Part shown: positions 1 through 64,000 of the stretch, piece after piece
How the letters are laid out: each line of letters opens with the position of its first letter
Position numbering within the stretch: the first letter of the stretch is position 1
Virus record (IMG/VR): IMGVR_UViG_3300049460_000128
Coordinates: 186,001-250,000 of that record
Direction: 5' to 3' (one strand)
DNA length: 64,000 nt
Translations under genes and position numbers: made by a program
The notes under the pieces: generated by a model
Told to the model about the DNA's origin: nothing
Seen by the model: only the letters and a program-made list of their open reading frames with translations
Databases searched by the model: none

Positions 1-1058
1 TGATGGCCAATATGGGCATTATGGCGTTGTTTCAAATATTTTGCCATGTTACTGTTTCCAGTTAGTGGACCATGCTTTTCCACCAGAGCCAAATATGCAT
101 CACCGGTACAACCCCATAATTTTTCATTATTTTCCGATTTACGCTCGGCTGCTTCTCGCTTCTTACGATCAGCGGTTTTTTCCGGCATCTTACGATCAGA
201 ATACGTAATGCCATATTTGTTCAATATCTGCCCAACACGGGACCTGGACACTCCGAAAAATTCAGCAATTTGACGATACGTTGATCCGGCTTTATATGCC
301 GAAATCATTTCGGCAGTTCGTGGGTTTTCTGGTACGGATGGGATGATTTTTGGAGCGAGTTTCAAAGCTAATGCTTTGGCTTTGTTGAACACGATTTTTT
401 CTTGACGGACTCGTTCTTTTTTACGTTCGGCCGCTTCTTTTTTACGTTCGGCTCTACGGGCGGCAGCTAGTTGCAGCGCGATTTGCAATGGTGTTGGGTT
501 GGCGGGTTTAGTCGGTTTGACGATAGACTTGATCGGTTTACCAATGCCGTTTTTTCGCAAAATGAGACCAATACTCTGCGGATTCATACCAAACTCAGCC
601 CCTAACTCACCATGAGTTTTTCCCATATTGTAGCCAGCAATGATGCGTTGATCACGTTCAGCATTCTTCAATTTGAGCCCGACTGGCTCTTTGTATTTCT
701 GAACTTTCAGAGGAACTGGTGACTCCTCAGTAACCTTGCTTGGTTCCAGCAAGGGGATAAACGACCTGATCCTGTCCTTTTCCAGTTCAGCATCAACATG
801 TTTTCCATACTGACAAATGGCTTGATGGACCGTTACTTTGATCCCTTCAGTGACGGGGCCTTTATCGACATAGCATCCGCCTTCGTCAGCCTTGATACGA
901 TGCAACCGAAGCAGTTTTAGGAAACCTGCGGAGTCGAAGCCATACTCATCACGTAGTTGGGGAAAGTTTTCACCTGCTAGAAACCGTTCAAGTACCGTAC
1001 GAATCTGATTTTTATCCAACGCGAAAATTGGGATGATTCGTGATTGTTTGTTAGCCAT
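1..1058 (-). CDS. Multi-HTH DNA-binding protein, 3' end outside window (possibly endonuclease-associated)
   Basis: Not in the ORF track. Translated by hand from ATG at 1058 (MANKQSRIIPIFALDK...), open to the window edge. Three HTH-like segments, e.g. RDQRIIAGYNMGKTHGELGAEFGMNPQSIGLILRKNGI and RTAEMISAYKAGSTYRQIAEFFGVSRSRVGQILNKYGI. Confidence 0.75.
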   Translation of the reverse strand, partial: MANKQSRIIPIFALDKNQIRTVLERFLAGENFPQLRDEYGFDSAGFLKLLRLHRIKADEGGCYVDKGPVTEGIKVTVHQAICQYGKHVDAELEKDRIRSFIPLLEPSKVTEESPVPLKVQKYKEPVGLKLKNAERDQRIIAGYNMGKTHGELGAEFGMNPQSIGLILRKNGIGKPIKSIVKPTKPANPTPLQIALQLAAARRAERKKEAAERKKERVRQEKIVFNKAKALALKLAPKIIPSVPENPRTAEMISAYKAGSTYRQIAEFFGVSRSRVGQILNKYGITYSDRKMPEKTADRKKREAAERKSENNEKLWGCTGDAYLALVEKHGPLTGNSNMAKYLKQRHNAHIGH

Positions 1059-1094
1059 TCCAGGGATACTTTCGTTAGCTCTCTTGATGTTGGT

Positions 1095-1123
1095 ATTATA
1101 GTGAAATATTCACCACCACGCAA
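1095..1123 (-). promoter_or_regulatory. sigma70-like promoter TTGCGT-N17-TATAAT
   Basis: -35/-10 hexamers with a 17-nt spacer, upstream of the ATG at 1058. Confidence 0.65.
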
Positions 1124-1150
1124 GTGAACCATCTAGATATCTCTGAATGT

Positions 1151-1387
1151 TTATGACAAACTGGCGCGCAGATTTGCTAAGGAGTGTTCAACTGCCTGAA
1201 TTTGATTCAGGACTGTGTTCTTTTGCTCAGTCAACATGCCGGCTGGGCCGCGCTGGGCGATCATTTCCAGTTCATCGGCAATAGAGAAGTACATGCGCTC
1301 GCGGAACGATGCAGCCAAGCGCATCAAGTCCTGATACACTTCATCAGCAAACTCGTTGTCTGCTGGTTGAATGAATTGCTGGGTCAT
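1151..1387 (-). CDS. Hypothetical protein
   Basis: 78 aa ORF; ATGA overlap with the upstream ORF. Confidence 0.6.
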   Translation of the reverse strand: MTQQFIQPADNEFADEVYQDLMRLAASFRERMYFSIADELEMIAQRGPAGMLTEQKNTVLNQIQAVEHSLANLRASLS

Positions 1388-1776
1388 ACATTCCCTTTAA
1401 AACGCACTTCAACACGCAGATGGCCTTCATTGGTGCCCTTGATGCACAGTTCAGCCGAACGATCGGCAACCGTCACATACGCGACGATCAGCTTGTTGCG
1501 ATTGCATGCATCGGGTGTACCACTGCCGATCAGACCTTTCTTCTTGGCTGACCGCACGAAGCTGGTTGGGCTGATCAAACGCTTGGGGTGCATGACCATA
1601 CATTCGACCACTACACCAAGACCATTGCCCACGTCATATTGACGAGAACTCAGCACCATCGAACCGGTTACCAGCTCGTGAATGTGACTATGTGCAGCTA
1701 GGATGTAATCGACTGTCATTTTGTTTCTCTCGTTATATCGTAGCAACATGATACAACCAAATGAACTAAAGGTCAA
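1384..1776 (-). CDS. Hypothetical protein (likely true start ATG at 1719)
   Basis: ORF collinear with its neighbours; no recognisable motif. Confidence 0.55.
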   Translation of the reverse strand: MTFSSFGCIMLLRYNERNKMTVDYILAAHSHIHELVTGSMVLSSRQYDVGNGLGVVVECMVMHPKRLISPTSFVRSAKKKGLIGSGTPDACNRNKLIVAYVTVADRSAELCIKGTNEGHLRVEVRFKGNV

Positions 1777-1793
1777 GTATAATGCACAGTCGT

Positions 1794-1818
1794 AAAAATG
1801 CCCGGACTAGCCGGGCAT
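1794..1818 (-). terminator. Rho-independent terminator
   Basis: ATGCCCGG-CTAGT-CCGGGCAT followed by a T-run on the minus strand, just after the VWA gene. Confidence 0.75.
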
Positions 1819-1822
1819 TCAT

Positions 1823-3061
1823 TTAACTACCAGTACCTTCAGCGTTCTTGTCGTAGTACGCTGTGATGCCGAACGGAGCAACGATTTGGTCATTGCCGTG
1901 GATGACGAACAACGTGTCGCAGTAGTTGTCATCGCCCCAGCTACCACCTGGATAACCGTCGGTGAACATAACTAAGCGTTGAGGCTCGATGCCCTCGCGT
2001 TTCATCATTTCCCAGTTGACTTCAAAGTCAGTACCGCCACCACCCTTCGGATCATATTCCATGATCTCGTGGAGGTTTTCGGCCGTGAACACTTTGACGC
2101 CATACACCGCAGTGTCGAACGTCCACAGCGTCAGTTTGAAGTCACGGAAGATTTCCATGATGCCCTTAACTTCGCTCAGGAAGTCTTTCAGCATCTCGTC
2201 CGTCATCGAACCCGACGTGTCGATGGTCACAGCAATGTCGATGGAATCCATGACATTTTGGCCCGGGAAGATTGCGCTGTTGCCGCTACCCAGACTTGAC
2301 AAGCTGCGACGGCTGATTTTCTGGAACGTGAAGTCATCCTTGACGGTCGACTTGATGTGCGATTCCAGCAGAGTGCGCCAGTCCATTTTCGGCTGGGTGA
2401 ACGCTTCGATGAGGCGTTTAACGCCTGCCGGGACATTGCCAGCACCGACCGATTGAGCTGCTTGCATTGTTGCAGCGCGCACTTCGTTGCGGATTTGGTT
2501 GATGTCGTCTTCGGTCAGTTTTGGTGGGCCGTCTCTGCCCATAACGCGCACTTCAACACCGCCATCGCCATCTCCGTCATCGTCACCGGGCTGAGCCATT
2601 TCCAGGTGCTCGTCCAGGGTGATCTTGATCGTGGTCGAGTTTTTACCCAGAGTATCATACACCTCTTCCGAGGTCATGTGGTCTGTGTAGCGCTCGTCGA
2701 ACAGACCGCCCGGTGGCATGTCGCCCAGCTTTTCTTTCACCAACGTGTAGTTGACGATGTAGTCGTTGGCCATGTTCCACAGCTTCGGCTCGCGAGTACC
2801 ACGACGTCCCATGTGATCGTACACGCAATGCAGCACTTCGTGACCGAACAGGAACAGCAGCTGATTAGGCGTCAGACCTTTGATGAAATCTCGGTTGTAG
2901 TAGAAATGACGGCCGTCGGTCGCTGCGGTTTTGCACCAGCTAGACGCATCAATGATGATCAGACGCGCTGCGAGGGCACCGAAAAACGGCTTCTCCAGCA
3001 ACATCTTCACACGCGCTGAAACGATCGCGTAGACGATTGGGTCATTGAGATTGAGACTCAT
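1823..3061 (-). CDS. Metallopeptidase-like (HExxH) plus C-terminal VWA domain protein, MoxR partner
   Basis: AATDGRHFYYN and HEVLHC in the N-terminal half; MIDAS-like DTSGSM, GGGT and FTDG in the C-terminal half; adjacent to a MoxR ATPase. Confidence 0.88.
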   Translation of the reverse strand: MSLNLNDPIVYAIVSARVKMLLEKPFFGALAARLIIIDASSWCKTAATDGRHFYYNRDFIKGLTPNQLLFLFGHEVLHCVYDHMGRRGTREPKLWNMANDYIVNYTLVKEKLGDMPPGGLFDERYTDHMTSEEVYDTLGKNSTTIKITLDEHLEMAQPGDDDGDGDGGVEVRVMGRDGPPKLTEDDINQIRNEVRAATMQAAQSVGAGNVPAGVKRLIEAFTQPKMDWRTLLESHIKSTVKDDFTFQKISRRSLSSLGSGNSAIFPGQNVMDSIDIAVTIDTSGSMTDEMLKDFLSEVKGIMEIFRDFKLTLWTFDTAVYGVKVFTAENLHEIMEYDPKGGGGTDFEVNWEMMKREGIEPQRLVMFTDGYPGGSWGDDNYCDTLFVIHGNDQIVAPFGITAYYDKNAEGTGS

Positions 3062-3172
3062 ACAATGAATATCCTTATGAAATTCTTATTCTGCTAGTAT
3101 AGCGACATCGTGCCACATGCGCAATATCCCTACACTAGCAGGTCATCAACAACGGCCCGAAGGCCGCGCCAC

Positions 3173-4534
3173 TTAGTTGTTGATGATGATCTTCTTGTAC
3201 TGCTCAACGAACACGCCGAAGTTAGGCATCACTTTCGGGTTCAGCGGCAGTTTGAAGGTCGACAGCGCGGTCTTGCTGCCCATCACGATTACTTCAGGCA
3301 TGAAGTTCTTCATCATGAAGCCGATGAAGTTGTCGGCGCGTTGCAGCCACAGCGCTTTGTCTTCCTTCTTGTTGCCGTTGCGCTCGACGTTCACCAGCGA
3401 TTCACGCAGGGCGTAGCAGAGCGAGGTCGACAGTGCGTAGTGCAGCGACACGTCGCGAGTGGCCAGTTGCGGCGCTTTGCCGTTCAGGATGTCGTCGGTG
3501 CTTGGCAGCTGACTTGCTTCTTTGCGGAAAGCGTGGAATTTCATTGCCACACCTTCACCGACGGCGCCGGCGATCATGGCCAGCATGATCTGGTCATTGA
3601 TGCCGTCCGGGGCCACGTCAGCAGTGATCTTGCTGGTGAATTCCCACGAACGCGGCGTTGCGAAGCCACGCGATGCCGAAGCTGCGTCGAAGTTGTGCAG
3701 GTCGTCCTTGAACGCGCTGAGGTAACCAACTACTGCCGAATCGATGCCGGCCAGCAGTGCCCATTTTTGCCAGTCGTCGAAGTCGCTGCGCATTTCAATG
3801 TGAACGAAGCGGTTGGCGATCGGGGTTGGCATACGGAACGTGATGCCCTTGTCGTTTTCACGGTTACCAGCGGCCATAACCATCACGCCATCTGGGACAA
3901 CGTATTCACCCAGGCGACGATCCAGGATCAGCTGGTAAGCACCAGCTTGCACGGACGGCGCTGCCGAGTTGAACTCGTCCAGCATCAGGATGCCTTTTGC
4001 TTTGCCGTCGATGGTGAAGTGCAGCTTGCCTTCGACTGGCTCGCCGGCGTCGTTCAGCAGTACGGCGGTGAAGTTGTCTTGTGCTTGCGCAACGATTTTT
4101 GCCGTGGCGCCTTTGGTCAGGGACTTGACCGTGATGTCCACTTTTTGCACGTGGTGGATGCCGTTGTCGCCCAGCGGGTTGTTGAAGTAGATCACTTCTT
4201 CAACGTTTTCCAGGTTGCGGGTAGATTTGATGCGGATGTCGCGTGGCAGTGCAGTTGGCGCCGACCATTTCAAGCTAGGCACGCCGTTTTCGTTCGATGG
4301 GATTGGAACACCGCGCAGGTCAGTTGGTTCCATCTGGGACAGACGAATGTCGATGAGCGCTTCGCCGTCTTCAGTTGCTACTTGGTTAGTGATCGCGGAC
4401 TTCGCTACACCAGGTGGGCCCCAGATGAACAGGGATACTTTGCGCGGACGCATGTGACGAATCACGATTTGCGTTTCGCTAGGTTTCAGGGTGAGGGTAT
4501 CGATCTTCGATACGGATTTTGCTTTTGTTGACAT
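3173..4534 (-). CDS. MoxR-like AAA+ ATPase
   Basis: Walker A GPPGVAKS, Walker B ILMLDE, AAGNR, ANRF and TPRSW motifs. Confidence 0.9.
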   Translation of the reverse strand: MSTKAKSVSKIDTLTLKPSETQIVIRHMRPRKVSLFIWGPPGVAKSAITNQVATEDGEALIDIRLSQMEPTDLRGVPIPSNENGVPSLKWSAPTALPRDIRIKSTRNLENVEEVIYFNNPLGDNGIHHVQKVDITVKSLTKGATAKIVAQAQDNFTAVLLNDAGEPVEGKLHFTIDGKAKGILMLDEFNSAAPSVQAGAYQLILDRRLGEYVVPDGVMVMAAGNRENDKGITFRMPTPIANRFVHIEMRSDFDDWQKWALLAGIDSAVVGYLSAFKDDLHNFDAASASRGFATPRSWEFTSKITADVAPDGINDQIMLAMIAGAVGEGVAMKFHAFRKEASQLPSTDDILNGKAPQLATRDVSLHYALSTSLCYALRESLVNVERNGNKKEDKALWLQRADNFIGFMMKNFMPEVIVMGSKTALSTFKLPLNPKVMPNFGVFVEQYKKIIINN

Positions 4535-4585
4535 TCGTCTGTCCCTAGATAAAAAATGTTACTGCGGTGTGTTACAACAGTATCT

Positions 4586-4614
4586 ATAGTATATCTAGTG
4601 GCAACTAACGTCAA
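4586..4614 (-). promoter_or_regulatory. sigma70-like promoter TTGACG-N17-TACTAT
   Basis: Hexamers and 17-nt spacer upstream of the MoxR gene. Confidence 0.7.
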
Positions 4615-4674
4615 GCACTTTTCATAATAATCAACTTTTTTCTGATATATTCATTTAGTGTTGCAACGCCACAC

Positions 4675-5103
4675 TCAGTCGTCCTTGATAATTTGCTTGC
4701 TATCGCTAACAAGACGAAAACGGGCTTCTATCAGATTGTCCAGCGAACCATCTGTCATTTTTAGCATTGCACCAAGTTCTGTGTCAAACAACGTCAAATC
4801 TTTATCGGATAACCAATATGGCATTTTTGAAACACGGTCCAAATATAGCAAATGAGGCAACTTTATAGCATATCCGGCCGGCATCTGGACGTGATAACTT
4901 TTAAAGAACGATTTGAGCAGATTCAGCCCAACCTCGCTTAAACGCAGGCCTCTAGCGGCATTTTCATTACCCCGGTACGAGTGGAAAATTAAGTAACATA
5001 CCTCCTGGGTCGTCAAGCCATCTACAAACGAACGCAGTGGATGCTCTTGTTCAGTTGCATGACGAATTAATTCATCTGCGATCATAGATTGTATTGTTGC
5101 CAT
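4675..5103 (-). CDS. Hypothetical protein
   Basis: 142 aa ORF preceded by TATAAATA. Confidence 0.7.
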   Translation of the reverse strand: MATIQSMIADELIRHATEQEHPLRSFVDGLTTQEVCYLIFHSYRGNENAARGLRLSEVGLNLLKSFFKSYHVQMPAGYAIKLPHLLYLDRVSKMPYWLSDKDLTLFDTELGAMLKMTDGSLDNLIEARFRLVSDSKQIIKDD

Positions 5104-5160
5104 ATTATCTCACAAAATGAATATTAAAAGGTGATGACTACCAGTTTGAATGAACCATAA

Positions 5161-5168
5161 TATTTATA
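5161..5168 (-). promoter_or_regulatory. T4-like late promoter TATAAATA
   Basis: Exact T4 late consensus. TAAATA cores also occur in intergenic gaps at 5660, 6183, 26362, 41343, 43577, 46090, 48218, 52375, 54990 and 56300 (minus) and at 37899 and 43594 (plus). Confidence 0.65.
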
Positions 5169-5308
5169 GGTTCATTCATCTACTGGTTAGATGAAAAGTA
5201 CGTCGTGCATGAACCTTTGGTGTAAGGTTCATTGGTGGGGAAATTAAAACAGGATGAGACAGGATTCATTGCAAATCCCATAAACTTGACTATCAATCAA
5301 GTTTTAGA

Positions 5309-5626
5309 TTATTCTTCGTCGGAATCAGCTTCTTCGTCAAATTCAAACACTTTGACACCGGTTGTCAGTTTGTACACGCCAAACTTGTCGGTCTTAAACA
5401 GCTTATTCAACTTCTCGGCCAGATTGTAAGCATGGCCGCTGTTACTGAAGCTACTCTTCTTGTACTTAGGGCCCGGATAGTTGACTAAACTATTCAACGA
5501 GCGCAAATTGATTGGTTTCTCTTCATAGAAGACAGCATAAATGGCATCCGCTGCCAAAATTTGCTCGCTCTTGTATGTCTTGCTGTCAGTATGAGACAAC
5601 AGAATCTCTGGTTTTGGTCGACTCAT
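5309..5626 (-). CDS. Hypothetical phage protein
   Basis: 105 aa ORF with acidic tail; TAAATA upstream. Confidence 0.75.
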   Translation of the reverse strand: MSRPKPEILLSHTDSKTYKSEQILAADAIYAVFYEEKPINLRSLNSLVNYPGPKYKKSSFSNSGHAYNLAEKLNKLFKTDKFGVYKLTTGVKVFEFDEEADSDEE

Positions 5627-5703
5627 GGTGATACACCCCTGTGATTACTCTGGAACAAGTATTTATGCGAATAAGCGGATTCATTAACAGATGTGTTTCG
5701 CAC

Positions 5704-5727
5704 AAAAAAGGCCCCAAGAAGGGGCCC
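5704..5727 (-). terminator. Rho-independent terminator
   Basis: GGCCCC-TTCTT-GGGGCC-TTTTTT. Confidence 0.8.
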
Positions 5728-5758
5728 TTGCTACAAGGGTATTTATCGAAAAGCGATG

Positions 5759-5893
5759 TCACGTGAACGCAAGTATCAACAGCGTAACCAGGTTGGCCAA
5801 CGTGTACCCAATGATGAACCAGATAATCGCATTGACTACACGTTGACGTTCGTTGCCATCACTTGCGAGCTTTTCCAAGTAGTTGAAGAACAT
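5759..5893 (-). CDS. Small membrane protein (44 aa)
   Basis: Not in the ORF track. MFFNYLEKLASDGNERQRVVNAIIWFIIGYTLANLVTLLILAFT; TAATG overlap with the glutaredoxin stop; hydrophobic C-terminal half. Confidence 0.6.
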   Translation of the reverse strand: MFFNYLEKLASDGNERQRVVNAIIWFIIGYTLANLVTLLILAFT

Positions 5894-6153
5894 TAAAATT
5901 CTTCGTCGAAGTTGCCGGCCGCTTTTCGTGCCAGGATGTCTGACTTCATCAGCTCCTGGAAGCCACCAATGCGCTCACCATCTAGGAAGATTTGTGGCAC
6001 TGAACGAACACCTGGATAGTTGGCATAGAACGCGGTGCGTTCATCGTCATCATCCAGATTCTTTTCCTCGAATGCAATGTCATTGCTTTTCAGGAAATTC
6101 TTGGCCGACGTGCAATACGGGCAAATGGTCTTACTATAGATTATTACTTCCAT
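5893..6153 (-). CDS. Glutaredoxin
   Basis: CPYC active site, SVPQIF, IGGF. Confidence 0.92.
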   Translation of the reverse strand: MEVIIYSKTICPYCTSAKNFLKSNDIAFEEKNLDDDDERTAFYANYPGVRSVPQIFLDGERIGGFQELMKSDILARKAAGNFDEEF

Positions 6154-6185
6154 GATGATCTCCTTGTTTATCTATGGGAGGATAT

Positions 6186-6527
6186 TTAGTTCCTCTTGGG
6201 AAACCGAGCACTCTTGTCTCGTCCCGTAAATTTCGGCTCTGGGGCATCCAACTCCTGAGCCTCTTCCAATGCTTTCATTATGCCATGAACTTGCGTCTCA
6301 GACAGACCACCCTGACGCATGCGTTCAATAGCTCTTGCATTTGACCCCGTTATCTCTGGGTTCTTCAGGAACGATAGGTCCATTTTCGCCAATGCGTCAG
6401 AGGGTGACGGCTGCTGTGGTTTCACATAGCCGGTCTTTCGGCCCAGATAGATGCCCAGCCAAATACAAAACAGCAAGCCAACCAGTATGCCTACGCTCCA
6501 CAGCGCTTCAGTGTATTGTCCCATCAT
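6186..6527 (-). CDS. Hypothetical membrane-anchored protein
   Basis: N-terminal hydrophobic segment ALWSVGILVGLLFCIWLGIYLG. Confidence 0.65.
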   Translation of the reverse strand: MMGQYTEALWSVGILVGLLFCIWLGIYLGRKTGYVKPQQPSPSDALAKMDLSFLKNPEITGSNARAIERMRQGGLSETQVHGIMKALEEAQELDAPEPKFTGRDKSARFPKRN

Positions 6528-6543
6528 TTATCCTTAATGGTGG

Positions 6544-7014
6544 TCATAGCGACCGGTTCTGTGCTGCCAATTCTGTCATCATTTCAAGACGTGACTTGAA
6601 TGGTCCCATACTCTGATATTGCTCAACTGTCTTCAACAACGGGCAAAACCCTGGTACCCAACGCTTACTGAATTTGATACACCAGTAACCAGCAGCATGT
6701 TGCGTCTTGCCCCGCAGATACACTGGGCGATCACCAGCATGCTCGATAGTGATGTTCTGATGCTTCACTGGGAAACCGTTGATGTCTGATTCAACTTGAT
6801 TATCCAGGCCGTCTCCAGCTTCAACGATTTGTTCCTTTATCTTACCGCCTAGGAACTTCTCAATAGCCTTCATATCAGGAAACTTTTGTTCAACTTCTTT
6901 GGTGAGAAACAGATATGAATCTTCACTCTTGTTGATGAAAGCAACCGGAGTGCCGTTGGTATGGGCGATCCAGCTGTTTTCGGTAATCTTACGAAGCGTG
7001 TAATTTGCTGCCAT
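6544..7014 (-). CDS. Hypothetical phage protein
   Basis: 156 aa ORF in an operon context. Confidence 0.7.
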   Translation of the reverse strand: MAANYTLRKITENSWIAHTNGTPVAFINKSEDSYLFLTKEVEQKFPDMKAIEKFLGGKIKEQIVEAGDGLDNQVESDINGFPVKHQNITIEHAGDRPVYLRGKTQHAAGYWCIKFSKRWVPGFCPLLKTVEQYQSMGPFKSRLEMMTELAAQNRSL

Positions 7015-7537
7015 CTTTCAATTCCTTGACTGTTGTTTTGACTAACTGTGGTTGTACCAATTGAGTATTGAAAAAACGGCGATCGTGACGAGGCACGAAA
7101 TACACCAGATGATCTTTGACGAATGCTGGAACTTCATCCGGCTCTTCCACACCGTCTGGTAGTTCCACTTCAGCCATCACGATATAGATCTGTTGATTTG
7201 ATTCTTCATACAGGAAGTCGACTTCCCAAGTGAGATCATTGTGTGGTACCGCGATACGCACTTTGTTGATAACGCGATCAACTTTTACCCATAATGCGTT
7301 GAAATCCTCAGTAGTGATTTCAGTTTCAATTTCAATCAACTTTCCGTTGACTGGCTGCTTGAAGGTAAAGTAGTTAGCCACGAGTTCATCATCCTTCATC
7401 GTTTGACGGATGCGCGTCTGATCATTTAGATAACCTTGGCGGATGTGATACGTGGTATGTGGTCCGGTGACTCGAGACATAAATTCACTCTGTGAAATCG
7501 TCTCCAATACGTATTTGCGTTCGTTCTCAATGGCCAT
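6989..7537 (-). CDS. CYTH-domain protein (adenylate cyclase/triphosphatase-like)
   Basis: N-terminal ExExK (IENERKY), IRQGYL, RIR, KxR, WEVD, AEVE. Confidence 0.88.
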   Translation of the reverse strand: MAIENERKYVLETISQSEFMSRVTGPHTTYHIRQGYLNDQTRIRQTMKDDELVANYFTFKQPVNGKLIEIETEITTEDFNALWVKVDRVINKVRIAVPHNDLTWEVDFLYEESNQQIYIVMAEVELPDGVEEPDEVPAFVKDHLVYFVPRHDRRFFNTQLVQPQLVKTTVKELKDGSKLHAS

Positions 7538-7568
7538 AGTTAGTCCTCTATATTGCTGTCAGTATATA

Positions 7569-7600
7569 TAAAAAGACCATAATTCGCATTATGGTCTCTT
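7569..7600 (-). terminator. Rho-independent terminator
   Basis: AGACCATAAT/ATTATGGTCT hairpin followed by a T-run, after the RNase H-like gene. Confidence 0.6.
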
Positions 7601-7603
7601 CAA

Positions 7604-8629
7604 TTATTTGGCGTACGGTGCATTCAGGTATGCGGTATGATCGGTGGCCTCTTTGCTGATGTTCACCAGACCATTCTTATCACAGAAGCGAAGCATGTGA
7701 ATGCCCACGTTACCCACTCGTGCTTTCTGAACTCGCTCAACAATCACATCATCCATCAAGGCCTTAATGTCATCTGGCTGACGAGTTAAGTCGATCAGAC
7801 TTTCGTTGAACTTGTACTTGTCCTGCACCTTTACCTCGATGGGCTCGTCGTTCTCGTCATAATCAGTCCAAGTCTGAAGCATCAGATTGTTCCAGTCAAA
7901 ACCACGATCAAAGCGATCATCCCAAGCCGCTTTCATCTTGTTCTCACGAACCTTTGGATAAGCGGAGAAGATATTATCACCAGCATCGCCACGAATGCAC
8001 TTCATGAACAAGGCGCGTCTCCACCATTCTGATTCTGGAATGAAGGTAGCAGGTGGGACCACTTTCTTACCAATCTTCAGCTTACCAGCACTCGTAACTG
8101 AGAACTCCACTACATCACCATCCTTGTCGCTCACTTGGTCTTTGCTGATAAGCAACTCACGCACGCCGTCGTAAATCTTCACATTATCAGCCAGCAATTG
8201 AATGAAGTCTGTGTCGCCACTTACAATCAAGTGTTCATCGCTTGGGTGCATCTGGATCCAGCGAGCAATGAAGTCATCACCCTCTACTCGATCCTTTTGC
8301 AAGACCGTTGCATTGGTCTTGGTCACCAGAAAGTCGGTCAACTCAGTGAATGTTTCGCTAAAGATCTGATTCTCTTCGCGCTCGCGTGCGGTAATGGTCA
8401 GGTCAGCTACTCGTCGATGTGCTTTATATAGCGGGTGCGAGTCAAAGCGCCAGCTCTTGCCTTCGAGACAGAAGACCACATGCTCGCCGCCATATTCACG
8501 CCACATTTTACGAATGGAGCGGAAGATTGCATGCAGGGCCAAGCCCGCTTTACTGTACGGGTCACCTGATACTGCATGACGCGCACGGTAAAACAAATTG
8601 GCGGTGTCTATAATGATGTATTTTGTCAT
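7604..8629 (-). CDS. rnh: T4 RNase H-like 5'-3' exonuclease (FEN/PIN family)
   Basis: IIIDTAN, EGDDFIA, SGDTDFIQL, GDAGDNI acidic motifs. Confidence 0.85.
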   Translation of the reverse strand: MTKYIIIDTANLFYRARHAVSGDPYSKAGLALHAIFRSIRKMWREYGGEHVVFCLEGKSWRFDSHPLYKAHRRVADLTITAREREENQIFSETFTELTDFLVTKTNATVLQKDRVEGDDFIARWIQMHPSDEHLIVSGDTDFIQLLADNVKIYDGVRELLISKDQVSDKDGDVVEFSVTSAGKLKIGKKVVPPATFIPESEWWRRALFMKCIRGDAGDNIFSAYPKVRENKMKAAWDDRFDRGFDWNNLMLQTWTDYDENDEPIEVKVQDKYKFNESLIDLTRQPDDIKALMDDVIVERVQKARVGNVGIHMLRFCDKNGLVNISKEATDHTAYLNAPYAK

Positions 8630-8668
8630 TGATTTTTATTGTTATTTTGGAGTTGTTCGTTGCGTCAA

Positions 8669-9583
8669 TCAACTATACGAGGTTGGGCCGTTTGGGTCAC
8701 TTTCTTTTTTGATCACGCGCTTGCTGTTGAATGGCATCACGTCGCCCATATACATCTGATCTTGTGATTGAACTACGCCACGGCAAATGTCGGTGAACCA
8801 ACGCTCGACAATCTGATCTTCAGTAAAGCCCGTATAGCCAGCTTCACGCAGCTCGTCAATCCATTTATCATTCCAGTCAAACTCGAAATATAGACCATCG
8901 AGTTTGTCTTCTGGATTATACTCAGAGTTCAACACACAGATATATGGTTCACCCTTTATCGTCGCACACTGTTTCTCGTATGGTTGTTGTTCAATCAAAC
9001 CCAAGCTCAGATCGATATCCAGGATTTCCAGTTCGAGGTCAACACCAGGAGCAACCAGAATTTTGGCAACGCCAACCTTGTACTCGCGTTCTGTAATTTC
9101 ACCATGGACCCATTGAATGCGCAGCAACTCGCAAGCTAGTTCATCGCCTTCGAGGTTCAATTTCGCAAGCGCATTCATGTATGCTTTCTCGGAAATTTCT
9201 TCAAAGGACCAATCGATATGCAGCAGTTCAAACTCCAGGTCTTTGCCCGTAAGTGTGATCTTGGCTTTCTCAATTGCCAGCTTGCGTGAATTGATTTCGC
9301 CCCGTTGATGTTGAATATCCAACAGACGTAATGCTAGGTCATTGCCAGTTAGCGTGGCATGGGCATGCTTGATGTCATATTCATGACTGGTGATTTTATT
9401 GTGCTTCTTGCGATTTTTTAGTTTCGCAACAGTCAATGTCTCGGGAGCTTCGTCCCGATATTTGATTTCGGCCAGCTTGTCGTCAAGCTCAAGGCCGTTA
9501 AGTGTGTACTCAGCTTCTGCCACTTCACGTGTAGTGCCTTTCAACCCCCATGAGCTGGGCAACCAGCCAAATGGTATTTTCAT
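8669..9583 (-). CDS. Hypothetical protein with five ~33-aa helical repeats
   Basis: Internal repeats visible at aa 48-211. Confidence 0.75.
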   Translation of the reverse strand: MKIPFGWLPSSWGLKGTTREVAEAEYTLNGLELDDKLAEIKYRDEAPETLTVAKLKNRKKHNKITSHEYDIKHAHATLTGNDLALRLLDIQHQRGEINSRKLAIEKAKITLTGKDLEFELLHIDWSFEEISEKAYMNALAKLNLEGDELACELLRIQWVHGEITEREYKVGVAKILVAPGVDLELEILDIDLSLGLIEQQPYEKQCATIKGEPYICVLNSEYNPEDKLDGLYFEFDWNDKWIDELREAGYTGFTEDQIVERWFTDICRGVVQSQDQMYMGDVMPFNSKRVIKKESDPNGPTSYS

Positions 9584-9659
9584 AAATGCGAATTCCCCGA
9601 ATCAAGTTCTACCTCTACTATAGAGACTCAATCGGGGAATCGCAATATTTTACTTCAGA

Positions 9660-11627
9660 TCAAGCTTGCTGTTTCAGCCACTCTTTATTGAACGGATACT
9701 GAATGATCTCGGTACTAAGTACCATATCATCTTTAGCCAGTTCAATGAACTCCTGTTGCGCGATGGTGTTTTCCTTCAACAGTGCATTCACGATACGCGC
9801 AAACAGTGGCTTATTGCCTTTGATGAGATCCATGGCCCGAGCGTATTGATCATTCAAGATCTGTTCAATGGCTTTATTAGTTGCCGACAGATCAGTGACG
9901 TGGGTGACGCCGCCATTGCCCTGAGCATCGACGCGCGCCAGAGTATCACCAAGGCCGTAGTTACGAACCATATCGCTTGCAATCTTGGTTGCACGACTCA
10001 AGTCGTGTGACGCGCCAGAGCTGCGGTTGTTTGCGCCGAAGAACACTTCCTCGGCAACCGTGCCCGCCAGATAAGTCGCGATCTCATCCAGGTGATCCTG
10101 TTTGGTCATGATCGCGCCGCTTGTAGTAGGCAGCATGTAGCCACCTTCAAACGAAGCAGGATTGATCTTGATCTCAATCGGAGCACTCTTGGTCAGCGCC
10201 GCGAATACAAAACCGTGACCAGTTTCATGCACGGCAACCAATGTCTTGGTGTCGAGTGTGGTCTTGGACTTCTTGAGGTTCAGTTCGAGATCGACTGGGA
10301 AGTTGGTACTTGCATTGTTCCCTGTAACCACGATCGACTTCGCATCAGCACTCATCTTCATGCCGACATCCAGATAACCATTCTCGATGGCCCAGAACGT
10401 AGCATCGACCAACACACCACTGAAGATCATGTGGATCGACGAGAACACAGGACGAGTACCCTGAGTTGGATACACGGAGTTGTTGTAGATCTCACGATGG
10501 ATCGACTTGTCCAACGTGAAGACGATATCCGATACCGCAGTCATCTCGTCGATGTAACGCTTGCAGGTCGACTCAATCAAACGCTCATACGACAACTTGC
10601 TCATCGATGGATAGATGATGTGGTTGTTGCCCATACGTGCGATCTGCTCTGGACGGAAACGACGCTTCAGATGACGCTTGATGTCAGTGCTGCTGATCTT
10701 CTTGGTCATGTCATGGTAGAAGTCAGCATCGGTATCGCAATCGTCCGTGCTGTCACTGCCAGTGAATGCCGAATCCAGATTGCCGGAGATGAAGATCAGG
10801 AGCTTCGTGTAATCGATTTCCCACGACACACGCTGTTGCTTGAGATCGGCCAATGCCAGGCTGGTGCGGTCTGCATCCCATTTCATGATCTCGGAAACAG
10901 ATTCACTCAAACGCAGAAGCTTCTTGAGATTCTTGGCTTCATACGGATAGACCTTGAACGCACGTTGCTTCTTGGCTTTCTTTGGCTTTTCTTCCTCGTC
11001 CTCGTCGAGATCATCGTCGTCTTCAGTACCAACACCATCCTGGTCCCATGCACGATATGCCAACATCATCTCGATCTCAGCAAAGATTGATGCGTCGGCG
11101 GAGAATTTGCCATCACTAAGCAAAGTCCAGACGTCCTGGAAACGCTCAACCTTAACATCACCACCCACTTCATCAACAGTACGGAAGCGCTGGATCTCAT
11201 CCAACAGCAAGATGCCTGGCTTACCTTCGTCGATGGTGCTGGTACCCAACAGTTTAGTGATGCTGTTGGCATTGTAGGACGAAGTAACGGAACCACCGTC
11301 CATTTGAACTTCAACGAACTTTTCGTTGAATTGCAACAACGATACGATACGACGTACCAGTTGCGTTTTTCCCACACCAGTCATACCCCAGAGGTTGATG
11401 ATGACCGGGCGAGTAATGATATCTGGGAAGATATACCATGCCGAAATGGCAGAGATTACCTTGTCAATGATTGTATCAAGACCAAAGAACTCAGTCTTCA
11501 GTTGCGCGGCCACGCTGGCAAGCTTTGCACGCTTTTCGGCAATGACTGTATTGTCCAGTTTGGCTTTGATCGGTACTACGTTGTTGCTTGCGGTCATGGG
11601 GAAGAGCCTTTTAATAATTGGAGGCAA
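9660..11627 (-). CDS. AAA+ ATPase fused to a peptidase M41 (FtsH-like) domain, soluble
   Basis: Walker A GMTGVGKT, Walker B LLLDEIQ, Clp-like RRFRPEQIARMG. C-terminal VAVHETGH (HExxH), LAGTVAEEVFFG and GASHDLSRAT. No transmembrane segment. Confidence 0.82.
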   Translation of the reverse strand: MPPIIKRLFPMTASNNVVPIKAKLDNTVIAEKRAKLASVAAQLKTEFFGLDTIIDKVISAISAWYIFPDIITRPVIINLWGMTGVGKTQLVRRIVSLLQFNEKFVEVQMDGGSVTSSYNANSITKLLGTSTIDEGKPGILLLDEIQRFRTVDEVGGDVKVERFQDVWTLLSDGKFSADASIFAEIEMMLAYRAWDQDGVGTEDDDDLDEDEEEKPKKAKKQRAFKVYPYEAKNLKKLLRLSESVSEIMKWDADRTSLALADLKQQRVSWEIDYTKLLIFISGNLDSAFTGSDSTDDCDTDADFYHDMTKKISSTDIKRHLKRRFRPEQIARMGNNHIIYPSMSKLSYERLIESTCKRYIDEMTAVSDIVFTLDKSIHREIYNNSVYPTQGTRPVFSSIHMIFSGVLVDATFWAIENGYLDVGMKMSADAKSIVVTGNNASTNFPVDLELNLKKSKTTLDTKTLVAVHETGHGFVFAALTKSAPIEIKINPASFEGGYMLPTTSGAIMTKQDHLDEIATYLAGTVAEEVFFGANNRSSGASHDLSRATKIASDMVRNYGLGDTLARVDAQGNGGVTHVTDLSATNKAIEQILNDQYARAMDLIKGNKPLFARIVNALLKENTIAQQEFIELAKDDMVLSTEIIQYPFNKEWLKQQA

Positions 11628-11691
11628 GTTGTATTGCCAGTTGCCAGTATACTGACATTACTCTTTCTTGCAAGTGGCAAGAAATTAACTT

Positions 11692-12096
11692 TTACGGAAT
11701 CACACAGTCAAGCGACTTCAACTGATCCATTAATTGCAGCTTACGAACCGCATAATAGGAGAACCAACGATCACGATTGTCCCATATGAATTCTTCATAC
11801 CGTGCCAACCCATTGCACGGACAGTCATCTGGAAATGCCATCTCATTGATCATCACATAATGGATACAGTCAACATCACGAACGATGATGTAGCTGTCTG
11901 GATCTTCCGCTGCCATCTTCTCCAGATCTGGAACAGTTTCATCCAAGTGACATACATACTCATCATGGATGTTACTGCTATCGATGGCAATATGCTCACG
12001 ATCACAATATGAACAATTGATCGCCGTTGCACCACCACCAGACAAAGAGTTCACAAACGCATCACTGACCTTGGGTCCATCATATTTTCTTTTCAT
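11692..12096 (-). CDS. Hypothetical Cys-containing protein
   Basis: CSYC and CPC motifs; lacks the array motif. Confidence 0.6.
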   Translation of the reverse strand: MKRKYDGPKVSDAFVNSLSGGGATAINCSYCDREHIAIDSSNIHDEYVCHLDETVPDLEKMAAEDPDSYIIVRDVDCIHYVMINEMAFPDDCPCNGLARYEEFIWDNRDRWFSYYAVRKLQLMDQLKSLDCVIP

Positions 12097-12629
12097 ATAC
12101 TCAACTTAAACATTGTCATATCGGATTCAGTCATAGCAACCTTCCACTCAAAATCATGCAGCTCCTCGTCACCCAGGGCGTCATATATGGTTTTATACAA
12201 GTGAACTCTACCATTATGCCGGTTGATCAACTCATTGATTTCCGGCTTTAACATGAGATCAACATGGTGCCGTGGTACAACTATGCTATCCAACTGAGGG
12301 ACTTGTTTGAAATGAATAGTTGAACGAAACGCCTCAAAATGATCAGCAAACCAATCCTGCGAAATACGAAGCTCCGTCATATCTGGAAACTTATAGACGG
12401 ACAAGAACCAATAACCTAACTTCAACTCATAAGTCATATACTTGAGCTTGAACACTACCATATCGCCCAAGGAGTCAAACTCCATATAGGTCAAGAAGCC
12501 ATCGCCATCCGCATAACTCAACTTATGACCATCAGCCAAAATCAAACTCTCAGTGGTAAGAGCCAAGTCCCTAAGACTGGGATCATGCCCACACTGACCC
12601 TCATCATATATGGCAATGAAGTACGTCAT
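12093..12629 (-). CDS. FKLT-family protein, double unit
   Basis: Internal FDSLGDMVVFKLKY and terminal MTESDMTMFKLSI. Confidence 0.75.
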   Translation of the reverse strand: MTYFIAIYDEGQCGHDPSLRDLALTTESLILADGHKLSYADGDGFLTYMEFDSLGDMVVFKLKYMTYELKLGYWFLSVYKFPDMTELRISQDWFADHFEAFRSTIHFKQVPQLDSIVVPRHHVDLMLKPEINELINRHNGRVHLYKTIYDALGDEELHDFEWKVAMTESDMTMFKLSI

Positions 12630-12844
12630 ATCAACACATCACTATACTTGAGTCGAAACATTACCGCCTGCTCATCACTCATAAACTGAATGTGAATGAA
12701 CCCCTGATCTATGAACAAAATCGTTGAGTCATATCCCTCAGATCTCAACTCACTAACAATCTCACCCTTCAACATGGGAAAACCCGTAGGCACACACAAC
12801 GCCTTTACGGCATTAGCAGTCAATCGAATATAACTCATGGACAA
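12626..12844 (-). CDS. FKLT-family small protein
   Basis: FMSDEQAVMFRLKY. Confidence 0.75.
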   Translation of the reverse strand: MSMSYIRLTANAVKALCVPTGFPMLKGEIVSELRSEGYDSTILFIDQGFIHIQFMSDEQAVMFRLKYSDVLI

Positions 12845-13086
12845 CTCAACTTGAATAGCATCAAGTCCTCTTCAGACTCAAAGGTAAGATACGGAGCATC
12901 AGTCTCCAACTCAACCTGACCATATCTGGTGTTTATAACAAACGGCTCCCGCCTACTAGACAATACACCTTTGTACTTGGCAACAACACCAGCATACGGC
13001 TCACGAATCGAAGACGGCGCATAGACAGCATACTGATTCATGGTACACTCACACCAGTCACTCGGTATTTTGATTGATATACTCAT
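12835..13086 (-). CDS. FKLT-family small protein
   Basis: FESEEDLMLFKLSCP. Confidence 0.75.
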   Translation of the reverse strand: MSISIKIPSDWCECTMNQYAVYAPSSIREPYAGVVAKYKGVLSSRREPFVINTRYGQVELETDAPYLTFESEEDLMLFKLSCP

Positions 13087-13292
13087 AGGTGAGTCAACTT
13101 AAACAAGGCAGCCGAGGCTTCATCCGGAAACACAATACTGCAAAAACTCCAACCATGATGATCATCCCACTTAATGTCATACCCCATTCGTCTCGCTATA
13201 TCAATCACCTTATCAATATGACGGATCTGAGCAGTCGTGTAGGTATGCTGGTGATCATCAAAGACTTCAAGTTTAACGATTCCGGTCATCAC
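13083..13292 (-). CDS. FKLT-family small protein
   Basis: FPDEASAALFKLTHL. Confidence 0.8.
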   Translation of the reverse strand: MMTGIVKLEVFDDHQHTYTTAQIRHIDKVIDIARRMGYDIKWDDHHGWSFCSIVFPDEASAALFKLTHL

Positions 13293-13593
13293 TTGGTATC
13301 ACATTAAGCCAATAGTCACTCATACTCAATTTAAACAAAACAGACTGTTCTGATGTCGTAAACTCCAGGTAGGTTTTTGGATTCTCGTCAAGAGTTTCGA
13401 CAGGAATGACCAGATTCAGCGTTCTTAGGTCAAACCCAGCATCCACGATTGCTAGCTGCATTGGGTACTTGAGGCCACCAAAACTCTTGGCCAATTTGCC
13501 ACCCATCATCACACTACGATGGTTCACCCAGTTGACCCAATGATCCGGTATTTCGATACGATCCATATGCTTTATAAAAAACTTTGGTGCCAC
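13273..13593 (-). CDS. FKLT-family small protein (likely start ATG 13566)
   Basis: FTTSEQSVLFKLSM. Confidence 0.7.
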   Translation of the reverse strand: MAPKFFIKHMDRIEIPDHWVNWVNHRSVMMGGKLAKSFGGLKYPMQLAIVDAGFDLRTLNLVIPVETLDENPKTYLEFTTSEQSVLFKLSMSDYWLNVIPSDDRNR

Positions 13594-13689
13594 ATTATGG
13601 CACCATTTGTTGAGTTACTGCTGACCCATATATCATGTTACGGCGTCATGGATCGTCACCAGTCAGTCGTATGACTCTGGGATGACACC

Positions 13690-13965
13690 TTACATGTACG
13701 TGAGCTTAAACAGCGCAGCTTCGTCTTCATGCTCAAAATGCAGATATGGCAAGCTTACTGGAAATTTGAGTTTGATTGACTCGCCAGTATGAAGAGGAAA
13801 ATCGAAGATGACGTCCTCGGATTCCATCACCAGAGTTGCCGCATACTGACTTACGATGTTGATCTTTTCTGGACGTAATCCTGACTTAACTTCACCCAAC
13901 GCTGTAAACTTACGAACGCCGTAGAATATGTCGACCCAATCACTTGGTAGTTTTATTCGTATCAT
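13690..13965 (-). CDS. FKLT-family small protein
   Basis: FEHEDEAALFKLTYM. Confidence 0.8.
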   Translation of the reverse strand: MIRIKLPSDWVDIFYGVRKFTALGEVKSGLRPEKINIVSQYAATLVMESEDVIFDFPLHTGESIKLKFPVSLPYLHFEHEDEAALFKLTYM

Positions 13966-14324
13966 AGGTGGGTGAGCTTGAAAATAGTTGCCGCTGCGTC
14001 ATCATCGAATGCGACGTGTGGCCAATATTGGTCGGTTCTCTGGTAGGTATGGGACACAGTAAGACCATGCTCTGGTCCCAAGTCTGCAATCTTGACTGGG
14101 TGCATGATCATATAACCACCAGCCGCATTGACGATCTCCCAGTATTCATCATCCAAGCCATAATAGCCATGGGTTTGAGCTTTGACTACTCGATTTGACG
14201 GCAAGCCCTTGGCTGCTGAATGCCAGTAATCTCGGGCGTCGTACCACCACCAGAGATTGGGAGGGCGAAAAATTACTGGCATGATAGTTTGAACATCACC
14301 GCATCTTCTTCTGTTTGGAAGCAT
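13962..14324 (-). CDS. FKLT-family small protein (likely start ATG 14282)
   Basis: FDDDAAATIFKLTHL. Confidence 0.75.
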   Translation of the reverse strand: MLPNRRRCGDVQTIMPVIFRPPNLWWWYDARDYWHSAAKGLPSNRVVKAQTHGYYGLDDEYWEIVNAAGGYMIMHPVKIADLGPEHGLTVSHTYQRTDQYWPHVAFDDDAAATIFKLTHL

Positions 14325-14536
14325 GCCATTATTTGATAATAGGGCTTTCGCATGGTTATATACTGGTCCCCATTATGGAACGAGTAATCCATGGATGTCT
14401 TACATCGCACAAGATGGCCATTGTGTTGCTTGACCATTGCCTCATAGGGCGAGTTATCAAGCTTAGCCATGAAAGCTTCCGCGACAAAGCTCCATTCGAT
14501 AGTCACATATTCTTCTGGAGTAGGAATCTGAATCAT
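14273..14536 (-). CDS. FKLT-family small protein
   Basis: FQTEEDAVMFKLSCQ. Confidence 0.78.
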   Translation of the reverse strand: MIQIPTPEEYVTIEWSFVAEAFMAKLDNSPYEAMVKQHNGHLVRCKTSMDYSFHNGDQYITMRKPYYQIMACFQTEEDAVMFKLSCQ

Positions 14537-14787
14537 AGCTCGGTCAACTTGAACAACACTGCATCAGCGTCAGTCTCAAAGGTCAGGCATGGACGCACGG
14601 CCACGTATGGATAGCTTGTACCATCGGGCAGATGCTTGACTAGCTCGTGACGCTCAAATGTGAATTGACAATTGAACTGTTCGAGTACGTGCAGACGCCC
14701 ATCGGTTAACCCTGACAGACGAAACGTTTCTTGCTTTGCATCAAAGCCCCATTTGCACCATTCATACGGTATAATAACTTTAGTCAT
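14533..14787 (-). CDS. FKLT-family small protein
   Basis: FETDADAVLFKLTEL. Confidence 0.8.
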   Translation of the reverse strand: MTKVIIPYEWCKWGFDAKQETFRLSGLTDGRLHVLEQFNCQFTFERHELVKHLPDGTSYPYVAVRPCLTFETDADAVLFKLTEL

Positions 14788-14981
14788 AGGTGTTTGAGTT
14801 TGAAAATTGCAGCGTCACCTTCGTTTTCAAACTCAATAACCCACAGGTAATGACCATCATTATCTGGAGCAGTCGCGAACACCTTGTAGCCATCAGCCCG
14901 ATAGGCGGCTATCTTGTTGTTGAATACCACATTAGGTCTGATCCTAAAGTAATCCTCAGCTAGTATGAAATGAACACTCAT
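14784..14981 (-). CDS. FKLT-family small protein
   Basis: FENEGDAAIFKLKHL. Confidence 0.8.
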   Translation of the reverse strand: MSVHFILAEDYFRIRPNVVFNNKIAAYRADGYKVFATAPDNDGHYLWVIEFENEGDAAIFKLKHL

Positions 14982-15217
14982 AGGTATGTTAGTTTGAACA
15001 TCACGGCATCTTCTTCATTGCGGAAGATCAACTTACAATATCTCCGTACATGCGGTATCATAATACCTTTATATGGCCTTTCTGATCTTTCAGTACAGGT
15101 TTTCCGTATAGCATGAACATCAGTCAAGTATTGTTCTATTTCTTGATTGATGAAGGTTGGCTCACCCCTCCAGGCAATGGCTGCTGGGCTACCGGGAGGT
15201 ATGATAAGCTCGATCAT
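14978..15217 (-). CDS. FKLT-family small protein
   Basis: FRNEEDAVMFKLTYL. Confidence 0.8.
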   Translation of the reverse strand: MIELIIPPGSPAAIAWRGEPTFINQEIEQYLTDVHAIRKTCTERSERPYKGIMIPHVRRYCKLIFRNEEDAVMFKLTYL

Positions 15218-15465
15218 TTGCCCGCGTAGGCCTTGAGTGTCTCCTTTATTGCTTCCTGCTTGGCTTCTTCGGGAGTCAGCACTGGCTTCAAAGTTTCAAC
15301 GAGCAGAACCAGATCATGGGCTGTATTGGAAATCGACAAGCGAGTGTGTTTGCCGTATTGCTTCTTGAATTCCTTCAGGCGGTCAATTGCGTCGGTGATA
15401 TCAGTATTCAGAATTGGCAATTGATTCACTACTGCCCAGGTCATTGGTTGTGTGTTTTTAGTCAT
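15214..15465 (-). CDS. Hypothetical protein embedded in the array (no motif)
   Basis: Overlaps both neighbours; ends YAGK. Confidence 0.65.
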   Translation of the reverse strand: MTKNTQPMTWAVVNQLPILNTDITDAIDRLKEFKKQYGKHTRLSISNTAHDLVLLVETLKPVLTPEEAKQEAIKETLKAYAGK

Positions 15466-15682
15466 TTGGTATACTCAGTTTGAAAATTGCCAGATCACTC
15501 TCGGTCATGAACAGAAGAGTGTTGTTCCTGCCATTGTATATGGCGCCAAGATTATTTGCTAACTCTTGACACCAACTTGTCAACACACAGATGCGATCAC
15601 GATCCTCATTTGCCATAAGGAAAGTGACTCGATAGAAGTCAGTCTCTTTACCTGTTGGGGTTGGCAGTTTGAATGAAATCAT
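15458..15682 (-). CDS. FKLT-family small protein
   Basis: FMTESDLAIFKLSI. Confidence 0.75.
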   Translation of the reverse strand: MISFKLPTPTGKETDFYRVTFLMANEDRDRICVLTSWCQELANNLGAIYNGRNNTLLFMTESDLAIFKLSIPND

Positions 15683-15899
15683 TGTATGTCAATTTGAATA
15701 AAGCTGCGTCCGTGTCAGTCTCGAATTTGATTACGTAGCGACGATGCATCACCCATGTATATTGAGTGTCCCGTTGATATTCATGTTCAATGGCATGTCC
15801 GGCCAGGCGGAACACATTAAGGTATTCATCTTCACCTAACACAATCTCTTGACACAAATTGAAGTGCGGATGCCATCTCGAAATTGGAATTGTGATCAT
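15648..15899 (-). CDS. FKLT-family small protein
   Basis: FETDTDAALFKLTY. Confidence 0.78.
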   Translation of the reverse strand: MITIPISRWHPHFNLCQEIVLGEDEYLNVFRLAGHAIEHEYQRDTQYTWVMHRRYVIKFETDTDAALFKLTYNDFIQTANPNR

Positions 15900-16207
15900 A
15901 AGTGCGTGAGTTTGAACAAGGCAGCTTCATCTTGAGTGGGAAATACCAGCCAATAACGAAGGTCAAGTGTTTGAATGATAGTGTCGCACTTCAGATGCTC
16001 TAAGGCTGGGCGCAGGATGGGATTGAAGCGGATGAAATGTGTGATGCCGGCCGGTGGCCATTTCCATGGAGTCACTTCCAATGCGGTATCAGGCAAGGCC
16101 ACTGGATCACGATAGATCAGCACCTTACCGATAAAGAATTCACATATGAAGCGTTCGAGACGCGGCTCGTTGATGTAGTCCATATTGCCAGTATAACAAA
16201 GCCACAT
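15896..16207 (-). CDS. FKLT-family small protein
   Basis: FPTQDEAALFKLTHL. Confidence 0.78.
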   Translation of the reverse strand: MWLCYTGNMDYINEPRLERFICEFFIGKVLIYRDPVALPDTALEVTPWKWPPAGITHFIRFNPILRPALEHLKCDTIIQTLDLRYWLVFPTQDEAALFKLTHL

Positions 16208-16231
16208 GATGGCAAGTCTGGCAATATTTCA

Positions 16232-16459
16232 CTATTGAGTGAATGGTTCCATGTGGATCTTATCGGCCCACTTGAGACGAAACACGGCCATATCCTCTTC
16301 GTCGTCAAGCCATATCATCTGCTGATTATGGCCAAGTTTTGATGTGATGGATCCCACACGACCATCAAGACGAATCTCCGCAAGATGCGATTGGTATCGA
16401 GTGAAGCAATCGTGATAATTGCGCCATAGTGGCGACAAGATTATGTATGCGTAAGTCAT
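16232..16459 (-). CDS. FKLT-family small protein
   Basis: LDDEEDMAVFRLKW. Confidence 0.72.
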   Translation of the reverse strand: MTYAYIILSPLWRNYHDCFTRYQSHLAEIRLDGRVGSITSKLGHNQQMIWLDDEEDMAVFRLKWADKIHMEPFTQ

Positions 16460-16791
16460 AGGTGAGTCAATTTGAACAAGGCCGCAGCCTCTTCGGAGTC
16501 AAAGAATAAACGGGCATTCTCGATATCAATCTTCACCTGATTATCCTTACAAGTCTTATAGAAGTCTTCTCGTAGGAACCGACGGCGCACAGGCAAACCA
16601 CCGTCGTTCCATCCCGAAAGAACGGTTATGACACCAAGTGGGCAGGCCAATGAAGCCACGCCGGAAGTCGCGGCATCTTCTGGATCAACAATCTCACCGA
16701 ATATGAAACTCATATTGTAGCCTAAAAAGTACCGCGTCTGCTTCAGTCTCGAAGATAAAATACGCTGACGACATACCTTCGCCATATCCAA
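16456..16791 (-). CDS. FKLT-family small protein (start uncertain)
   Basis: FDSEEAAALFKLTHL. Confidence 0.75.
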   Translation of the reverse strand: MDMAKVCRQRILSSRLKQTRYFLGYNMSFIFGEIVDPEDAATSGVASLACPLGVITVLSGWNDGGLPVRRRFLREDFYKTCKDNQVKIDIENARLFFDSEEAAALFKLTHL

Positions 16792-16972
16792 TTTTCACCT
16801 CATCGTTGGTCTGCTTACGGGCCTCAGACATGGATTCAATGAGATCAAACAATGGACTTACCGTTGCGGGGTCGCGAGTGTAGAAGGTCAGGTGATAGCT
16901 AATTTCACCACAGTGATTTGATAGAATTCCAGATCGCTCATGTAGTCGATGAGCATTTGATGACCACGCCAT
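16694..16972 (-). CDS. FKLT-family small protein (start uncertain)
   Basis: FETEADAVLFRLQY. Confidence 0.72.
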   Translation of the reverse strand: MAWSSNAHRLHERSGILSNHCGEISYHLTFYTRDPATVSPLFDLIESMSEARKQTNDEVKIGYGEGMSSAYFIFETEADAVLFRLQYEFHIR

Positions 16973-17166
16973 AACGGGTGATCAGCCGTAGTGCTCAGAT
17001 GTTCAGGTGTCTTGGGCAAAAGCTCGTGCAAGACTATTGTGTGCAAGCCTGGGTTTTCTGGAAGAATCCAGTCGCACCAAGCTTCTGCTTCGTCTTCTTC
17101 TACATCGTATTTCTTTGCCGCGTATTCGATCAGATCGTCGGCTTCAACTCGTACATTATGGTGCAT
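16888..17166 (-). CDS. Hypothetical acidic protein embedded in the array (no motif)
   Basis: Collinear ORF. Confidence 0.6.
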   Translation of the reverse strand: MHHNVRVEADDLIEYAAKKYDVEEDEAEAWCDWILPENPGLHTIVLHELLPKTPEHLSTTADHPLWRGHQMLIDYMSDLEFYQITVVKLAIT

Positions 17167-17168
17167 GA

Positions 17169-17375
17169 TTACAGGTGGGTTAGTTTAAAAAGTGCTGCGG
17201 CATCTTCGGTTCTGAAAAACATCAAACCACGTTTGGTGTCATAGCTGATCTTGTGTTCACGCAGTAAAGCACCGAACTCAGCAGTCACATGTGACTGTTC
17301 TTTCCAGTCACTAGTGTAATAGTAGAAGATACGAAATTTGTGGGGAATTTCAACTTTAATCTTGGAACGTTTCAT
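17169..17375 (-). CDS. FKLT-family small protein
   Basis: FRTEDAAALFKLTHL. Confidence 0.8.
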   Translation of the reverse strand: MKRSKIKVEIPHKFRIFYYYTSDWKEQSHVTAEFGALLREHKISYDTKRGLMFFRTEDAAALFKLTHL

Positions 17376-17584
17376 AGGTATGTGAGTTTGAAAAGTGCTG
17401 CCTCTGCTTCATTCTGGAAGTCTATGTAATAGCATAGCTTGAAGTTGAATTGGCCATATTCTTCGTGTTTGGTTTTCACCTTAAAGCCAGCTGCTTCTAA
17501 TTTATCGAACCACGCATACTCGGCAAGGGCTGTCACACTCGAGACTGAGTATGCCATTCGATCAAGCAAAATTATTCTAACCAT
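17372..17584 (-). CDS. FKLT-family small protein
   Basis: FQNEAEAALFKLTYL. Confidence 0.8.
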   Translation of the reverse strand: MVRIILLDRMAYSVSSVTALAEYAWFDKLEAAGFKVKTKHEEYGQFNFKLCYYIDFQNEAEAALFKLTYL

Positions 17585-17765
17585 AGTGCGTTAACTTCCA
17601 AATGACTGCATCGGCTTCAGTTTCAAACTCCATCCAAATTTGTCGTCGACCATCCACTTCACCCCACCTGGGTTCATGGCCTTTACTTCGCCATTCTATC
17701 AGATCTCGAACGAAGGAATTATTGCGTGGCCTCAGTATAGCATCGTAAAGGATTACTCGTATCAT
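17577..17765 (-). CDS. FKLT-family small protein
   Basis: FETEADAVIWKLTHYG. Confidence 0.78.
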   Translation of the reverse strand: MIRVILYDAILRPRNNSFVRDLIEWRSKGHEPRWGEVDGRRQIWMEFETEADAVIWKLTHYG

Positions 17766-17959
17766 AGGAATTTCAATTTGAATATGGCAGCGTCATCGTC
17801 AGTATCAAAATCCACATAGTATCGATAGATGGCATACCGTGTGTCGTAGTTATATTGCACATCCGATCTAACCTCGAAACCAGCACTCGTTATTTGCGTC
17901 AGCAGTGTGCCCCATTGCTTGAAGTTGTATCGTGTTTGATCGAGTTCGATGTGAATCAT
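17762..17959 (-). CDS. FKLT-family small protein
   Basis: FDTDDDAAIFKLKFL. Confidence 0.8.
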   Translation of the reverse strand: MIHIELDQTRYNFKQWGTLLTQITSAGFEVRSDVQYNYDTRYAIYRYYVDFDTDDDAAIFKLKFL

Positions 17960-18174
17960 TTGACGAAGATTTCCGGATAGGTGAGTTTGAATATCGCAGC
18001 CGCTTCTTCACTACTGAAGACCACCTTGTATTTCTTGTATTTACGGCCGGTCTCATCCAGATACTCATCGAAGTCAAATTTCACTTCTTCTTTGATGAAG
18101 ACTTCTCGGGCAGCAAGCCAACGATCCTTGGTCCACAAATGGTCGATGTTGATGCCTACTGTCAAGATATTCAC
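17956..18174 (-). CDS. FKLT-family small protein
   Basis: FSSEEAAAIFKLTYP. Confidence 0.8.
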   Translation of the reverse strand: MNILTVGINIDHLWTKDRWLAAREVFIKEEVKFDFDEYLDETGRKYKKYKVVFSSEEAAAIFKLTYPEIFVK

Positions 18175-18473
18175 AGTACATTCAGCTTAAACAATGCCGC
18201 AGAAGCTTCGTCTGGGAACACCAGAGTCATACGTCGATTGTCGTTGATTGCTAGATGGGTACGATCAGTTAGATTATGTTTTTCCAAATATGCCTTGATT
18301 TCTGGCATTTTGAATTCCCAATGTGATGGGGTTCCCGGCCACACTTGTTTAGTGATACTTGCCGGATCGTATTCGTCATATACCAGTGCCGCTTTAAACA
18401 GGTGATAGGGGATAATAATAGGTACCATTCTAGCCTCATTAAGTTTGCCACATGATAGTATGGCACCACACAT
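18171..18473 (-). CDS. FKLT-family small protein (likely start ATG 18428)
   Basis: FPDEASAALFKLNVL. Confidence 0.75.
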   Translation of the reverse strand: MCGAILSCGKLNEARMVPIIIPYHLFKAALVYDEYDPASITKQVWPGTPSHWEFKMPEIKAYLEKHNLTDRTHLAINDNRRMTLVFPDEASAALFKLNVL

Positions 18474-18480
18474 AGGTAAA

Positions 18481-18690
18481 TTACATATGCGTCAACTTGA
18501 ACAAGGCAGCTTCAGTTTCATCAACGAACGGTATGTAGAAAAAACGTTTATCGGCCTCATCGTAATAGTTGACCATACATCCAAGTTTCTGATACTTAGA
18601 CGCCTGTGCGCGTAACCGCTCACGATGATCCAGTTCACTTTGTGGTGAATGATAACTGATTTTGGTGCTGCCAATTATGAGTTTGATCAT
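18481..18690 (-). CDS. FKLT-family small protein
   Basis: FVDETEAALFKLTHM. Confidence 0.8.
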   Translation of the reverse strand: MIKLIIGSTKISYHSPQSELDHRERLRAQASKYQKLGCMVNYYDEADKRFFYIPFVDETEAALFKLTHM

Positions 18691-18923
18691 AGATGAGTGA
18701 GCTTAAAGATTGCGGCGGTGGCATCATCCGAAAATCTAATCTTCAGTAAATGTGGTGCGGTCACTTCGCCATCACCAATAACAGTTCCACCCGCAGTCTT
18801 AATCAGTCGTATGGCGTCATTGGTGACGCCCCAGTACATGCAGTCGATGTACCAAGGGCTAACACTGTCTCGGGGTATAACTTCGATTAGCCATTGTTCT
18901 GGTACTGGAAGGTCGATCATCAA
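18687..18923 (-). CDS. FKLT-family small protein
   Basis: FSDDATAAIFKLTHL. Confidence 0.8.
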   Translation of the reverse strand: MMIDLPVPEQWLIEVIPRDSVSPWYIDCMYWGVTNDAIRLIKTAGGTVIGDGEVTAPHLLKIRFSDDATAAIFKLTHL

Positions 18924-19144
18924 TATGTCAATCTAAAAAGTACCGCTTCTTCTTCGGTTTTGAGGTACAGGTATGGTTCGTCAAATGGCTCGTCAACTTC
19001 AAAGTTTTCACCCAACAGTTCTTTGAGAATTGGTTTCGCATACTCAGATGGAAACTTTGCCAAAACACAATCATGGAAACATGGAGCCGATTTGATGTCA
19101 ATATCCCAACACCAAAATTTATCTGGCAACGGTACGCGAATCAT
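18920..19144 (-). CDS. FKLT-family small protein
   Basis: LKTEEEAVLFRLTY. Confidence 0.78.
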   Translation of the reverse strand: MIRVPLPDKFWCWDIDIKSAPCFHDCVLAKFPSEYAKPILKELLGENFEVDEPFDEPYLYLKTEEEAVLFRLTY

Positions 19145-19419
19145 TGGAATCGACCTGCAATAAGTTCTTCAGGGAGTTCGCTCGCATCGACGCCATATTG
19201 TAGCTTGAATACTGCTGCTTCTGCTATCTCATTATCTGGAAAGATGGCATACCAGACTGTTGGATCATCGCCTATGTATTTGGGCGAACAGTCATGTGCT
19301 ATTTTTGCCTCATCCAACTCTGCAATGATGACGTTACAACGGGCCAGACCCGCAGTAGCTTCCTCATATGTGGCACCAGGCTTGAATCTATTTTTGATGT
19401 GGAAGATGATTCGAATCAT
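19141..19419 (-). CDS. FKLT-family small protein
   Basis: FPDNEIAEAAVFKLQY. Confidence 0.72.
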   Translation of the reverse strand: MIRIIFHIKNRFKPGATYEEATAGLARCNVIIAELDEAKIAHDCSPKYIGDDPTVWYAIFPDNEIAEAAVFKLQYGVDASELPEELIAGRFQ

Positions 19420-19655
19420 AGGTGTGTGAGCTTAAAAATGGCTGCTTCGGACTCGGTGGCGAATTCACACCAGAAGATATACGAAATGCTTTTGTCATAT
19501 ATAAACGACGTTGGCAAATCCATCATGCACAGCTTTTTGTTGTCGGTTGGTCTAGCTTCGAGTTTGATGTTGTTATCTGTTAGCATTTGCAGAAATTCAA
19601 CCGTATTTTTGAAGGTGTTCATGAACACCTGGACCTTGATTGTTTGGAGTGCCAT
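19416..19655 (-). CDS. FKLT-family small protein
   Basis: FATESEAAIFKLTHL. Confidence 0.8.
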   Translation of the reverse strand: MALQTIKVQVFMNTFKNTVEFLQMLTDNNIKLEARPTDNKKLCMMDLPTSFIYDKSISYIFWCEFATESEAAIFKLTHL

Positions 19656-19909
19656 TACATGTAGGTGAGTTTGAAGATTGCTGCTTGTGTATCGTCGGCA
19701 AATACCACCACAACTTCAACATCATATTGCTCGTTGAGATACGAAAGCGAATAACCCTCGTCTTTGAGTTGGCGCTCAAGAACTGCACGACGTTCTTCTT
19801 CAATGATCCATTCAGATTTAGACCATATCTTCTCACGCATAAATGCGTACTTCAAATAGGAGTACAGGTAATGGCTTCTCATTGATGATGTCCGTATTTC
19901 AGTTTCCAC
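19655..19909 (-). CDS. FKLT-family small protein
   Basis: FADDTQAAIFKLTYM. Confidence 0.8.
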   Translation of the reverse strand: METEIRTSSMRSHYLYSYLKYAFMREKIWSKSEWIIEEERRAVLERQLKDEGYSLSYLNEQYDVEVVVVFADDTQAAIFKLTYM

Positions 19910-20148
19910 ATGACTGCTTCTTCATCACTGTTAAACACCAGATGGATATCCCAGTTAACTTTTTCTGGTTTCAACGTGTAGGCTTCAGCAGGCAATGGTT
20001 GTCTTGCGATAACCCAACCCGGGAAATCGAAACGTACACCAGTCATGTCGATGCCAATAGGTACCATTACGCGCTTGAACATGGAAGTGTACGTTGAGGG
20101 ATGAGTCACGTACTCTATCCACGAGTTTGGTACTCGTATTCTGGTCAT
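19879..20148 (-). CDS. FKLT-family small protein
   Basis: FNSDEEAVMWKLKY. Confidence 0.76.
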   Translation of the reverse strand: MTRIRVPNSWIEYVTHPSTYTSMFKRVMVPIGIDMTGVRFDFPGWVIARQPLPAEAYTLKPEKVNWDIHLVFNSDEEAVMWKLKYGHHQ

Positions 20149-20351
20149 AGGTGTGTCAACTTAAACATTGCGGCATCTTCTTCTGTATCGAATTCCATCC
20201 ATGCCTTTATCAAAATCGGGCGCATCATGAGTCCATTATATTCGGACTGACGTACGACTGGATGATTTTCGTTCTCCAACTTGTGTACACAGCGTATGGC
20301 CTCAACGGTAGATGGTGTGCCATACATGTCAAATAATAAAATCTTGATCAT
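20145..20351 (-). CDS. FKLT-family small protein
   Basis: FDTEEDAAMFKLTHL. Confidence 0.8.
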   Translation of the reverse strand: MIKILLFDMYGTPSTVEAIRCVHKLENENHPVVRQSEYNGLMMRPILIKAWMEFDTEEDAAMFKLTHL

Positions 20352-20557
20352 AGGTGCGTCAATTTGAACAATGCAGCTTCATCTTCGGTATCAAACCACA
20401 TGTAGATCCACGAGTCATCCATTGCATATTGATAGCCCAGACGAATGATCTTAACACCCATGGCATCTACTTTGGACCAATCACGCCGCATTGCTGGCAC
20501 CGCCGGGTCTTCTGGTAACTTGATGACATTTAGACGGATCATATTCTGAGCTTCCAT
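20348..20557 (-). CDS. FKLT-family small protein
   Basis: FDTEDEAALFKLTHL. Confidence 0.8.
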   Translation of the reverse strand: MEAQNMIRLNVIKLPEDPAVPAMRRDWSKVDAMGVKIIRLGYQYAMDDSWIYMWFDTEDEAALFKLTHL

Positions 20558-20739
20558 ATGGCGTATGCGGCCTCATTGGGGAATTCAATATACCATTTCA
20601 AATGACGTCCCACCTTTTCATACTTGAAAATACTGCCATCAAGCCGTGCTAAGTCGATTTGCTTTGAGACCAATTCATATCGTTCTTTAGTTACATCGTC
20701 TTCTTCTTCCGAATCTAACACCTTGATTGTTATGGTCAT
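20539..20739 (-). CDS. FKLT-family small protein
   Basis: FPNEAAYAIWKLRI. Confidence 0.72.
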   Translation of the reverse strand: MTITIKVLDSEEEDDVTKERYELVSKQIDLARLDGSIFKYEKVGRHLKWYIEFPNEAAYAIWKLRI

Positions 20740-20954
20740 AGGTGCGTGAGTTTAAAAAGCATAGCTTCCTCTTCGGTCTCAAATTCCCAATAAGCCTGAA
20801 CAAGCCCTTCTGTTTCTTCCCGCACGATTGGGCGTGGTAAGTCAGGATGAGCAGACACCCAGGTTGCAGCGGCGCCGCGTAACTTCAAATGGAGCATAAT
20901 AGTGTTTCCTGATACACCAATTGCGCCCAATTCACGAAAGATTACCTTAGCCAT
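20736..20954 (-). CDS. FKLT-family small protein
   Basis: FETEEEAMLFKLTHL. Confidence 0.8.
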   Translation of the reverse strand: MAKVIFRELGAIGVSGNTIMLHLKLRGAAATWVSAHPDLPRPIVREETEGLVQAYWEFETEEEAMLFKLTHL

Positions 20955-21177
20955 GCAATGACTCCCAATTGGTTAATTTGTACAGGGCAGCTTCTTCTTC
21001 AGTCTCAAACTCAACATAAGCTTGCACGAGACCCTGACCTTGGTTACGGGTGACTGGACGTTGCTGTGAAGGATTTTTGACGTGCCAGCGATTGTATTTC
21101 ATCATCAACCACATTTCAGTTGTGAGGGCCGCCGAGTTGGAATTGGTTTGACGTTCGTCAATGATCAATCGAAACAT
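20947..21177 (-). CDS. FKLT-family small protein
   Basis: FETEEEAALYKLTNW. Confidence 0.78.
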   Translation of the reverse strand: MFRLIIDERQTNSNSAALTTEMWLMMKYNRWHVKNPSQQRPVTRNQGQGLVQAYVEFETEEEAALYKLTNWESLHG

Positions 21178-21179
21178 GA

Positions 21180-21398
21180 TTACATGTGAGTGAGTTTGAA
21201 GAGGAGCGCCTCTTCATCGTTGGGAAATTCCCAATAGAGATAAATTTCTTCGTCTGTTTCGTCAATACTGAGTAGTGGCATCCAGTTAAATTGATTGCGC
21301 CAACCATAACTAATAAGCCTCACATCAAAGCGCTGCATGTCTTGCATAAAGTCATCGCCAGTACTGAGAGGCTCGCGGTATACTATTAGTCGATACAT
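21180..21398 (-). CDS. FKLT-family small protein
   Basis: FPNDEEALLFKLTHM. Confidence 0.8.
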   Translation of the reverse strand: MYRLIVYREPLSTGDDFMQDMQRFDVRLISYGWRNQFNWMPLLSIDETDEEIYLYWEFPNDEEALLFKLTHM

Positions 21399-21401
21399 GA
21401 T

Positions 21402-21423
21402 AAAAGGGGATTGCTCCCCTTCC
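21402..21423 (-). terminator. Terminator-like hairpin inside the array
   Basis: GGGGA-GCAA-TCCCC followed by CTTTT. Confidence 0.65.
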
Positions 21424-21453
21424 CTTACTTAATTGCTTCATTGAATAGTTACA

Positions 21454-21678
21454 TCAAGTAGCACCCGGCCACCTGTGACTCAATTTGTACATCATGGCTT
21501 CTTCCTCATCATCGAACAGAAAGTAAACACTGATGCCTTTCTTGCCGCCACGCATTTGAAGAAGTTCCTCGTCGAGCGCCGCACTGTTATTCCAGTTACT
21601 CATAAATTCCCACAAGATATCCCATGACCCAACAGGATACGGGTGAGGAACAAAGCGGACGACGAGTTCGTACATCAT
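21454..21678 (-). CDS. FKLT-family small protein
   Basis: FDDEEEAMMYKLSH. Confidence 0.75.
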   Translation of the reverse strand: MMYELVVRFVPHPYPVGSWDILWEFMSNWNNSAALDEELLQMRGGKKGISVYFLFDDEEEAMMYKLSHRWPGAT

Positions 21679-22052
21679 TGAGCCTTGAAGTCGGCCAGCA
21701 AACGCTCTTCAGCAGCCACACCAGTCAGACCGCGATACCACAAGGTAGCCGAGATAGCCACTGAGTCCCGTTGGATTTCATGCAAGACACGGTTAGCCAT
21801 TTCCAGGTTGTATGTGACCAATACTGGGGTCTGACCCGCGACACTGTCAGCAACCGCAGTAAAGCCATGGCCACTCAAAGCAGCCACGAGAGTGTCGAGG
21901 CTTTTGTGATTGCGTTCATCAACCTCAGGGTAGTGCATGTGGAGGATTGCCATCGGGGTGCCGCCCATCTCGCGAGCAAACGCCTGGAAGACGTCATTGT
22001 GGCTGAGGCCGATCATGTCGTCGGCGATGGTGCTAAAGTCTGGTGTATTCAT
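21675..22052 (-). CDS. Hypothetical protein (no motif)
   Basis: 125 aa ORF with ATGA overlap. Confidence 0.65.
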   Translation of the reverse strand: MNTPDFSTIADDMIGLSHNDVFQAFAREMGGTPMAILHMHYPEVDERNHKSLDTLVAALSGHGFTAVADSVAGQTPVLVTYNLEMANRVLHEIQRDSVAISATLWYRGLTGVAAEERLLADFKAQ

Positions 22053-22085
22053 TTTATTGGTATGCTATGTGTTTAAATTGCGAAT

Positions 22086-22367
22086 TTATTCAACGTTGGT
22101 TTTCATATCGTTAACGAAGCTATAACGCCGCAATGCCGTGATGGTGTCGTCATACGTCAATCGAAATACGACAAGCTCGGATTCGGTATCAAATTCCACA
22201 TGGTAGTGTTCAATCACGTTATAATGACTATAGCCACCTTTGGACGGGTGGATTTCTTCAGACACATGCCCCACCTTATATCCAAGTGACTCCAGCATGG
22301 CAATGAATGCCAACACCTCTTGATTACTACCACGACATGAATAGCTGTGAAACTGATACTGAATCAT
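22086..22367 (-). CDS. FKLT-family small protein
   Basis: FDTESELVVFRLTY. Confidence 0.72.
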   Translation of the reverse strand: MIQYQFHSYSCRGSNQEVLAFIAMLESLGYKVGHVSEEIHPSKGGYSHYNVIEHYHVEFDTESELVVFRLTYDDTITALRRYSFVNDMKTNVE

Positions 22368-22567
22368 TGTTGTGATGTGATGACTATTGGCAACACGACT
22401 TCGCGGAAGTGTTGCGCTGCTTCTTCGGTAGCAAAGTCAATCGCACCCTGATACTTGCCTGCCTCTTGGATTTCGCGATATTGAAATCCAGCAGCTTTCA
22501 TATTTCCTTGCATCAGCATGCGAGGGAATTGGTCTTGCTGGATTTCAAATGTAACAGTGATTGTCAT
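22364..22567 (-). CDS. Small protein with a partial array-like motif
   Basis: IDFATEEAAQHF; lacks KLT. Confidence 0.6.
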   Translation of the reverse strand: MTITVTFEIQQDQFPRMLMQGNMKAAGFQYREIQEAGKYQGAIDFATEEAAQHFREVVLPIVITSQQ

Positions 22568-22649
22568 TATTTCGCTTTCAGTTTTGACTTATGGTATTTG
22601 GTACGTATCATAGCAGAGTAACATAAACCATACCATACTAAAATAATAC

Positions 22650-23393
22650 ATGACATATCAATGCCAAGAATGCACCAAATCATTCACCACAAGGTCTGGG
22701 TTGACCGGCCACAGTCAAACACATAAGGTCAAGAAGCCTATTGTGATGAAAGAATGCTCTATTTGTTTTACTGAATTTGATGCAATGGTCAGACGAAAGA
22801 ATGGCCAATACGTGGTGAAAGAAACATGCTCAGATGACTGTCATTTGGCATTGAGAATAACCAGAGCTACTATGACCAAACGTCCTGATGTTATTTCTCT
22901 TGGCAAAAGTGTACATGGTGACAAGTTTGACTATTCACAAACTGTTTATGTTGATGCTAAAACTCCAATCATGATAGGATGTCCTATACACGGCAGTGTG
23001 AAAGTAAGTATCTACGGCCATTTGAAAAAATATGGCTGTCCTCGGTGTGGGACTGAAGTGAAGTCTAGAGCATTTGTTGATAATGTATTGAACGCACCAG
23101 GTGGAAAAATATCAAAACAAGAAACTATTTGGCTGGATGAGCTTGGTATAGTGGAAAGACAATATAAAGCTCAAACCAGCCAGCGTTCAATATTAGTTGA
23201 TGGGTATGATGCTATTACAAATACGGTGTATCTATTCCATGGCGTTTTTTGGCATGGCCATCCTGATCATTTTCCAGCAGATCAAATGCATCCAATCAAA
23301 CACGCATCATACGGAGAGCTATATGAAAAGACCCTCTTCGAAGAGGGTCTTTTGCGTGATGCTGGTTATAACGTGATTAGTAAATGGGGATAA
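22650..23393 (+). CDS. Zinc-finger plus PD-(D/E)xK/Vsr-like endonuclease, putative free-standing homing endonuclease
   Basis: C2H2 finger CQECTKSFTTRSGLTGHSQTH; further CxxC and CPIHG..H..GCPRC motifs; C-terminal VDGYDAITNTVYLFHGVFWHG; on the opposite strand to all neighbours. Confidence 0.75.
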   Translation: MTYQCQECTKSFTTRSGLTGHSQTHKVKKPIVMKECSICFTEFDAMVRRKNGQYVVKETCSDDCHLALRITRATMTKRPDVISLGKSVHGDKFDYSQTVYVDAKTPIMIGCPIHGSVKVSIYGHLKKYGCPRCGTEVKSRAFVDNVLNAPGGKISKQETIWLDELGIVERQYKAQTSQRSILVDGYDAITNTVYLFHGVFWHGHPDHFPADQMHPIKHASYGELYEKTLFEEGLLRDAGYNVISKWG

Positions 23394-24413
23394 TCATTTG
23401 CCGATGACATTGTCAAACAGGAAGCAATGTGCTCTTGTGGCCACATTATAACCACGAGCAATTGCGCCTTCAGCGACCTTGGCTTGAACCAAACGTTGAC
23501 CCGCCGCGGTGGCACCTACGGGCATGATCCAAACAGGCCAGGTGACGCCAGCAGCGCGGAACAAAGCAGTCGCACGTTCTACCTCATCCCATGCACGATC
23601 GCTGCCATCCGACACGAATTTCAGCTGGCCGGCGTTGCTGAGCGCAGCATACGCGGCTACGATTTCTGGCTTGATGGCGTCATCCCATTTTTCGCCACTC
23701 AGGAACAGTTTAGGCGACACAGACCAGAACCACTCAACACCCTGAAGTGCTTCAACGGCAGGAGGTAGGCCCGTGAACGAATCAGCGCACAGATTTTGCA
23801 GGTCAGTCATGTAGAAGCTTTGCTGCATGGCTTCGCTGTCGATGGTATCAGCATCTGGGAAATGACCGCTCAGATAGCTGGAGAATTTGTCGCGTGCCTT
23901 TTGCGTGCCGTTTGTTTCAACAGTCACGTACTTGGGCATGTTGCCGCGCTTTGCGAACTCTAGCATGATGTCCACGATTGCGTTCTGGGACATCATTGGC
24001 TCGCCGCCCGTAAAGGCCATGTGAGTCCATTGACCAGACTTTGGATGCAGGAAACGACCGTCGGGATTGCTTGGCGATTTCAGGAAGGCTTCCAGCTCAT
24101 CACAGATCTTTTCCACCGACCCTTTGCGGGCAAGGTGTGCGTATTTTTTCGACCACGAATACGAGCTGTCACAACCTTTATTGAACACTGGAAGTTCTTC
24201 CATGCTCTTGTAAGGGGTGATGTCGATCTTGCGGTAATCCAAATCCCATGTTTCAGGCTGATCTGGATTCGTTTGGCCGAAGCCCTCACATTCGAAGTTA
24301 CAGCCCCAGAAACGGATCCAAATTGTCGGAATACCGGTGTATCTTCCTTCGCCCTGGATTGTGTTACCAAAAATCTCAGAGTACTGGTACTCTTTAATGC
24401 GTGTAGTAGTCAT
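23394..24413 (-). CDS. queE: QueE-like radical SAM 7-carboxy-7-deazaguanine synthase
   Basis: EIFGNTIQGEGRYTGIPTIWIRFWGCNFEC...GCDS, FTGGEP, VETNGT, WSVSPKL. Confidence 0.85.
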   Translation of the reverse strand: MTTTRIKEYQYSEIFGNTIQGEGRYTGIPTIWIRFWGCNFECEGFGQTNPDQPETWDLDYRKIDITPYKSMEELPVFNKGCDSSYSWSKKYAHLARKGSVEKICDELEAFLKSPSNPDGRFLHPKSGQWTHMAFTGGEPMMSQNAIVDIMLEFAKRGNMPKYVTVETNGTQKARDKFSSYLSGHFPDADTIDSEAMQQSFYMTDLQNLCADSFTGLPPAVEALQGVEWFWSVSPKLFLSGEKWDDAIKPEIVAAYAALSNAGQLKFVSDGSDRAWDEVERATALFRAAGVTWPVWIMPVGATAAGQRLVQAKVAEGAIARGYNVATRAHCFLFDNVIGK

Positions 24414-24472
24414 TGTATTTCAATGTAATGTGGTGTTGCCATTCTAGACAGAAGACTTGAGTCAATCAATAG

Positions 24473-24500
24473 AAAAATATGGGCCACGAAGGCCCATATT
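24473..24500 (-). terminator. Rho-independent terminator
   Basis: ATATGGGCC-TTCGT-GGCCCATAT-TTTT. Confidence 0.75.
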
Positions 24501-24695
24501 TCACAACTTCTTCAAATATTCATACGCCTCAGCCAAATTCCAAAACTTTTTGGAGAATGACTTTAGGAATATGGTTCTGCCTGAATGTTCTGCATACACA
24601 TCGACCGATAGGTTAAAGACACCATATGACTCGGTTAACGTGTAGCTATTTGAACGTTTACTGGATCGGCGCCAGCCAACTAGATGATATGCCAT
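24501..24695 (-). CDS. Hypothetical protein
   Basis: 64 aa ORF. Confidence 0.5.
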   Translation of the reverse strand: MAYHLVGWRRSSKRSNSYTLTESYGVFNLSVDVYAEHSGRTIFLKSFSKKFWNLAEAYEYLKKL

Positions 24696-24763
24696 TTACG
24701 CTAATGAACTCCTACAACGACATTATAGCACAATCGTGCTGAAGTTGCTGTAGGCAAACAAGT

Positions 24764-25042
24764 TCATTCAGTAATTTCAACGAGCTTATAGATACGATAC
24801 GCGCCACGTGGATTGATCACTTGACCGCGTGAGTCAACCTTGCCTTCACGGCGCAGCTGGCTCTCTTCCTGACGGTTGCAATAGTCACGAAACCCTTCTG
24901 CATCTTTCATCGTACCATATTGATTGGTACCACCGTAAGAGTAAAAGCCCACATGACCATCTGGCTTTTCAGGATACCAGGGCCGGCCGACAGCATAGTT
25001 GAATTGTTCGCTCATTCGTATTCCCAAGGATAGACGATCCAT
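24764..25042 (-). CDS. Hypothetical protein
   Basis: 92 aa ORF overlapping the PRT gene end. Confidence 0.6.
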   Translation of the reverse strand: MDRLSLGIRMSEQFNYAVGRPWYPEKPDGHVGFYSYGGTNQYGTMKDAEGFRDYCNRQEESQLRREGKVDSRGQVINPRGAYRIYKLVEITE

Positions 25043-25539
25043 TCTGGCTTTTCGATCTTGTTGATCTCTTCGCCAGAATAGTCTGGACTGAACAGTGTAG
25101 CACCTAAATTGTGCTGCAACACTGCAACTCGAATACGTGCCATGTCGTATGTTTCAAGATCAACATCATAGCCATTGGCTTCAGCAACTGCGGTTGCCAT
25201 ATCGCGAGCATTGGCGAGATGGGTTTCCAACTGTTGGTGAATTTCATGCAGGGTATGACCTTCATCACAGATGTCGTCTACGATGAGCACTCGTTTATTG
25301 CTACGAATAACTTCCACCAATTTTTCAATTGGGTCGGCACCTGGATGATCACGAAGAGAATACTTGAAAGCAACCATAGGTACATCGTAGTAGTGGCTGA
25401 CATGCACGGCAGGAATCATCCCACCGCGCACAAGACCTACCACGATATCTGGTTTGTACTCATCGAGAGCCATTTGACGATACATGACATTCAGCATGTC
25501 GTGCATATCAGTGTAACCGAGATATCGTTTCTTGATCAT
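25012..25539 (-). CDS. Type I purine phosphoribosyltransferase (Gpt/Xpt-like)
   Basis: VVGLVRGG, PRPP loop VLIVDDICDEGHTL, C-terminal WIVYPWE. Confidence 0.88.
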   Translation of the reverse strand: MIKKRYLGYTDMHDMLNVMYRQMALDEYKPDIVVGLVRGGMIPAVHVSHYYDVPMVAFKYSLRDHPGADPIEKLVEVIRSNKRVLIVDDICDEGHTLHEIHQQLETHLANARDMATAVAEANGYDVDLETYDMARIRVAVLQHNLGATLFSPDYSGEEINKIEKPEWIVYPWEYE

Positions 25540-26213
25540 TTGATGTGCTTGACCGAATTCAGGAATTCAGTACGCATACCCAGTTCAGTGCGGAACTTAC
25601 CACCCATGTAGGTAGTAATGGTCGAACTCGTGGAGTCTTCAACACCGCGGGTTTGAACGCACATGTGTTCAGCATCCAGGTGGACTGCTACATCATCCGT
25701 TTTCAGAATGAACTTCAGTGCTTCAGCGATCTGAACGGTCAGACGCTCTTGGATCTGTGGACGACGTGCGAAGTATTCCACGATACGATTCAGCTTGCTC
25801 AGACCCAGTACGGTGCCATTTGGCATGTAGGCAATAGTTGCTTTGCCGATGATTGGGACCAAGTGGTGTTCGCAGTTCGATTGAACCGTGATACCAGTTT
25901 CAACAACCATTTGATCGTAGTTGATTTTGTTTTCAACTGCGGTACACTTTGGGAAATTCTCAGGATCCAGACCCCAGAAGATTTCGCTGGTGTACATTTT
26001 GGCAACGCGCAATGGAGTTTCCATCAGGCTGTCATCTTTCAGATCCATACCCAGAGTTTCCAGAATGCTCGTTACAGCTTTCTCGATCTTGGAGATCTTT
26101 TGTTTGATAGTCAGACCGTTGTCGATCATTGGAGTTTGCAGACCCAACGATTCCAGGTGTGCTTGAACTTGCTTACCCAATTCCGGGTCGGTTTTTGTTT
26201 TGTTAAAAGACAT
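25536..26213 (-). CDS. folE: GTP cyclohydrolase I
   Basis: ETPLRVAKMY, SNCEHH, GLSKLNR, RRPQIQERLT, HMCVQTRG. Confidence 0.95.
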   Translation of the reverse strand: MSFNKTKTDPELGKQVQAHLESLGLQTPMIDNGLTIKQKISKIEKAVTSILETLGMDLKDDSLMETPLRVAKMYTSEIFWGLDPENFPKCTAVENKINYDQMVVETGITVQSNCEHHLVPIIGKATIAYMPNGTVLGLSKLNRIVEYFARRPQIQERLTVQIAEALKFILKTDDVAVHLDAEHMCVQTRGVEDSTSSTITTYMGGKFRTELGMRTEFLNSVKHIK

Positions 26214-26245
26214 CAGCTACCTCTTATAGCGTAAATTGTTATGAA

Positions 26246-26360
26246 CTATGACCTCTTGCCATAGCTATGTGGGAATCATCGATCAACATGACACGGTAAA
26301 GAACGGCTCTCGTGGCCGGTTACGGGACGTCATGTTAGTCAACTAGGACTTTGTCCACAT
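26246..26360 (-). promoter_or_regulatory. Candidate structured cis-regulatory leader of folE
   Basis: Several nested inverted repeats between TAAATA (26362-26367) and the folE start. Confidence 0.5.
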
Positions 26361-26434
26361 CTATTTATGAACTCAATTAAGTATCATACAAACATGATAG
26401 CAAGTTGAGATCATGGCTCATAATTAAAGTTGAA

Positions 26435-27412
26435 TTATTTCGTGTACCACTTGTAGGCACTACCGATGATGGACTCGATATTCGAGAAGAATGGAGTCCA
26501 ATGCAATACGTCATGTGCCTCATCAGCATTGGCGATAAGTTCTGCTGGATCACCAGCACGGATGGGACCAACTTCAAGATCGAACATGCCATAACGCTCA
26601 GTCACGTAGTCGATGATCTGCTGATTACTGATGCCCTGGTTGGTGCCAAGATTCAATACTCGTGCTTGTGGTGTGTCATCGGTCAACGTCAACTCAAAAG
26701 CTTTGATGTGTGCTTGTGCGATATCCCAGACGTGGATATAGTCACGAACGCAAGTACCATCAGCTGTTGGATATTCGTTGCCATTCAACACGAAGGTCGT
26801 GTTGTTGATCTTTGCTTCAAGAACACGGGCAACGATATGAGTTGCACCTGGTTCTTGACCCAAGTCTGATGTTCCTGGCATTGCGCCAGCGGCATTGAAG
26901 TAACGGAAGCAGACACTCGGAATGCCGTAAGCTGACTGATAATCAGCCAGGATTTGTTCGGTCATTGCCTTCGTCTTGCCGTAAGGGCTGATGGGATTGA
27001 CGAGATCGCTCTCAAACGCTGGAACGTTAGCTTCGCCGTACACACTAGCGGATGAGCTGAACAATACGACTGGTGACTTCTCCATGTCTTTCAGAGCATT
27101 CAGCAGTTTGATGGTCTTCAACACATTGTTTTCGTAGTATTCGGCTGGATTCTTCACTGAAGGACCAACCAAGCTGGTACCAGCACAATGAACGATCAGG
27201 TCTGGTTTCATGTCAACGATGCCCTGAAGTGTACCCTCATTGGCGAAGTCGTCCATGATAAACCAGTCAACATCTTTCAACGTGTGACCACGACGCACAC
27301 GGTCAACAACTACCATCTTGCAATCAGGATAATGTTGCTTGAATGCGCGTACGATGTGGCTTCCAATGTAGCCGCAGCCACCTGTTACCACTATTGTTTT
27401 TTTATCTGACAT
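26435..27412 (-). CDS. galE: UDP-glucose 4-epimerase
   Basis: GGCGYIGSH, VGPSV, FSSSASVYG, YGKTK, FRYFNAAG, RDYIHVWD. Confidence 0.92.
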   Translation of the reverse strand: MSDKKTIVVTGGCGYIGSHIVRAFKQHYPDCKMVVVDRVRRGHTLKDVDWFIMDDFANEGTLQGIVDMKPDLIVHCAGTSLVGPSVKNPAEYYENNVLKTIKLLNALKDMEKSPVVLFSSSASVYGEANVPAFESDLVNPISPYGKTKAMTEQILADYQSAYGIPSVCFRYFNAAGAMPGTSDLGQEPGATHIVARVLEAKINNTTFVLNGNEYPTADGTCVRDYIHVWDIAQAHIKAFELTLTDDTPQARVLNLGTNQGISNQQIIDYVTERYGMFDLEVGPIRAGDPAELIANADEAHDVLHWTPFFSNIESIIGSAYKWYTK

Positions 27413-27454
27413 AAATTTCTCGTTTGAATGGGATTGCGGACAACCCCGTACATC

Positions 27455-28630
27455 TTAATACTTCGCAGTACTGGTGTGTTTACGATAATCCGTATCCATA
27501 CGCAACCACTCTTCGCCATTACCCTCAACGATGTCCAGGATACGGTCGATAGTGCCATCATTGTGATCCGAAATCTTGCCGATGTTGCGATGCGGTGCAT
27601 CCAGCAGTTTTTCCAGTTTCAGCAATGCATCTTCCAGACTCCAAGGCACGTACAGGCGCTCGTAGTCATTCGCGAAGGTCTCTGGGAATGAACGATAAGC
27701 TGGGTACAGGACATTCGAACCCAGAGCATCACCTTCGCTCACAGTATTGCTGACCCAATCCTGCAACGCACAGTTGAACAGCACACGAGTGTCATTCAGC
27801 AAGGCGTAGTATTCGTTCTTTTGCAAGCCTTCATGAATGGTCAGAATGCCTTTGGCTTGCAGGTCGCGAGTGCGAGCCATATAGCTGTCGTTGTTGCTCT
27901 TCAGCGCGCCACCTGACATCAGACAAAACTCAACAGGACGATTTGGATGCAAACGCTTCCATTCTTCAGCCAAGTCCATGAAGAAGTCAGGTTGCTTTTC
28001 CTGATCCCAACGCGCAGCAAAGCCAACACGATATGCACGTTCATGGAACGGCTTGATCGAGTCAACACGGCCTACAACTTCTTGTTTGCCAAATGCCAAG
28101 CCCGAGATGTTGTAGATTGGGGCCGTCCAACCAGCAATCTTCATGTGAGCGACCATTTCTTCGTTGGTGGCCAGCACACCGTCAACGAACGAGTCAACCA
28201 TCTTCTCATACAGACCCATCCACTTTTCCATCTTCCACACGTGAACGAAATCATCTGGGTCGATAGTTTGCGCCAAGCAGCGGACGAACACTTTCGGGCG
28301 ATTACTTGCTGGGGTTTGATCCATGATGTATGGCAAGCTTTCGATGCCAGGGGTGTACATGTCTTCAAACAAGATTACGTCGTCGCTGGTAACTTCGCCG
28401 TCTTTCATCATCTTGACCAGACGTGCCATCTGTGTCATTGAGTAGTAGGAACGACCGTGTGCGTCAAGGACTTGCCCAGTAACGATAGCCTTGCTGTTGT
28501 CCAGGTTATCGCCTTCGACAGTCACGAAGTCAACATCGCGACGTTTGAATACTGCTTCATACCATTGCTGCAACTGGTAGGTGTATCGTGCTTGGTAACT
28601 TTCCAAGCCAATATGAAAAAGCTTTCTCAT
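27455..28630 (-). CDS. GT-B fold glycosyltransferase (GT4-like)
   Basis: RWDQEKQP; C-terminal QDWVSNTVSEGDALG resembling the EX7E region; upstream of galE. Confidence 0.78.
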   Translation of the reverse strand: MRKLFHIGLESYQARYTYQLQQWYEAVFKRRDVDFVTVEGDNLDNSKAIVTGQVLDAHGRSYYSMTQMARLVKMMKDGEVTSDDVILFEDMYTPGIESLPYIMDQTPASNRPKVFVRCLAQTIDPDDFVHVWKMEKWMGLYEKMVDSFVDGVLATNEEMVAHMKIAGWTAPIYNISGLAFGKQEVVGRVDSIKPFHERAYRVGFAARWDQEKQPDFFMDLAEEWKRLHPNRPVEFCLMSGGALKSNNDSYMARTRDLQAKGILTIHEGLQKNEYYALLNDTRVLFNCALQDWVSNTVSEGDALGSNVLYPAYRSFPETFANDYERLYVPWSLEDALLKLEKLLDAPHRNIGKISDHNDGTIDRILDIVEGNGEEWLRMDTDYRKHTSTAKY

Positions 28631-28676
28631 CTATTATCCTCTTGGGAATCTGTGTTCCCTGTTTTCTTATCCGGCT

Positions 28677-28705
28677 ATTATACGCCACATCAAGTATTTG
28701 ACCAA
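28677..28705 (-). promoter_or_regulatory. sigma70-like promoter TTGGTC-N17-TATAAT
   Basis: Upstream of the glycosyltransferase-galE genes. Confidence 0.6.
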
Positions 28706-28712
28706 ATACTTC

Positions 28713-29099
28713 CTAGTAGTCTTCTGCCGTTTTCAATACAGGGATCCAGCCAAGATCCCTGAAGTGTTGAAGCACGTTATCTAGAACATCAGTCAACTCA
28801 TCCATGTACATGAATACGTAAGTGCTTGTGATTTTGTGATGTGACCAACGAAGTGTTTCAATGATTTGATGTGCGTATCGGTGGGAGCATGCCCACTTAC
28901 GGCGTGAATCGTAGGTGTCCATTGACAGGGCATCAATGACTTGACTTGCTTCGTCTTGGGTGACATCTCGCTGCTTGAACCACTTATATCGTGCGATCAC
29001 GGTATAAAGTTGTCGTGACGTGTCGTCCTCAATCAGCATCTCCACCAAAGCCGGCGAAGTGCTGATATCGGTTTCTAGATCAACGATCCAATCACTCAT
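28713..29099 (-). CDS. Hypothetical protein
   Basis: 128 aa ORF. Confidence 0.6.
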   Translation of the reverse strand: MSDWIVDLETDISTSPALVEMLIEDDTSRQLYTVIARYKWFKQRDVTQDEASQVIDALSMDTYDSRRKWACSHRYAHQIIETLRWSHHKITSTYVFMYMDELTDVLDNVLQHFRDLGWIPVLKTAEDY

Positions 29100-29460
29100 A
29101 CTTGAAGGTCTGCGTCATACGACCTTCCGTGATGGTGATTTCTTGGACTGGGATGATCAGCAGAGTGGCGAACTCATCCTCGATAGCATCCGTCAATTCT
29201 TCAGATATCATAGCCAACGTTTTGTGATCGGCCGTCAGGGTCTTGTTTTTGTACAGTTCATTCAACCATACCGAAACTTCCGGATGAGTCATAACATCCA
29301 GAACATCAGCATACAGCTTAACCTGGATGTCAATCGAATGACGGAAGACTTGCTTGCTCGTTGGTGCAGCCATCACAACGGTGGGATCACCACTGCCGTC
29401 AATATGCAATACACGAGTCACAACCAGATTACAGCCAAGGATCACTTGAGTTGGTTTCAT
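29092..29460 (-). CDS. Hypothetical protein
   Basis: 122 aa ORF coupled to the queD-like gene. Confidence 0.6.
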   Translation of the reverse strand: MKPTQVILGCNLVVTRVLHIDGSGDPTVVMAAPTSKQVFRHSIDIQVKLYADVLDVMTHPEVSVWLNELYKNKTLTADHKTLAMISEELTDAIEDEFATLLIIPVQEITITEGRMTQTFKYE

Positions 29461-29864
29461 TTCTCACCTTTGAATGACATGATGGCGCCGTTTTCGCCGT
29501 CTTCCGCGACTTCAATCGTGGCGTCACGACCAGGATATTTGGCCTTGATTTCATTCCACAGATCGGTGGCAATCATCTCGCACGATTTGAAGTCAAGTTC
29601 AAGCGTGCCGCCCTTGTACAGGTTTTCCAGCCAGCGTTTGAACTGGATAAACTCGATGTCACGGTCAGCATGGAAAATGTCTAGAGTGACGCGGAAATGG
29701 AAGATGTGACGATGTGGATATCCCAGGAACGAAACATCGTATTCATCGCCAGTAGCCAGACTTGGATCAGTCAATGCTGCGGGATATTTGTGGGTGCCCT
29801 CTTTCTGGAAGGTCACGAAGATCTTGGATGCGACCAAGTCTTCAGATGGAGTAAATGCTGCCAT
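29457..29864 (-). CDS. queD: QueD-like 6-carboxytetrahydropterin synthase (T-fold)
   Basis: HRHIFH metal ligands, SCEMIA, IEVAEDGENGA; 135 aa; folE/queE context. Confidence 0.72.
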   Translation of the reverse strand: MAAFTPSEDLVASKIFVTFQKEGTHKYPAALTDPSLATGDEYDVSFLGYPHRHIFHFRVTLDIFHADRDIEFIQFKRWLENLYKGGTLELDFKSCEMIATDLWNEIKAKYPGRDATIEVAEDGENGAIMSFKGEK

Positions 29865-29867
29865 GTG

Positions 29868-30140
29868 TTATACCTTTGTGATAGCCAAGATGGCCAGTTT
29901 ATTTTTGCTGCGCTCTGCCGCACGTTTGTTTGATGCACGACTGAGTTCGTTGGAACGCTCAAGATTTTTGGCACGCCAGGCAGCTTGATATTCACGTTGA
30001 TATTCACGATACTTTTCGCGATTGCTATCACGCCATTTTTGCAATTTAGCCGCATGCGGGCTAACCAGCCGAAGCTCGCCAATGCGGGGACGACCTGGCT
30101 TAAAGCCCGTATTCCAAGGTTTCTTTTGTGTCTCAGTCAT
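29868..30140 (-). CDS. Small basic helical protein
   Basis: KYREYQREYQAAWRAKN basic coiled segment. Confidence 0.55.
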   Translation of the reverse strand: MTETQKKPWNTGFKPGRPRIGELRLVSPHAAKLQKWRDSNREKYREYQREYQAAWRAKNLERSNELSRASNKRAAERSKNKLAILAITKV

Positions 30141-30613
30141 TATTTGTCTTTGTGTGCGCGGTGAACAAATCTAGGAAAATCCGTTTCACCTAGTGGGTCA
30201 TAGTAGTAGTCATGCAGGTCTTGGTTCAATTGAGCAAACTCATCGGACCATACCTGACAAATGTGCATGGTATGATTTGCCACGCCATTCGTGGGCGCAT
30301 CAACCTGCATGTAGTAGAGGATAGACTGTCCCACTTTACTTTGCAATTTAGACTGCTCCAATTCTGCCAACGCAGGATCCATCTTTGCCCAAGTGGCTGC
30401 ACGCCGATACTCAATCATGCTGTTGATTGCTTCGTGTGTGGCCGGTTTGGTGCGAGCCATCTGTTCGAGGAAGTATTGATTCAAATCGTGATGCATATTA
30501 GCCATTAAAAGGAAGAGGGGAAAGTGAACGCTCAGAACAGAAAGCCAATTTGAATAGAGTAGCATCGTCACTAGTTGTGAACATAAAGTAACTGTTGACA
30601 TTATACCAATCAT
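30140..30613 (-). CDS. Hypothetical protein (start uncertain)
   Basis: ORF overlaps the upstream gene; true start probably downstream. Confidence 0.5.
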   Translation of the reverse strand: MIGIMSTVTLCSQLVTMLLYSNWLSVLSVHFPLFLLMANMHHDLNQYFLEQMARTKPATHEAINSMIEYRRAATWAKMDPALAELEQSKLQSKVGQSILYYMQVDAPTNGVANHTMHICQVWSDEFAQLNQDLHDYYYDPLGETDFPRFVHRAHKDK

Positions 30614-30824
30614 TCACTTCAAAATTGGCAATGCACCATTCCTCTGCTTCGCGGCGCTGTCTGATATCAAGGATTGACATCTCTATAAATCGCCCATAGT
30701 AATGAGTCATCTCATACTTGGATGGAATATGCTGACCTGTTTTGCCATAGTAGCGATCCATGAATTTGCGGACAGGCTCGCCTGCAATCTCACTCAATAC
30801 TTCGTAGTGTTCGTTCAAACTCAT
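30498..30824 (-). CDS. FKLT-family protein (second cluster)
   Basis: FTTSDDATLFKLAF. Confidence 0.7.
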   Translation of the reverse strand: MSLNEHYEVLSEIAGEPVRKFMDRYYGKTGQHIPSKYEMTHYYGRFIEMSILDIRQRREAEEWCIANFEVNDWYNVNSYFMFTTSDDATLFKLAFCSERSLSPLPFNG

Positions 30825-31186
30825 TTGTCAGCCCAGGTTAATTTGTACAAGACAGCATCATCCATATTGACGAACACGTAGCCATACATCGCATTGTTGA
30901 AGTCGTGCTTTTTGTCAAGTAAGGGGATGAACTTGTATGTTTTTACTCCCTTGGATTGTATCCACTCCTTGCACTCTGGTGTCCGCAATTGACGAATAAC
31001 ATCAGCCAACGGCATTAGTACCAGAGTGTGATCTGCATGCCACTTATACGTTTGTGGATCAACGACCACGTAGCCACATTCATCCATTGCCGGATCTGCC
31101 AAGTCATAGTTGTTTCCAAACCAGACATGCGGGTCGCAACCTTGCAGTTTGCATTTTTGATTTATTTCTTGCTGAACTTGTTCCAT
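30821..31186 (-). CDS. FKLT-family protein (second cluster)
   Basis: FVNMDDAVLYKLTW. Confidence 0.72.
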   Translation of the reverse strand: MEQVQQEINQKCKLQGCDPHVWFGNNYDLADPAMDECGYVVVDPQTYKWHADHTLVLMPLADVIRQLRTPECKEWIQSKGVKTYKFIPLLDKKHDFNNAMYGYVFVNMDDAVLYKLTWADK

Positions 31187-31722
31187 AGCATCAAATCGAA
31201 GTCAGCTGGAGTCATATTCACTTTCTTGGCTTCTGCCAAGAAAGCTTGCTCCAATACTGGATATTGTTTCGGGCTGGGCGTGCCGGTTGGTACATCATAG
31301 CCAAGCGTTCCCAGGTACTTTGTGATGTGGCGATCTAACACCGCGATGTTTTGATTTGGGCGACTGTGGATCAAAAAGAACCTTGCTGTTTTGTCACCCA
31401 CACCCGTTATGGCTTTCAGCCCGTCAACATCAACCGTGCGCAAATTCAATGCAACACTTTGAGCAAAGCCTTGTGTCAAACGAGTATATTGCCCCAGTCG
31501 TGCTTCTTTCAAATTCGCCGCCAAGGTATCTTTGCTCATCATAACCCGAATACGATCAAATGGCGAACCTGATGTTTCAATCAACAGGAACTTTTCCAAT
31601 GCCCTAGCTTGCGTCCTTGCGGTCTTACCAGCAACTACCTGACAGAACAGCCAATACAATTCTAACTCGGCATCAGTCCTCGTGTAATTGGTTACGATAG
31701 TTGGATCAACAAGTAAATTCAT
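31162..31722 (-). CDS. HhH-GPD DNA glycosylase-like (Ogg2/8-oxoguanine glycosylase-like)
   Basis: HhH LKAITGVGDKTARFFL with a Lys; AVLDRHI with the conserved Asp. Confidence 0.75.
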   Translation of the reverse strand: MNLLVDPTIVTNYTRTDAELELYWLFCQVVAGKTARTQARALEKFLLIETSGSPFDRIRVMMSKDTLAANLKEARLGQYTRLTQGFAQSVALNLRTVDVDGLKAITGVGDKTARFFLIHSRPNQNIAVLDRHITKYLGTLGYDVPTGTPSPKQYPVLEQAFLAEAKKVNMTPADFDLMLWNKFSKK

Positions 31723-32147
31723 TAACGACGCCCATTGTCAAATGCACGACGTGTGATGTCGTTCATGGTCTTGAGATCATGGATAGACATATTGACTTCA
31801 CCCAGGTAGCCGATGATTGAGCGAATGAAAACCACAATATGTGGCTCATGATCGGGCATTGTTTCGAGTTCCTTGAAGGCGTCTTGGAACGACGGATAAA
31901 CGATTTTAGAGTCTTCCTGCTCCGCAACCTCACGAGCGATGTCAATAAGCTTTTCCATGACGTCCTCGCCATAATACCAGCGCATTGCACCCAACAGATC
32001 AGACATCTCAATCAAAGCCATGATGACGCAGAACTGTTCAAATGCGTCCATGCACTCAAGGTATTCTTCTCGAATCTTGGAGAATTCCCCCAAGACGCCT
32101 TTTTCGATTACACGAATATGGTAACCAGGATTTTCTTCTTTGCTCAT
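31722..32147 (-). CDS. MazG-like all-alpha nucleotide pyrophosphohydrolase
   Basis: KIREEYLECMDA ... LIEMSDLL matches the EExxE...ExxD metal motif. Confidence 0.6.
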   Translation of the reverse strand: MSKEENPGYHIRVIEKGVLGEFSKIREEYLECMDAFEQFCVIMALIEMSDLLGAMRWYYGEDVMEKLIDIAREVAEQEDSKIVYPSFQDAFKELETMPDHEPHIVVFIRSIIGYLGEVNMSIHDLKTMNDITRRAFDNGRR

Positions 32148-32530
32148 ATATCTGAATAGGTTAAACGAAACATTACGGCATCTGCCAGATCATCAAAGCC
32201 AAGCAGGTAACCACCTGAGATTAAAGATCGCGGCGATGCCATTTGAGTTACTGCATAACGACGAGCCGTGATATTACCAACTGTCATAATATCCGATGTT
32301 ACAAGACCAAACCATTTTGTCGCTGGAGTATCTCTACGTAAGGTCAAACGCTTTACGCCACTGTTGAGCAACACAAAGGTTTGGCACTGGTGCTCCAACA
32401 ATTCGTCATACATGCTGGGCTTCATCCAGAATAATACGCCCGGAATATTGATGTCACCATAGGTTGATACGCGCTCGTCAGTCACGATACACTGTATATC
32501 AACACCTGGAAGGGTTACGGTTATTGCCAT
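32144..32530 (-). CDS. FKLT-family protein (second cluster)
   Basis: FDDLADAVMFRLTY. Confidence 0.72.
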   Translation of the reverse strand: MAITVTLPGVDIQCIVTDERVSTYGDINIPGVLFWMKPSMYDELLEHQCQTFVLLNSGVKRLTLRRDTPATKWFGLVTSDIMTVGNITARRYAVTQMASPRSLISGGYLLGFDDLADAVMFRLTYSDI

Positions 32531-32856
32531 GTTAGTTTGAACATCGTTGCTACTGAAAGGTCATTGAACAGAAACAACATGTGGGGCGTATAATCGCCCA
32601 AGTAGATGTTGCCATTGGAGATGATATGAATAGGCACAGACGCATATGGACATGGCATTGGGTCAGACCAAGATTCCACAGTCCAATCCTCATATGCTTC
32701 ACGTGTGATGATGACGCCAATTTCCCAATCGTACAACGTTTTGTCAGTGAAGTGTGAAAACCACTTGCAAGTGGAGAACCCGTCATTTTCCGTCTTACGC
32801 GAACGAGTGGTCCAGATTGGTTCACTAACGCCTGCGGGCTTAAAGATCATGACCAC
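32521..32856 (-). CDS. FKLT-family protein (second cluster)
   Basis: FNDLSVATMFKLTWQ. Confidence 0.72.
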   Translation of the reverse strand: MVMIFKPAGVSEPIWTTRSRKTENDGFSTCKWFSHFTDKTLYDWEIGVIITREAYEDWTVESWSDPMPCPYASVPIHIISNGNIYLGDYTPHMLFLFNDLSVATMFKLTWQ

Positions 32857-33230
32857 CTCAACTTGAAAAGTGCCGCAATGTCTTCACGTTCAAACACAAA
32901 GATACTATGGATATCATTTGAACTACTAGCCAGATTGATAGCATGCACCAGTTCATACTCGCCAGGATCATCAATGCCGAGATTATTGTGTGTGGTGATA
33001 TGTTCCTTCAATTTGGTGGTGGTTTTCGATGAAACCAGCACAGCATAGCCATCCGTCAGGCTGATGGATTTAGTCACAGTGAACCAGTGACTATCGAGTG
33101 CCGCAGCCGAATTGAACGCAGATAGGTCAGCATCGAACCATATCGCACCGTCAAGGCCTTTTAATTGTATTTGCATGATGAATTGGTAGATTAGGTGCCA
33201 TAGTATGGCACGCCAAACTGGTTGCCACAA
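32847..33230 (-). CDS. FKLT-family protein (second cluster; likely start ATG 33176)
   Basis: FEREDIAALFKLRWS. Confidence 0.72.
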   Translation of the reverse strand: MWQPVWRAILWHLIYQFIMQIQLKGLDGAIWFDADLSAFNSAAALDSHWFTVTKSISLTDGYAVLVSSKTTTKLKEHITTHNNLGIDDPGEYELVHAINLASSSNDIHSIFVFEREDIAALFKLRWS

Positions 33231-33241
33231 TAATACCTGAA

Positions 33242-33583
33242 CTATAGCCAGGTAAGCTTGAACATCACGGCATCTTCCAGCGCCCTAAAACCAAACAATG
33301 TTAAGCATTGCACTCTAGAATTTTTGCCAACTACATACCACACTGGCGTTTTAGTGACCGGATAGCCAATTTCTGATAGAAATTCATCCCAAGCGGTAGG
33401 GGTTTTGAACTTTAGGGTGGCAGATGGCACCAGGATGTACTGTGTATTTTGCGAATTTATAAGTGGCAAAAACTTGTTACCATCAATAACGTATTTCGTT
33501 TGATCATCTATAATTCGCAGAAATGACAAATTGTCAGACAGAATGTGAATAGGATGGGGCACGCCCTTGAGATTAACTATCAT
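33242..33583 (-). CDS. FKLT-family protein (second cluster)
   Basis: FRALEDAVMFKLTWL. Confidence 0.74.
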   Translation of the reverse strand: MIVNLKGVPHPIHILSDNLSFLRIIDDQTKYVIDGNKFLPLINSQNTQYILVPSATLKFKTPTAWDEFLSEIGYPVTKTPVWYVVGKNSRVQCLTLFGFRALEDAVMFKLTWL

Positions 33584-33906
33584 GGATAGGTCAACTTGAA
33601 CAAAACGGCTTGAGTTTCATCTTTGAAGCCAAACATCATAACGGCATCAAGCTCTCGCCCATTTTCGACCGGATACACGGGGCCCATGATCACTCGGGAA
33701 AAGTCCGGATTGTTAACTATGTCAAGCGAAATGACACGAGAATGCTGATACGGACGTATCAAACAATGCACACAATCCGCGTAGACATTTTTCATGAATG
33801 GCGAACGATATACATCAGTTGAGTTACGGATACCGTTGAATGATACAGGGCCTATGCCTGGTAGAATTACTTGCATGAATACTCCTTTGTTGTCAGTATA
33901 AAGCAA
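33580..33906 (-). CDS. FKLT-family protein (second cluster)
   Basis: FKDETQAVLFKLTYP. Confidence 0.74.
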   Translation of the reverse strand: MLYTDNKGVFMQVILPGIGPVSFNGIRNSTDVYRSPFMKNVYADCVHCLIRPYQHSRVISLDIVNNPDFSRVIMGPVYPVENGRELDAVMMFGFKDETQAVLFKLTYP

Positions 33907-33953
33907 AAATCCCTTAGAACAAATCTGGAGTAACCAGCTGTTCTAAGGGATTT
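33905..33953 (-). terminator. Terminator-like long hairpin
   Basis: AAATCCCTTAGAACA...TGTTCTAAGGGATTT inverted repeat with a T-run, after the clamp gene. Confidence 0.65.
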
Positions 33954-33986
33954 ACTTGTCACTTGGGCCTCACGACCCAAGCTTCA

Positions 33987-34733
33987 TTAACGACGTCGTG
34001 CTGGAAGGATATAAGCATAGGTTGCATTCTCAGTAGCTACACTGATTTGCATTGCACCTTTGCTCGTCACATTCACGGAGTAGTCATTGCCGTCTGCCAT
34101 TTTCAGAATCGACAGGAACTGTTGGATTGGCCACAGCAGTTCGCCTTTCAGCTCGCCAGTGATCTCAGTAGCGAAGACCATCTGGGCACGGTGGGTTGCT
34201 GAACCTTCATCGCCGATTGCCAGTACAACATTGCTGTCTTTGGTTTTCACCGAGAAGAACTGCTCGCCTTGCGAGTACAGGCCAGCCAGCGCCGCAAACT
34301 CTTGGATCTTGCTCTTGGTTGGAACGAACGAAATGTCCCATTTGATGTCCGCAACCAGCGGTTGCTCAGGTACCAGATTGCCCGACATCAGGCGGAAATT
34401 GGAACCCATACCGTTTTCGTCACGGAATTCAAACTCTTCTGGAACGCTTTTGCCGCCCAGGTCACGACGTTTAACGTTGAAGGTCGCAGCTTCAGTTTGA
34501 TAGCTGGAGAAGTTCAGCAGACCAGTCAGCAGCGGCAGCGAGCTAACACCAAAGTCGCCGATCAGCGACTCTTGAGTTTCTGCCAGTTTGGCCTTGATGA
34601 TAACGGTCTTTTCGCCATCAACTGCTTCGATCTTGGTTTCTTCAGCTGAACCAGTTACTTTGATGGTGTCGATAAAGCCCAGACCACCAATTTTCTTCAT
34701 CACTTCTTTGAGTACAGTTTGCATATTTGTCAT
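33987..34733 (-). CDS. Putative sliding clamp (gp45-like processivity factor)
   Basis: 248 aa, alternating beta/alpha pattern, C-terminal YAYILPA, directly downstream of the polymerase; assignment by size, context and recall. Confidence 0.65.
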   Translation of the reverse strand: MTNMQTVLKEVMKKIGGLGFIDTIKVTGSAEETKIEAVDGEKTVIIKAKLAETQESLIGDFGVSSLPLLTGLLNFSSYQTEAATFNVKRRDLGGKSVPEEFEFRDENGMGSNFRLMSGNLVPEQPLVADIKWDISFVPTKSKIQEFAALAGLYSQGEQFFSVKTKDSNVVLAIGDEGSATHRAQMVFATEITGELKGELLWPIQQFLSILKMADGNDYSVNVTSKGAMQISVATENATYAYILPARRR

Positions 34734-34825
34734 ACCTTTGTTGTTATTGTTTTCTTGTTGTGCCAGGTGCAGCTCAAGTGTTTGTATTCTACATGAGCTG
34801 CCCTTGATAGCAAATTAAATCTGGC

Positions 34826-37804
34826 TTACCACTTGAACAAATCGTTACTTACATCTTCGTTGGTCAAGGTCAAGTCCCACTTCAAAACACCCAAGAGGTT
34901 GTTCAATTTGAAGTCGATGATTGTCTCTTCCATCGTAGTGTGATCAAACGGCAATTCTTTGAACCACTGCGGCAAGTGCGGCTCGTCAATCGGATAAGCG
35001 ATTGAGGTCATACCCATCGGATTTGGCTTCAGTTTGCAAACAATGATCTTCTGACCATCAGTCAATGACATGGAGAAATTGTCGTTGTGCATCTTACGCA
35101 ATTTCATGTAATTGATCGAGGCCAAAACGTGCCCAGCAATGATGTCTCGCTTCTTCTTTTCATTGGCTTTGTGGCCAGCGTAAATGTCCAGCTTACCAGC
35201 ACTTGCATTATTGACCATGTTCGTTTTCTCAGTCAAGCCATTGCACTTCTTAGGCGAACCTTTTTCCCAACCTGGTTTGTTCCTGAACTCTTTCCTGAAC
35301 ACTTTGATCATGTCAAAGATTTCATCCTGGGACTTACCAGTCAGCGTTGCCATCAGCACGTCTTCCAAGAAGTCTTGCATGTATTGTGGCGTGTCTGAAC
35401 GTTTCAGGTCCAAGCCCATAACTTTCAGCTTACCAGGTTTGCCGTCAATGTCGTAGCGCTCACCCTCTTTGTCGTACATGAGGACCGCGTACTTCTTCTT
35501 CTTGATGAACAAGCCCTTAGAAGCGACGAGTTCGCGACCTGCTGCGATAATTCCACCGCGCTCGATGCCAGTGTTGAAACCCTTGTGCATGAACTCTGGG
35601 AAGCTCTCATTGACTGCATCACCAATGCCATCATACAGTTGAATAATGTTGTCACGAGTGAATTCAAAACTTGCATATTCAGGACGCTTCTGCCATACAG
35701 CTTTCGCACTGAAGTAACTGGAGTCAGTATCCGCGTAGATGATTGCCTCACCCTTGAAGTCATACTCACCTGTGATGATCTCGTTAATCTTCGAGTTCAT
35801 GTGTTTGGCAATCGAACGACCAGTCAACGTTACTGATTGACCAATACGTTTGTCGTAGAACTTCATGCTGGAGTTCAACAACGCACCATACAAACTGTTA
35901 AGCAGAATCTTACGCGCTTGCTGACGTTGATTCCAGAATGTCTTCCAATACTTGGCATCCTTTTCATCATTAGCAGTAATGCGCCCATCTTCGATCACAA
36001 AATTGTGATTGACCATTACCTGAGCTACAACCTTGGCATCTTTCTTGTACAGGGCTTTCGTGAACGCGCCCGAGTCCAAATCATTTGCGGTCAGGGTTGG
36101 CAGCAATCCATTTACTTCAGAGATGAAAGCACTTGGATCAGCATCGAAAGTCTTTGCCAAGTTGGTGCTCTTATCAGTCACATATGCGAAAGTTTTCTCG
36201 CGTGCCTGCATCTCTTTACGCTGACGATACCACGTCGCCAGCAAGCTTGGAATCACGCCAACTTTGTCAGTGCGGAAGATCGTGCCGTTTGCAGTAATGC
36301 ACAGTGGGCGACCTTCGTGGAAGATGAAGTTGTACAGTTCATCAGCCCTAAATACCTTAGTTGTGCCATCTTCAAAGTCAACCGTAATTGCATCCTTGGT
36401 ACGAGCCATAACCTTGTCGTATTCCAGAGTAGAGAATACATTTTCCCACAGTTCAGGCTTTGGTACTTTGTTAGCAATCCGCATTGCGATCATGGCTTCA
36501 GTATCCAGCGGACGAATGTGACCATACAACGTCTCAGGACTCATGTTCAATGCGCGCAGCGTTGATGGGTACAGGGAGTTAATGTCGCAGCAACCAATCT
36601 CATCCTGAATACCAGTCTTCGGCTTGGCCACGTATGCGCCAACGGCCGCATTGCTCAAGTCTTCTTCGTCATCATCGTCCGAATCAAATTCTTCGTCGAA
36701 CTCGTCATCAACTACTTCGGCGGCTTTACGGTCAGGGATGACCATACCCAGGTCATGTGCTTCCAGCATGATCGAGTTTTCGATCAAGGCCACGGAGCCA
36801 TTAGTGGTCTTCAACAGCACGCAGTTGGTGTGCGCAATCTGATTGGCCAGTTCGATGAATTTCTTCTTGGCATCAATCTTAACCATCAGCATAACGTCTT
36901 GACGGTTGTATTCAAGGAAGCGTTCAAAGTCCTTCTTGTACAAGTCGTCTAGCGTACCTTCGTAGACGGTCTTGTTTTCTTTCACCTCAATCTCGCCAAC
37001 GAAGTCAAGACGATATGAGTGCAACTGCTGTGGATTGTGCTTCTGATACAGTTCCAGATAGTCAAGGTGAATACGACCCACTGTATCGTAGGTGATACTT
37101 TTCTTCTTGAACTTGATGTACTCACGACGACGTGGCAATTGATTCCACAAACAGAAGCGACGAGTCTCATCTTTGCTGATCACTCGAGTGATTCGATTCA
37201 CCAAATATGGTACGTCGAAGCCGGTTGAGTTCCAACCAGTAATCACATCTGAGTCTTCAATGATATCCAGGAATGCTTTCAGCATATCACCTTCGTCTTC
37301 GAACAAGAAGCTGTTCTCAAACTTGTCATTGATACGCTGTGCTTCTTCGATCGCCATACCTGGAGGTGGCATGCACAGCGTTACCAATTGATTAGCCCAA
37401 CTCAAGTATACGGAAATTGCGGTCACGTTATTGAACGGGTCTTCGGTTGGTGCGAATCCTCGTTTAGTATCAAACGCGACCTCAATGTCGAAAAATGCGA
37501 TATTGAGTGCTGGTGCTTCAATGTTTCGGTAGTTTTCTTCCAGACTGCGGAAGACAGGATTGACATCGCTTTCAAACAAACGCTTGTTTGCTAGGATGTT
37601 TTTTTCACGGTTAAATGCTTTACCGTTATTGGTACTATACTTGCTGAGGGCATCACCAAAAATACTAACATGGTTGCCTCGTGTATCAGGGTAATACAGT
37701 GTGTAGTTACATGGCAGAGTCTTGTGAACTCGTTCTCCATTTACACGTTCAACGACCAGGATCTGATCTTTCTCCCGGACGTGCATCGCATCAATATAAC
37801 TCAT
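34826..37804 (-). CDS. polB: Family B DNA polymerase with 3'-5' exonuclease
   Basis: ExoI FFDIEV, ExoII GWNSTGFD, ExoIII YNRQD; motif A DINSLYPS, motif B KILLNSLYG, motif C YADTDS, KKKY. Confidence 0.96.
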   Translation of the reverse strand: MSYIDAMHVREKDQILVVERVNGERVHKTLPCNYTLYYPDTRGNHVSIFGDALSKYSTNNGKAFNREKNILANKRLFESDVNPVFRSLEENYRNIEAPALNIAFFDIEVAFDTKRGFAPTEDPFNNVTAISVYLSWANQLVTLCMPPPGMAIEEAQRINDKFENSFLFEDEGDMLKAFLDIIEDSDVITGWNSTGFDVPYLVNRITRVISKDETRRFCLWNQLPRRREYIKFKKKSITYDTVGRIHLDYLELYQKHNPQQLHSYRLDFVGEIEVKENKTVYEGTLDDLYKKDFERFLEYNRQDVMLMVKIDAKKKFIELANQIAHTNCVLLKTTNGSVALIENSIMLEAHDLGMVIPDRKAAEVVDDEFDEEFDSDDDDEEDLSNAAVGAYVAKPKTGIQDEIGCCDINSLYPSTLRALNMSPETLYGHIRPLDTEAMIAMRIANKVPKPELWENVFSTLEYDKVMARTKDAITVDFEDGTTKVFRADELYNFIFHEGRPLCITANGTIFRTDKVGVIPSLLATWYRQRKEMQAREKTFAYVTDKSTNLAKTFDADPSAFISEVNGLLPTLTANDLDSGAFTKALYKKDAKVVAQVMVNHNFVIEDGRITANDEKDAKYWKTFWNQRQQARKILLNSLYGALLNSSMKFYDKRIGQSVTLTGRSIAKHMNSKINEIITGEYDFKGEAIIYADTDSSYFSAKAVWQKRPEYASFEFTRDNIIQLYDGIGDAVNESFPEFMHKGFNTGIERGGIIAAGRELVASKGLFIKKKKYAVLMYDKEGERYDIDGKPGKLKVMGLDLKRSDTPQYMQDFLEDVLMATLTGKSQDEIFDMIKVFRKEFRNKPGWEKGSPKKCNGLTEKTNMVNNASAGKLDIYAGHKANEKKKRDIIAGHVLASINYMKLRKMHNDNFSMSLTDGQKIIVCKLKPNPMGMTSIAYPIDEPHLPQWFKELPFDHTTMEETIIDFKLNNLLGVLKWDLTLTNEDVSNDLFKW

Positions 37805-37811
37805 TTTAATT

Positions 37812-37846
37812 CCTCATATCCCATTTTTGGCTGGGTGACCCTATTG
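37812..37846 (-). repeat. 35-bp direct repeat, copy 1 (functional polymerase leader)
   Basis: cctcatatcccatttttggctgggtgaccctattg; 33/35 identical to 38585-38619. Confidence 0.9.
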
Positions 37847-37967
37847 AATTATCACATTTCAGTGATACTTGAGTTTAACAAAGCCATCTAAAAACTCATA
37901 AATAGAAAATGCCAGTCGCGATGTCCCCACATCCACTGGCTCTAACTACTTTCAAGGAGTAATCAGC

Positions 37968-38555
37968 GTGGCTATTTATAGCATCTACACCTTTACCAAT
38001 ATGACTAATCAAAAAGTGTATGTTGGTATATCAAACAACCCAGAACGACGTATGAAGACTCATATTTCTATGTCAAACAACAGTTCAAACTATCTGTTAC
38101 ATAAGGCAATCCGTAAATATGGCGTCGACAAATTTACGTTCAATGTAATAGCTCAAACGTGGACGAAAGAACTGGCATTTTCATTAGAGCAATATTTCAT
38201 TGATGATTTGGCATCGTATTTTCATGACTCTAGATTTGGTGGATACAACATGACCAAAGGTGGCGATGGTGTTGATTCCGAAACTGCTCGTAAAAATATT
38301 CAAAAACGAAATAAGTCGGCGGTTGCCGCTGGCACCCATAATTTTCAAGGCGATACTGGCTCGCAAATGCAAAAGGATAGATTTGCTGCCGGTACACATA
38401 ACTGGTCTGGTGATAATGGCAAGCTACTATCCAAGCAACGGTTTGATGATGGCACACATAATCAATTACTAGTTCATGTATGTCCACATTGCCAAAAACG
38501 AGGAAAAGGGGCAGTGATGTTTAGACATCACTTTGAACGGTGCAAACATCGTTAA
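37968..38555 (+). mobile_element. Free-standing GIY-YIG homing endonuclease (Seg-like)
   Basis: IYTFTN...VYVGISNNPERR, conserved E and N (GGYNMTKGGDG), C-terminal CPHC; GTG start with AAGGAG; own TAAATA promoter; flanked by the duplicated leader. Confidence 0.88.
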
Positions 38556-38584
38556 TTGCATCAACGTATGACATTACTTACTTA

Positions 38585-38619
38585 CCTCATATCCCATTTC
38601 TGGCTGGGTGACCTTATTG
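38585..38619 (-). repeat. 35-bp direct repeat, copy 2 (orphaned original polymerase leader)
   Basis: cctcatatcccatttctggctgggtgaccttattg, followed on the minus strand by ATG TCA TAC GTT GAT GCA (MSYVDA). Confidence 0.9.
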
Positions 38620-38661
38620 TGGTTTGGCAGTCAGTATATGGCTTCTATACTGACTTGCCTA

Positions 38662-38967
38662 TTAACCGTGCCAGGTATTCCACAGTCCCACAATATCAAT
38701 ACACCAGAAGAACAGATTCAAGAACACCCAGAACCCATTCGACCGCATGTAACTTGATACCATGAGCAAACTGCTACCACACAGGTAGAAGAAATACACT
38801 TCAAGCAAATTTGGATTCGGCGCGGTTATTGCCAATGACCCACTTGCTATCATACATGACAGCGTGCCAGCCATTTCAATCCAAAAGACCAGGGGATTTT
38901 CACGCAAGTCCTTGCGCCAATTCTCGATGATCCCGTCGAAGAACTGCTTATTGAAAATATTACGCAT
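38662..38967 (-). CDS. Small multi-pass membrane protein
   Basis: Three hydrophobic segments. Confidence 0.7.
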   Translation of the reverse strand: MRNIFNKQFFDGIIENWRKDLRENPLVFWIEMAGTLSCMIASGSLAITAPNPNLLEVYFFYLCGSSLLMVSSYMRSNGFWVFLNLFFWCIDIVGLWNTWHG

Positions 38968-39427
38968 TGCTATCCTTATCAGTCGGAGCCAATGCCATTA
39001 GCCATTCCGTGAATGTTTCGTTATGAAGAGCATCAGCTCCTCGTTCAGCACGAATGTGCTCTATGGCGTCACCAGGCGTCATACCGCGCTTGATCAACGC
39101 AAGAGCTATAACCAGTGCTGAACGGTTCAAACCCGCGCTACAGTGAACGAGGGTTGGTCCCATACTTGTGAATCTGTTAACAGTTTCAGCAAGCTCATGA
39201 AGCTTTGTCAAATCAGGCATCCAGGCAGCATCGTCGAATGGATAAACAATCGCCATTGTGCCATTAGGAATGTGATAAGTTGGAGCCTTATTTACCGCAA
39301 TGATGTACTGATATCGCATCGCATCAACGGGATTGCCACCAATCCAAAGATTGTCAGCAATCTTGTCTTCGTTGTTGACCAGAACAATTCCGCCAAAGCT
39401 TGACTTCAGTTTGTCACTTATCTTCAT
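38960..39427 (-). CDS. Dual-specificity protein phosphatase
   Basis: CX5R loop HCSAGLNRS; upstream PFDD acid loop. Confidence 0.9.
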   Translation of the reverse strand: MKISDKLKSSFGGIVLVNNEDKIADNLWIGGNPVDAMRYQYIIAVNKAPTYHIPNGTMAIVYPFDDAAWMPDLTKLHELAETVNRFTSMGPTLVHCSAGLNRSALVIALALIKRGMTPGDAIEHIRAERGADALHNETFTEWLMALAPTDKDSNA

Positions 39428-39821
39428 TTAATCCCAATGCCTTTCGGTCACTATCTGACAATTTGTCCAGTGCTTCTTTACGTTGACGAGCAAACTGGAT
39501 GGCCTTGAACTCTTCGTCGCTCATTGGCTTGCCAATTGTTGCCTTATAGACATCAGTCTTACCCTCACGATATGCTTCGTTGGTGACTGCCTTGTCTGGG
39601 CAAATGACCACATTCATGGTAGCCAGATATACTGAACTTCCATTTGGCTTATACCAAGACAGATCACCAACTTCACAATTACGGAAGGTGCCATATTTTA
39701 CAAACTTGGCTTCATTGCTCTTGCCTTGCAGTACATCCTGGACGATTGGCTCGTTGGGATCTTTACTACATGCAGACAGGGCAACCGCCAGCAAACTTGC
39801 TACTAAGAGTGATTTCTTCAT
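39414..39821 (-). CDS. Putative lipoprotein
   Basis: MKKSLLVASLLAVALSAC lipobox. Confidence 0.75.
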   Translation of the reverse strand: MKKSLLVASLLAVALSACSKDPNEPIVQDVLQGKSNEAKFVKYGTFRNCEVGDLSWYKPNGSSVYLATMNVVICPDKAVTNEAYREGKTDVYKATIGKPMSDEEFKAIQFARQRKEALDKLSDSDRKALGLNEDK

Positions 39822-39849
39822 GATTTAATGGGGCGCGAAGCCCCGTTGA

Positions 39850-40128
39850 TTACGAACCGCGACCAGCAGCTTCCAGAATTTCTTCCAGAGTGTCTTGTTC
39901 TTGACGAGCTTTGCTAATGCTCGATTTGAAAGCAACACGAATTGCTTTGTTGAGTACGCCTGGTTTCACGCGCAGTTCTGCGGCTACTTCTTTGACAGTT
40001 TCAGACAGACCAGTGCGCAGGTCTGCGATCTCTTGGGATACTTTGATACCCAAATCAATGGCGTGCTTGATCTTCTTCTTGTCTTCGGCGGTGAGGTCTT
40101 TCATTACATCGAAATCAGTATTAGACAT
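39850..40128 (-). CDS. DsbA/GapR-like dsDNA-binding protein
   Basis: 92 aa helical; pattern KEVAAELRVKPGVLNKAIRVAFK recalls T4 DsbA. Confidence 0.55.
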   Translation of the reverse strand: MSNTDFDVMKDLTAEDKKKIKHAIDLGIKVSQEIADLRTGLSETVKEVAAELRVKPGVLNKAIRVAFKSSISKARQEQDTLEEILEAAGRGS

Positions 40129-40208
40129 GTGTCTTCCTTTGTTATTGTTATTGTGTGTACTGCGGAGTTTTATAATATGATGCTAACTTGATTTCACAAA
40201 ATTGTTTA

Positions 40209-41225
40209 TCAAGTTTTACTGCGTTGTTCGTTGAGTTGATCACTAGCCAGGTTCTTCATCTTTGCTTCAACCTCAATATCCATCCAAGACAAGTGACTCA
40301 ATGCCCAGTCATTGGTGGCTTGATTCCAGCAGTAGTCGGAGTGAGCACGCAAATCACGCAAACTCTTACCAGCCGCCCGTTGTTCATGGAAGTCGGGAAG
40401 TACCAAGGGATCAGCATTAACCAATGCTTCAGGCCTACTGATACTGTAGTGACCTAATGGGCGAACACCACGCCAACTTGCTTTCACATAGTCGATACGA
40501 TGATCGTCAGGTTGAATGAAGTGACCTTCACTCTTAATCCACTCGTGGTGAATGTCCAAGACAATGGCGGCGTGATCGGCCAAGTATTCCAGTTCAGTCA
40601 ATCCGAAAGAGTACTCATCATTCTCAATAGTGATGAGATTTCGCCCATCTTCGCTCAAGCCTTCAAGACCACGAATCAAGCCCGCTACACCACCGGCGCG
40701 ACTGCCTGTATGGATATTGATAGCTGCGCCATTGGGGTGCCAGCCAGTAGCAAAGCCCATCATACGCATCATCTCGACGTGGTATTCGAACTCGGCGATC
40801 GCGCGATAGTATGTTGATTCATTGACTGAATTCAGAACACAGTATTGGCCAGGATGGAATGAAACTCTAACGTCGTATTGGCGTGCGATAGCGCCAATCT
40901 TTTCAAAGCCTGTTTCCATTACTTCGCGCATGGCAGGTTCGCCATATACCCAATTACCAACGTCATGCGTGTAGGCGGGCAGTAGATCAGAACCGAAACG
41001 AATCATTCGTTGTTCTTCTGGAAGCAAGCTGATATGCGTGATCAGACGTTCCGTTGTATCCATGTTGTGGGTCACAAGACCCAACAGCTTGGTGATGAGT
41101 TGATTGTCTGTCAGCTTGCCCAATGACGTGATTGTTGTTGTTTTGGGATTCATTAATCCCTCGGCTGCTTCGTCGCGTGTTGGACTGAGCCAATTACAAC
41201 AAAAACCTAATCTTCCTTGTGTCAT
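40209..41225 (-). CDS. uvsE: UV damage endonuclease (UVDE)
   Basis: RLGFCC, MIRFGSDLLP, SFHPGQY, NIHTG, TIENDE, VLDIHH, EAKMKNLA. Confidence 0.92.
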   Translation of the reverse strand: MTQGRLGFCCNWLSPTRDEAAEGLMNPKTTTITSLGKLTDNQLITKLLGLVTHNMDTTERLITHISLLPEEQRMIRFGSDLLPAYTHDVGNWVYGEPAMREVMETGFEKIGAIARQYDVRVSFHPGQYCVLNSVNESTYYRAIAEFEYHVEMMRMMGFATGWHPNGAAINIHTGSRAGGVAGLIRGLEGLSEDGRNLITIENDEYSFGLTELEYLADHAAIVLDIHHEWIKSEGHFIQPDDHRIDYVKASWRGVRPLGHYSISRPEALVNADPLVLPDFHEQRAAGKSLRDLRAHSDYCWNQATNDWALSHLSWMDIEVEAKMKNLASDQLNEQRSKT

Positions 41226-41361
41226 GAGTAACCGTTCTAGCTGATGATTCAGCTTTTATTATTGTTGAATGCCAGTGTACTATTGGCTATGTGGAATGTA
41301 CAGAAAAAGCAGTGACAGAAGCGCAGATTGCGCCCAGTCATCTATTTAGTATTGTACGTAC

Positions 41362-41850
41362 TTAATACGGGTATGCGTCTGTGTCACGACGTGGGTAATC
41401 GTTGCTGTAATTCCATTCCATGTTGTGTTCACCATATTCCAAAGCATCATCTTTCCACCGCATTTTGGTGGTGATGTGCTCTGAAAACTTCAGAGCGAAT
41501 GCTACTTGACTCGCTTCACTCTCAAAGAAGAATCGATAGTAGCCATGGCTCACAGAGTAACCGTAATCACTATACGGGCGCCCTTTGATTTTTGGTTTGT
41601 GGTAATAACCAAGCCCCAAGTATGCCATGATCACCGTGTCACTCAATACGTGTTCGACGAATTGACGTATCTCGCCTTTGAGACGATTTCGGTTCTCATA
41701 ATCGTAAGTGTCATCCATTAGTTTGATGTGGATGGAGCATTCATACTTGAAGACTGGACATCGGTTATCAACAATAGCCATACCGTGCGGGCAATACCAA
41801 GGCAGCATGCCAGTATCTTCCAGGTGTTTAAGAGTGTGAAGTTGACCCAT
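41362..41850 (-). CDS. Hypothetical protein with an array-like motif
   Basis: FFFESEASQVAFALKF. Confidence 0.65.
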   Translation of the reverse strand: MGQLHTLKHLEDTGMLPWYCPHGMAIVDNRCPVFKYECSIHIKLMDDTYDYENRNRLKGEIRQFVEHVLSDTVIMAYLGLGYYHKPKIKGRPYSDYGYSVSHGYYRFFFESEASQVAFALKFSEHITTKMRWKDDALEYGEHNMEWNYSNDYPRRDTDAYPY

Positions 41851-42860
41851 TATATGTTTGCGAATCTTATAGAGTTTTTGTTCTTGTTCTTACCAACCTG
41901 ATACGGCGCATCAGGATCTTTCACATAGATACTAAAGTGACCTTCATCATATACCATCTGAGCAAATTCTTCCAAGTTAGCCTTACCTTCGGGAGTGTTA
42001 CAGTTGACCGTCAGTTTCTGTACCATGCGATAATTGGAATTTTGCAAACGAAGCATTACCCCCAATGCACCACTCAATATGGCCTGTCGTTCGTTGTATG
42101 GAATAAAGCATTCACCCTTGTAATAATCTTGAAGCGGCATGCAGTCGTATAGATGAATTATAATCACGTCGTTGATGCGTTGAACCACCACCTCAAGTGC
42201 CATACTGCATGGTAGTATGTCAAATGATGCCAATGGATCTAGCAAGATCCGATGTCTCGTTTGCCCAACTTCATAATATGCAGTGACTGACTGATATTCT
42301 TTATCGAGAACCAAAATAGCAGGATCGCCCGTAATTACAGGTACGATTACCTTCGTGCCCTTAATCTTATCCAATTGATTGATCTTGTTTTCGATATGAT
42401 GGCCTTGCAGCTCAAACTCACGCACCATATAACCCAAAGTCTTCGGATCACTCAACGACAGTTTCTTGAGGATCTTGTTGATGGTTTGGATTTTCACCCA
42501 AGGCCACGAACGCAACAGGATGTGACGATAGAAGTCATTCCACTCCTTAGCATCAACGATGCTCGCAGCATCGTTGATGAGCTGTTTCCGTTCCTTGGTG
42601 GTCAAGTATCGGTGTCGCAGTTTGTTGCAAAGTTGATGAAAATCCACGAAGGTGAATGGAGATACAAAGTCATCTTCGTCATCACCAGGTTCAATTGTGG
42701 CAATGGTGAATATGTCGTAGTTGATGTCGAAATTACGTGCCAGTTGTGCGGCAGTAAAGAAGTTTCGTTCACCAGACATCCACAAATCAATTAAGATTTG
42801 TTCGACGGCCAAACGATCTTTTGCTGTATCTAATGAATGAATGATGTCCAGTATTGCCAT
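41850..42860 (-). CDS. ATP-dependent DNA ligase-like protein, apparently catalytically dead
   Basis: Ligase-like DBD (EWNDFYRHILL, TINKIL), LYDCMPL, VKDPDAPY; the KxDG motif position reads VITGD; no OB domain. Confidence 0.62.
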   Translation of the reverse strand: MAILDIIHSLDTAKDRLAVEQILIDLWMSGERNFFTAAQLARNFDINYDIFTIATIEPGDDEDDFVSPFTFVDFHQLCNKLRHRYLTTKERKQLINDAASIVDAKEWNDFYRHILLRSWPWVKIQTINKILKKLSLSDPKTLGYMVREFELQGHHIENKINQLDKIKGTKVIVPVITGDPAILVLDKEYQSVTAYYEVGQTRHRILLDPLASFDILPCSMALEVVVQRINDVIIIHLYDCMPLQDYYKGECFIPYNERQAILSGALGVMLRLQNSNYRMVQKLTVNCNTPEGKANLEEFAQMVYDEGHFSIYVKDPDAPYQVGKNKNKNSIRFANI

Positions 42861-42906
42861 ATGCTCTCCTGACGTCAGGATAACACCATGGCAACACTGT
42901 ACAAAA

Positions 42907-43545
42907 TTAATTGATATCGCGGAGGATTTTGAGGAGTGATCCCAGCTCAGATTGCTTCACGACTGCAAAGCCCTGGCTGTTGAGGAACGTCAGAAAGTTT
43001 TCTGGATTGTTCGTGTTGATATCACGATATTGTTCGGGCAAATCGTCCCATGCTCTCATGAGAGGATGGGTTTTGTTCTTGAGACTCAGAACTGCACCAA
43101 AACTCCATCCTTCATTTGCTTTCTCACGCATCCAGGACGCATGTTGAACTTTTGCCAATTGAGCACACAGAGCCTGATATTCGTCTTGTGGTAAGGTTAA
43201 ATCGGCTACTGCTTGATTGAGCTTTTGATCTTGGGTAGGATTGATGGCAATCTGGAAGTTGCCAGGAGGACTTACACGCTTCCATGCGTCAGCGACTTTT
43301 GCAAGTTCGCTTGGCAACAAGTCGCGCATAAGAGGAATAATGAATTCAGTTTTGTCATTGTATGAACGTCGAACCATGCGCGTAGTTACGGGCTGGCCAT
43401 TCAGATCCAAAGTTTCAACACCAGTCATGATGCCCTGCGGCGCATTGCTCATAACGGTTTTAAACCAAAGACGTCCATCCGTAACAGTGATGTGGTCATC
43501 ACTGACTAATTTGATATATCGTGGAATATTGGCTTGTTTGAGCAT
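42907..43545 (-). CDS. RyR-domain protein
   Basis: LAKVQHASWMREKANEGWSFG...KTHPLMRAWDDLP. Confidence 0.85.
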   Translation of the reverse strand: MLKQANIPRYIKLVSDDHITVTDGRLWFKTVMSNAPQGIMTGVETLDLNGQPVTTRMVRRSYNDKTEFIIPLMRDLLPSELAKVADAWKRVSPPGNFQIAINPTQDQKLNQAVADLTLPQDEYQALCAQLAKVQHASWMREKANEGWSFGAVLSLKNKTHPLMRAWDDLPEQYRDINTNNPENFLTFLNSQGFAVVKQSELGSLLKILRDIN

Positions 43546-43629
43546 TGAAAATCATCCGAATTATTGGTTCATTAGGTATTTATAAAACCCTACTAAATAG
43601 TCTACAACGCCAATCTGGAAGGATCAATT

Positions 43630-44010
43630 ATGAAGAAAGTTGAGAAAATCGACAAAGAACAAGTCTGGAAGCAAGCGTGGAGACCAGCGGCGGCCTATCT
43701 GTATTTGGCAATTTGCTTTGCTGACTTCATTGGCTTTCCCGTATATTACATGGCACTGGCACGCGTCAATGATGCAGCAGTGGTTGAGCAAGCACTAAAG
43801 TTCAAAGATGGTACGGCCCAGGTGGAAGTACTGAAGACATTGCGTCATGAACAAACATGGACACCAATTACCACGGTAGGCGGTGGTATGATTCACATCG
43901 CATTGGGATCAATCATTGGAGTTTCTGCGTGGACACGAGGTCAAGAGAAAATTGAACTGGTGAAACAAGGACCAGGAACTGAGGGCGGTGAGCCTCCTCA
44001 GAATTCGTAA
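43630..44010 (+). CDS. Holin-like membrane protein (GTA 3TM holin-like)
   Basis: WRPAAAYLYLAICFADF, GGMIHIALGSIIGVSAWTRGQEK. Confidence 0.72.
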   Translation: MKKVEKIDKEQVWKQAWRPAAAYLYLAICFADFIGFPVYYMALARVNDAAVVEQALKFKDGTAQVEVLKTLRHEQTWTPITTVGGGMIHIALGSIIGVSAWTRGQEKIELVKQGPGTEGGEPPQNS

Positions 44011-44014
44011 AGGT

Positions 44015-44042
44015 AAAAAAGCCCGGAACCTCCGGGCTTTTC
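44015..44042. terminator. Bidirectional terminator between convergent genes
   Basis: AAAAAA-GCCCGGA-ACC-TCCGGGC-TTTT. Confidence 0.8.
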
Positions 44043-44044
44043 GT

Positions 44045-46063
44045 TTATGCCTGAATGTATTCGATAACCAGAACAGCCGCACCTGCTGCGGGACCACCTG
44101 TTACCGTTACAAGCAATTGTGTATCAGTTGCATAATTGGTACTTACGTTCATGTCATACAGCCCAACCGAAGTTTCATCAATCATGTTAGCATCAACCAA
44201 TTCATCAACTGCGCCAACACGACCAACGGTCAATTGTGCGCCAGCTGAGTAAGCGGTTGTTACCTTAACCATCACACGACGTACCAGACCCTTGATAACC
44301 TCACCAATGTTCATGGTTGCAGTCGACAATGTGATTTCGCGAGTTTGCAACGAACCAACCTTGTTTGCAACACCAGCATCACCAACAACCGAAGCCAACT
44401 GACTTACGTTGACTGCATCAGTTGGGGCAACACCATTCGCAACATTGACAATGGTAGTGCTATTGGCACTGATCTTACCAGCACCCTTAGGGGCCAGGAT
44501 CAGATCAATGTCTACTTCCGAACCACCAGTGCTGTATGTGAACGAGGTAGTACCGCTGATCAGTTTACCCTGGCTGGTAGAGCCAGTTGTCATTATGAAA
44601 TTGGTGTGTGTATTACCCGCACCAGTTTGAATAATAACGTCGCCTGAACCCAGAGTACCATTACCACCACGCAGGACCAGATCACCACCAACGGTGTCAG
44701 AGTCGCCACCGGCAACGATCAGGTTAGCATCTCTATCAGCAACGATTTCTGATGTTGAACCAGTTTCACCAATGATTACTTCGCCTAGTGGGCCCTTGGC
44801 ATTCAGACGCAGATTAACATTGTCTTCCAGACTATCAATCGAGAATGTAAACTCGCCGGCAGTCAAGTTGCTGAACACACCGCTCGTATCAGCATTTGGA
44901 CCTGATGCAAAGGTCGCAACACGAGTAGCTAGATCACTTACACCTTTCGCATCAATGGTAACAACACCAACAGATTCGTCAGTTGCAACCATGGAAGTTG
45001 GCGTAGTTTTGTTATCAACAATGCGAGTCGAGCTGAGGTTAGCGATGTCTGAAGCCAAAGCAATCAGTTCATCGGAAACCGTACCGGCATTGTAGGTTAC
45101 ATCACTAGCACTCAACTTAGCATTGATCCAAGCCGTACCATTGTATTTCAGTGCCTGACCGGTAACTGGCGAGGTGATTGTTACATCACTCAGGTCATCA
45201 ATACCATTCGTACCAAATGACAGATTAGTACCGTCACTCTTCAGAATTGTACCAGCAGCACCAACAGCCAGAGTACCCAATGGACCCGTGCCGTTACCAA
45301 TAATCAGTGCTTTGGGTGTGAATGTAGTGGCACCAGTACCGCCATGAGCAACATCAATCGTCGCGCCATTCCAGGTACCAGTGGTGATTGTACCCAGTGT
45401 AGTAATCGATGCTTGACCCAGATAAGTGGAATCAATATCAATACTATCGGCATTGACCAAGATACGACCATTGGTACCAACAACCTTGATTTCTTGACCA
45501 TTACGAACCAGACCATCACCCGCAACAATCAGACCAGCTGATGAGAACTGAGTGAAGTTCAGTGGGGTAGTGCCTACGACAATCGCATCGTCAGTGCTAA
45601 GTGTCCAACCGGTGTCATGGTTAGTCGTGCCTTGCTCCACAAACGTAAATGCGCTTGCGGTAAGGTTTGTACCGTTTGCGTCGCTGGAACGTACCCAGGC
45701 TGACACGGCAACAGTATAAATGCCGTTTTGTGTTGCGTCTGCTTGATCTTTAACCAGGACACGATCGCCTGCCGAAACCATAACATCGTCAATCAGTTGA
45801 CCGCCAGACAGAGTGATGGCAGCAGTAGTTGCAACTTTTACTGATTGTTTTACATCAAGACCTTGGACTCGGTCATCAACATATTTTCGTGTGGCAGCAT
45901 GATTATCATCAGTTGGTGCTGCGACTGAGACATTCGCGTAGCTTTGTTCGTTGGCTGTTCTGAAAGTGAAAGCATCACTTGCCTGAAACACTTTGGCGCC
46001 GCCTTTGCCAAATTGTAATTTAGTACCAACCCCAACTAAGCTGAAATTTTTAATATCGGCCAT
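44045..46063 (-). CDS. Virion fibre/structural protein
   Basis: YVDDRVQGLDVKQSVKVAT...GDRVLVKDQ fibre module, VAHGGTG, Gly/Thr-rich. Confidence 0.8.
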   Translation of the reverse strand: MADIKNFSLVGVGTKLQFGKGGAKVFQASDAFTFRTANEQSYANVSVAAPTDDNHAATRKYVDDRVQGLDVKQSVKVATTAAITLSGGQLIDDVMVSAGDRVLVKDQADATQNGIYTVAVSAWVRSSDANGTNLTASAFTFVEQGTTNHDTGWTLSTDDAIVVGTTPLNFTQFSSAGLIVAGDGLVRNGQEIKVVGTNGRILVNADSIDIDSTYLGQASITTLGTITTGTWNGATIDVAHGGTGATTFTPKALIIGNGTGPLGTLAVGAAGTILKSDGTNLSFGTNGIDDLSDVTITSPVTGQALKYNGTAWINAKLSASDVTYNAGTVSDELIALASDIANLSSTRIVDNKTTPTSMVATDESVGVVTIDAKGVSDLATRVATFASGPNADTSGVFSNLTAGEFTFSIDSLEDNVNLRLNAKGPLGEVIIGETGSTSEIVADRDANLIVAGGDSDTVGGDLVLRGGNGTLGSGDVIIQTGAGNTHTNFIMTTGSTSQGKLISGTTSFTYSTGGSEVDIDLILAPKGAGKISANSTTIVNVANGVAPTDAVNVSQLASVVGDAGVANKVGSLQTREITLSTATMNIGEVIKGLVRRVMVKVTTAYSAGAQLTVGRVGAVDELVDANMIDETSVGLYDMNVSTNYATDTQLLVTVTGGPAAGAAVLVIEYIQA

Positions 46064-46136
46064 ATAGGTTCTCCTGAGGAATGTACGGGTATTTATGCGT
46101 TCAAATGAACAAATGTGCGTACACTTAATTCAAAAA

Positions 46137-46160
46137 GTAAAGGGCACCGCAGTGCCCTTT
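46137..46160 (-). terminator. Terminator-like hairpin
   Basis: AAAGGGCAC-CGCA-GTGCCCTTT. Confidence 0.6.
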
Positions 46161-46184
46161 ATCATGTCTACCTACCAGTAAAAA

Positions 46185-48170
46185 TTACAGGTATTCAACA
46201 ACCACAGTACCTGCAACCGTACCAGCCGCAACGAAAATCTTCAGCGCGGTGTCAGTTGCGTAGATCTGGTTAACTTCAACCACGTACACGCCAGTGCCAG
46301 TCGAATCGACATCAGCGGTAGAAGCGAGTTGATTGTTAACAGTCAGAGTACCAACTTGTACGTCAGCATCGGTAGCGCCAGCAGCAGTGATGTACACTTT
46401 CACGCGGTGAACCATACCCTTCACGGTGCCCAGATCGACAACAGTTGCCGAACCAGTTGCAGTGAATGTGGCGTAAACGGCACGGCCAGCATTAGCAACA
46501 CCAGCAGAAATCTTGCTGTCGGTGTAAGCCTTGGAATCAACCAGAGCTTGGTCAGCCTTAGCAGTTGCATCTGCGGCAGCAGCATCGATTGCATCAGAGA
46601 TCTCGCCTTCCAGCAGAGTTACTTTGCCATCAACATACGCCAGCAGCGACGAATTCAGTGCAGTGTCAGCAGCCTTGTAAGCTGTGTCCATTGCCTTGAG
46701 AGCAACGTCAAGAGCGGTCAGGGAGCTAACAACCGAAGTAGCCGAATTCAGGTAGTTGGTACCTGTGAATGTGGCAAACGTACCGTCAGTGTTCAGACCA
46801 ACAGCGCCTTCAATTGCATCAACTTCATCTTGCAGGGCCGTGATCGAACCCGAACCCAGAGCAGCCAGTGCATCCGATACCGATTTGATCTGTGCATCCA
46901 ACAGGAAGTCCGCACCTTTCAGTGTGGTAGCGCTGTTGATGTAGTTCGAAGTGGTTTCAGCTACATAAGCACCAGCAGCCGACAGACCAGCACCTGCTTG
47001 CGTAGCATCCAGTTCACCCTGAACAGCAGTGATTGCAGCGCCACGAGCAGTAACTTCAGCCGACAGGTCAGTACGCAGAGCGGTGATTTCGGTAGTCAGA
47101 GCATCCGAAACCTTAACACCAGTTGCACTCATCGACAACGACGAACCATCCAGTTTCAGAGTCAGAGTCGAATCAGCACCAACTTCATCTGGTGTGAAGT
47201 GCAGACCACCAGTGCTCGATACTTGTACATCCAGACGGTTACCGTTTTTCAACAGACCCAGACCAGCAACGATCTGACCGGTACCAGTGAACTGGACCCA
47301 TGCAGTACCGTTGAATACCCAACCTTGTTGGTCAGCATCGTCAAACAGTGCCCAGCTTGTGCTTGGAGTTTGACCACCGTCAAAATCAGCACCGTCGAAG
47401 GTGTAGATCTTGTTGTCAGCGTCAACCAGAACGCGATCGCCAGCAACCGAAGTCAGGGCATCACGTGCAGCAATGTCAGCAACCTTAGCGGTTACTGGAG
47501 CTTGCCAGGTCAGACCACCAGCAACGGAGTCAACGTAGTTCTTGGTAGCAGCGCCGAGTGGCAGTGTAGGGTCAGCATTCAGAATCAATGCGCCAGTCAG
47601 TGTGCCACCAGTCAGGTTCAGTTTCAGTGCTTCAGCGGCAGTTGCACGAGCAACTTCAGCAGCCAGTGCATCGGATACGCCAGTTACAGCAGTTGCGCGG
47701 TCAGCGATTTCGCCGGTCAGAGCAGCACCGACAGCTTCCAGAGCTTCTTTGAACGAGGTCTTACCGAATGCAGCAGAACCAGCAGCGAACGCAACCAGAG
47801 TACCATCAGTACCCAGACCAACAGCGGTCTCGATAGCATTTACTTCAGTTTGCAGAGCAGTCGTGTTAGCGGCAGCTTGAGCAACAGCATCAGCAACAGC
47901 AGCGGTCAGCTGGCTGAAGTTGATTGCGTCACCATTTGCAGTACCATTTGCCACGTTAGTGACTTTGTTGGCACCCATGTCGATCGTTGCAGTAGCACCA
48001 ACGGTCAGACCTGCAATCGTTGCGTTACCCGCATTGATTGGAGCAGCGGCTGAGCCAGCTGCATTTTTGAAAGTGAAAACATTTGTGTCGTTGATCAGAC
48101 GTGGACCAGCTTTACCAAACTGAACGTCTGTTGCTACACCAACGAGACCAAAATTCTTAATATTAGCCAT
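46185..48170 (-). CDS. Virion fibre protein with Ala-rich coiled coils
   Basis: N- and C-termini paralogous to 44045..46063; repeated LDxALK-type heptads. Confidence 0.8.
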   Translation of the reverse strand: MANIKNFGLVGVATDVQFGKAGPRLINDTNVFTFKNAAGSAAAPINAGNATIAGLTVGATATIDMGANKVTNVANGTANGDAINFSQLTAAVADAVAQAAANTTALQTEVNAIETAVGLGTDGTLVAFAAGSAAFGKTSFKEALEAVGAALTGEIADRATAVTGVSDALAAEVARATAAEALKLNLTGGTLTGALILNADPTLPLGAATKNYVDSVAGGLTWQAPVTAKVADIAARDALTSVAGDRVLVDADNKIYTFDGADFDGGQTPSTSWALFDDADQQGWVFNGTAWVQFTGTGQIVAGLGLLKNGNRLDVQVSSTGGLHFTPDEVGADSTLTLKLDGSSLSMSATGVKVSDALTTEITALRTDLSAEVTARGAAITAVQGELDATQAGAGLSAAGAYVAETTSNYINSATTLKGADFLLDAQIKSVSDALAALGSGSITALQDEVDAIEGAVGLNTDGTFATFTGTNYLNSATSVVSSLTALDVALKAMDTAYKAADTALNSSLLAYVDGKVTLLEGEISDAIDAAAADATAKADQALVDSKAYTDSKISAGVANAGRAVYATFTATGSATVVDLGTVKGMVHRVKVYITAAGATDADVQVGTLTVNNQLASTADVDSTGTGVYVVEVNQIYATDTALKIFVAAGTVAGTVVVEYL

Positions 48171-48257
48171 CTTTAACTCCTTGTTATGATTTAAATCCCC
48201 GAGTGGGTTTTCGTGGATATTTATATGAACCTAGGCGCCAATTTAACTCTGTGTTAA

Positions 48258-50252
48258 TCACAGATATGAAACAATGACTTTCGCCGCGCCTGTTGATGAA
48301 CCAGCGGAGTCAAGATGTACAAATAATTCACCATCCTCATCACCTTCGTAGATGTAAGTGGTGTTGGCTTCGTACGAACCAATGTTTGAAAGATCAGTAT
48401 TGTCGCTAGTGATAACCTCGTCTGGGGTTGAGGCTGTACCAACACTGATAGTTGCTTGTGAGTTGAATGGAGTAGTCACCACAACAGTCACGTTCACGAT
48501 TCGAGTACCTGACGAGACATTACCCAAAGAGACGACTGCCGAGTCTTTGGTGACGTCTACCGTCATTGTGCTGGCATCGGTCTTCGCTGAATCGTAGTTG
48601 GCAATCATGGTCCAAGTTGCACCAGTGCGAACATAGAGTTCCCATTCACCAGTCGTATTGCCATTTTGAACATAGACTTGATCACCAGAACGTGGGCTCG
48701 CGATTGCATTCAAGGCTGTGAGATTTGCAACAATCTGCCCGCTGCTGGTAGCAGTCATAGTTTTGTCCACAACCAAAGCCAAAGGCAACGAGCCGTTTGC
48801 GGCACTTTGAATGCCCGCGTCAATAGTGAATTGACCTGAAACATCCGTAACTGTGATTGCTCCGCCATCTGCGCGAATCAATTTCAAACGAGTTGTCGCC
48901 GCTGCTGGATTATTTTCCGGCACACCCAACATATCCGTGACCGTCTTGTCCTCGCCTGAAGTGGTTGTAGGTGTGACGTTTACGAAGTTGATATCAAGTC
49001 CTTCTGATTGCGTAAAGACAACAAAACCGGTATTGGAATCAAATGATGCATAGACGCCATGGATTGCAGTTTGCTCATTAACCGATCGAATAACATCCCA
49101 CCAACCAACTTGCCCAGAAGTACCAAAACTGATACTAGGGAGTGATACAATGGTTGATACTCCATTGATAGTGAATTGCATATTAGTGGTAGGAGTCGAT
49201 GTTGGATACGCTACTGTACCAGATACGATAGTGCTTGGCGACCCCATAGATGCCGTGACACCATGATTTGCCGTTGTCGAATTGATGGCAGATATGATGC
49301 TTGACGCATCAACCGTTGTATCACCTACAAAAGGAATTACATGATTATTCAGCTTAATGATGTTGCCAGGATATGTAACGGGCGTGTCAATTGATCCAAC
49401 CGTAAATGCTTTAACAGCATTGGTCATCTTGATGTAAAGGGCATTATTTCCACCTGTAATCACAGCACGGTCCCCGGTCACAGGATCAATGCCCAAAAGG
49501 TCACCTGCCACACCTGGTAGTCCAGGTTCAAGATCATCAATGATCTTTGTGCTTGGCGACAGATAAAAATAATGCGGCCCTGGTCCTACTGCCAATACGG
49601 TACCGGCAATGTAGATGTCGTCACTTGTAGCATTGACGAATTTACCCGTGACGTTGTCAATACGTACCACTTGCCCTTCAGCAAATCCATGATTCAATTG
49701 GAAGAAACGGTTCTCTACAGTTGGATTGAACACACGAAAACGCGATTCAATTTGACTGGTGATCGTCAAGTCGATACCAACTGGTAATGGATTCAACACT
49801 GGCAACCCGTCATCGCCAAGTTCAAAAAATACCAAATTATTATTGGAAGCAAATGCTCCAGTACCTGTCTGTGATGCATCAGCGAACGTGTTATAACGAT
49901 CGACGTCTTCAACGATGCATTGGATTGACGTATCACTAAGGCTAATTATTGATACAATACGCACGGCCCGTGGCTCTGTGACGGAAAACACCCACATTCC
50001 AGGTGTGATGTCCAAGCCCGTGTATGTATTTGGCACACGAGTCAGGTGACTGCTGTGTGCTGCTGAAAAAACATCGGCCGTTAAAATCCAACGAACTGGA
50101 GCACCGATTACGCCTTGCCACCATTGATCACCAAAGCCATCGTCATACAGCCAACTCTCCAAACCCACAATAGTTTGCCCATAGCCAGTAATGACCTTGC
50201 TGGGCAAATATTTGCGAATTGAGCTACTTGTTAAATTATTCTGAATTGCCAT
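48258..50252 (-). CDS. Virion structural protein
   Basis: C-terminal ~80 aa shared with the two downstream fibre genes. Confidence 0.72.
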   Translation of the reverse strand: MAIQNNLTSSSIRKYLPSKVITGYGQTIVGLESWLYDDGFGDQWWQGVIGAPVRWILTADVFSAAHSSHLTRVPNTYTGLDITPGMWVFSVTEPRAVRIVSIISLSDTSIQCIVEDVDRYNTFADASQTGTGAFASNNNLVFFELGDDGLPVLNPLPVGIDLTITSQIESRFRVFNPTVENRFFQLNHGFAEGQVVRIDNVTGKFVNATSDDIYIAGTVLAVGPGPHYFYLSPSTKIIDDLEPGLPGVAGDLLGIDPVTGDRAVITGGNNALYIKMTNAVKAFTVGSIDTPVTYPGNIIKLNNHVIPFVGDTTVDASSIISAINSTTANHGVTASMGSPSTIVSGTVAYPTSTPTTNMQFTINGVSTIVSLPSISFGTSGQVGWWDVIRSVNEQTAIHGVYASFDSNTGFVVFTQSEGLDINFVNVTPTTTSGEDKTVTDMLGVPENNPAAATTRLKLIRADGGAITVTDVSGQFTIDAGIQSAANGSLPLALVVDKTMTATSSGQIVANLTALNAIASPRSGDQVYVQNGNTTGEWELYVRTGATWTMIANYDSAKTDASTMTVDVTKDSAVVSLGNVSSGTRIVNVTVVVTTPFNSQATISVGTASTPDEVITSDNTDLSNIGSYEANTTYIYEGDEDGELFVHLDSAGSSTGAAKVIVSYL

Positions 50253-50953
50253 TAGAAGGTCACCACAATTTGAACAAAACCGTTGGCAATGGTCGCCATT
50301 GTTGAGACCAATTGATACTGGAAAGTTGTGGTGTTCAAGGCCGTCGTACCAGAGGTCGCCATCTTGACAACACCGGTTGCGGCTGTATTACCACCTGAAA
50401 CATAGACATAGAGTGGATTAGAAGTTGACGTAGTACCAACCCAGAAATTGACTGATTTTGGTGGACGACCAACGTTGTGCGTAATGGTCGTAACGCCACT
50501 AGCAACGGATACAGACCAACCAGATGGCAAATTAGTTGTCAGCGTGGTTGCGGCATCAGCACCATTGGTTGTAGTATTACCGGCATTCATTTGGGAAGTG
50601 AAAATAAACACACCTGGGGCGATACTGTTCGCAGGATTGGCACCACCGCCACCTGATGCTGCATCGAGCGTAACGGTGGTACCGTTGTCAGTAACAGTCA
50701 TGTTGGTGCCAGCAACCAGCTTCTTGAATTCGAAATTACTACCAGTCTTTTGATTGAACACACCCACGCCAGTTGCACCAACGTTCGATGCCGTTTCAGC
50801 ACCAATTTCAACAATGGAATCAGAGCCATTATTCTTCTTCATGAACAGCTTACCATCATTGGTATTCATTGCCAACTCACCCAATGCCAAGTCGGTTGTC
50901 AGTGGAATCTTTGATGCTACCGCGCTACGTTTAATCTTAATCACTTGTGCCAT
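50252..50953 (-). CDS. Fibre protein with Mtd-N-like N-terminal domain
   Basis: IKIKRS...GELAMNTNDGKLF. Confidence 0.72.
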   Translation of the reverse strand: MAQVIKIKRSAVASKIPLTTDLALGELAMNTNDGKLFMKKNNGSDSIVEIGAETASNVGATGVGVFNQKTGSNFEFKKLVAGTNMTVTDNGTTVTLDAASGGGGANPANSIAPGVFIFTSQMNAGNTTTNGADAATTLTTNLPSGWSVSVASGVTTITHNVGRPPKSVNFWVGTTSTSNPLYVYVSGGNTAATGVVKMATSGTTALNTTTFQYQLVSTMATIANGFVQIVVTF

Positions 50954-50969
50954 ATGGCCTCCAGAAGGT

Positions 50970-50996
50970 AAAAAGGGGAGCTATATAGCTCCCCTG
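50970..50996 (-). terminator. Rho-independent terminator
   Basis: AGGGGAGC-TATATA-GCTCCCCT-TTTT. Confidence 0.75.
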
Positions 50997-51022
50997 TGGT
51001 TCAACTATATGTTCCTATTTAC

Positions 51023-52312
51023 TTAGAACGAGCCGCCATCCAAATCAGCAGCAGTCAAGTAACCAGCATCATTGGTGAATGCACTAACGACGGTTGGAGC
51101 CGTGTACGAAATTACACCCGTTGATGTGTTGTATGCCAGCGAACCAGTTACCGATATTGCTGCACGAGCGTTCGTGTCAGTGTAAGCAGCTGGGATGGTT
51201 GGTTTGTTGGTCAAGTCAGTGTAGCTGCCCGATGTAGCTACAGTTGCCAGACCAGTGATCTTGGCAGTTGACAAAGTACCACCGATCGAACCCAAGCTCA
51301 AGTTTGCCTGGTTAACGTCAACCGAGATCGAACCACTCGAAGTGATTGGCGAACCTGAGACAGTGATCGTACCGCTCGACGACAGAGCAACACTAGTAAC
51401 CGTACCAGTACCACCACCAGTAGCCAATGCGGACAGATCCAAGATACCAGTTGTCGAATTGTAGGTAGCACCTGACGAGCCAGCAGTCAAGCTGATGGCT
51501 GCACGAGCCAAGGCGTCAGTGTATTGAGTTGGGATTACTGGTTTGTTGATCAGGTCAGTGTATGAACCCGTAGTAGCGACTGTGGTCAGAGCTGGTTTAC
51601 CAGTCAACGATGCATAAGCGCCATCGAACAGTGTTGGTTTGTTGGTCAAGTCAGCATACGAACCTGATGTTGCAACGGTTGCATATGTTGGTTTGCCAGT
51701 CAATGACGCATACGTGCCATCGAATGTTGGCGTACCTGACAGATCGGAGTAAGCACCCGAGAAAGCGACCGTTGCCAGTGCCGAGGTGTTTGCCTTCAGG
51801 GCAATGCTGTTGGTAACAGTGGTTGCAAAGTTTGCATCAGCACCCAGAGCATCCGACAGTTCTTTCAGGGTATCCAGTGTGCCTGGTGCGCCGTTGACCA
51901 AAGAAGCAACCTTGGTATCAACATACGACGTTGAAGCAGCACCAGAGATGTCACTGGTGGTCAGTACAACGGCGCCAGTACGACCGGCGACGGAAGTAAC
52001 AGCACCACCGGCGCCCAGTACAGCGGCGTCCAATTGACCTTTGGTGATTGCATGACTAGCCGCTGTACCATCTGGAATGGTTACTGCGGCTGTGAATGTT
52101 TTTGCACCCGTGATAGTATCATCACCGGTGATCGACACCATTGCTTTACCACCGATTGCTTCAATTGTAGTTGCAGAACCACCAGCGCCACCAGTACCTT
52201 TACCGTAGTACAGGACGCCATCAACTTCATTGAATGCCAATTCGGCATTTTGCAGGGATGCTGGAGCGCCAGCTGCACCGCTTGTACGGCGTTTAATACG
52301 AATAACTGACAT
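51023..52312 (-). CDS. Fibre protein with ATVAxSGxYxDLxxKP repeats
   Basis: IRIKRR...ELAFNEVDG N-terminus; repeats; ends DGGSF. Confidence 0.78.
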   Translation of the reverse strand: MSVIRIKRRTSGAAGAPASLQNAELAFNEVDGVLYYGKGTGGAGGSATTIEAIGGKAMVSITGDDTITGAKTFTAAVTIPDGTAASHAITKGQLDAAVLGAGGAVTSVAGRTGAVVLTTSDISGAASTSYVDTKVASLVNGAPGTLDTLKELSDALGADANFATTVTNSIALKANTSALATVAFSGAYSDLSGTPTFDGTYASLTGKPTYATVATSGSYADLTNKPTLFDGAYASLTGKPALTTVATTGSYTDLINKPVIPTQYTDALARAAISLTAGSSGATYNSTTGILDLSALATGGGTGTVTSVALSSSGTITVSGSPITSSGSISVDVNQANLSLGSIGGTLSTAKITGLATVATSGSYTDLTNKPTIPAAYTDTNARAAISVTGSLAYNTSTGVISYTAPTVVSAFTNDAGYLTAADLDGGSF

Positions 52313-52403
52313 ATGAATATTCCTTCAAAAAGCGACGAACATTTCCGAGGTTGGTCGCTGGAGTTAAGTATTGTTATTTAGTCGAGATATTGATTTATCT
52401 CGA

Positions 52404-54533
52404 TTAGAAGTTACCGCCGTCTGTCAAATCTGAAACAATCATTGTGGTGTTCCATTTTTGTGCTTCAGCATCCCAAACCAAAATAGATTGATCTGTTAAA
52501 CCTGCAATCACTACATCGTCCAAACCATTCAGGAAGGTCGCCCCTGGCAAGCCATCAGCGCCAGCTGGGCCTTGTTCGCCCTGTGGACCTTGTTCACCCG
52601 GCAAGCCCTGTGGACCGATTGGACCTTGAATACCCTGTTCGCCTTGCGCACCATCAGTACCGTCTACACCGGCTGGACCAATTGGGCCAATTTCGCCAGG
52701 AACGCCTTGTGGGCCCTGAATACCCTGGTTACCAGTGTCACCCTTGTCGCCTTTAGGGCCGGTTGACGAAGTCCAGTTATAGTTGGTACCATCCCAGTGC
52801 AGATACGTATCAGCTACTGATGGAGTCGCGACTGTGGACAGATTGCCCGTGCCGTTACCAACGATCAGAGAGTTCGAGGCAAATGCCGTTACACCAGTAC
52901 CACCGTGTGCAACATTCAATGTACCACTCAGGTTGTTCAAGGTCAGGTTCGATTCAACCAGATCAATAACGAATGAACCGTTTGATGTGATTGGGCTGCC
53001 AGTTACTGACAACTTGTTCGAACCAGAAGTCAATGCCACACTTGTTACCGTGCCAGTACCGCTAGATGCCAATGCCCAAGTAAAGGCTGTGCCATCCCAT
53101 TTCAGAACACTATTGGCCAATGTCGGAGCAGCAATGAAGTTCACTGCGCTTGTACCATTACCAACCAGGATGCCATTTACGGTATGAATCGTACGACCAG
53201 TACCACCCTTTGTTGTGCTCAACGAACCACCCAGGTTGTTCAAAGTCAGTGCTGACTCATTGACGTCGAAGTCAAATGTGCCGCTGCTTGTGATGGTGCC
53301 ACCGTTTACAATGATCTTGGAACTCAATGCGTTAGCGGTGATGCTAGTAACCGAACCCAAGCCAACTGCTGGTTTGTTCGTCAGGTCGTTGAACGAACCC
53401 GAGAATGCAACCGTGGCAAATGTTGGTTTGCCCACGATATCGTTGTACTGACCAGTCGTTGCAACCGTGGACAAATCAGCGAGATCGGAAGCCGACAGAG
53501 TTGCGTATTCCAAGCCGGATGCAGAGCTGTTGACACGCATGACTTGCTTGGCCGAACCGATAGTCGTCAGACCCGTACCGCCCTTAGCTGTTGGTAATAC
53601 ACCGCCAATGTTAGCGTGGTTCAAGTTTGATTCAACGATGTCTACCGTGAAGGTGCCAGTCGAAGTAACTGGGGAACCAGTCACAGTGACTTTGTTGGAT
53701 GCAGCCGACAAGCCAACACTCGTAACCGTACCCAGAGTACGCCATACAAATGCCGAACCATTCCACATGATGGTTTGATTTGCCGCAGTCGGTGCGACAG
53801 TTGAGGTCAATGCAGAGCTACCACCAACCATCAGACCATTGGTCGTGAAGGTCGTTGCGCCAGTACCGCCTTTGCTAACTGCCAGATTACCAGACAGGTT
53901 ATTAATTGCGATGTTGGATTCAACCACATCCAAGGTCACAGTGCCCGTCGAAGTAACGGTACCATTGACAATGCTCAGACGTGACGAATTGGCTTGCAGT
54001 GTGATGCTCGTAACACCGCCGCTACCGCTACCGTTACCGTTACCATTATCAGCTGGGACGATCCATTCATAGTCCATACCATTCCAGGTAAGAACTGCGC
54101 CTAAGTCTGAAGGAACTGCGATTGACTGAATAGCAGCAGCACCGTTACCCAACAACAGAGCATGGACGGGCAAGCCGTCTGCACCTGCACCAGTACCACC
54201 TTTCTGCACATTCAGGATACCTTGAAGTTCGTTCAAGGTCGTGGAAATTGCACCAGTTGCCGTCAGTGTAAGGGTCTCTGCATCACCTTCGATAGAGATA
54301 CCATCACCAGCTACAATTGAGCGGAATTGAAGCTTTACGTCGTGTTGGCCGTTTGAACCCGCATAGATGCCGTTGCCGATACCCAGGTTGTCACCCAACA
54401 CCGATGAGACTGTATTTGTTGCTGAATCACCAGCAGTATCCGATGATGTAGATGGGCCTGTAGTTGGGCCCGCATCAACCGGAGTATTATAGATCGGTTT
54501 ACCGTCAGTACCGATGCCGTATTGTTGTGACAT
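52404..54533 (-). CDS. Fibre protein with VTSV/GGTG repeats and a collagen-like segment
   Basis: Five GVTSI/VTSV...KGGTG-type modules; about 25 Gly-X-Y triplets; ends DGGNF. Confidence 0.82.
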
Positions 54534-54553
54534 ACAAATTCTCCAGAAATATC

Positions 54554-54988
54554 TTAATTATTAATTAGCACTCGGTCAACCTGACCAAGGAGGCCCGCCA
54601 GTACATTTGCTTCTGTTCCAGGAATGGACAGATCACGATCTACTCGCACGCGGATCCATGTAAAATTTCCAATTATGTTCATGCCAACCGTACCAGTATC
54701 ACCCGTAATACCAGTAGGGTTTACGGGATCTTTAGGATAATTCAAAGAAGGACTGCCCTGAATGATGATCGGAAACCAATCAAATTCTGTCGGATCGTTG
54801 GCAATACTGGCTTCAAACCAAACACGCCCAGTAAAATTCAACAGGTAGATGGATACAGTATGGAGACCATCCGTATAGCCATACCAACCATCAGCACGAA
54901 TTTTATCACCCGTGACCGCTAGCTGACCCATAGTATTACTTAACATTACGATGCTAGTTTTGCTCATGATAGATCCTTGGATTTTCAT
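54554..54988 (-). CDS. Hypothetical beta-rich protein (likely start 54967)
   Basis: In the fibre gene block; TAAATA upstream. Confidence 0.65.
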
Positions 54989-55033
54989 CTATTTATTATT
55001 TGAGGACCAGAATTAAAGCAGTATCATCCACTC

Positions 55034-55717
55034 ATGACCTCATTACACACATTCGCAGCATGGCGCAATGATCCCATTTGCAAATCATTTGAATATCTGG
55101 ACACCCTGCTGGATGGACTCAACTATGTGATTGCTGGTGGCTCGGTTAGAAAATTATTCCTGCACGAGCCCATTGAAGACTCAGACATTGATGTCTGGTT
55201 TTATGACGAAGAGTCGTTGACTACAGCTAAGAATCGCCTGATGGATATCATGCGCCCAAATATCCATCACAATGTCAATCTACCGTGGAGTAAGCCATTC
55301 TTCAATACGTTTAGCCTGTGTTCACATTCAGAATTTGGCTATACGCTCGTGTATGAAGATGTAATTGGTTTGACTACGGGAACAACAGTTCAATTGCTAC
55401 GCAAGCAATCAACCAATAATGGCATTGACGGTGTGATTGGAGTCTTCGACTATACGATCTGCCAGTTTGGATACTCGAAAGGAACGATCTATGCTACACA
55501 GGCAGCGATGGCTGATCATCAGGCAGGCATACTACGCCTCAATGAAAAATACGATCCCAAGGTCTGCTATGACCGCGCCTTGAAGTATATTGGGAAGGGT
55601 TATACGCCAACAAGAGACCTGTTCGACAAACTGTTTCTGCATGACCGTCAAACTTTGACGCACAGCTCAATCGATATTGAAAATTTGAACTATACGGATA
55701 TATTCAAACGTGTCTAA
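55034..55717 (+). CDS. Nucleotidyltransferase (Pol-beta superfamily)
   Basis: IAGGSVR...DSDIDVW, FDYTICQFG. Confidence 0.78.
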   Translation: MTSLHTFAAWRNDPICKSFEYLDTLLDGLNYVIAGGSVRKLFLHEPIEDSDIDVWFYDEESLTTAKNRLMDIMRPNIHHNVNLPWSKPFFNTFSLCSHSEFGYTLVYEDVIGLTTGTTVQLLRKQSTNNGIDGVIGVFDYTICQFGYSKGTIYATQAAMADHQAGILRLNEKYDPKVCYDRALKYIGKGYTPTRDLFDKLFLHDRQTLTHSSIDIENLNYTDIFKRV

Positions 55718-56105
55718 ATTCAACGACCTTGACGTCTCATTGGTGATGAGCAAGCTGAGTTCCGGAATTGCATACACTCAGGTAAAAACTACGCGAAAGA
55801 ACTGGCAAATTGTTGTAGTGGCCGGAGTACCAATTGAATTCCGTCAACTGTGCATTCTCATGCTGTCTTGGGCAAGTGGTAATTTTAGAGATGAGTTACG
55901 AAATCAATTCCATGACGACACCATGGCAATGTGGAGAGACATCAAATGGCTTCCTGGCAAGAAAGTCAAAGATGACGAGTGGGACTTGCCGTTTTTCTGT
56001 ATGAAGGCATTGAAAGCAGCATCGAGTGATACTGCTGCCGAACTTGATCTGCTGCCACTTGCACAGCAGATCAGTCGAGAACTACACGAAGCAGTTACTC
56101 TTTAG
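55710..56105 (+). CDS. Hypothetical protein
   Basis: Overlaps the NTase stop. Confidence 0.55.
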   Translation: MSKFNDLDVSLVMSKLSSGIAYTQVKTTRKNWQIVVVAGVPIEFRQLCILMLSWASGNFRDELRNQFHDDTMAMWRDIKWLPGKKVKDDEWDLPFFCMKALKAASSDTAAELDLLPLAQQISRELHEAVTL

Positions 56106-56274
56106 AGACTTCCACTACAGCGCCAGTACCAGCAACCAGTTCACCAACAATTGCTTCCAATTGTTCGCATACTTCAACGGGGGTGGCGTGGTCCTCTGCT
56201 ACGAAATCTTCCGGGTTGCCCTTTACTACTTTGCTGATAGTGACTTTGATGGTTTCGGTGTGAATGAATGCCAT
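56095..56274 (-). CDS. Small hypothetical protein
   Basis: ATG at 56274 with AAGGAG and TAAATA upstream. Confidence 0.65.
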   Translation of the reverse strand: MAFIHTETIKVTISKVVKGNPEDFVAEDHATPVEVCEQLEAIVGELVAGTGAVVEVSKE

Positions 56275-56321
56275 GATAATACTCCTTGAGTTAAAGTAGT
56301 ATTTATCTTTCATGTAAAGAA

Positions 56322-56342
56322 AAAGCCGGGTTGCCCCGGCTT
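56322..56342 (-). terminator. Rho-independent terminator
   Basis: AAAGCCGGG-GCAA-CCCGGCTTTTT. Confidence 0.75.
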
Positions 56343-56346
56343 TCGC

Positions 56347-56757
56347 TTATTCCTCGGAGTATTCCAAGTCATCTTCGTCTTCGTCTTCGTCTTCGTCTGA
56401 TTCATATACCACATCAGCTTCTGGACGAACTTTTGGCTTACGGCCACGGCGTTTAGGTGCGTCGTTATTCATGCCATCTGCCCTGATACCATGAATCAAT
56501 CCCAATGCGGCTGGATCCAGGCCTTCAATTTTCTTCAGACCCAAGTAGTCAGTTTCAACTACCTCCATGGCATCGTTGGTCAATTCAATAATGGTATTGA
56601 ATGCAAACGGGTGAGTATAAAAACGCTTGACCTTAAATGTACCTTTGGCTTTTACCAACTTTCCTTTCTCATTTTCTTTGTCATATTGGGCTTCAACGGT
56701 CATTCCCGGAGTGATCAGTTTCAGTTCGAGAAGGCGGCGAAAGAGTGCTGGGTGCAT
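56347..56757 (-). CDS. Hypothetical protein with an AT-hook-like motif and acidic tail
   Basis: PKRRGRKPK; EDEDEDEDD. Confidence 0.7.
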   Translation of the reverse strand: MHPALFRRLLELKLITPGMTVEAQYDKENEKGKLVKAKGTFKVKRFYTHPFAFNTIIELTNDAMEVVETDYLGLKKIEGLDPAALGLIHGIRADGMNNDAPKRRGRKPKVRPEADVVYESDEDEDEDEDDLEYSEE

Positions 56758-57430
56758 GAATGGTACCTTTGTTATTGTTATTATTTTTGGTATGCACTAC
56801 TGGTTCAACTATGATTGCACGAGCAACATTTTTGATAATTCCAGAATACGTCAATTTTGTCATAAGCACGTCATCCTCGTGTTTCAAATAACAGATGAGG
56901 GATGCACTTGACGATCGTAGTTTAACACGACTGGCGTCGTTTTCGTCAGCCAAGGTGGCAACACACCACTGTATTACTTCAGCGGTTGTTTGCTTGCCAA
57001 GATTTGTCTGAAATGTGACCTTCCATTCATACTCGTTATGAAACCAATGTGAACGATACACAACAAAGCCATTCGATCGCAAAACGTCAATCTGATCCTC
57101 AACACTTGGTTGCATGATCTCAGATATATGATAGCGACACGTGATCTCAGCCACCTTACAAAAGTGGTCAAAGTCAGTTTTTTCCGCGAAGTAGAATTTC
57201 CAAGAACTACGGCGCCCCTTTGTGAGCTTGAACCGTTCCTCGGTATCTGGGCATGCAGCCATAAGAGCGTCAAGTGACTTCTTTGACATGCGCCCTACAC
57301 GGTAATCCATTTGATCCCTGAAAACCCAAGACCCACCAGGATTATGAATGGCAACCACATAGGCGTACTTCCCCCACATGATTTTAGGCAGAGTCGAATA
57401 CTTGACCCTGTGCTTTGATGCTAACGACAT
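56693..57430 (-). CDS. Hypothetical protein with an array-like motif
   Basis: YLKHEDDVLMTKLTY. Confidence 0.65.
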   Translation of the reverse strand: MSLASKHRVKYSTLPKIMWGKYAYVVAIHNPGGSWVFRDQMDYRVGRMSKKSLDALMAACPDTEERFKLTKGRRSSWKFYFAEKTDFDHFCKVAEITCRYHISEIMQPSVEDQIDVLRSNGFVVYRSHWFHNEYEWKVTFQTNLGKQTTAEVIQWCVATLADENDASRVKLRSSSASLICYLKHEDDVLMTKLTYSGIIKNVARAIIVEPVVHTKNNNNNKGTIHAPSTLSPPSRTETDHSGNDR

Positions 57431-57509
57431 TGGTTTTTATTGTTATGAATGTTTGGCACTACGATGTTACGGCAACAGGGGATCAGCCTCGCCAATCCCC
57501 TGTTTTTCG

Positions 57510-59816
57510 TTAAGCCGCTACCGCGACTGATTTGAAGCTGTCCAGCTTAATCTCGCCGTTTTCCAACACGACATTCACAACCGAACCTTGGCCCAATTGA
57601 TCGAAGATCATAGCTTTACTGAGCGGCTTCTTGACCTTGTCTTGAATCAGACGGTCAAGTGGGCGGGCGCCCATCGCCGGATCGTAGCCCTTGTCGGCCA
57701 GATAACCCAGTGCTTCGTCGCTGAAGTTCAGCGTGATGCCTTTTTGACCAACTTTGTCCACCACCACTTTGATGAACTTATTGACAATTTTCAGCATGTT
57801 GGTGCGGCCCAAAGCTTTGAAGCGCACGATTGCATCCAGACGATTGCGGAACTCTGGAGAGAACAAACGATTCACCACATCCTTGTCTTCGTCTGCGCGA
57901 TCCTGCATTGCAAAACCCAACGGAGCCTTGGCTGCATCACTAGCACCCGCGTTACTGGTCATGATGACAATAACTTGATTGAATGGTACCATCTTACCAG
58001 CACTATTCGTCAGCTCGCCGTGATCAAACACTTGCAGGAACAAGTTGAAGATATCCGGATGCGCCTTTTCAACTTCGTCGAGCAGCAGCACGCAGCTTGG
58101 CGTCTTTTCAATCGCATTCACGAGCAAGCCATTGCCAGCACCGCCTTCGCCGTAACCCACGTAGCCAGGAGCCGCGCCGATCAGTTTGGCAACCGAGTGT
58201 TTTTCCATGTATTCGCTCATATCGAAGCGAACGATTGGCAATGACAGCGATTCAGCCAAGATCTTGGCGGTTTCAGTTTTACCGACACCAGTAGGGCCAG
58301 TGAACAGGTATGCGCCGGCGGTCTTGTTGTCGTCACGCAGACCAGCACGAGCAACAATCACGCCGTCATTCAGGGTTTCCAGTGCGCCATCTTGACCCAT
58401 TACACCAGCTTGCAACTTGCTTTGCAGCTTCAGCAGAACTTCGCGCTCATCGCCGTCGATGTTTTCAACTGGGATATGGGCTACTTTGCTGACTTCCACC
58501 TGGATGAGTTCCGAGGTGATGACCGTGGCTTTGTCAGCGTCCTTGACACGTTGGCGCGAACCAGCAGCATCCAGAATGTTGATAGCTTTGTCAGGCAGTT
58601 TCTGGCTTGGCATGAAACGAGCAGTCAGGTCAACTGCTTTATCCAGGGCTTCGTCCGTAAAGGTGACGCCGTGGAAAGCTTCGTACGATGCACGCAGACC
58701 ACGCAGGATCAGTTTGCAATTTTCAATCGAAGGCTCGTTGACGTCCAGCTTGTGGAAGCGGCGCATCAGGGCGCGATCTTTCTCGAAATACTTGCGGTAT
58801 TCTTCGTAAGTGGTCGAGCCGATGCAACGCAGTTTGCCTTTTGCCAAAGCCGGTTTCAGCAGATTGGCAACGTCCATGCCGCCCTGATTACTACCCGCAC
58901 CAGCACCCATGATCATGTGGATCTCGTCGATGAACAGGATTGGATCTTCGATGAACGACAGCGCTTGCAGGACGTGTTTCATGCGCTCTTCGAAGTCACC
59001 GCGGAACTTTGTGCCGGCGATCAGGTTGCCGATTTCCAGACTGTACACGACACTGTCGCGGATGATCGATGGGACTTTGCCCTGGACAATCATGTGGGCC
59101 AGACCTTCAGCAATGGCGGTCTTACCAACACCAGGATCGCCGACCATGATGACGTTATTGGAGCGACGACGTGCAGTGATCTGGATGATTTCTGCAACTT
59201 CGTTTTCACGGCCGATAACAGGATCGATGTCGCCGTTTGCTGCTACTTCGTTGAGGTTGATCGTGTACTTGGCCAGGAACGCGACAGCTTCGTCTTTGTT
59301 CGTGATGTCTTTTTGGCGCACTTCGCCGTCAGGACCACGCTGGACGTTTGGTTGACCTTGTGGGCTTGCTTCTTGTTCGCTGGCACCGAAGTATTCTTTC
59401 AGACTCAGCGGATCGAGGCCGATCTTGTGCAGGAAGTGGGCGGCATGACTGTCGTCTTGTTCGGCCACACCCAGCAGCAAGTCAGCAGCGGTTGCTTGTT
59501 TGCGCTTGGTGAACATCGCATGGGCAACGACGTGTTGAACAGTGTTGCCCAACGTTTCGGTTTGGCGAACTTGCCAATTGGCAGGGGCTTGGGGAATGAA
59601 TGGACCTTCCATGTAGTCGGTCAGGATACCACGCAGGTCATCTTGATCGATTTGGAAAGATTCGAAGATCGTTTTTACTTCTTGTTCTTCGATCAATGCA
59701 AACAGCAAGTGTTCTTGTGTTACGTATTCGTGGTCATACTTCCGTGCAAGCTCAAATGCTGCGCGCACGATGCGTATCGCCTCGGCGTTGTCAAACTCCG
59801 TGGATTTATTGCTCAT
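57510..59816 (-). CDS. clpA: ATP-dependent Clp protease ATP-binding subunit ClpA
   Basis: Clp N domain; two AAA modules (GDPGVGKT / FIDEIH and GPTGVGKT / LLDEVEK); LGF loop; PEFRNRLD; MGARP. Confidence 0.93.
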   Translation of the reverse strand: MSNKSTEFDNAEAIRIVRAAFELARKYDHEYVTQEHLLFALIEEQEVKTIFESFQIDQDDLRGILTDYMEGPFIPQAPANWQVRQTETLGNTVQHVVAHAMFTKRKQATAADLLLGVAEQDDSHAAHFLHKIGLDPLSLKEYFGASEQEASPQGQPNVQRGPDGEVRQKDITNKDEAVAFLAKYTINLNEVAANGDIDPVIGRENEVAEIIQITARRRSNNVIMVGDPGVGKTAIAEGLAHMIVQGKVPSIIRDSVVYSLEIGNLIAGTKFRGDFEERMKHVLQALSFIEDPILFIDEIHMIMGAGAGSNQGGMDVANLLKPALAKGKLRCIGSTTYEEYRKYFEKDRALMRRFHKLDVNEPSIENCKLILRGLRASYEAFHGVTFTDEALDKAVDLTARFMPSQKLPDKAINILDAAGSRQRVKDADKATVITSELIQVEVSKVAHIPVENIDGDEREVLLKLQSKLQAGVMGQDGALETLNDGVIVARAGLRDDNKTAGAYLFTGPTGVGKTETAKILAESLSLPIVRFDMSEYMEKHSVAKLIGAAPGYVGYGEGGAGNGLLVNAIEKTPSCVLLLDEVEKAHPDIFNLFLQVFDHGELTNSAGKMVPFNQVIVIMTSNAGASDAAKAPLGFAMQDRADEDKDVVNRLFSPEFRNRLDAIVRFKALGRTNMLKIVNKFIKVVVDKVGQKGITLNFSDEALGYLADKGYDPAMGARPLDRLIQDKVKKPLSKAMIFDQLGQGSVVNVVLENGEIKLDSFKSVAVAA

Positions 59817-59850
59817 TAGTTTTCCTTATGCTGGCCCGTTTTGCTTCTCT

Positions 59851-60309
59851 TCACCTGCCATTCTTGCGATATTGCAGATTGGCTTGGTATATACTGTTAG
59901 CCAGTGTAACACCTGCTTGTAGTTTGTCAAGGCAGAATTTGCCATTTCCTAAAAAAATGGCATGATGGATTTGGTCACGATATGGCGTCAGTTCGCGCTG
60001 AATGAGCGACACAATTGCTTGACGGTCGCTGTGACGAACAAAGTAGCCAGATTGGGATTTAGTTTCGAGACCATACAGCTCGCCATTTATCTCCTCAACA
60101 CGCTGGTCGAGATCATGTTCGGCATCGATGCAAGTTTGAGCACCGCGTTGCGATTGGCGAACAACACCGTCATTTACACCCTGGGCAATGGGAATGCCAG
60201 CTTCGTTGTACTGTTGCGCCCATACAACTTCTGGCAATGCCAGGGCTAACAGCAAAATGACAGATTTCATTTGTGTGCTCCAGTATATCGTAATACCACA
60301 TTGTTGCAC
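59851..60309 (-). CDS. Hypothetical exported protein
   Basis: MKSVILLLALALPEVVWA signal-like segment at an internal Met. Confidence 0.55.
   Translation of the reverse strand: MQQCGITIYWSTQMKSVILLLALALPEVVWAQQYNEAGIPIAQGVNDGVVRQSQRGAQTCIDAEHDLDQRVEEINGELYGLETKSQSGYFVRHSDRQAIVSLIQRELTPYRDQIHHAIFLGNGKFCLDKLQAGVTLANSIYQANLQYRKNGR
59903..59930 (-). promoter_or_regulatory. sigma70-like promoter TTGACA-N16-TACACT
   Basis: Upstream of clpA. Confidence 0.65.
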
Positions 60310-60324
60310 ACAAATGAATAAAAA

Positions 60325-61299
60325 TCAACTACTTAATGAGTCGCGAATGTCAACAAGTTCAAGTATCTGAGCATCAGTCAATTGCATGATATCTGGAACC
60401 ACTGACACAAACTCAATAAACATGTCACCACGACGGCTAGCATGTTGGATGTTCATGCCATGATTTGGAATACGAATTTTGGAATGGGGCTGAGTGCCGG
60501 CACGAACTTGAACGAGCAGCTTCTTACCATCAATGGTCGGTACAGTAAGTTCAGTACCAATCATCAAATCCAAGACATTGATTTTTTGCAAGAATGTAAT
60601 CGTGCTATCTTCACGCAAAAACTGTTCATGCTTAGTAACATGGATGGTCACATACAAGTCGCTGATCTTCACATTGGCATGTTGCCGCCAACCACCACCC
60701 TTACAACGAACTTGTTGACCGTCGTTAATACCAGGCGGAATGGTAACTTGCACCGTGATTGGTGTGAGATTGGACGTATTGTAGAACCGTGATGACGCCG
60801 ATGGCTTTGGAACATACGTGACATTACTGACAATGCCCGTATGTGCTTCTTCCAACGTAATATTAACGTCAACGAACTGGTCAGGATTTACCTTGTTACC
60901 CCAGTCGCTATAGTCATCTTGCGGGTAGGCTTTGCTATGACGACGCAGCAGTTCATCAATATCGTCAAAGTCGCCGCGCTTGGACTCCCAGGCTTCCTTG
61001 AAGTAGTCGGCCGAATCCCAGGAACGAGTACTGGCACGTGGTCTCGTGCTGCGATCATATGTATCACGCTTATCTGGGTCAGTCAAGACCTCATATGACT
61101 CTTTGATTTGTTTGAACTTATCTTCTGCGCCTGCATCCGAATTGCGATCCGGATGGTATTTCATGGCGAGCTTGCGATATGCTTTTTTGATTTCATCCTC
61201 GGTTGCCGTTTTGGCTACACCGAGGATTTCGTAGTGATCATTTTTTTGTTGTGTCATTCTGATCTTTCGGGGTGGTATCACGACGAAGGTTGATAACAC
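60325..61299 (-). CDS. dnaJ: DnaJ-class (type II, CbpA-like) co-chaperone
   Basis: J domain DHYEILGV...KYHPDRN; C-terminal peptide-binding domain; no zinc finger. Confidence 0.9.
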
Positions 61300-61669
61300 C
61301 TGTTGTATATTGGATCACAGATTTCTGCTCCAAAATATACCGTTGCATTTCGTCAAGGTTGCCAGTCAAATTTTGGAGATTGTCTTGGTCCAGTGAGTAT
61401 AGCACGATGGTTGCCGTCTTGTCTGTTAGCAGCTTTTCTAATTCTGGTCTAGTCAAAATAACCCAATTAACTGGCTTCAAAACCATAGGCTGTGCGGTTG
61501 GGATTGACGCAATGTCACCAATTGGCTGTGGGACAATCACAACTTCTGGCTTCTTGGTCTCCCACAATGCACATCCACTAAGACCGAACAGCAATATGAA
61601 TATGGCTAGAATTTTACTTACCATTTTGAACACCCTTCGTGGCAGTATTGAGCTTGTCAAAGTAATCAT
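61238..61669 (-). CDS. Putative o-spanin (Rz1-like lipoprotein)
   Basis: LLFGLSGC lipobox; Pro-rich; overlaps the i-spanin end. Confidence 0.7.
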
Positions 61670-62051
61670 TGAACGACTTGTTCAATTGATTTTGCGAGTC
61701 CTTAACGTTAGACGTAACTTGTGTTTTGAACTTAGACGAATTGACCACATTCGACAACGCATTGGCATTGGCGCGAATGTTCGTCAACTGAACGTTGAAG
61801 GTGTCATTCAGCTCTTTGATGCTCTTGATGTCAGACGCCAATACTTCATTTGCTGCTTTGATCTGTGTGTTTTGTTCTTGCAAACTGGCAATGATGGCCT
61901 TGTTGGATTCAACGGTGGCTTTCATATTTTCCAGATATGAATACAAGAAAAATACGCCGCCAAGAATCAATCCAATACCAATAATCCAAGGCAAAAACTG
62001 CTTCAGATATTTGCCTATTGTGTTTGATGCAAACCATTCAAGTAGAAACAT
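61614..62051 (-). CDS. Putative i-spanin (Rz-like)
   Basis: One N-terminal TM segment followed by a long coiled coil. Confidence 0.7.
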   Translation of the reverse strand: MFLLEWFASNTIGKYLKQFLPWIIGIGLILGGVFFLYSYLENMKATVESNKAIIASLQEQNTQIKAANEVLASDIKSIKELNDTFNVQLTNIRANANALSNVVNSSKFKTQVTSNVKDSQNQLNKSFNDYFDKLNTATKGVQNGK

Positions 62052-62084
62052 ATAAACCTCTTGGGGAGCGAACTCCCCCGTAAA

Positions 62085-63998
62085 TTAAGCGTAAACGCCA
62101 GTCATGGTGTACCATTGGCTAGTGGTGGTGGCAACAAACATCAGACGAGCGTTCGGGCCCAGCGAATAGGCGGCATTCAAGCCCAGTGCATCAATTGCGA
62201 CACTCGCCGACGGGAACACACTGATTGTCACCCCGGTAGTATTGATCAAGATACACGTCTGACCTGCGACTGGTACTGGCAATACTACCGCCTGCGCGGT
62301 ACCAGCAGTCGCAGTAGAAATTACTGTGATCTGATTGGTGATGCTTGCTCCATTACCCTGTGTACTACCAGCAGCCGCCAAACTTGGTGATACCGAACTG
62401 ATAACAAAACGTCCTGTCACATTACCAGTCGCAGTAATGTTTGTGGTGGACGTAATAGCACCGGCAACATTCAATGACGTCAATGTGCCAACCGAGGTAA
62501 TTGCTGGTTGAGCTGCATTGGTGACCGTCTGTGCGCTGGTGGCGGTGGCAGCATTGCCAGTTGTGTTACCTGATGCATCTATGTTGAGGGCGACGATCTT
62601 TGCCAACACACCACTAGCAGTAATACCATTCCATACGTTCACTTGCGTGATAGCACCAGATGCTCCCCGGTAGTTCATATTCAACTGCCCGCCAGCGAAG
62701 CCATTAGCCAGTGTCATCTCATTGGTATTGTCAACGTTCTTATAGCCCGTCAGATTGCCCGTCAGATTGCCCGTAAATGATGGCGCGGTAACAATACCAG
62801 GGACAGTCAACGCACCAGCATCAGTCACCGTCAAAATAGGGGTCGAGTACGCGTCGTTGAGAACTTGGAAGTTGCCATTTTGTGAGCGGACATATTTGAT
62901 TGGAGTTGTCGCACCATTACCAACCAGTTTGATATTGGCTCCGTTTGCACCGGTGTCAGTGATCAATATTGAGGTTGATGAACCTGATGTAGTTACATTC
63001 AAATTGCCCGTCAATGTGCCACCAGTAAGCGGCAGTTTTGTGGCATCAGCAACAGTTATATTCGCGGTACCGTCAAATGCGACACCATTTATAGTACGAG
63101 CAGTTTGAAGCTTGGTTGCAGTTGCCGCATTGCCCGATGTGTTACCTTGGGATATCGCATTAGTTACAAATGCCGTAGTTGCAATTAGCTGTGAGTTATC
63201 AGATGGTGGCTGAGTTCCGGCTGTCCACAAACCACTCAAATTCATTGTCGTGTCTGAAATTTGCTGGATCGATGCCATTGCAACACCAGCCCCGTAGGTG
63301 CTAGTGCTAGTCAGGAACGAAATTGGTTGAGTAACCGCCGTATTACTGGCTGGTTTCAAGGCAATACCATACTGAGTTCCATTCCCCGTGTAATTGATAG
63401 TCACACCCGAGCTGACACCCGTATATGCGCCAGTTGCACCATTGAGGTAAGCAAGACCAGTACTCTGAAGGTTGGTTGCACTAAGGGTACCGCTTACGGT
63501 AGCACCTAAGGTGGTAGTTTGGAATCGTTGACTACCTGCAACGAATGATGTGAATGTACCATCAGGAGCAACCGTAACTCTTGAGGTATTGCCAACCATA
63601 TCAAAAAGAATCAAGTTAGTTCCACCTGCGGAGCCATCAACACCTACAGCCCAACCCAGAACACCAGTATCACGGTAGAATTTAATTTGACCATTGCCGC
63701 CAACACTAGCAGTTGGATTACCAGCAAACACATGACCAGTTGCATTGACTGAGGTCGCTGACGTAATGGCTCCAGATACAGTCAATGGGCCAGTCATAGC
63801 ATCGCCTGCCTTATTGACTGGTGTAAAACCCAACGCACTAGTGATATCACTCGGAATCACGGAAGTCGTCCCCGTCACACGGCCGTAACCGTCAGTATTC
63901 AATTTACGGAACAAGCCAGTACCTGAGTCAGTAACCAGAGCTAAATCCAGTCCGCCAACACTTGATACAATACGGGTTGCAGAAGCCGACAGTGCCGA
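62085..63998 (-). CDS. Tail fibre protein, 5' end outside window
   Basis: Frame stays open to the window edge; ATKLQTARTINGVAFDGTANIT, GTLTGNL, ITSVGTLTSL fibre motifs. Confidence 0.85.
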   Translation of the reverse strand, partial: SALSASATRIVSSVGGLDLALVTDSGTGLFRKLNTDGYGRVTGTTSVIPSDITSALGFTPVNKAGDAMTGPLTVSGAITSATSVNATGHVFAGNPTASVGGNGQIKFYRDTGVLGWAVGVDGSAGGTNLILFDMVGNTSRVTVAPDGTFTSFVAGSQRFQTTTLGATVSGTLSATNLQSTGLAYLNGATGAYTGVSSGVTINYTGNGTQYGIALKPASNTAVTQPISFLTSTSTYGAGVAMASIQQISDTTMNLSGLWTAGTQPPSDNSQLIATTAFVTNAISQGNTSGNAATATKLQTARTINGVAFDGTANITVADATKLPLTGGTLTGNLNVTTSGSSTSILITDTGANGANIKLVGNGATTPIKYVRSQNGNFQVLNDAYSTPILTVTDAGALTVPGIVTAPSFTGNLTGNLTGYKNVDNTNEMTLANGFAGGQLNMNYRGASGAITQVNVWNGITASGVLAKIVALNIDASGNTTGNAATATSAQTVTNAAQPAITSVGTLTSLNVAGAITSTTNITATGNVTGRFVISSVSPSLAAAGSTQGNGASITNQITVISTATAGTAQAVVLPVPVAGQTCILINTTGVTISVFPSASVAIDALGLNAAYSLGPNARLMFVATTTSQWYTMTGVYA

Positions 63999-64000
63999 AA

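What the first reader, a model, noticed from the sequence alone, without database searches (positions are those of the whole stretch)
37787..38619. Homing endonuclease inserted into the first codons of the polymerase gene and rebuilt the gene start with a recoded copy
Seen: a 35-bp leader is duplicated on both sides of the GIY-YIG gene (37812-37846 and 38585-38619; 2 mismatches). The distal copy is followed by ATG TCA TAC GTT GAT GCA (MSYVDA, 38574-38557), which stops one base from the endonuclease stop codon and runs out as a 17-aa mini-ORF. The functional gene starts ATG AGT TAT ATT GAT GCG (MSYIDA). The element therefore split the pol 5' end and supplies a replacement RBS plus N-terminal codons with mostly synonymous changes. 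Inference: an intron-less homing strategy in which the recoded start is immune to the nuclease, whose target would be the uninterrupted pol 5' region.
Basis: partly seen in the sequence, partly recalled or inferred. Interest (0 to 1): 0.78.

Follow-up and report, generated by a model that had tools for sequence, protein, structure and literature searches.

The report
Homing endonuclease cassette rebuilds polymerase start
A selfish nuclease gene sits inside the seventh codon of a giant phage's DNA polymerase gene and carries its own promoter-like region, regulatory hairpin and first codons so the gene still works, leaving the old start as a stub; near-identical genomes with and without the insert show it has moved recently.

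Summary
A 35-nt leader occurs twice (37812-37846 and 38585-38619, 33/35 identical, unique in the window). It flanks an intact antisense GIY-YIG gene (37968-38555). The distal copy is followed by the first 20 nt of polB and then runs out as a 17-codon mini-ORF.

Related phage contigs settle the reading. Fourteen endonuclease-free loci (thirteen different contigs) carry one leader each. Two pairs of near-isogenic genomes (L014/L103, L013/L104) differ by a single 767-nt insertion placed after polB nt 20. That insertion holds the endonuclease gene, a promoter-like region, the hairpin leader and a new polB start.

The same block is 807/808 identical in two backgrounds that are only about 87% identical, so it moved recently.

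Next to the insertion, polB nt 21-28 is a polymorphism hot spot. It holds the only non-synonymous differences in 995 codons. This marks the probable cleavage and immunity site.

Immunity does not come from recoded codons 2-6, which are identical to the relic in L013. The candidate changes are in codons 7-10.

The leader is a covarying hairpin with an 8-nt loop, laid out like the T4 gp43 translational operator. It is widespread upstream of phage polB genes and absent from Rfam.

This is a new variant of end-replacing homing elements.

The parts
34826..37804 (-). Family B DNA polymerase gene (992 aa), intact. Its first 20 nt (37785-37804) belong to the imported cassette.
   Evidence: Pfam DNA_pol_B and DNA_pol_B_exo1. 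It is 52% identical to Sinorhizobium phage Phosso polB and 91% to the endonuclease-free relative L016.
37785..38554 (.). The inserted cassette as a whole (770 nt). In pol orientation it holds the antisense endonuclease gene, its 5' region, a promoter-like region, hairpin 2, leader A and polB nt 1-20.
   Evidence: Alignment with L016 shows one insertion of about 775 nt. The homologous 767-nt insertion is delimited exactly in the isogenic pairs L014/L103 and L013/L104.
37812..37846 (-). Leader A of the working polB. Hairpin stem 37832-37835 / 37820-37823, 8-nt loop GCCAAAAA at 37824-37831, Shine-Dalgarno GAGG at 37812-37815.
   Evidence: In 10 sequences 100% of cells pair and 3 of 4 pairs show compensatory changes.
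37850..37867 (-). Second small hairpin (6-bp stem) between the promoter-like region and leader A. Also present in L013 and L099.
37872..37903 (-). Promoter-like element for polB. Invariant ATTTATGA (37896-37903), exactly 18 nt, then TGn + TAAACT (37872-37880).
   Evidence: The same element with the same 18-nt spacing lies upstream of polB in endonuclease-free L011, L017, L098 and L099 and in endonuclease-carrying L013 and L015. It is unique in the window. Promoter function is inferred.
37904..37967 (+). 5' region specific to the endonuclease, with RBS AAGGAG (37954-37959). A CATAAATA box (37897-37904) straddles the junction with the promoter-like region.
   Evidence: Conserved in L013 and L015 but absent from endonuclease-free L011 and L017.
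37968..38555 (+). GIY-YIG homing endonuclease gene (195 aa), antisense to polB.
   Evidence: Pfam GIY-YIG 1.5e-11. It aligns to the I-TevI catalytic domain 1MK0 with the Tyr, Tyr-x-Gly, Arg, His, Glu and Asn columns conserved. Homologues are 66-74% identical, all 195 aa, with pS 0.75-0.93 against pN 0.16-0.23.
38521..38574 (-). Relic of the resident polB start. Nt 1-20 (38555-38574) are followed by out-of-register sequence, giving a 17-codon mini-ORF.
   Evidence: The relics in L013 and L014 end at the same nt 20 and stop after 7 codons.
38585..38619 (-). Leader B, the resident (now relic) leader. Hairpin stem 38605-38608 / 38593-38596, loop GCCAGAAA at 38597-38604, GAGG at 38585-38588.
   Evidence: Its upstream context matches endonuclease-free L016 and L003.
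38626..38659 (-). Strong hairpin between the upstream gene and leader B. It is native and also present in L016.
   Evidence: Fold -28.4 kcal/mol, z = -4.3; alignment A3.
38662..38967 (-). Upstream 101-aa gene of unknown function, probably a membrane protein judging from its hydrophobic stretches. It is the left flank of the site in all relatives.

Best explanation
The region is a free-standing GIY-YIG homing endonuclease cassette that occupies polB after nt 20 (codon 7) and replaces the gene's start.

The cassette (window 37785-38554) carries, in pol orientation:
- the endonuclease gene in antisense;
- a promoter-like region;
- a hairpin leader with Shine-Dalgarno sequence;
- polB nt 1-20.

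Proposed homing cycle, in a mixed infection:
1. The enzyme cuts endonuclease-free polB alleles close to nt 20-28 (inferred).
2. The break is repaired from the donor. The recipient's own leader plus nt 1-20 pairs with the donor's relic, and polB from nt 21 onward pairs with the donor's polB.
3. The recipient's old start stays behind as a non-functional stub. Polymerase is then expressed from the imported promoter, leader and start.
4. A few donor substitutions at nt 21-28 come along and probably protect the new allele from re-cutting (inferred).

The duplicated 35-nt leader is most likely the polymerase's translational operator, a hairpin next to the RBS as in T4 gp43 (inferred from structure, covariation and position).

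Shown here: the anatomy, the empty and filled alleles, the recent horizontal spread, and the hot spot. Inferred: cleavage position, immunity, promoter and operator function.
For: (1) Same gene at the same place. Endonuclease homologues of 70% and 66% identity lie antisense just upstream of polB in three other phage contigs.

(2) Near-isogenic pairs. L014 and L103 show 54 mismatches over about 6.8 kb plus one 767-nt insertion. L013 and L104 show 9 mismatches over about 6.4 kb outside one divergent patch, plus the same 767-nt insertion.

(3) Direction of the insertion. The empty alleles have the relic-type leader and codons up to nt 20. The functional start of the filled alleles has a different leader and codons, so the new start came with the insert.

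(4) Recent spread. L013 and L014 are about 87% identical in polB. From relic nt 10 to polB nt 50 they show 1 mismatch in 808 nt.

(5) Linked changes. Mismatches between filled and empty alleles cluster at polB nt 21, 25, 27 and 28. In L013/L104 these are 4 of the 5 polB mismatches, and no case this tight arose in 200,000 permutations.

(6) Hot spot. Among five near-isogenic polB genes, 5 of 49 segregating sites fall in nt 21-28 (permutation P about 5e-5). The only non-synonymous sites in 995 codons are codons 7 and 9, with three different endonuclease-free variants.

(7) Not revertants. The empty alleles carry ATG CAT GTT, ATC CAC GTT or ATC CAT ATA, not the cassette's ATC CAT ATC. They are therefore not simple deletion products.

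(8) A third lineage agrees. L015 (endonuclease present) against its closest endonuclease-free relative found here, L011, matches at only 19 of the first 30 nt of polB. The mean over the gene is 26.6, and 2 of 80 windows are as low.

(9) The enzyme looks functional. Catalytic residues are intact and the gene is under strong purifying selection.

(10) Origin of the imported region. The region between the endonuclease and leader A is homologous to the native polB upstream region of endonuclease-free L011, L017, L098 and L099.

(11) The hairpin is real. Covariation is complete, with 3 of 4 pairs compensatory.
Against: No cleavage data exist, so the cut site and immunity are inferred only from polymorphism and conversion tracts.

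The window itself has no near-isogenic empty partner. Its closest one, L016, is 91% identical in protein, and the window's first 30 nt are not unusually diverged from it (24/30 against a mean of 25.6).

No single nucleotide separates all endonuclease-carrying alleles from all endonuclease-free ones across the three enzyme lineages.

L015 keeps the endonuclease without a relic, so the order of events is open: an intergenic insertion first, or the relic form first.

The N-terminal ten codons of polB are variable in general. Part of the hot spot could reflect weak constraint.

The promoter call rests on conservation only. The consensus scan did not flag it.
Confidence: 0.8

Rival explanations
1. 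Ancient scar with vertical inheritance. One old illegitimate event created the duplication. The endonuclease is inherited vertically, and the patchy distribution comes from repeated loss by recombination between the two repeats.
For: The relic ends at the same nt 20 in endonuclease lineages that are only 70% identical, which fits a single founding junction. Direct repeats of about 60 nt would allow precise loss.
Against: The cassette shows 1 mismatch in 808 nt between backgrounds that are about 87% identical. The empty alleles do not carry the cassette's nt 21-28, as deletion products would. Endonuclease-carrying genomes are interleaved with closer endonuclease-free relatives in three polB lineages.
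Confidence: 0.05
2. Homing is real, but the target lies elsewhere. The enzyme cuts at a distance (in the leader, the upstream gene or deeper in polB), as some Seg enzymes do. The nt 21-28 cluster would then be only a short conversion tract or a weakly constrained stretch, not the recognition site.
For: Free-standing T4 endonucleases can cut far from their insertion site (SegG, cited in PMC10448857). In the MobA element, polymorphisms around the nick site alone did not block nicking (bioRxiv 10.1101/2022.08.31.505936). In L015 the gene lies about 200 nt from codon 7.
Against: Conversion tracts are very short on both sides of nt 20: under 11 nt to the left and 8 to about 100 nt to the right. This places the break close to the junction. 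Three different variants arose at the same codons in endonuclease-free genomes.
Confidence: 0.12
3. Domesticated arrangement. The nuclease and the second leader now serve the phage. The relic hairpin could act as a decoy operator or antisense control of polymerase synthesis, or the nuclease could exclude co-infecting relatives, rather than acting as a purely selfish element.
For: Leader B keeps a perfect hairpin, Shine-Dalgarno sequence and ATG in the window, L013 and L014. The endonuclease is under long-term purifying selection. A TATAAATA box on the pol-sense strand is conserved inside endonuclease codons 2-5.
Against: In the isogenic pairs the relic is simply the recipient's own recent start, so an intact relic needs no function. 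L015 does without it. The mini-ORF tails are not conserved, 17 codons against 7. Most relatives lack the whole cassette.
Confidence: 0.08
4. Assembly artefact. The duplication, or the empty alleles, arise from mis-assembly of metagenomic reads across repeats.
For: All sequences are metagenomic contigs, and only contig-level data could be laid on the window.
Against: The same architecture was assembled independently from five samples. The window's region was also recovered as a single 0-mismatch contig in the public run's own Logan assembly, though that run may be the window's source sample. The repeats differ from each other. The empty alleles have their own distinct nt 21-28 variants that no collapse of the filled allele could produce.
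Confidence: 0.01

Closest known systems
Free-standing GIY-YIG homing endonucleases of T4-type phages (Seg family; 'intronless homing' by SegF, SegG) and the I-TevI catalytic domain
   Same: An I-TevI-like GIY-YIG catalytic domain with a separate C-terminal module. The gene is a stand-alone ORF next to an essential replication gene. Distribution among close relatives is patchy, with short co-conversion of flanking markers (review PMC2988022).
   Different: Seg genes sit between genes, and no duplication of the target gene's start is mentioned in the T4 mobile-element review searched here. Here the insert lies inside the coding sequence and brings a replacement promoter-like region, leader and start. 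The C-terminal module (three GTHNF-type repeats plus a CxxC...H...C motif) has no Pfam match.
MobA / gene 60 cassette of T4-like phages (endonuclease plus HomR replacement segment plus 50-nt bypass)
   Same: A phage endonuclease cassette inserted in an essential replication gene. It carries its own diverged copy of the target region and a new translation start for the downstream part (bioRxiv 10.1101/2022.08.31.505936).
   Different: MobA deletes 55-75 nt of the parental region and splits the protein into two chains, with a translational bypass providing immunity. Here nothing is deleted and the polymerase stays one chain. The parental start survives as a relic, and a promoter-like region and operator-like hairpin are imported as well.
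End-replacing homing elements of eukaryotes: WHO elements at yeast FBA1, and fungal mitochondrial atp6/cox2/rps3 cases with an endonuclease ORF plus a duplicated gene end
   Same: The element integrates within a gene, replaces that end of the gene with its own copy and leaves the old end as a relic beside it (PMC7282813; Paquin et al. 1994 and others as described in PMC4019555).
   Different: Those elements replace 3' ends and use other nuclease families or other hosts. Here it is the 5' end, so transcription and translation signals must travel with the element. The host is a bacteriophage, and only one relic is present rather than an array.
T4/RB69 gp43 translational operator
   Same: A hairpin with an 8-nt loop immediately 5' of the Shine-Dalgarno sequence of a family B polymerase gene. 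RB69 has 16 nt, T4 has 18 nt, and here it is 16 nt. The loop here ends in (A/G/U)AAA, while RB49's loop contains UAAA (PMC3014915; T4 sequence).
   Different: The loop sequence GCCANAAA differs from T4's AAUAACUC. Binding by the polymerase is untested. Distant relatives carry two such hairpins in tandem.

Membership tests
GIY-YIG homing endonuclease (I-TevI / Seg type) | GIY-YIG catalytic domain with conserved Tyr, Tyr-x-Gly, Arg, His, Glu and Asn | tested here: met
   Pfam PF01541 at 1.5e-11. Alignment to I-TevI 1MK0/1LN0. Y7, Y18, G20, R28, E74 and N94 are invariant and H32 nearly invariant in 10 homologues.
GIY-YIG homing endonuclease (I-TevI / Seg type) | Presence/absence polymorphism at one site among close relatives (filled and empty alleles) | tested here: met
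   Pairs L014/L103 and L013/L104 differ by one 767-nt insertion. Fourteen endonuclease-free loci (13 contigs) against four endonuclease-carrying contigs.
GIY-YIG homing endonuclease (I-TevI / Seg type) | Horizontal spread with co-conversion of flanking markers | tested here: met
   An 808-nt block with 1 mismatch in backgrounds about 87% identical. Donor substitutions at polB nt 21-28.
GIY-YIG homing endonuclease (I-TevI / Seg type) | Site-specific cleavage of the empty allele and resistance of the occupied allele | not testable with these tools
   Only indirect evidence: the polymorphism hot spot at nt 21-28.
GIY-YIG homing endonuclease (I-TevI / Seg type) | Recognisable DNA-binding module (NUMOD, zinc finger or helix-turn-helix as in I-TevI) | tested here: inconclusive
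   No Pfam hit for residues 95-195. The alignment shows a variable number of GTHxF repeats and a conserved CxxC...H...C motif.
Intron- or intein-borne endonuclease | Endonuclease ORF embedded in a self-splicing intron or in-frame intein | tested here: not met
   The gene is on the opposite strand to polB. There is no Rfam intron match at E <= 1. PolB is rebuilt by a duplicated start, not by splicing.
End-replacing homing elements (WHO-like, mitochondrial atp6 type) | The element carries its own copy of the target gene's end and leaves the resident end as a relic | tested here: met
   The imported leader and nt 1-20 differ from the resident ones, and the resident copy is retained as a relic.
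End-replacing homing elements (WHO-like, mitochondrial atp6 type) | Homologous nuclease family and replacement of the 3' end | tested here: not met
   The nuclease here is GIY-YIG, whereas WHO proteins resemble inteins and HO (abstract of PMC7282813). The 5' end is replaced. This is an analogy of mechanism, not membership.
gp43-type translational operator | Hairpin with an 8-nt loop adjoining the RBS of the polymerase gene, supported by covariation | tested here: met
   (100% paired, 3 of 4 pairs compensatory).
gp43-type translational operator | Specific binding and autogenous repression by the polymerase | not testable with these tools
The loop sequence differs from T4 and RB69.

The most novel reading that the evidence does not exclude
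This may be a previously undescribed kind of phage homing element, a 'gene-start replacement' cassette. It invades the first codons of an essential gene on the antisense strand and stays harmless by importing a complete expression module: promoter, autoregulatory operator hairpin, RBS and first codons. Each invasion turns the victim's own start into the homology arm and relic. Endonuclease-free phages respond with an arms race confined to two polymerase codons. Alongside it, the GCCAUAAA-loop hairpin would be a widespread, uncatalogued polB operator RNA family.
Probability: 0.5. Interest if true: 0.72.

Novelty: new variant of a known kind. Interest (0 to 1): 0.62.

Why it matters
It shows how a homing endonuclease can colonise the very start of an essential gene without an intron, an intein or a split protein. 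It carries the gene's expression signals with it. This is the 5' mirror image of the yeast WHO and mitochondrial atp6 elements.

The matched empty and filled genomes give a ready-made, testable target site (polB nt about 10-30) and candidate immunity substitutions for a new GIY-YIG specificity.

The case also shows natural promoter and operator swapping at a polymerase gene driven by a selfish element. It exposes a two-codon arms race visible in metagenomes.

Finally, it points to a conserved leader hairpin that may extend gp43-type autoregulation far beyond T4 and RB69.

Tried and rejected
- **Cultured phages.** Megablast of the region against 50,697 phage records gave no match. The closest annotated polymerases are only 42-52% identical, so cultured phages gave no empty site.
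- **Metagenome scan with polB.** It gave only two loci. The useful relatives came from exact-protein look-ups instead.
- **Reads.** The one public run holding the window showed only the source contig, with no variant joints and no RNA. Transcript starts therefore could not be mapped.
- **Consensus promoter and terminator scan.** It found nothing meaningful at the polB or endonuclease 5' regions.
- **Rfam.** No family matched the leader or any intron.
- **Pfam on the endonuclease C-terminal half.** Only noise.
- **Leader as a general repeated regulatory motif of the phage.** Rejected, because it is unique to these two sites.
- **A universal discriminating base** between endonuclease-carrying and endonuclease-free alleles across all three enzyme lineages. 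None found.
- **Phosso and Atu_ph07.** They lack the hairpin. The antisense ORF upstream of Atu_ph07 polB has no Pfam domain.
- **Literature.** Searches found no phage case of a duplicated gene start beside an endonuclease. That is absence within the searched library only.


Full report
**What is in the window**

On the - strand, a 992-aa family B DNA polymerase gene runs 37804 to 34826 (Pfam DNA_pol_B and exonuclease domain). The best annotated relatives are jumbo phages: Sinorhizobium phage Phosso at 52%, Atu_ph07 at 49% and RaK2-like phages at 42%. The window is part of a 296.6-kb IMG/VR contig from a rhizosphere sample.

Immediately upstream, on the + strand, lies a 195-aa ORF (37968-38555, GTG start). 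It hits Pfam GIY-YIG at 1.5e-11 and PHROG homing-endonuclease families.

A 35-nt segment occurs on both sides of that ORF (37812-37846 and 38585-38619). The copies are 33/35 identical, and the segment occurs nowhere else in 64 kb, against zero expected.

The distal copy is followed by ATG TCA TAC GTT GAT GCA AT (38574-38555). It then runs out of register into a 17-codon ORF. The only refinement is that polB homology reaches nt 20 and overlaps the endonuclease stop codon by one base.

**Relatives without the endonuclease**

IMG/VR, JGI, ENA and Logan contigs gave 14 related endonuclease-free loci from 13 different contigs. L012 is the same contig as L003. The loci are L003/L012, L004, L011, L016, L017, L098, L099, L103-L107, L109 and L110.

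A covariance model of the leader finds exactly one copy in each of them. It finds two copies only in the window, L013 and L014.

The endonuclease-free genomes come in two layouts:
- **Type I** (L016, L003, L103-L107, L109, L110): upstream 101-aa gene, a strong hairpin, the leader, then polB.
- **Type II** (L011, L017, L098, L099): a terminator, then a conserved element ATTTATGA-N18-TAnAnT preceded by TGn, then the leader and polB.

**Relatives with the endonuclease**

Homologues of 70% (L013, L014) and 66% (L015) identity sit at the same place, antisense and upstream of polB.

L013 and L014 have the same build as the window: Type I left flank, relic leader, polB nt 1-20, antisense endonuclease, a 62-nt endonuclease-specific 5' region, the Type II element, a second leader, then polB.

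L015 has the endonuclease directly abutting the upstream gene, followed by the Type II element, with no relic.

All four endonuclease genes are 195 codons long without indels. Synonymous sites are saturated (pS 0.75-0.93) while pN is 0.16-0.23. The N-terminal half aligns to the I-TevI catalytic domain with the catalytic residues conserved. The C-terminal half holds GTHNF-type repeats in variable number and a CxxC...H...C motif. The enzyme is therefore probably active.

**Decisive comparison**

- L103 is near-isogenic with L014: 54 mismatches in about 6.8 kb.
- L104 is near-isogenic with L013: 9 mismatches in about 6.4 kb outside one divergent patch.
- Each pair differs by a single 767-nt insertion.

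The empty alleles have the relic-type leader and relic-type codons up to nt 20, and then continue ATG CAT GTT. In the filled alleles that resident start is cut off after nt 20 and is followed by the antisense endonuclease stop. The working gene has a different leader and start, followed by ATC CAT ATC CGA.

So the endonuclease arrived together with the promoter-like region, leader, RBS and first codons. The old start is the recipient's own.

**Evidence for recent movement**

L013 and L014 differ at 377 of 2,988 polB positions and are about 85% identical across the locus. From relic nt 10 to polB nt 50 they show one mismatch in 808 nt, with mismatches every 8-10 nt on both sides of that block.

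The block equals the cassette plus fewer than 11 nt on the left and 30 nt on the right. The same cassette thus entered two diverged backgrounds recently, with very short conversion tracts. That places the initiating break near the junction (inference).

The empty alleles cannot be deletion revertants. Recombination between the repeats would leave the cassette's nt 21-28, which none of them has.

**Probable target and immunity**

Filled and empty partners differ at polB nt 21, 25 and 27, and also at nt 28 in L013/L104. In L013/L104 these are 4 of the 5 polB mismatches, and none of 200,000 permutations was as clustered.

Among five near-isogenic polB genes (L103, L107, L109, L110, L014) there are 49 segregating sites. 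Five of them lie within nt 21-28 (permutation P about 5e-5). The only non-synonymous sites in the whole gene are codons 7 and 9.

The endonuclease-free genomes carry three different versions of these codons: ATG CAT GTT, ATC CAC GTT and ATC CAT ATA AGA. The last encodes the same Ile7 and Ile9 as the cassette but with different codons.

In the third lineage, L015 and L011 match at only 19 of the first 30 polB nt, against a mean of 26.6 per 30 nt across the gene.

I read this as a target-site arms race at codons 7-10. This is inference, since no cleavage was tested.

In L013 the relic and the new start are identical over nt 1-20. The codon 2-6 differences in the window therefore reflect two natural alleles, not a designed recoding. 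Both codon versions exist in endonuclease-free relatives L002, L006 and L017.

For the window itself no isogenic empty partner was found. Its first 30 nt are not unusually diverged from L016.

**The leader**

The duplicated 35 nt contain a 4-bp stem and an 8-nt loop GCCANAAA, followed by the Shine-Dalgarno sequence. Across ten sequences all cells pair and three of the four pairs change by compensatory double substitutions: CCCA/UGGG, CCUG/CAGG, CCCG/CGGG and GCCG/CGGC.

The layout matches the T4/RB69 gp43 translational operator. That operator is a hairpin of 18 or 16 nt with an 8-nt loop next to the RBS, and RB49's loop contains UAAA (PMC3014915; T4 sequence). I therefore propose that the leader is the polymerase's autoregulatory operator. 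That is a claim about how it works. Membership is untested.

In the isogenic pairs the relic hairpin is simply the recipient's recent functional leader. Its intactness therefore needs no function of its own.

**How pol is expressed after invasion**

The cassette's ATTTATGA-N18-TGnTAnAnT element has invariant spacing in seven loci and is native to Type II phages. It is unique in the window.

It is a plausible extended -10 promoter. It would free polB from read-through across the antisense endonuclease gene. This is inferred, and the consensus scan did not call it.

**Origin**

L015 shows the endonuclease in a plain intergenic position of a Type II genome. One route to the relic form is one-sided, illegitimate repair of a break at codon 7 in a Type I genome. 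Such repair is known for T4 intron homing (Parker et al. 1999, as reviewed in PMC2988022). After that event the relic itself serves as the left homology arm.

The reverse order cannot be excluded. The relic ends at nt 20 in endonuclease lineages that are only 70% identical, which argues for one founding junction.

**Comparison with known systems**

- The enzyme belongs with free-standing GIY-YIG homing endonucleases of T4-type phages.
- The T4 MobA/gene 60 cassette also carries a diverged replacement (HomR) of its target region, but it deletes the parental piece and splits the protein.
- Yeast WHO elements and fungal mitochondrial atp6/cox2 cases replace a gene's 3' end and leave relics.
- I found no description of a 5'-end version carrying promoter and operator in phages. 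That is absence in the searched library only.

Verdict: a real, well-supported feature and a new variant of a known kind.

Noticed in passing
L018-L097 (IMG/VR polB relatives, about 45-55% identity), within 130 nt upstream of each polB start: Hairpins with an 8-nt loop GCCNNAAN (consensus GCCAUAAA) and freely covarying stems occur upstream of polB in 44 of 77 distant relatives. They usually come as two in tandem, ending about 40 nt and about 10-15 nt before the start codon. The background elsewhere in these loci is 0.018 per kb. No Rfam family matches. This may be a widespread polB operator RNA.
   Followed up: partly
window 37973-37980 (- strand); also 43577-43584, 48218-48225, 5161-5168: All four exact TATAAATA boxes (the T4 late-promoter consensus) in the window are on the gene-sense - strand. 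Three lie 32-58 nt upstream of gene starts. The fourth lies inside endonuclease codons 2-5, pointing toward polB, and is conserved in the L013 and L015 endonuclease genes despite saturated synonymous sites. It may be a late promoter that also makes antisense RNA to the endonuclease 5' UTR.
   Followed up: partly
window 37897-37904 (+ strand): A CATAAATA box, one mismatch from TATAAATA, is formed at the junction of the endonuclease-specific 5' region and the invariant ATTTATGA. It lies 63 nt before the endonuclease start and is present in the window, L013 and L015. It may be a late promoter for the endonuclease.
   Followed up: no
L104 205-556 against L013 (uvdE gene): In an otherwise near-identical pair, a stretch of about 350 nt inside the UV-endonuclease gene carries 71 mismatches. 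This is a second, unrelated recombination patch.
   Followed up: no
window 37905-37916 and 38171-38182: A perfect 12-nt inverted repeat (GAAAATGCCAGT / ACTGGCATTTTC) links the endonuclease 5' region and the endonuclease coding sequence. The ACTGGCATTT motif also recurs next to ATTTATGA in L011, L013 and L015. Its meaning is unknown.
   Followed up: no
Phage records OP617745.1 / LC768491.1 (Klebsiella phages KP13-7, phiKp_21) and MF403008.1 (Atu_ph07): In KP13-7 and phiKp_21 the polB match is split into two pieces spread over about 4.7 kb. In Atu_ph07 polB is annotated as two CDS, and an unannotated 165-aa antisense ORF abuts its start. These may be other insertions in or beside polB in related jumbo phages.
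   Followed up: no
window 38960-39427, 40209-41225, 42907-43545, 46185-48170: Neighbouring genes: a dual-specificity phosphatase (DSPc), a UvdE UV-damage endonuclease, a RyR-domain protein, and a 661-aa protein with a weak, below-cutoff YadA-stalk match. The gene order is conserved in all relatives.
   Followed up: partly
L015 7818-8369 (+ strand): A 183-aa ORF on the opposite strand beside uvdE in L015, with a 156-aa antisense ORF at the matching place in L098. Neither has a Pfam match, and no such ORF is called in L013 or L014. It may be another mobile insert.
   Followed up: no
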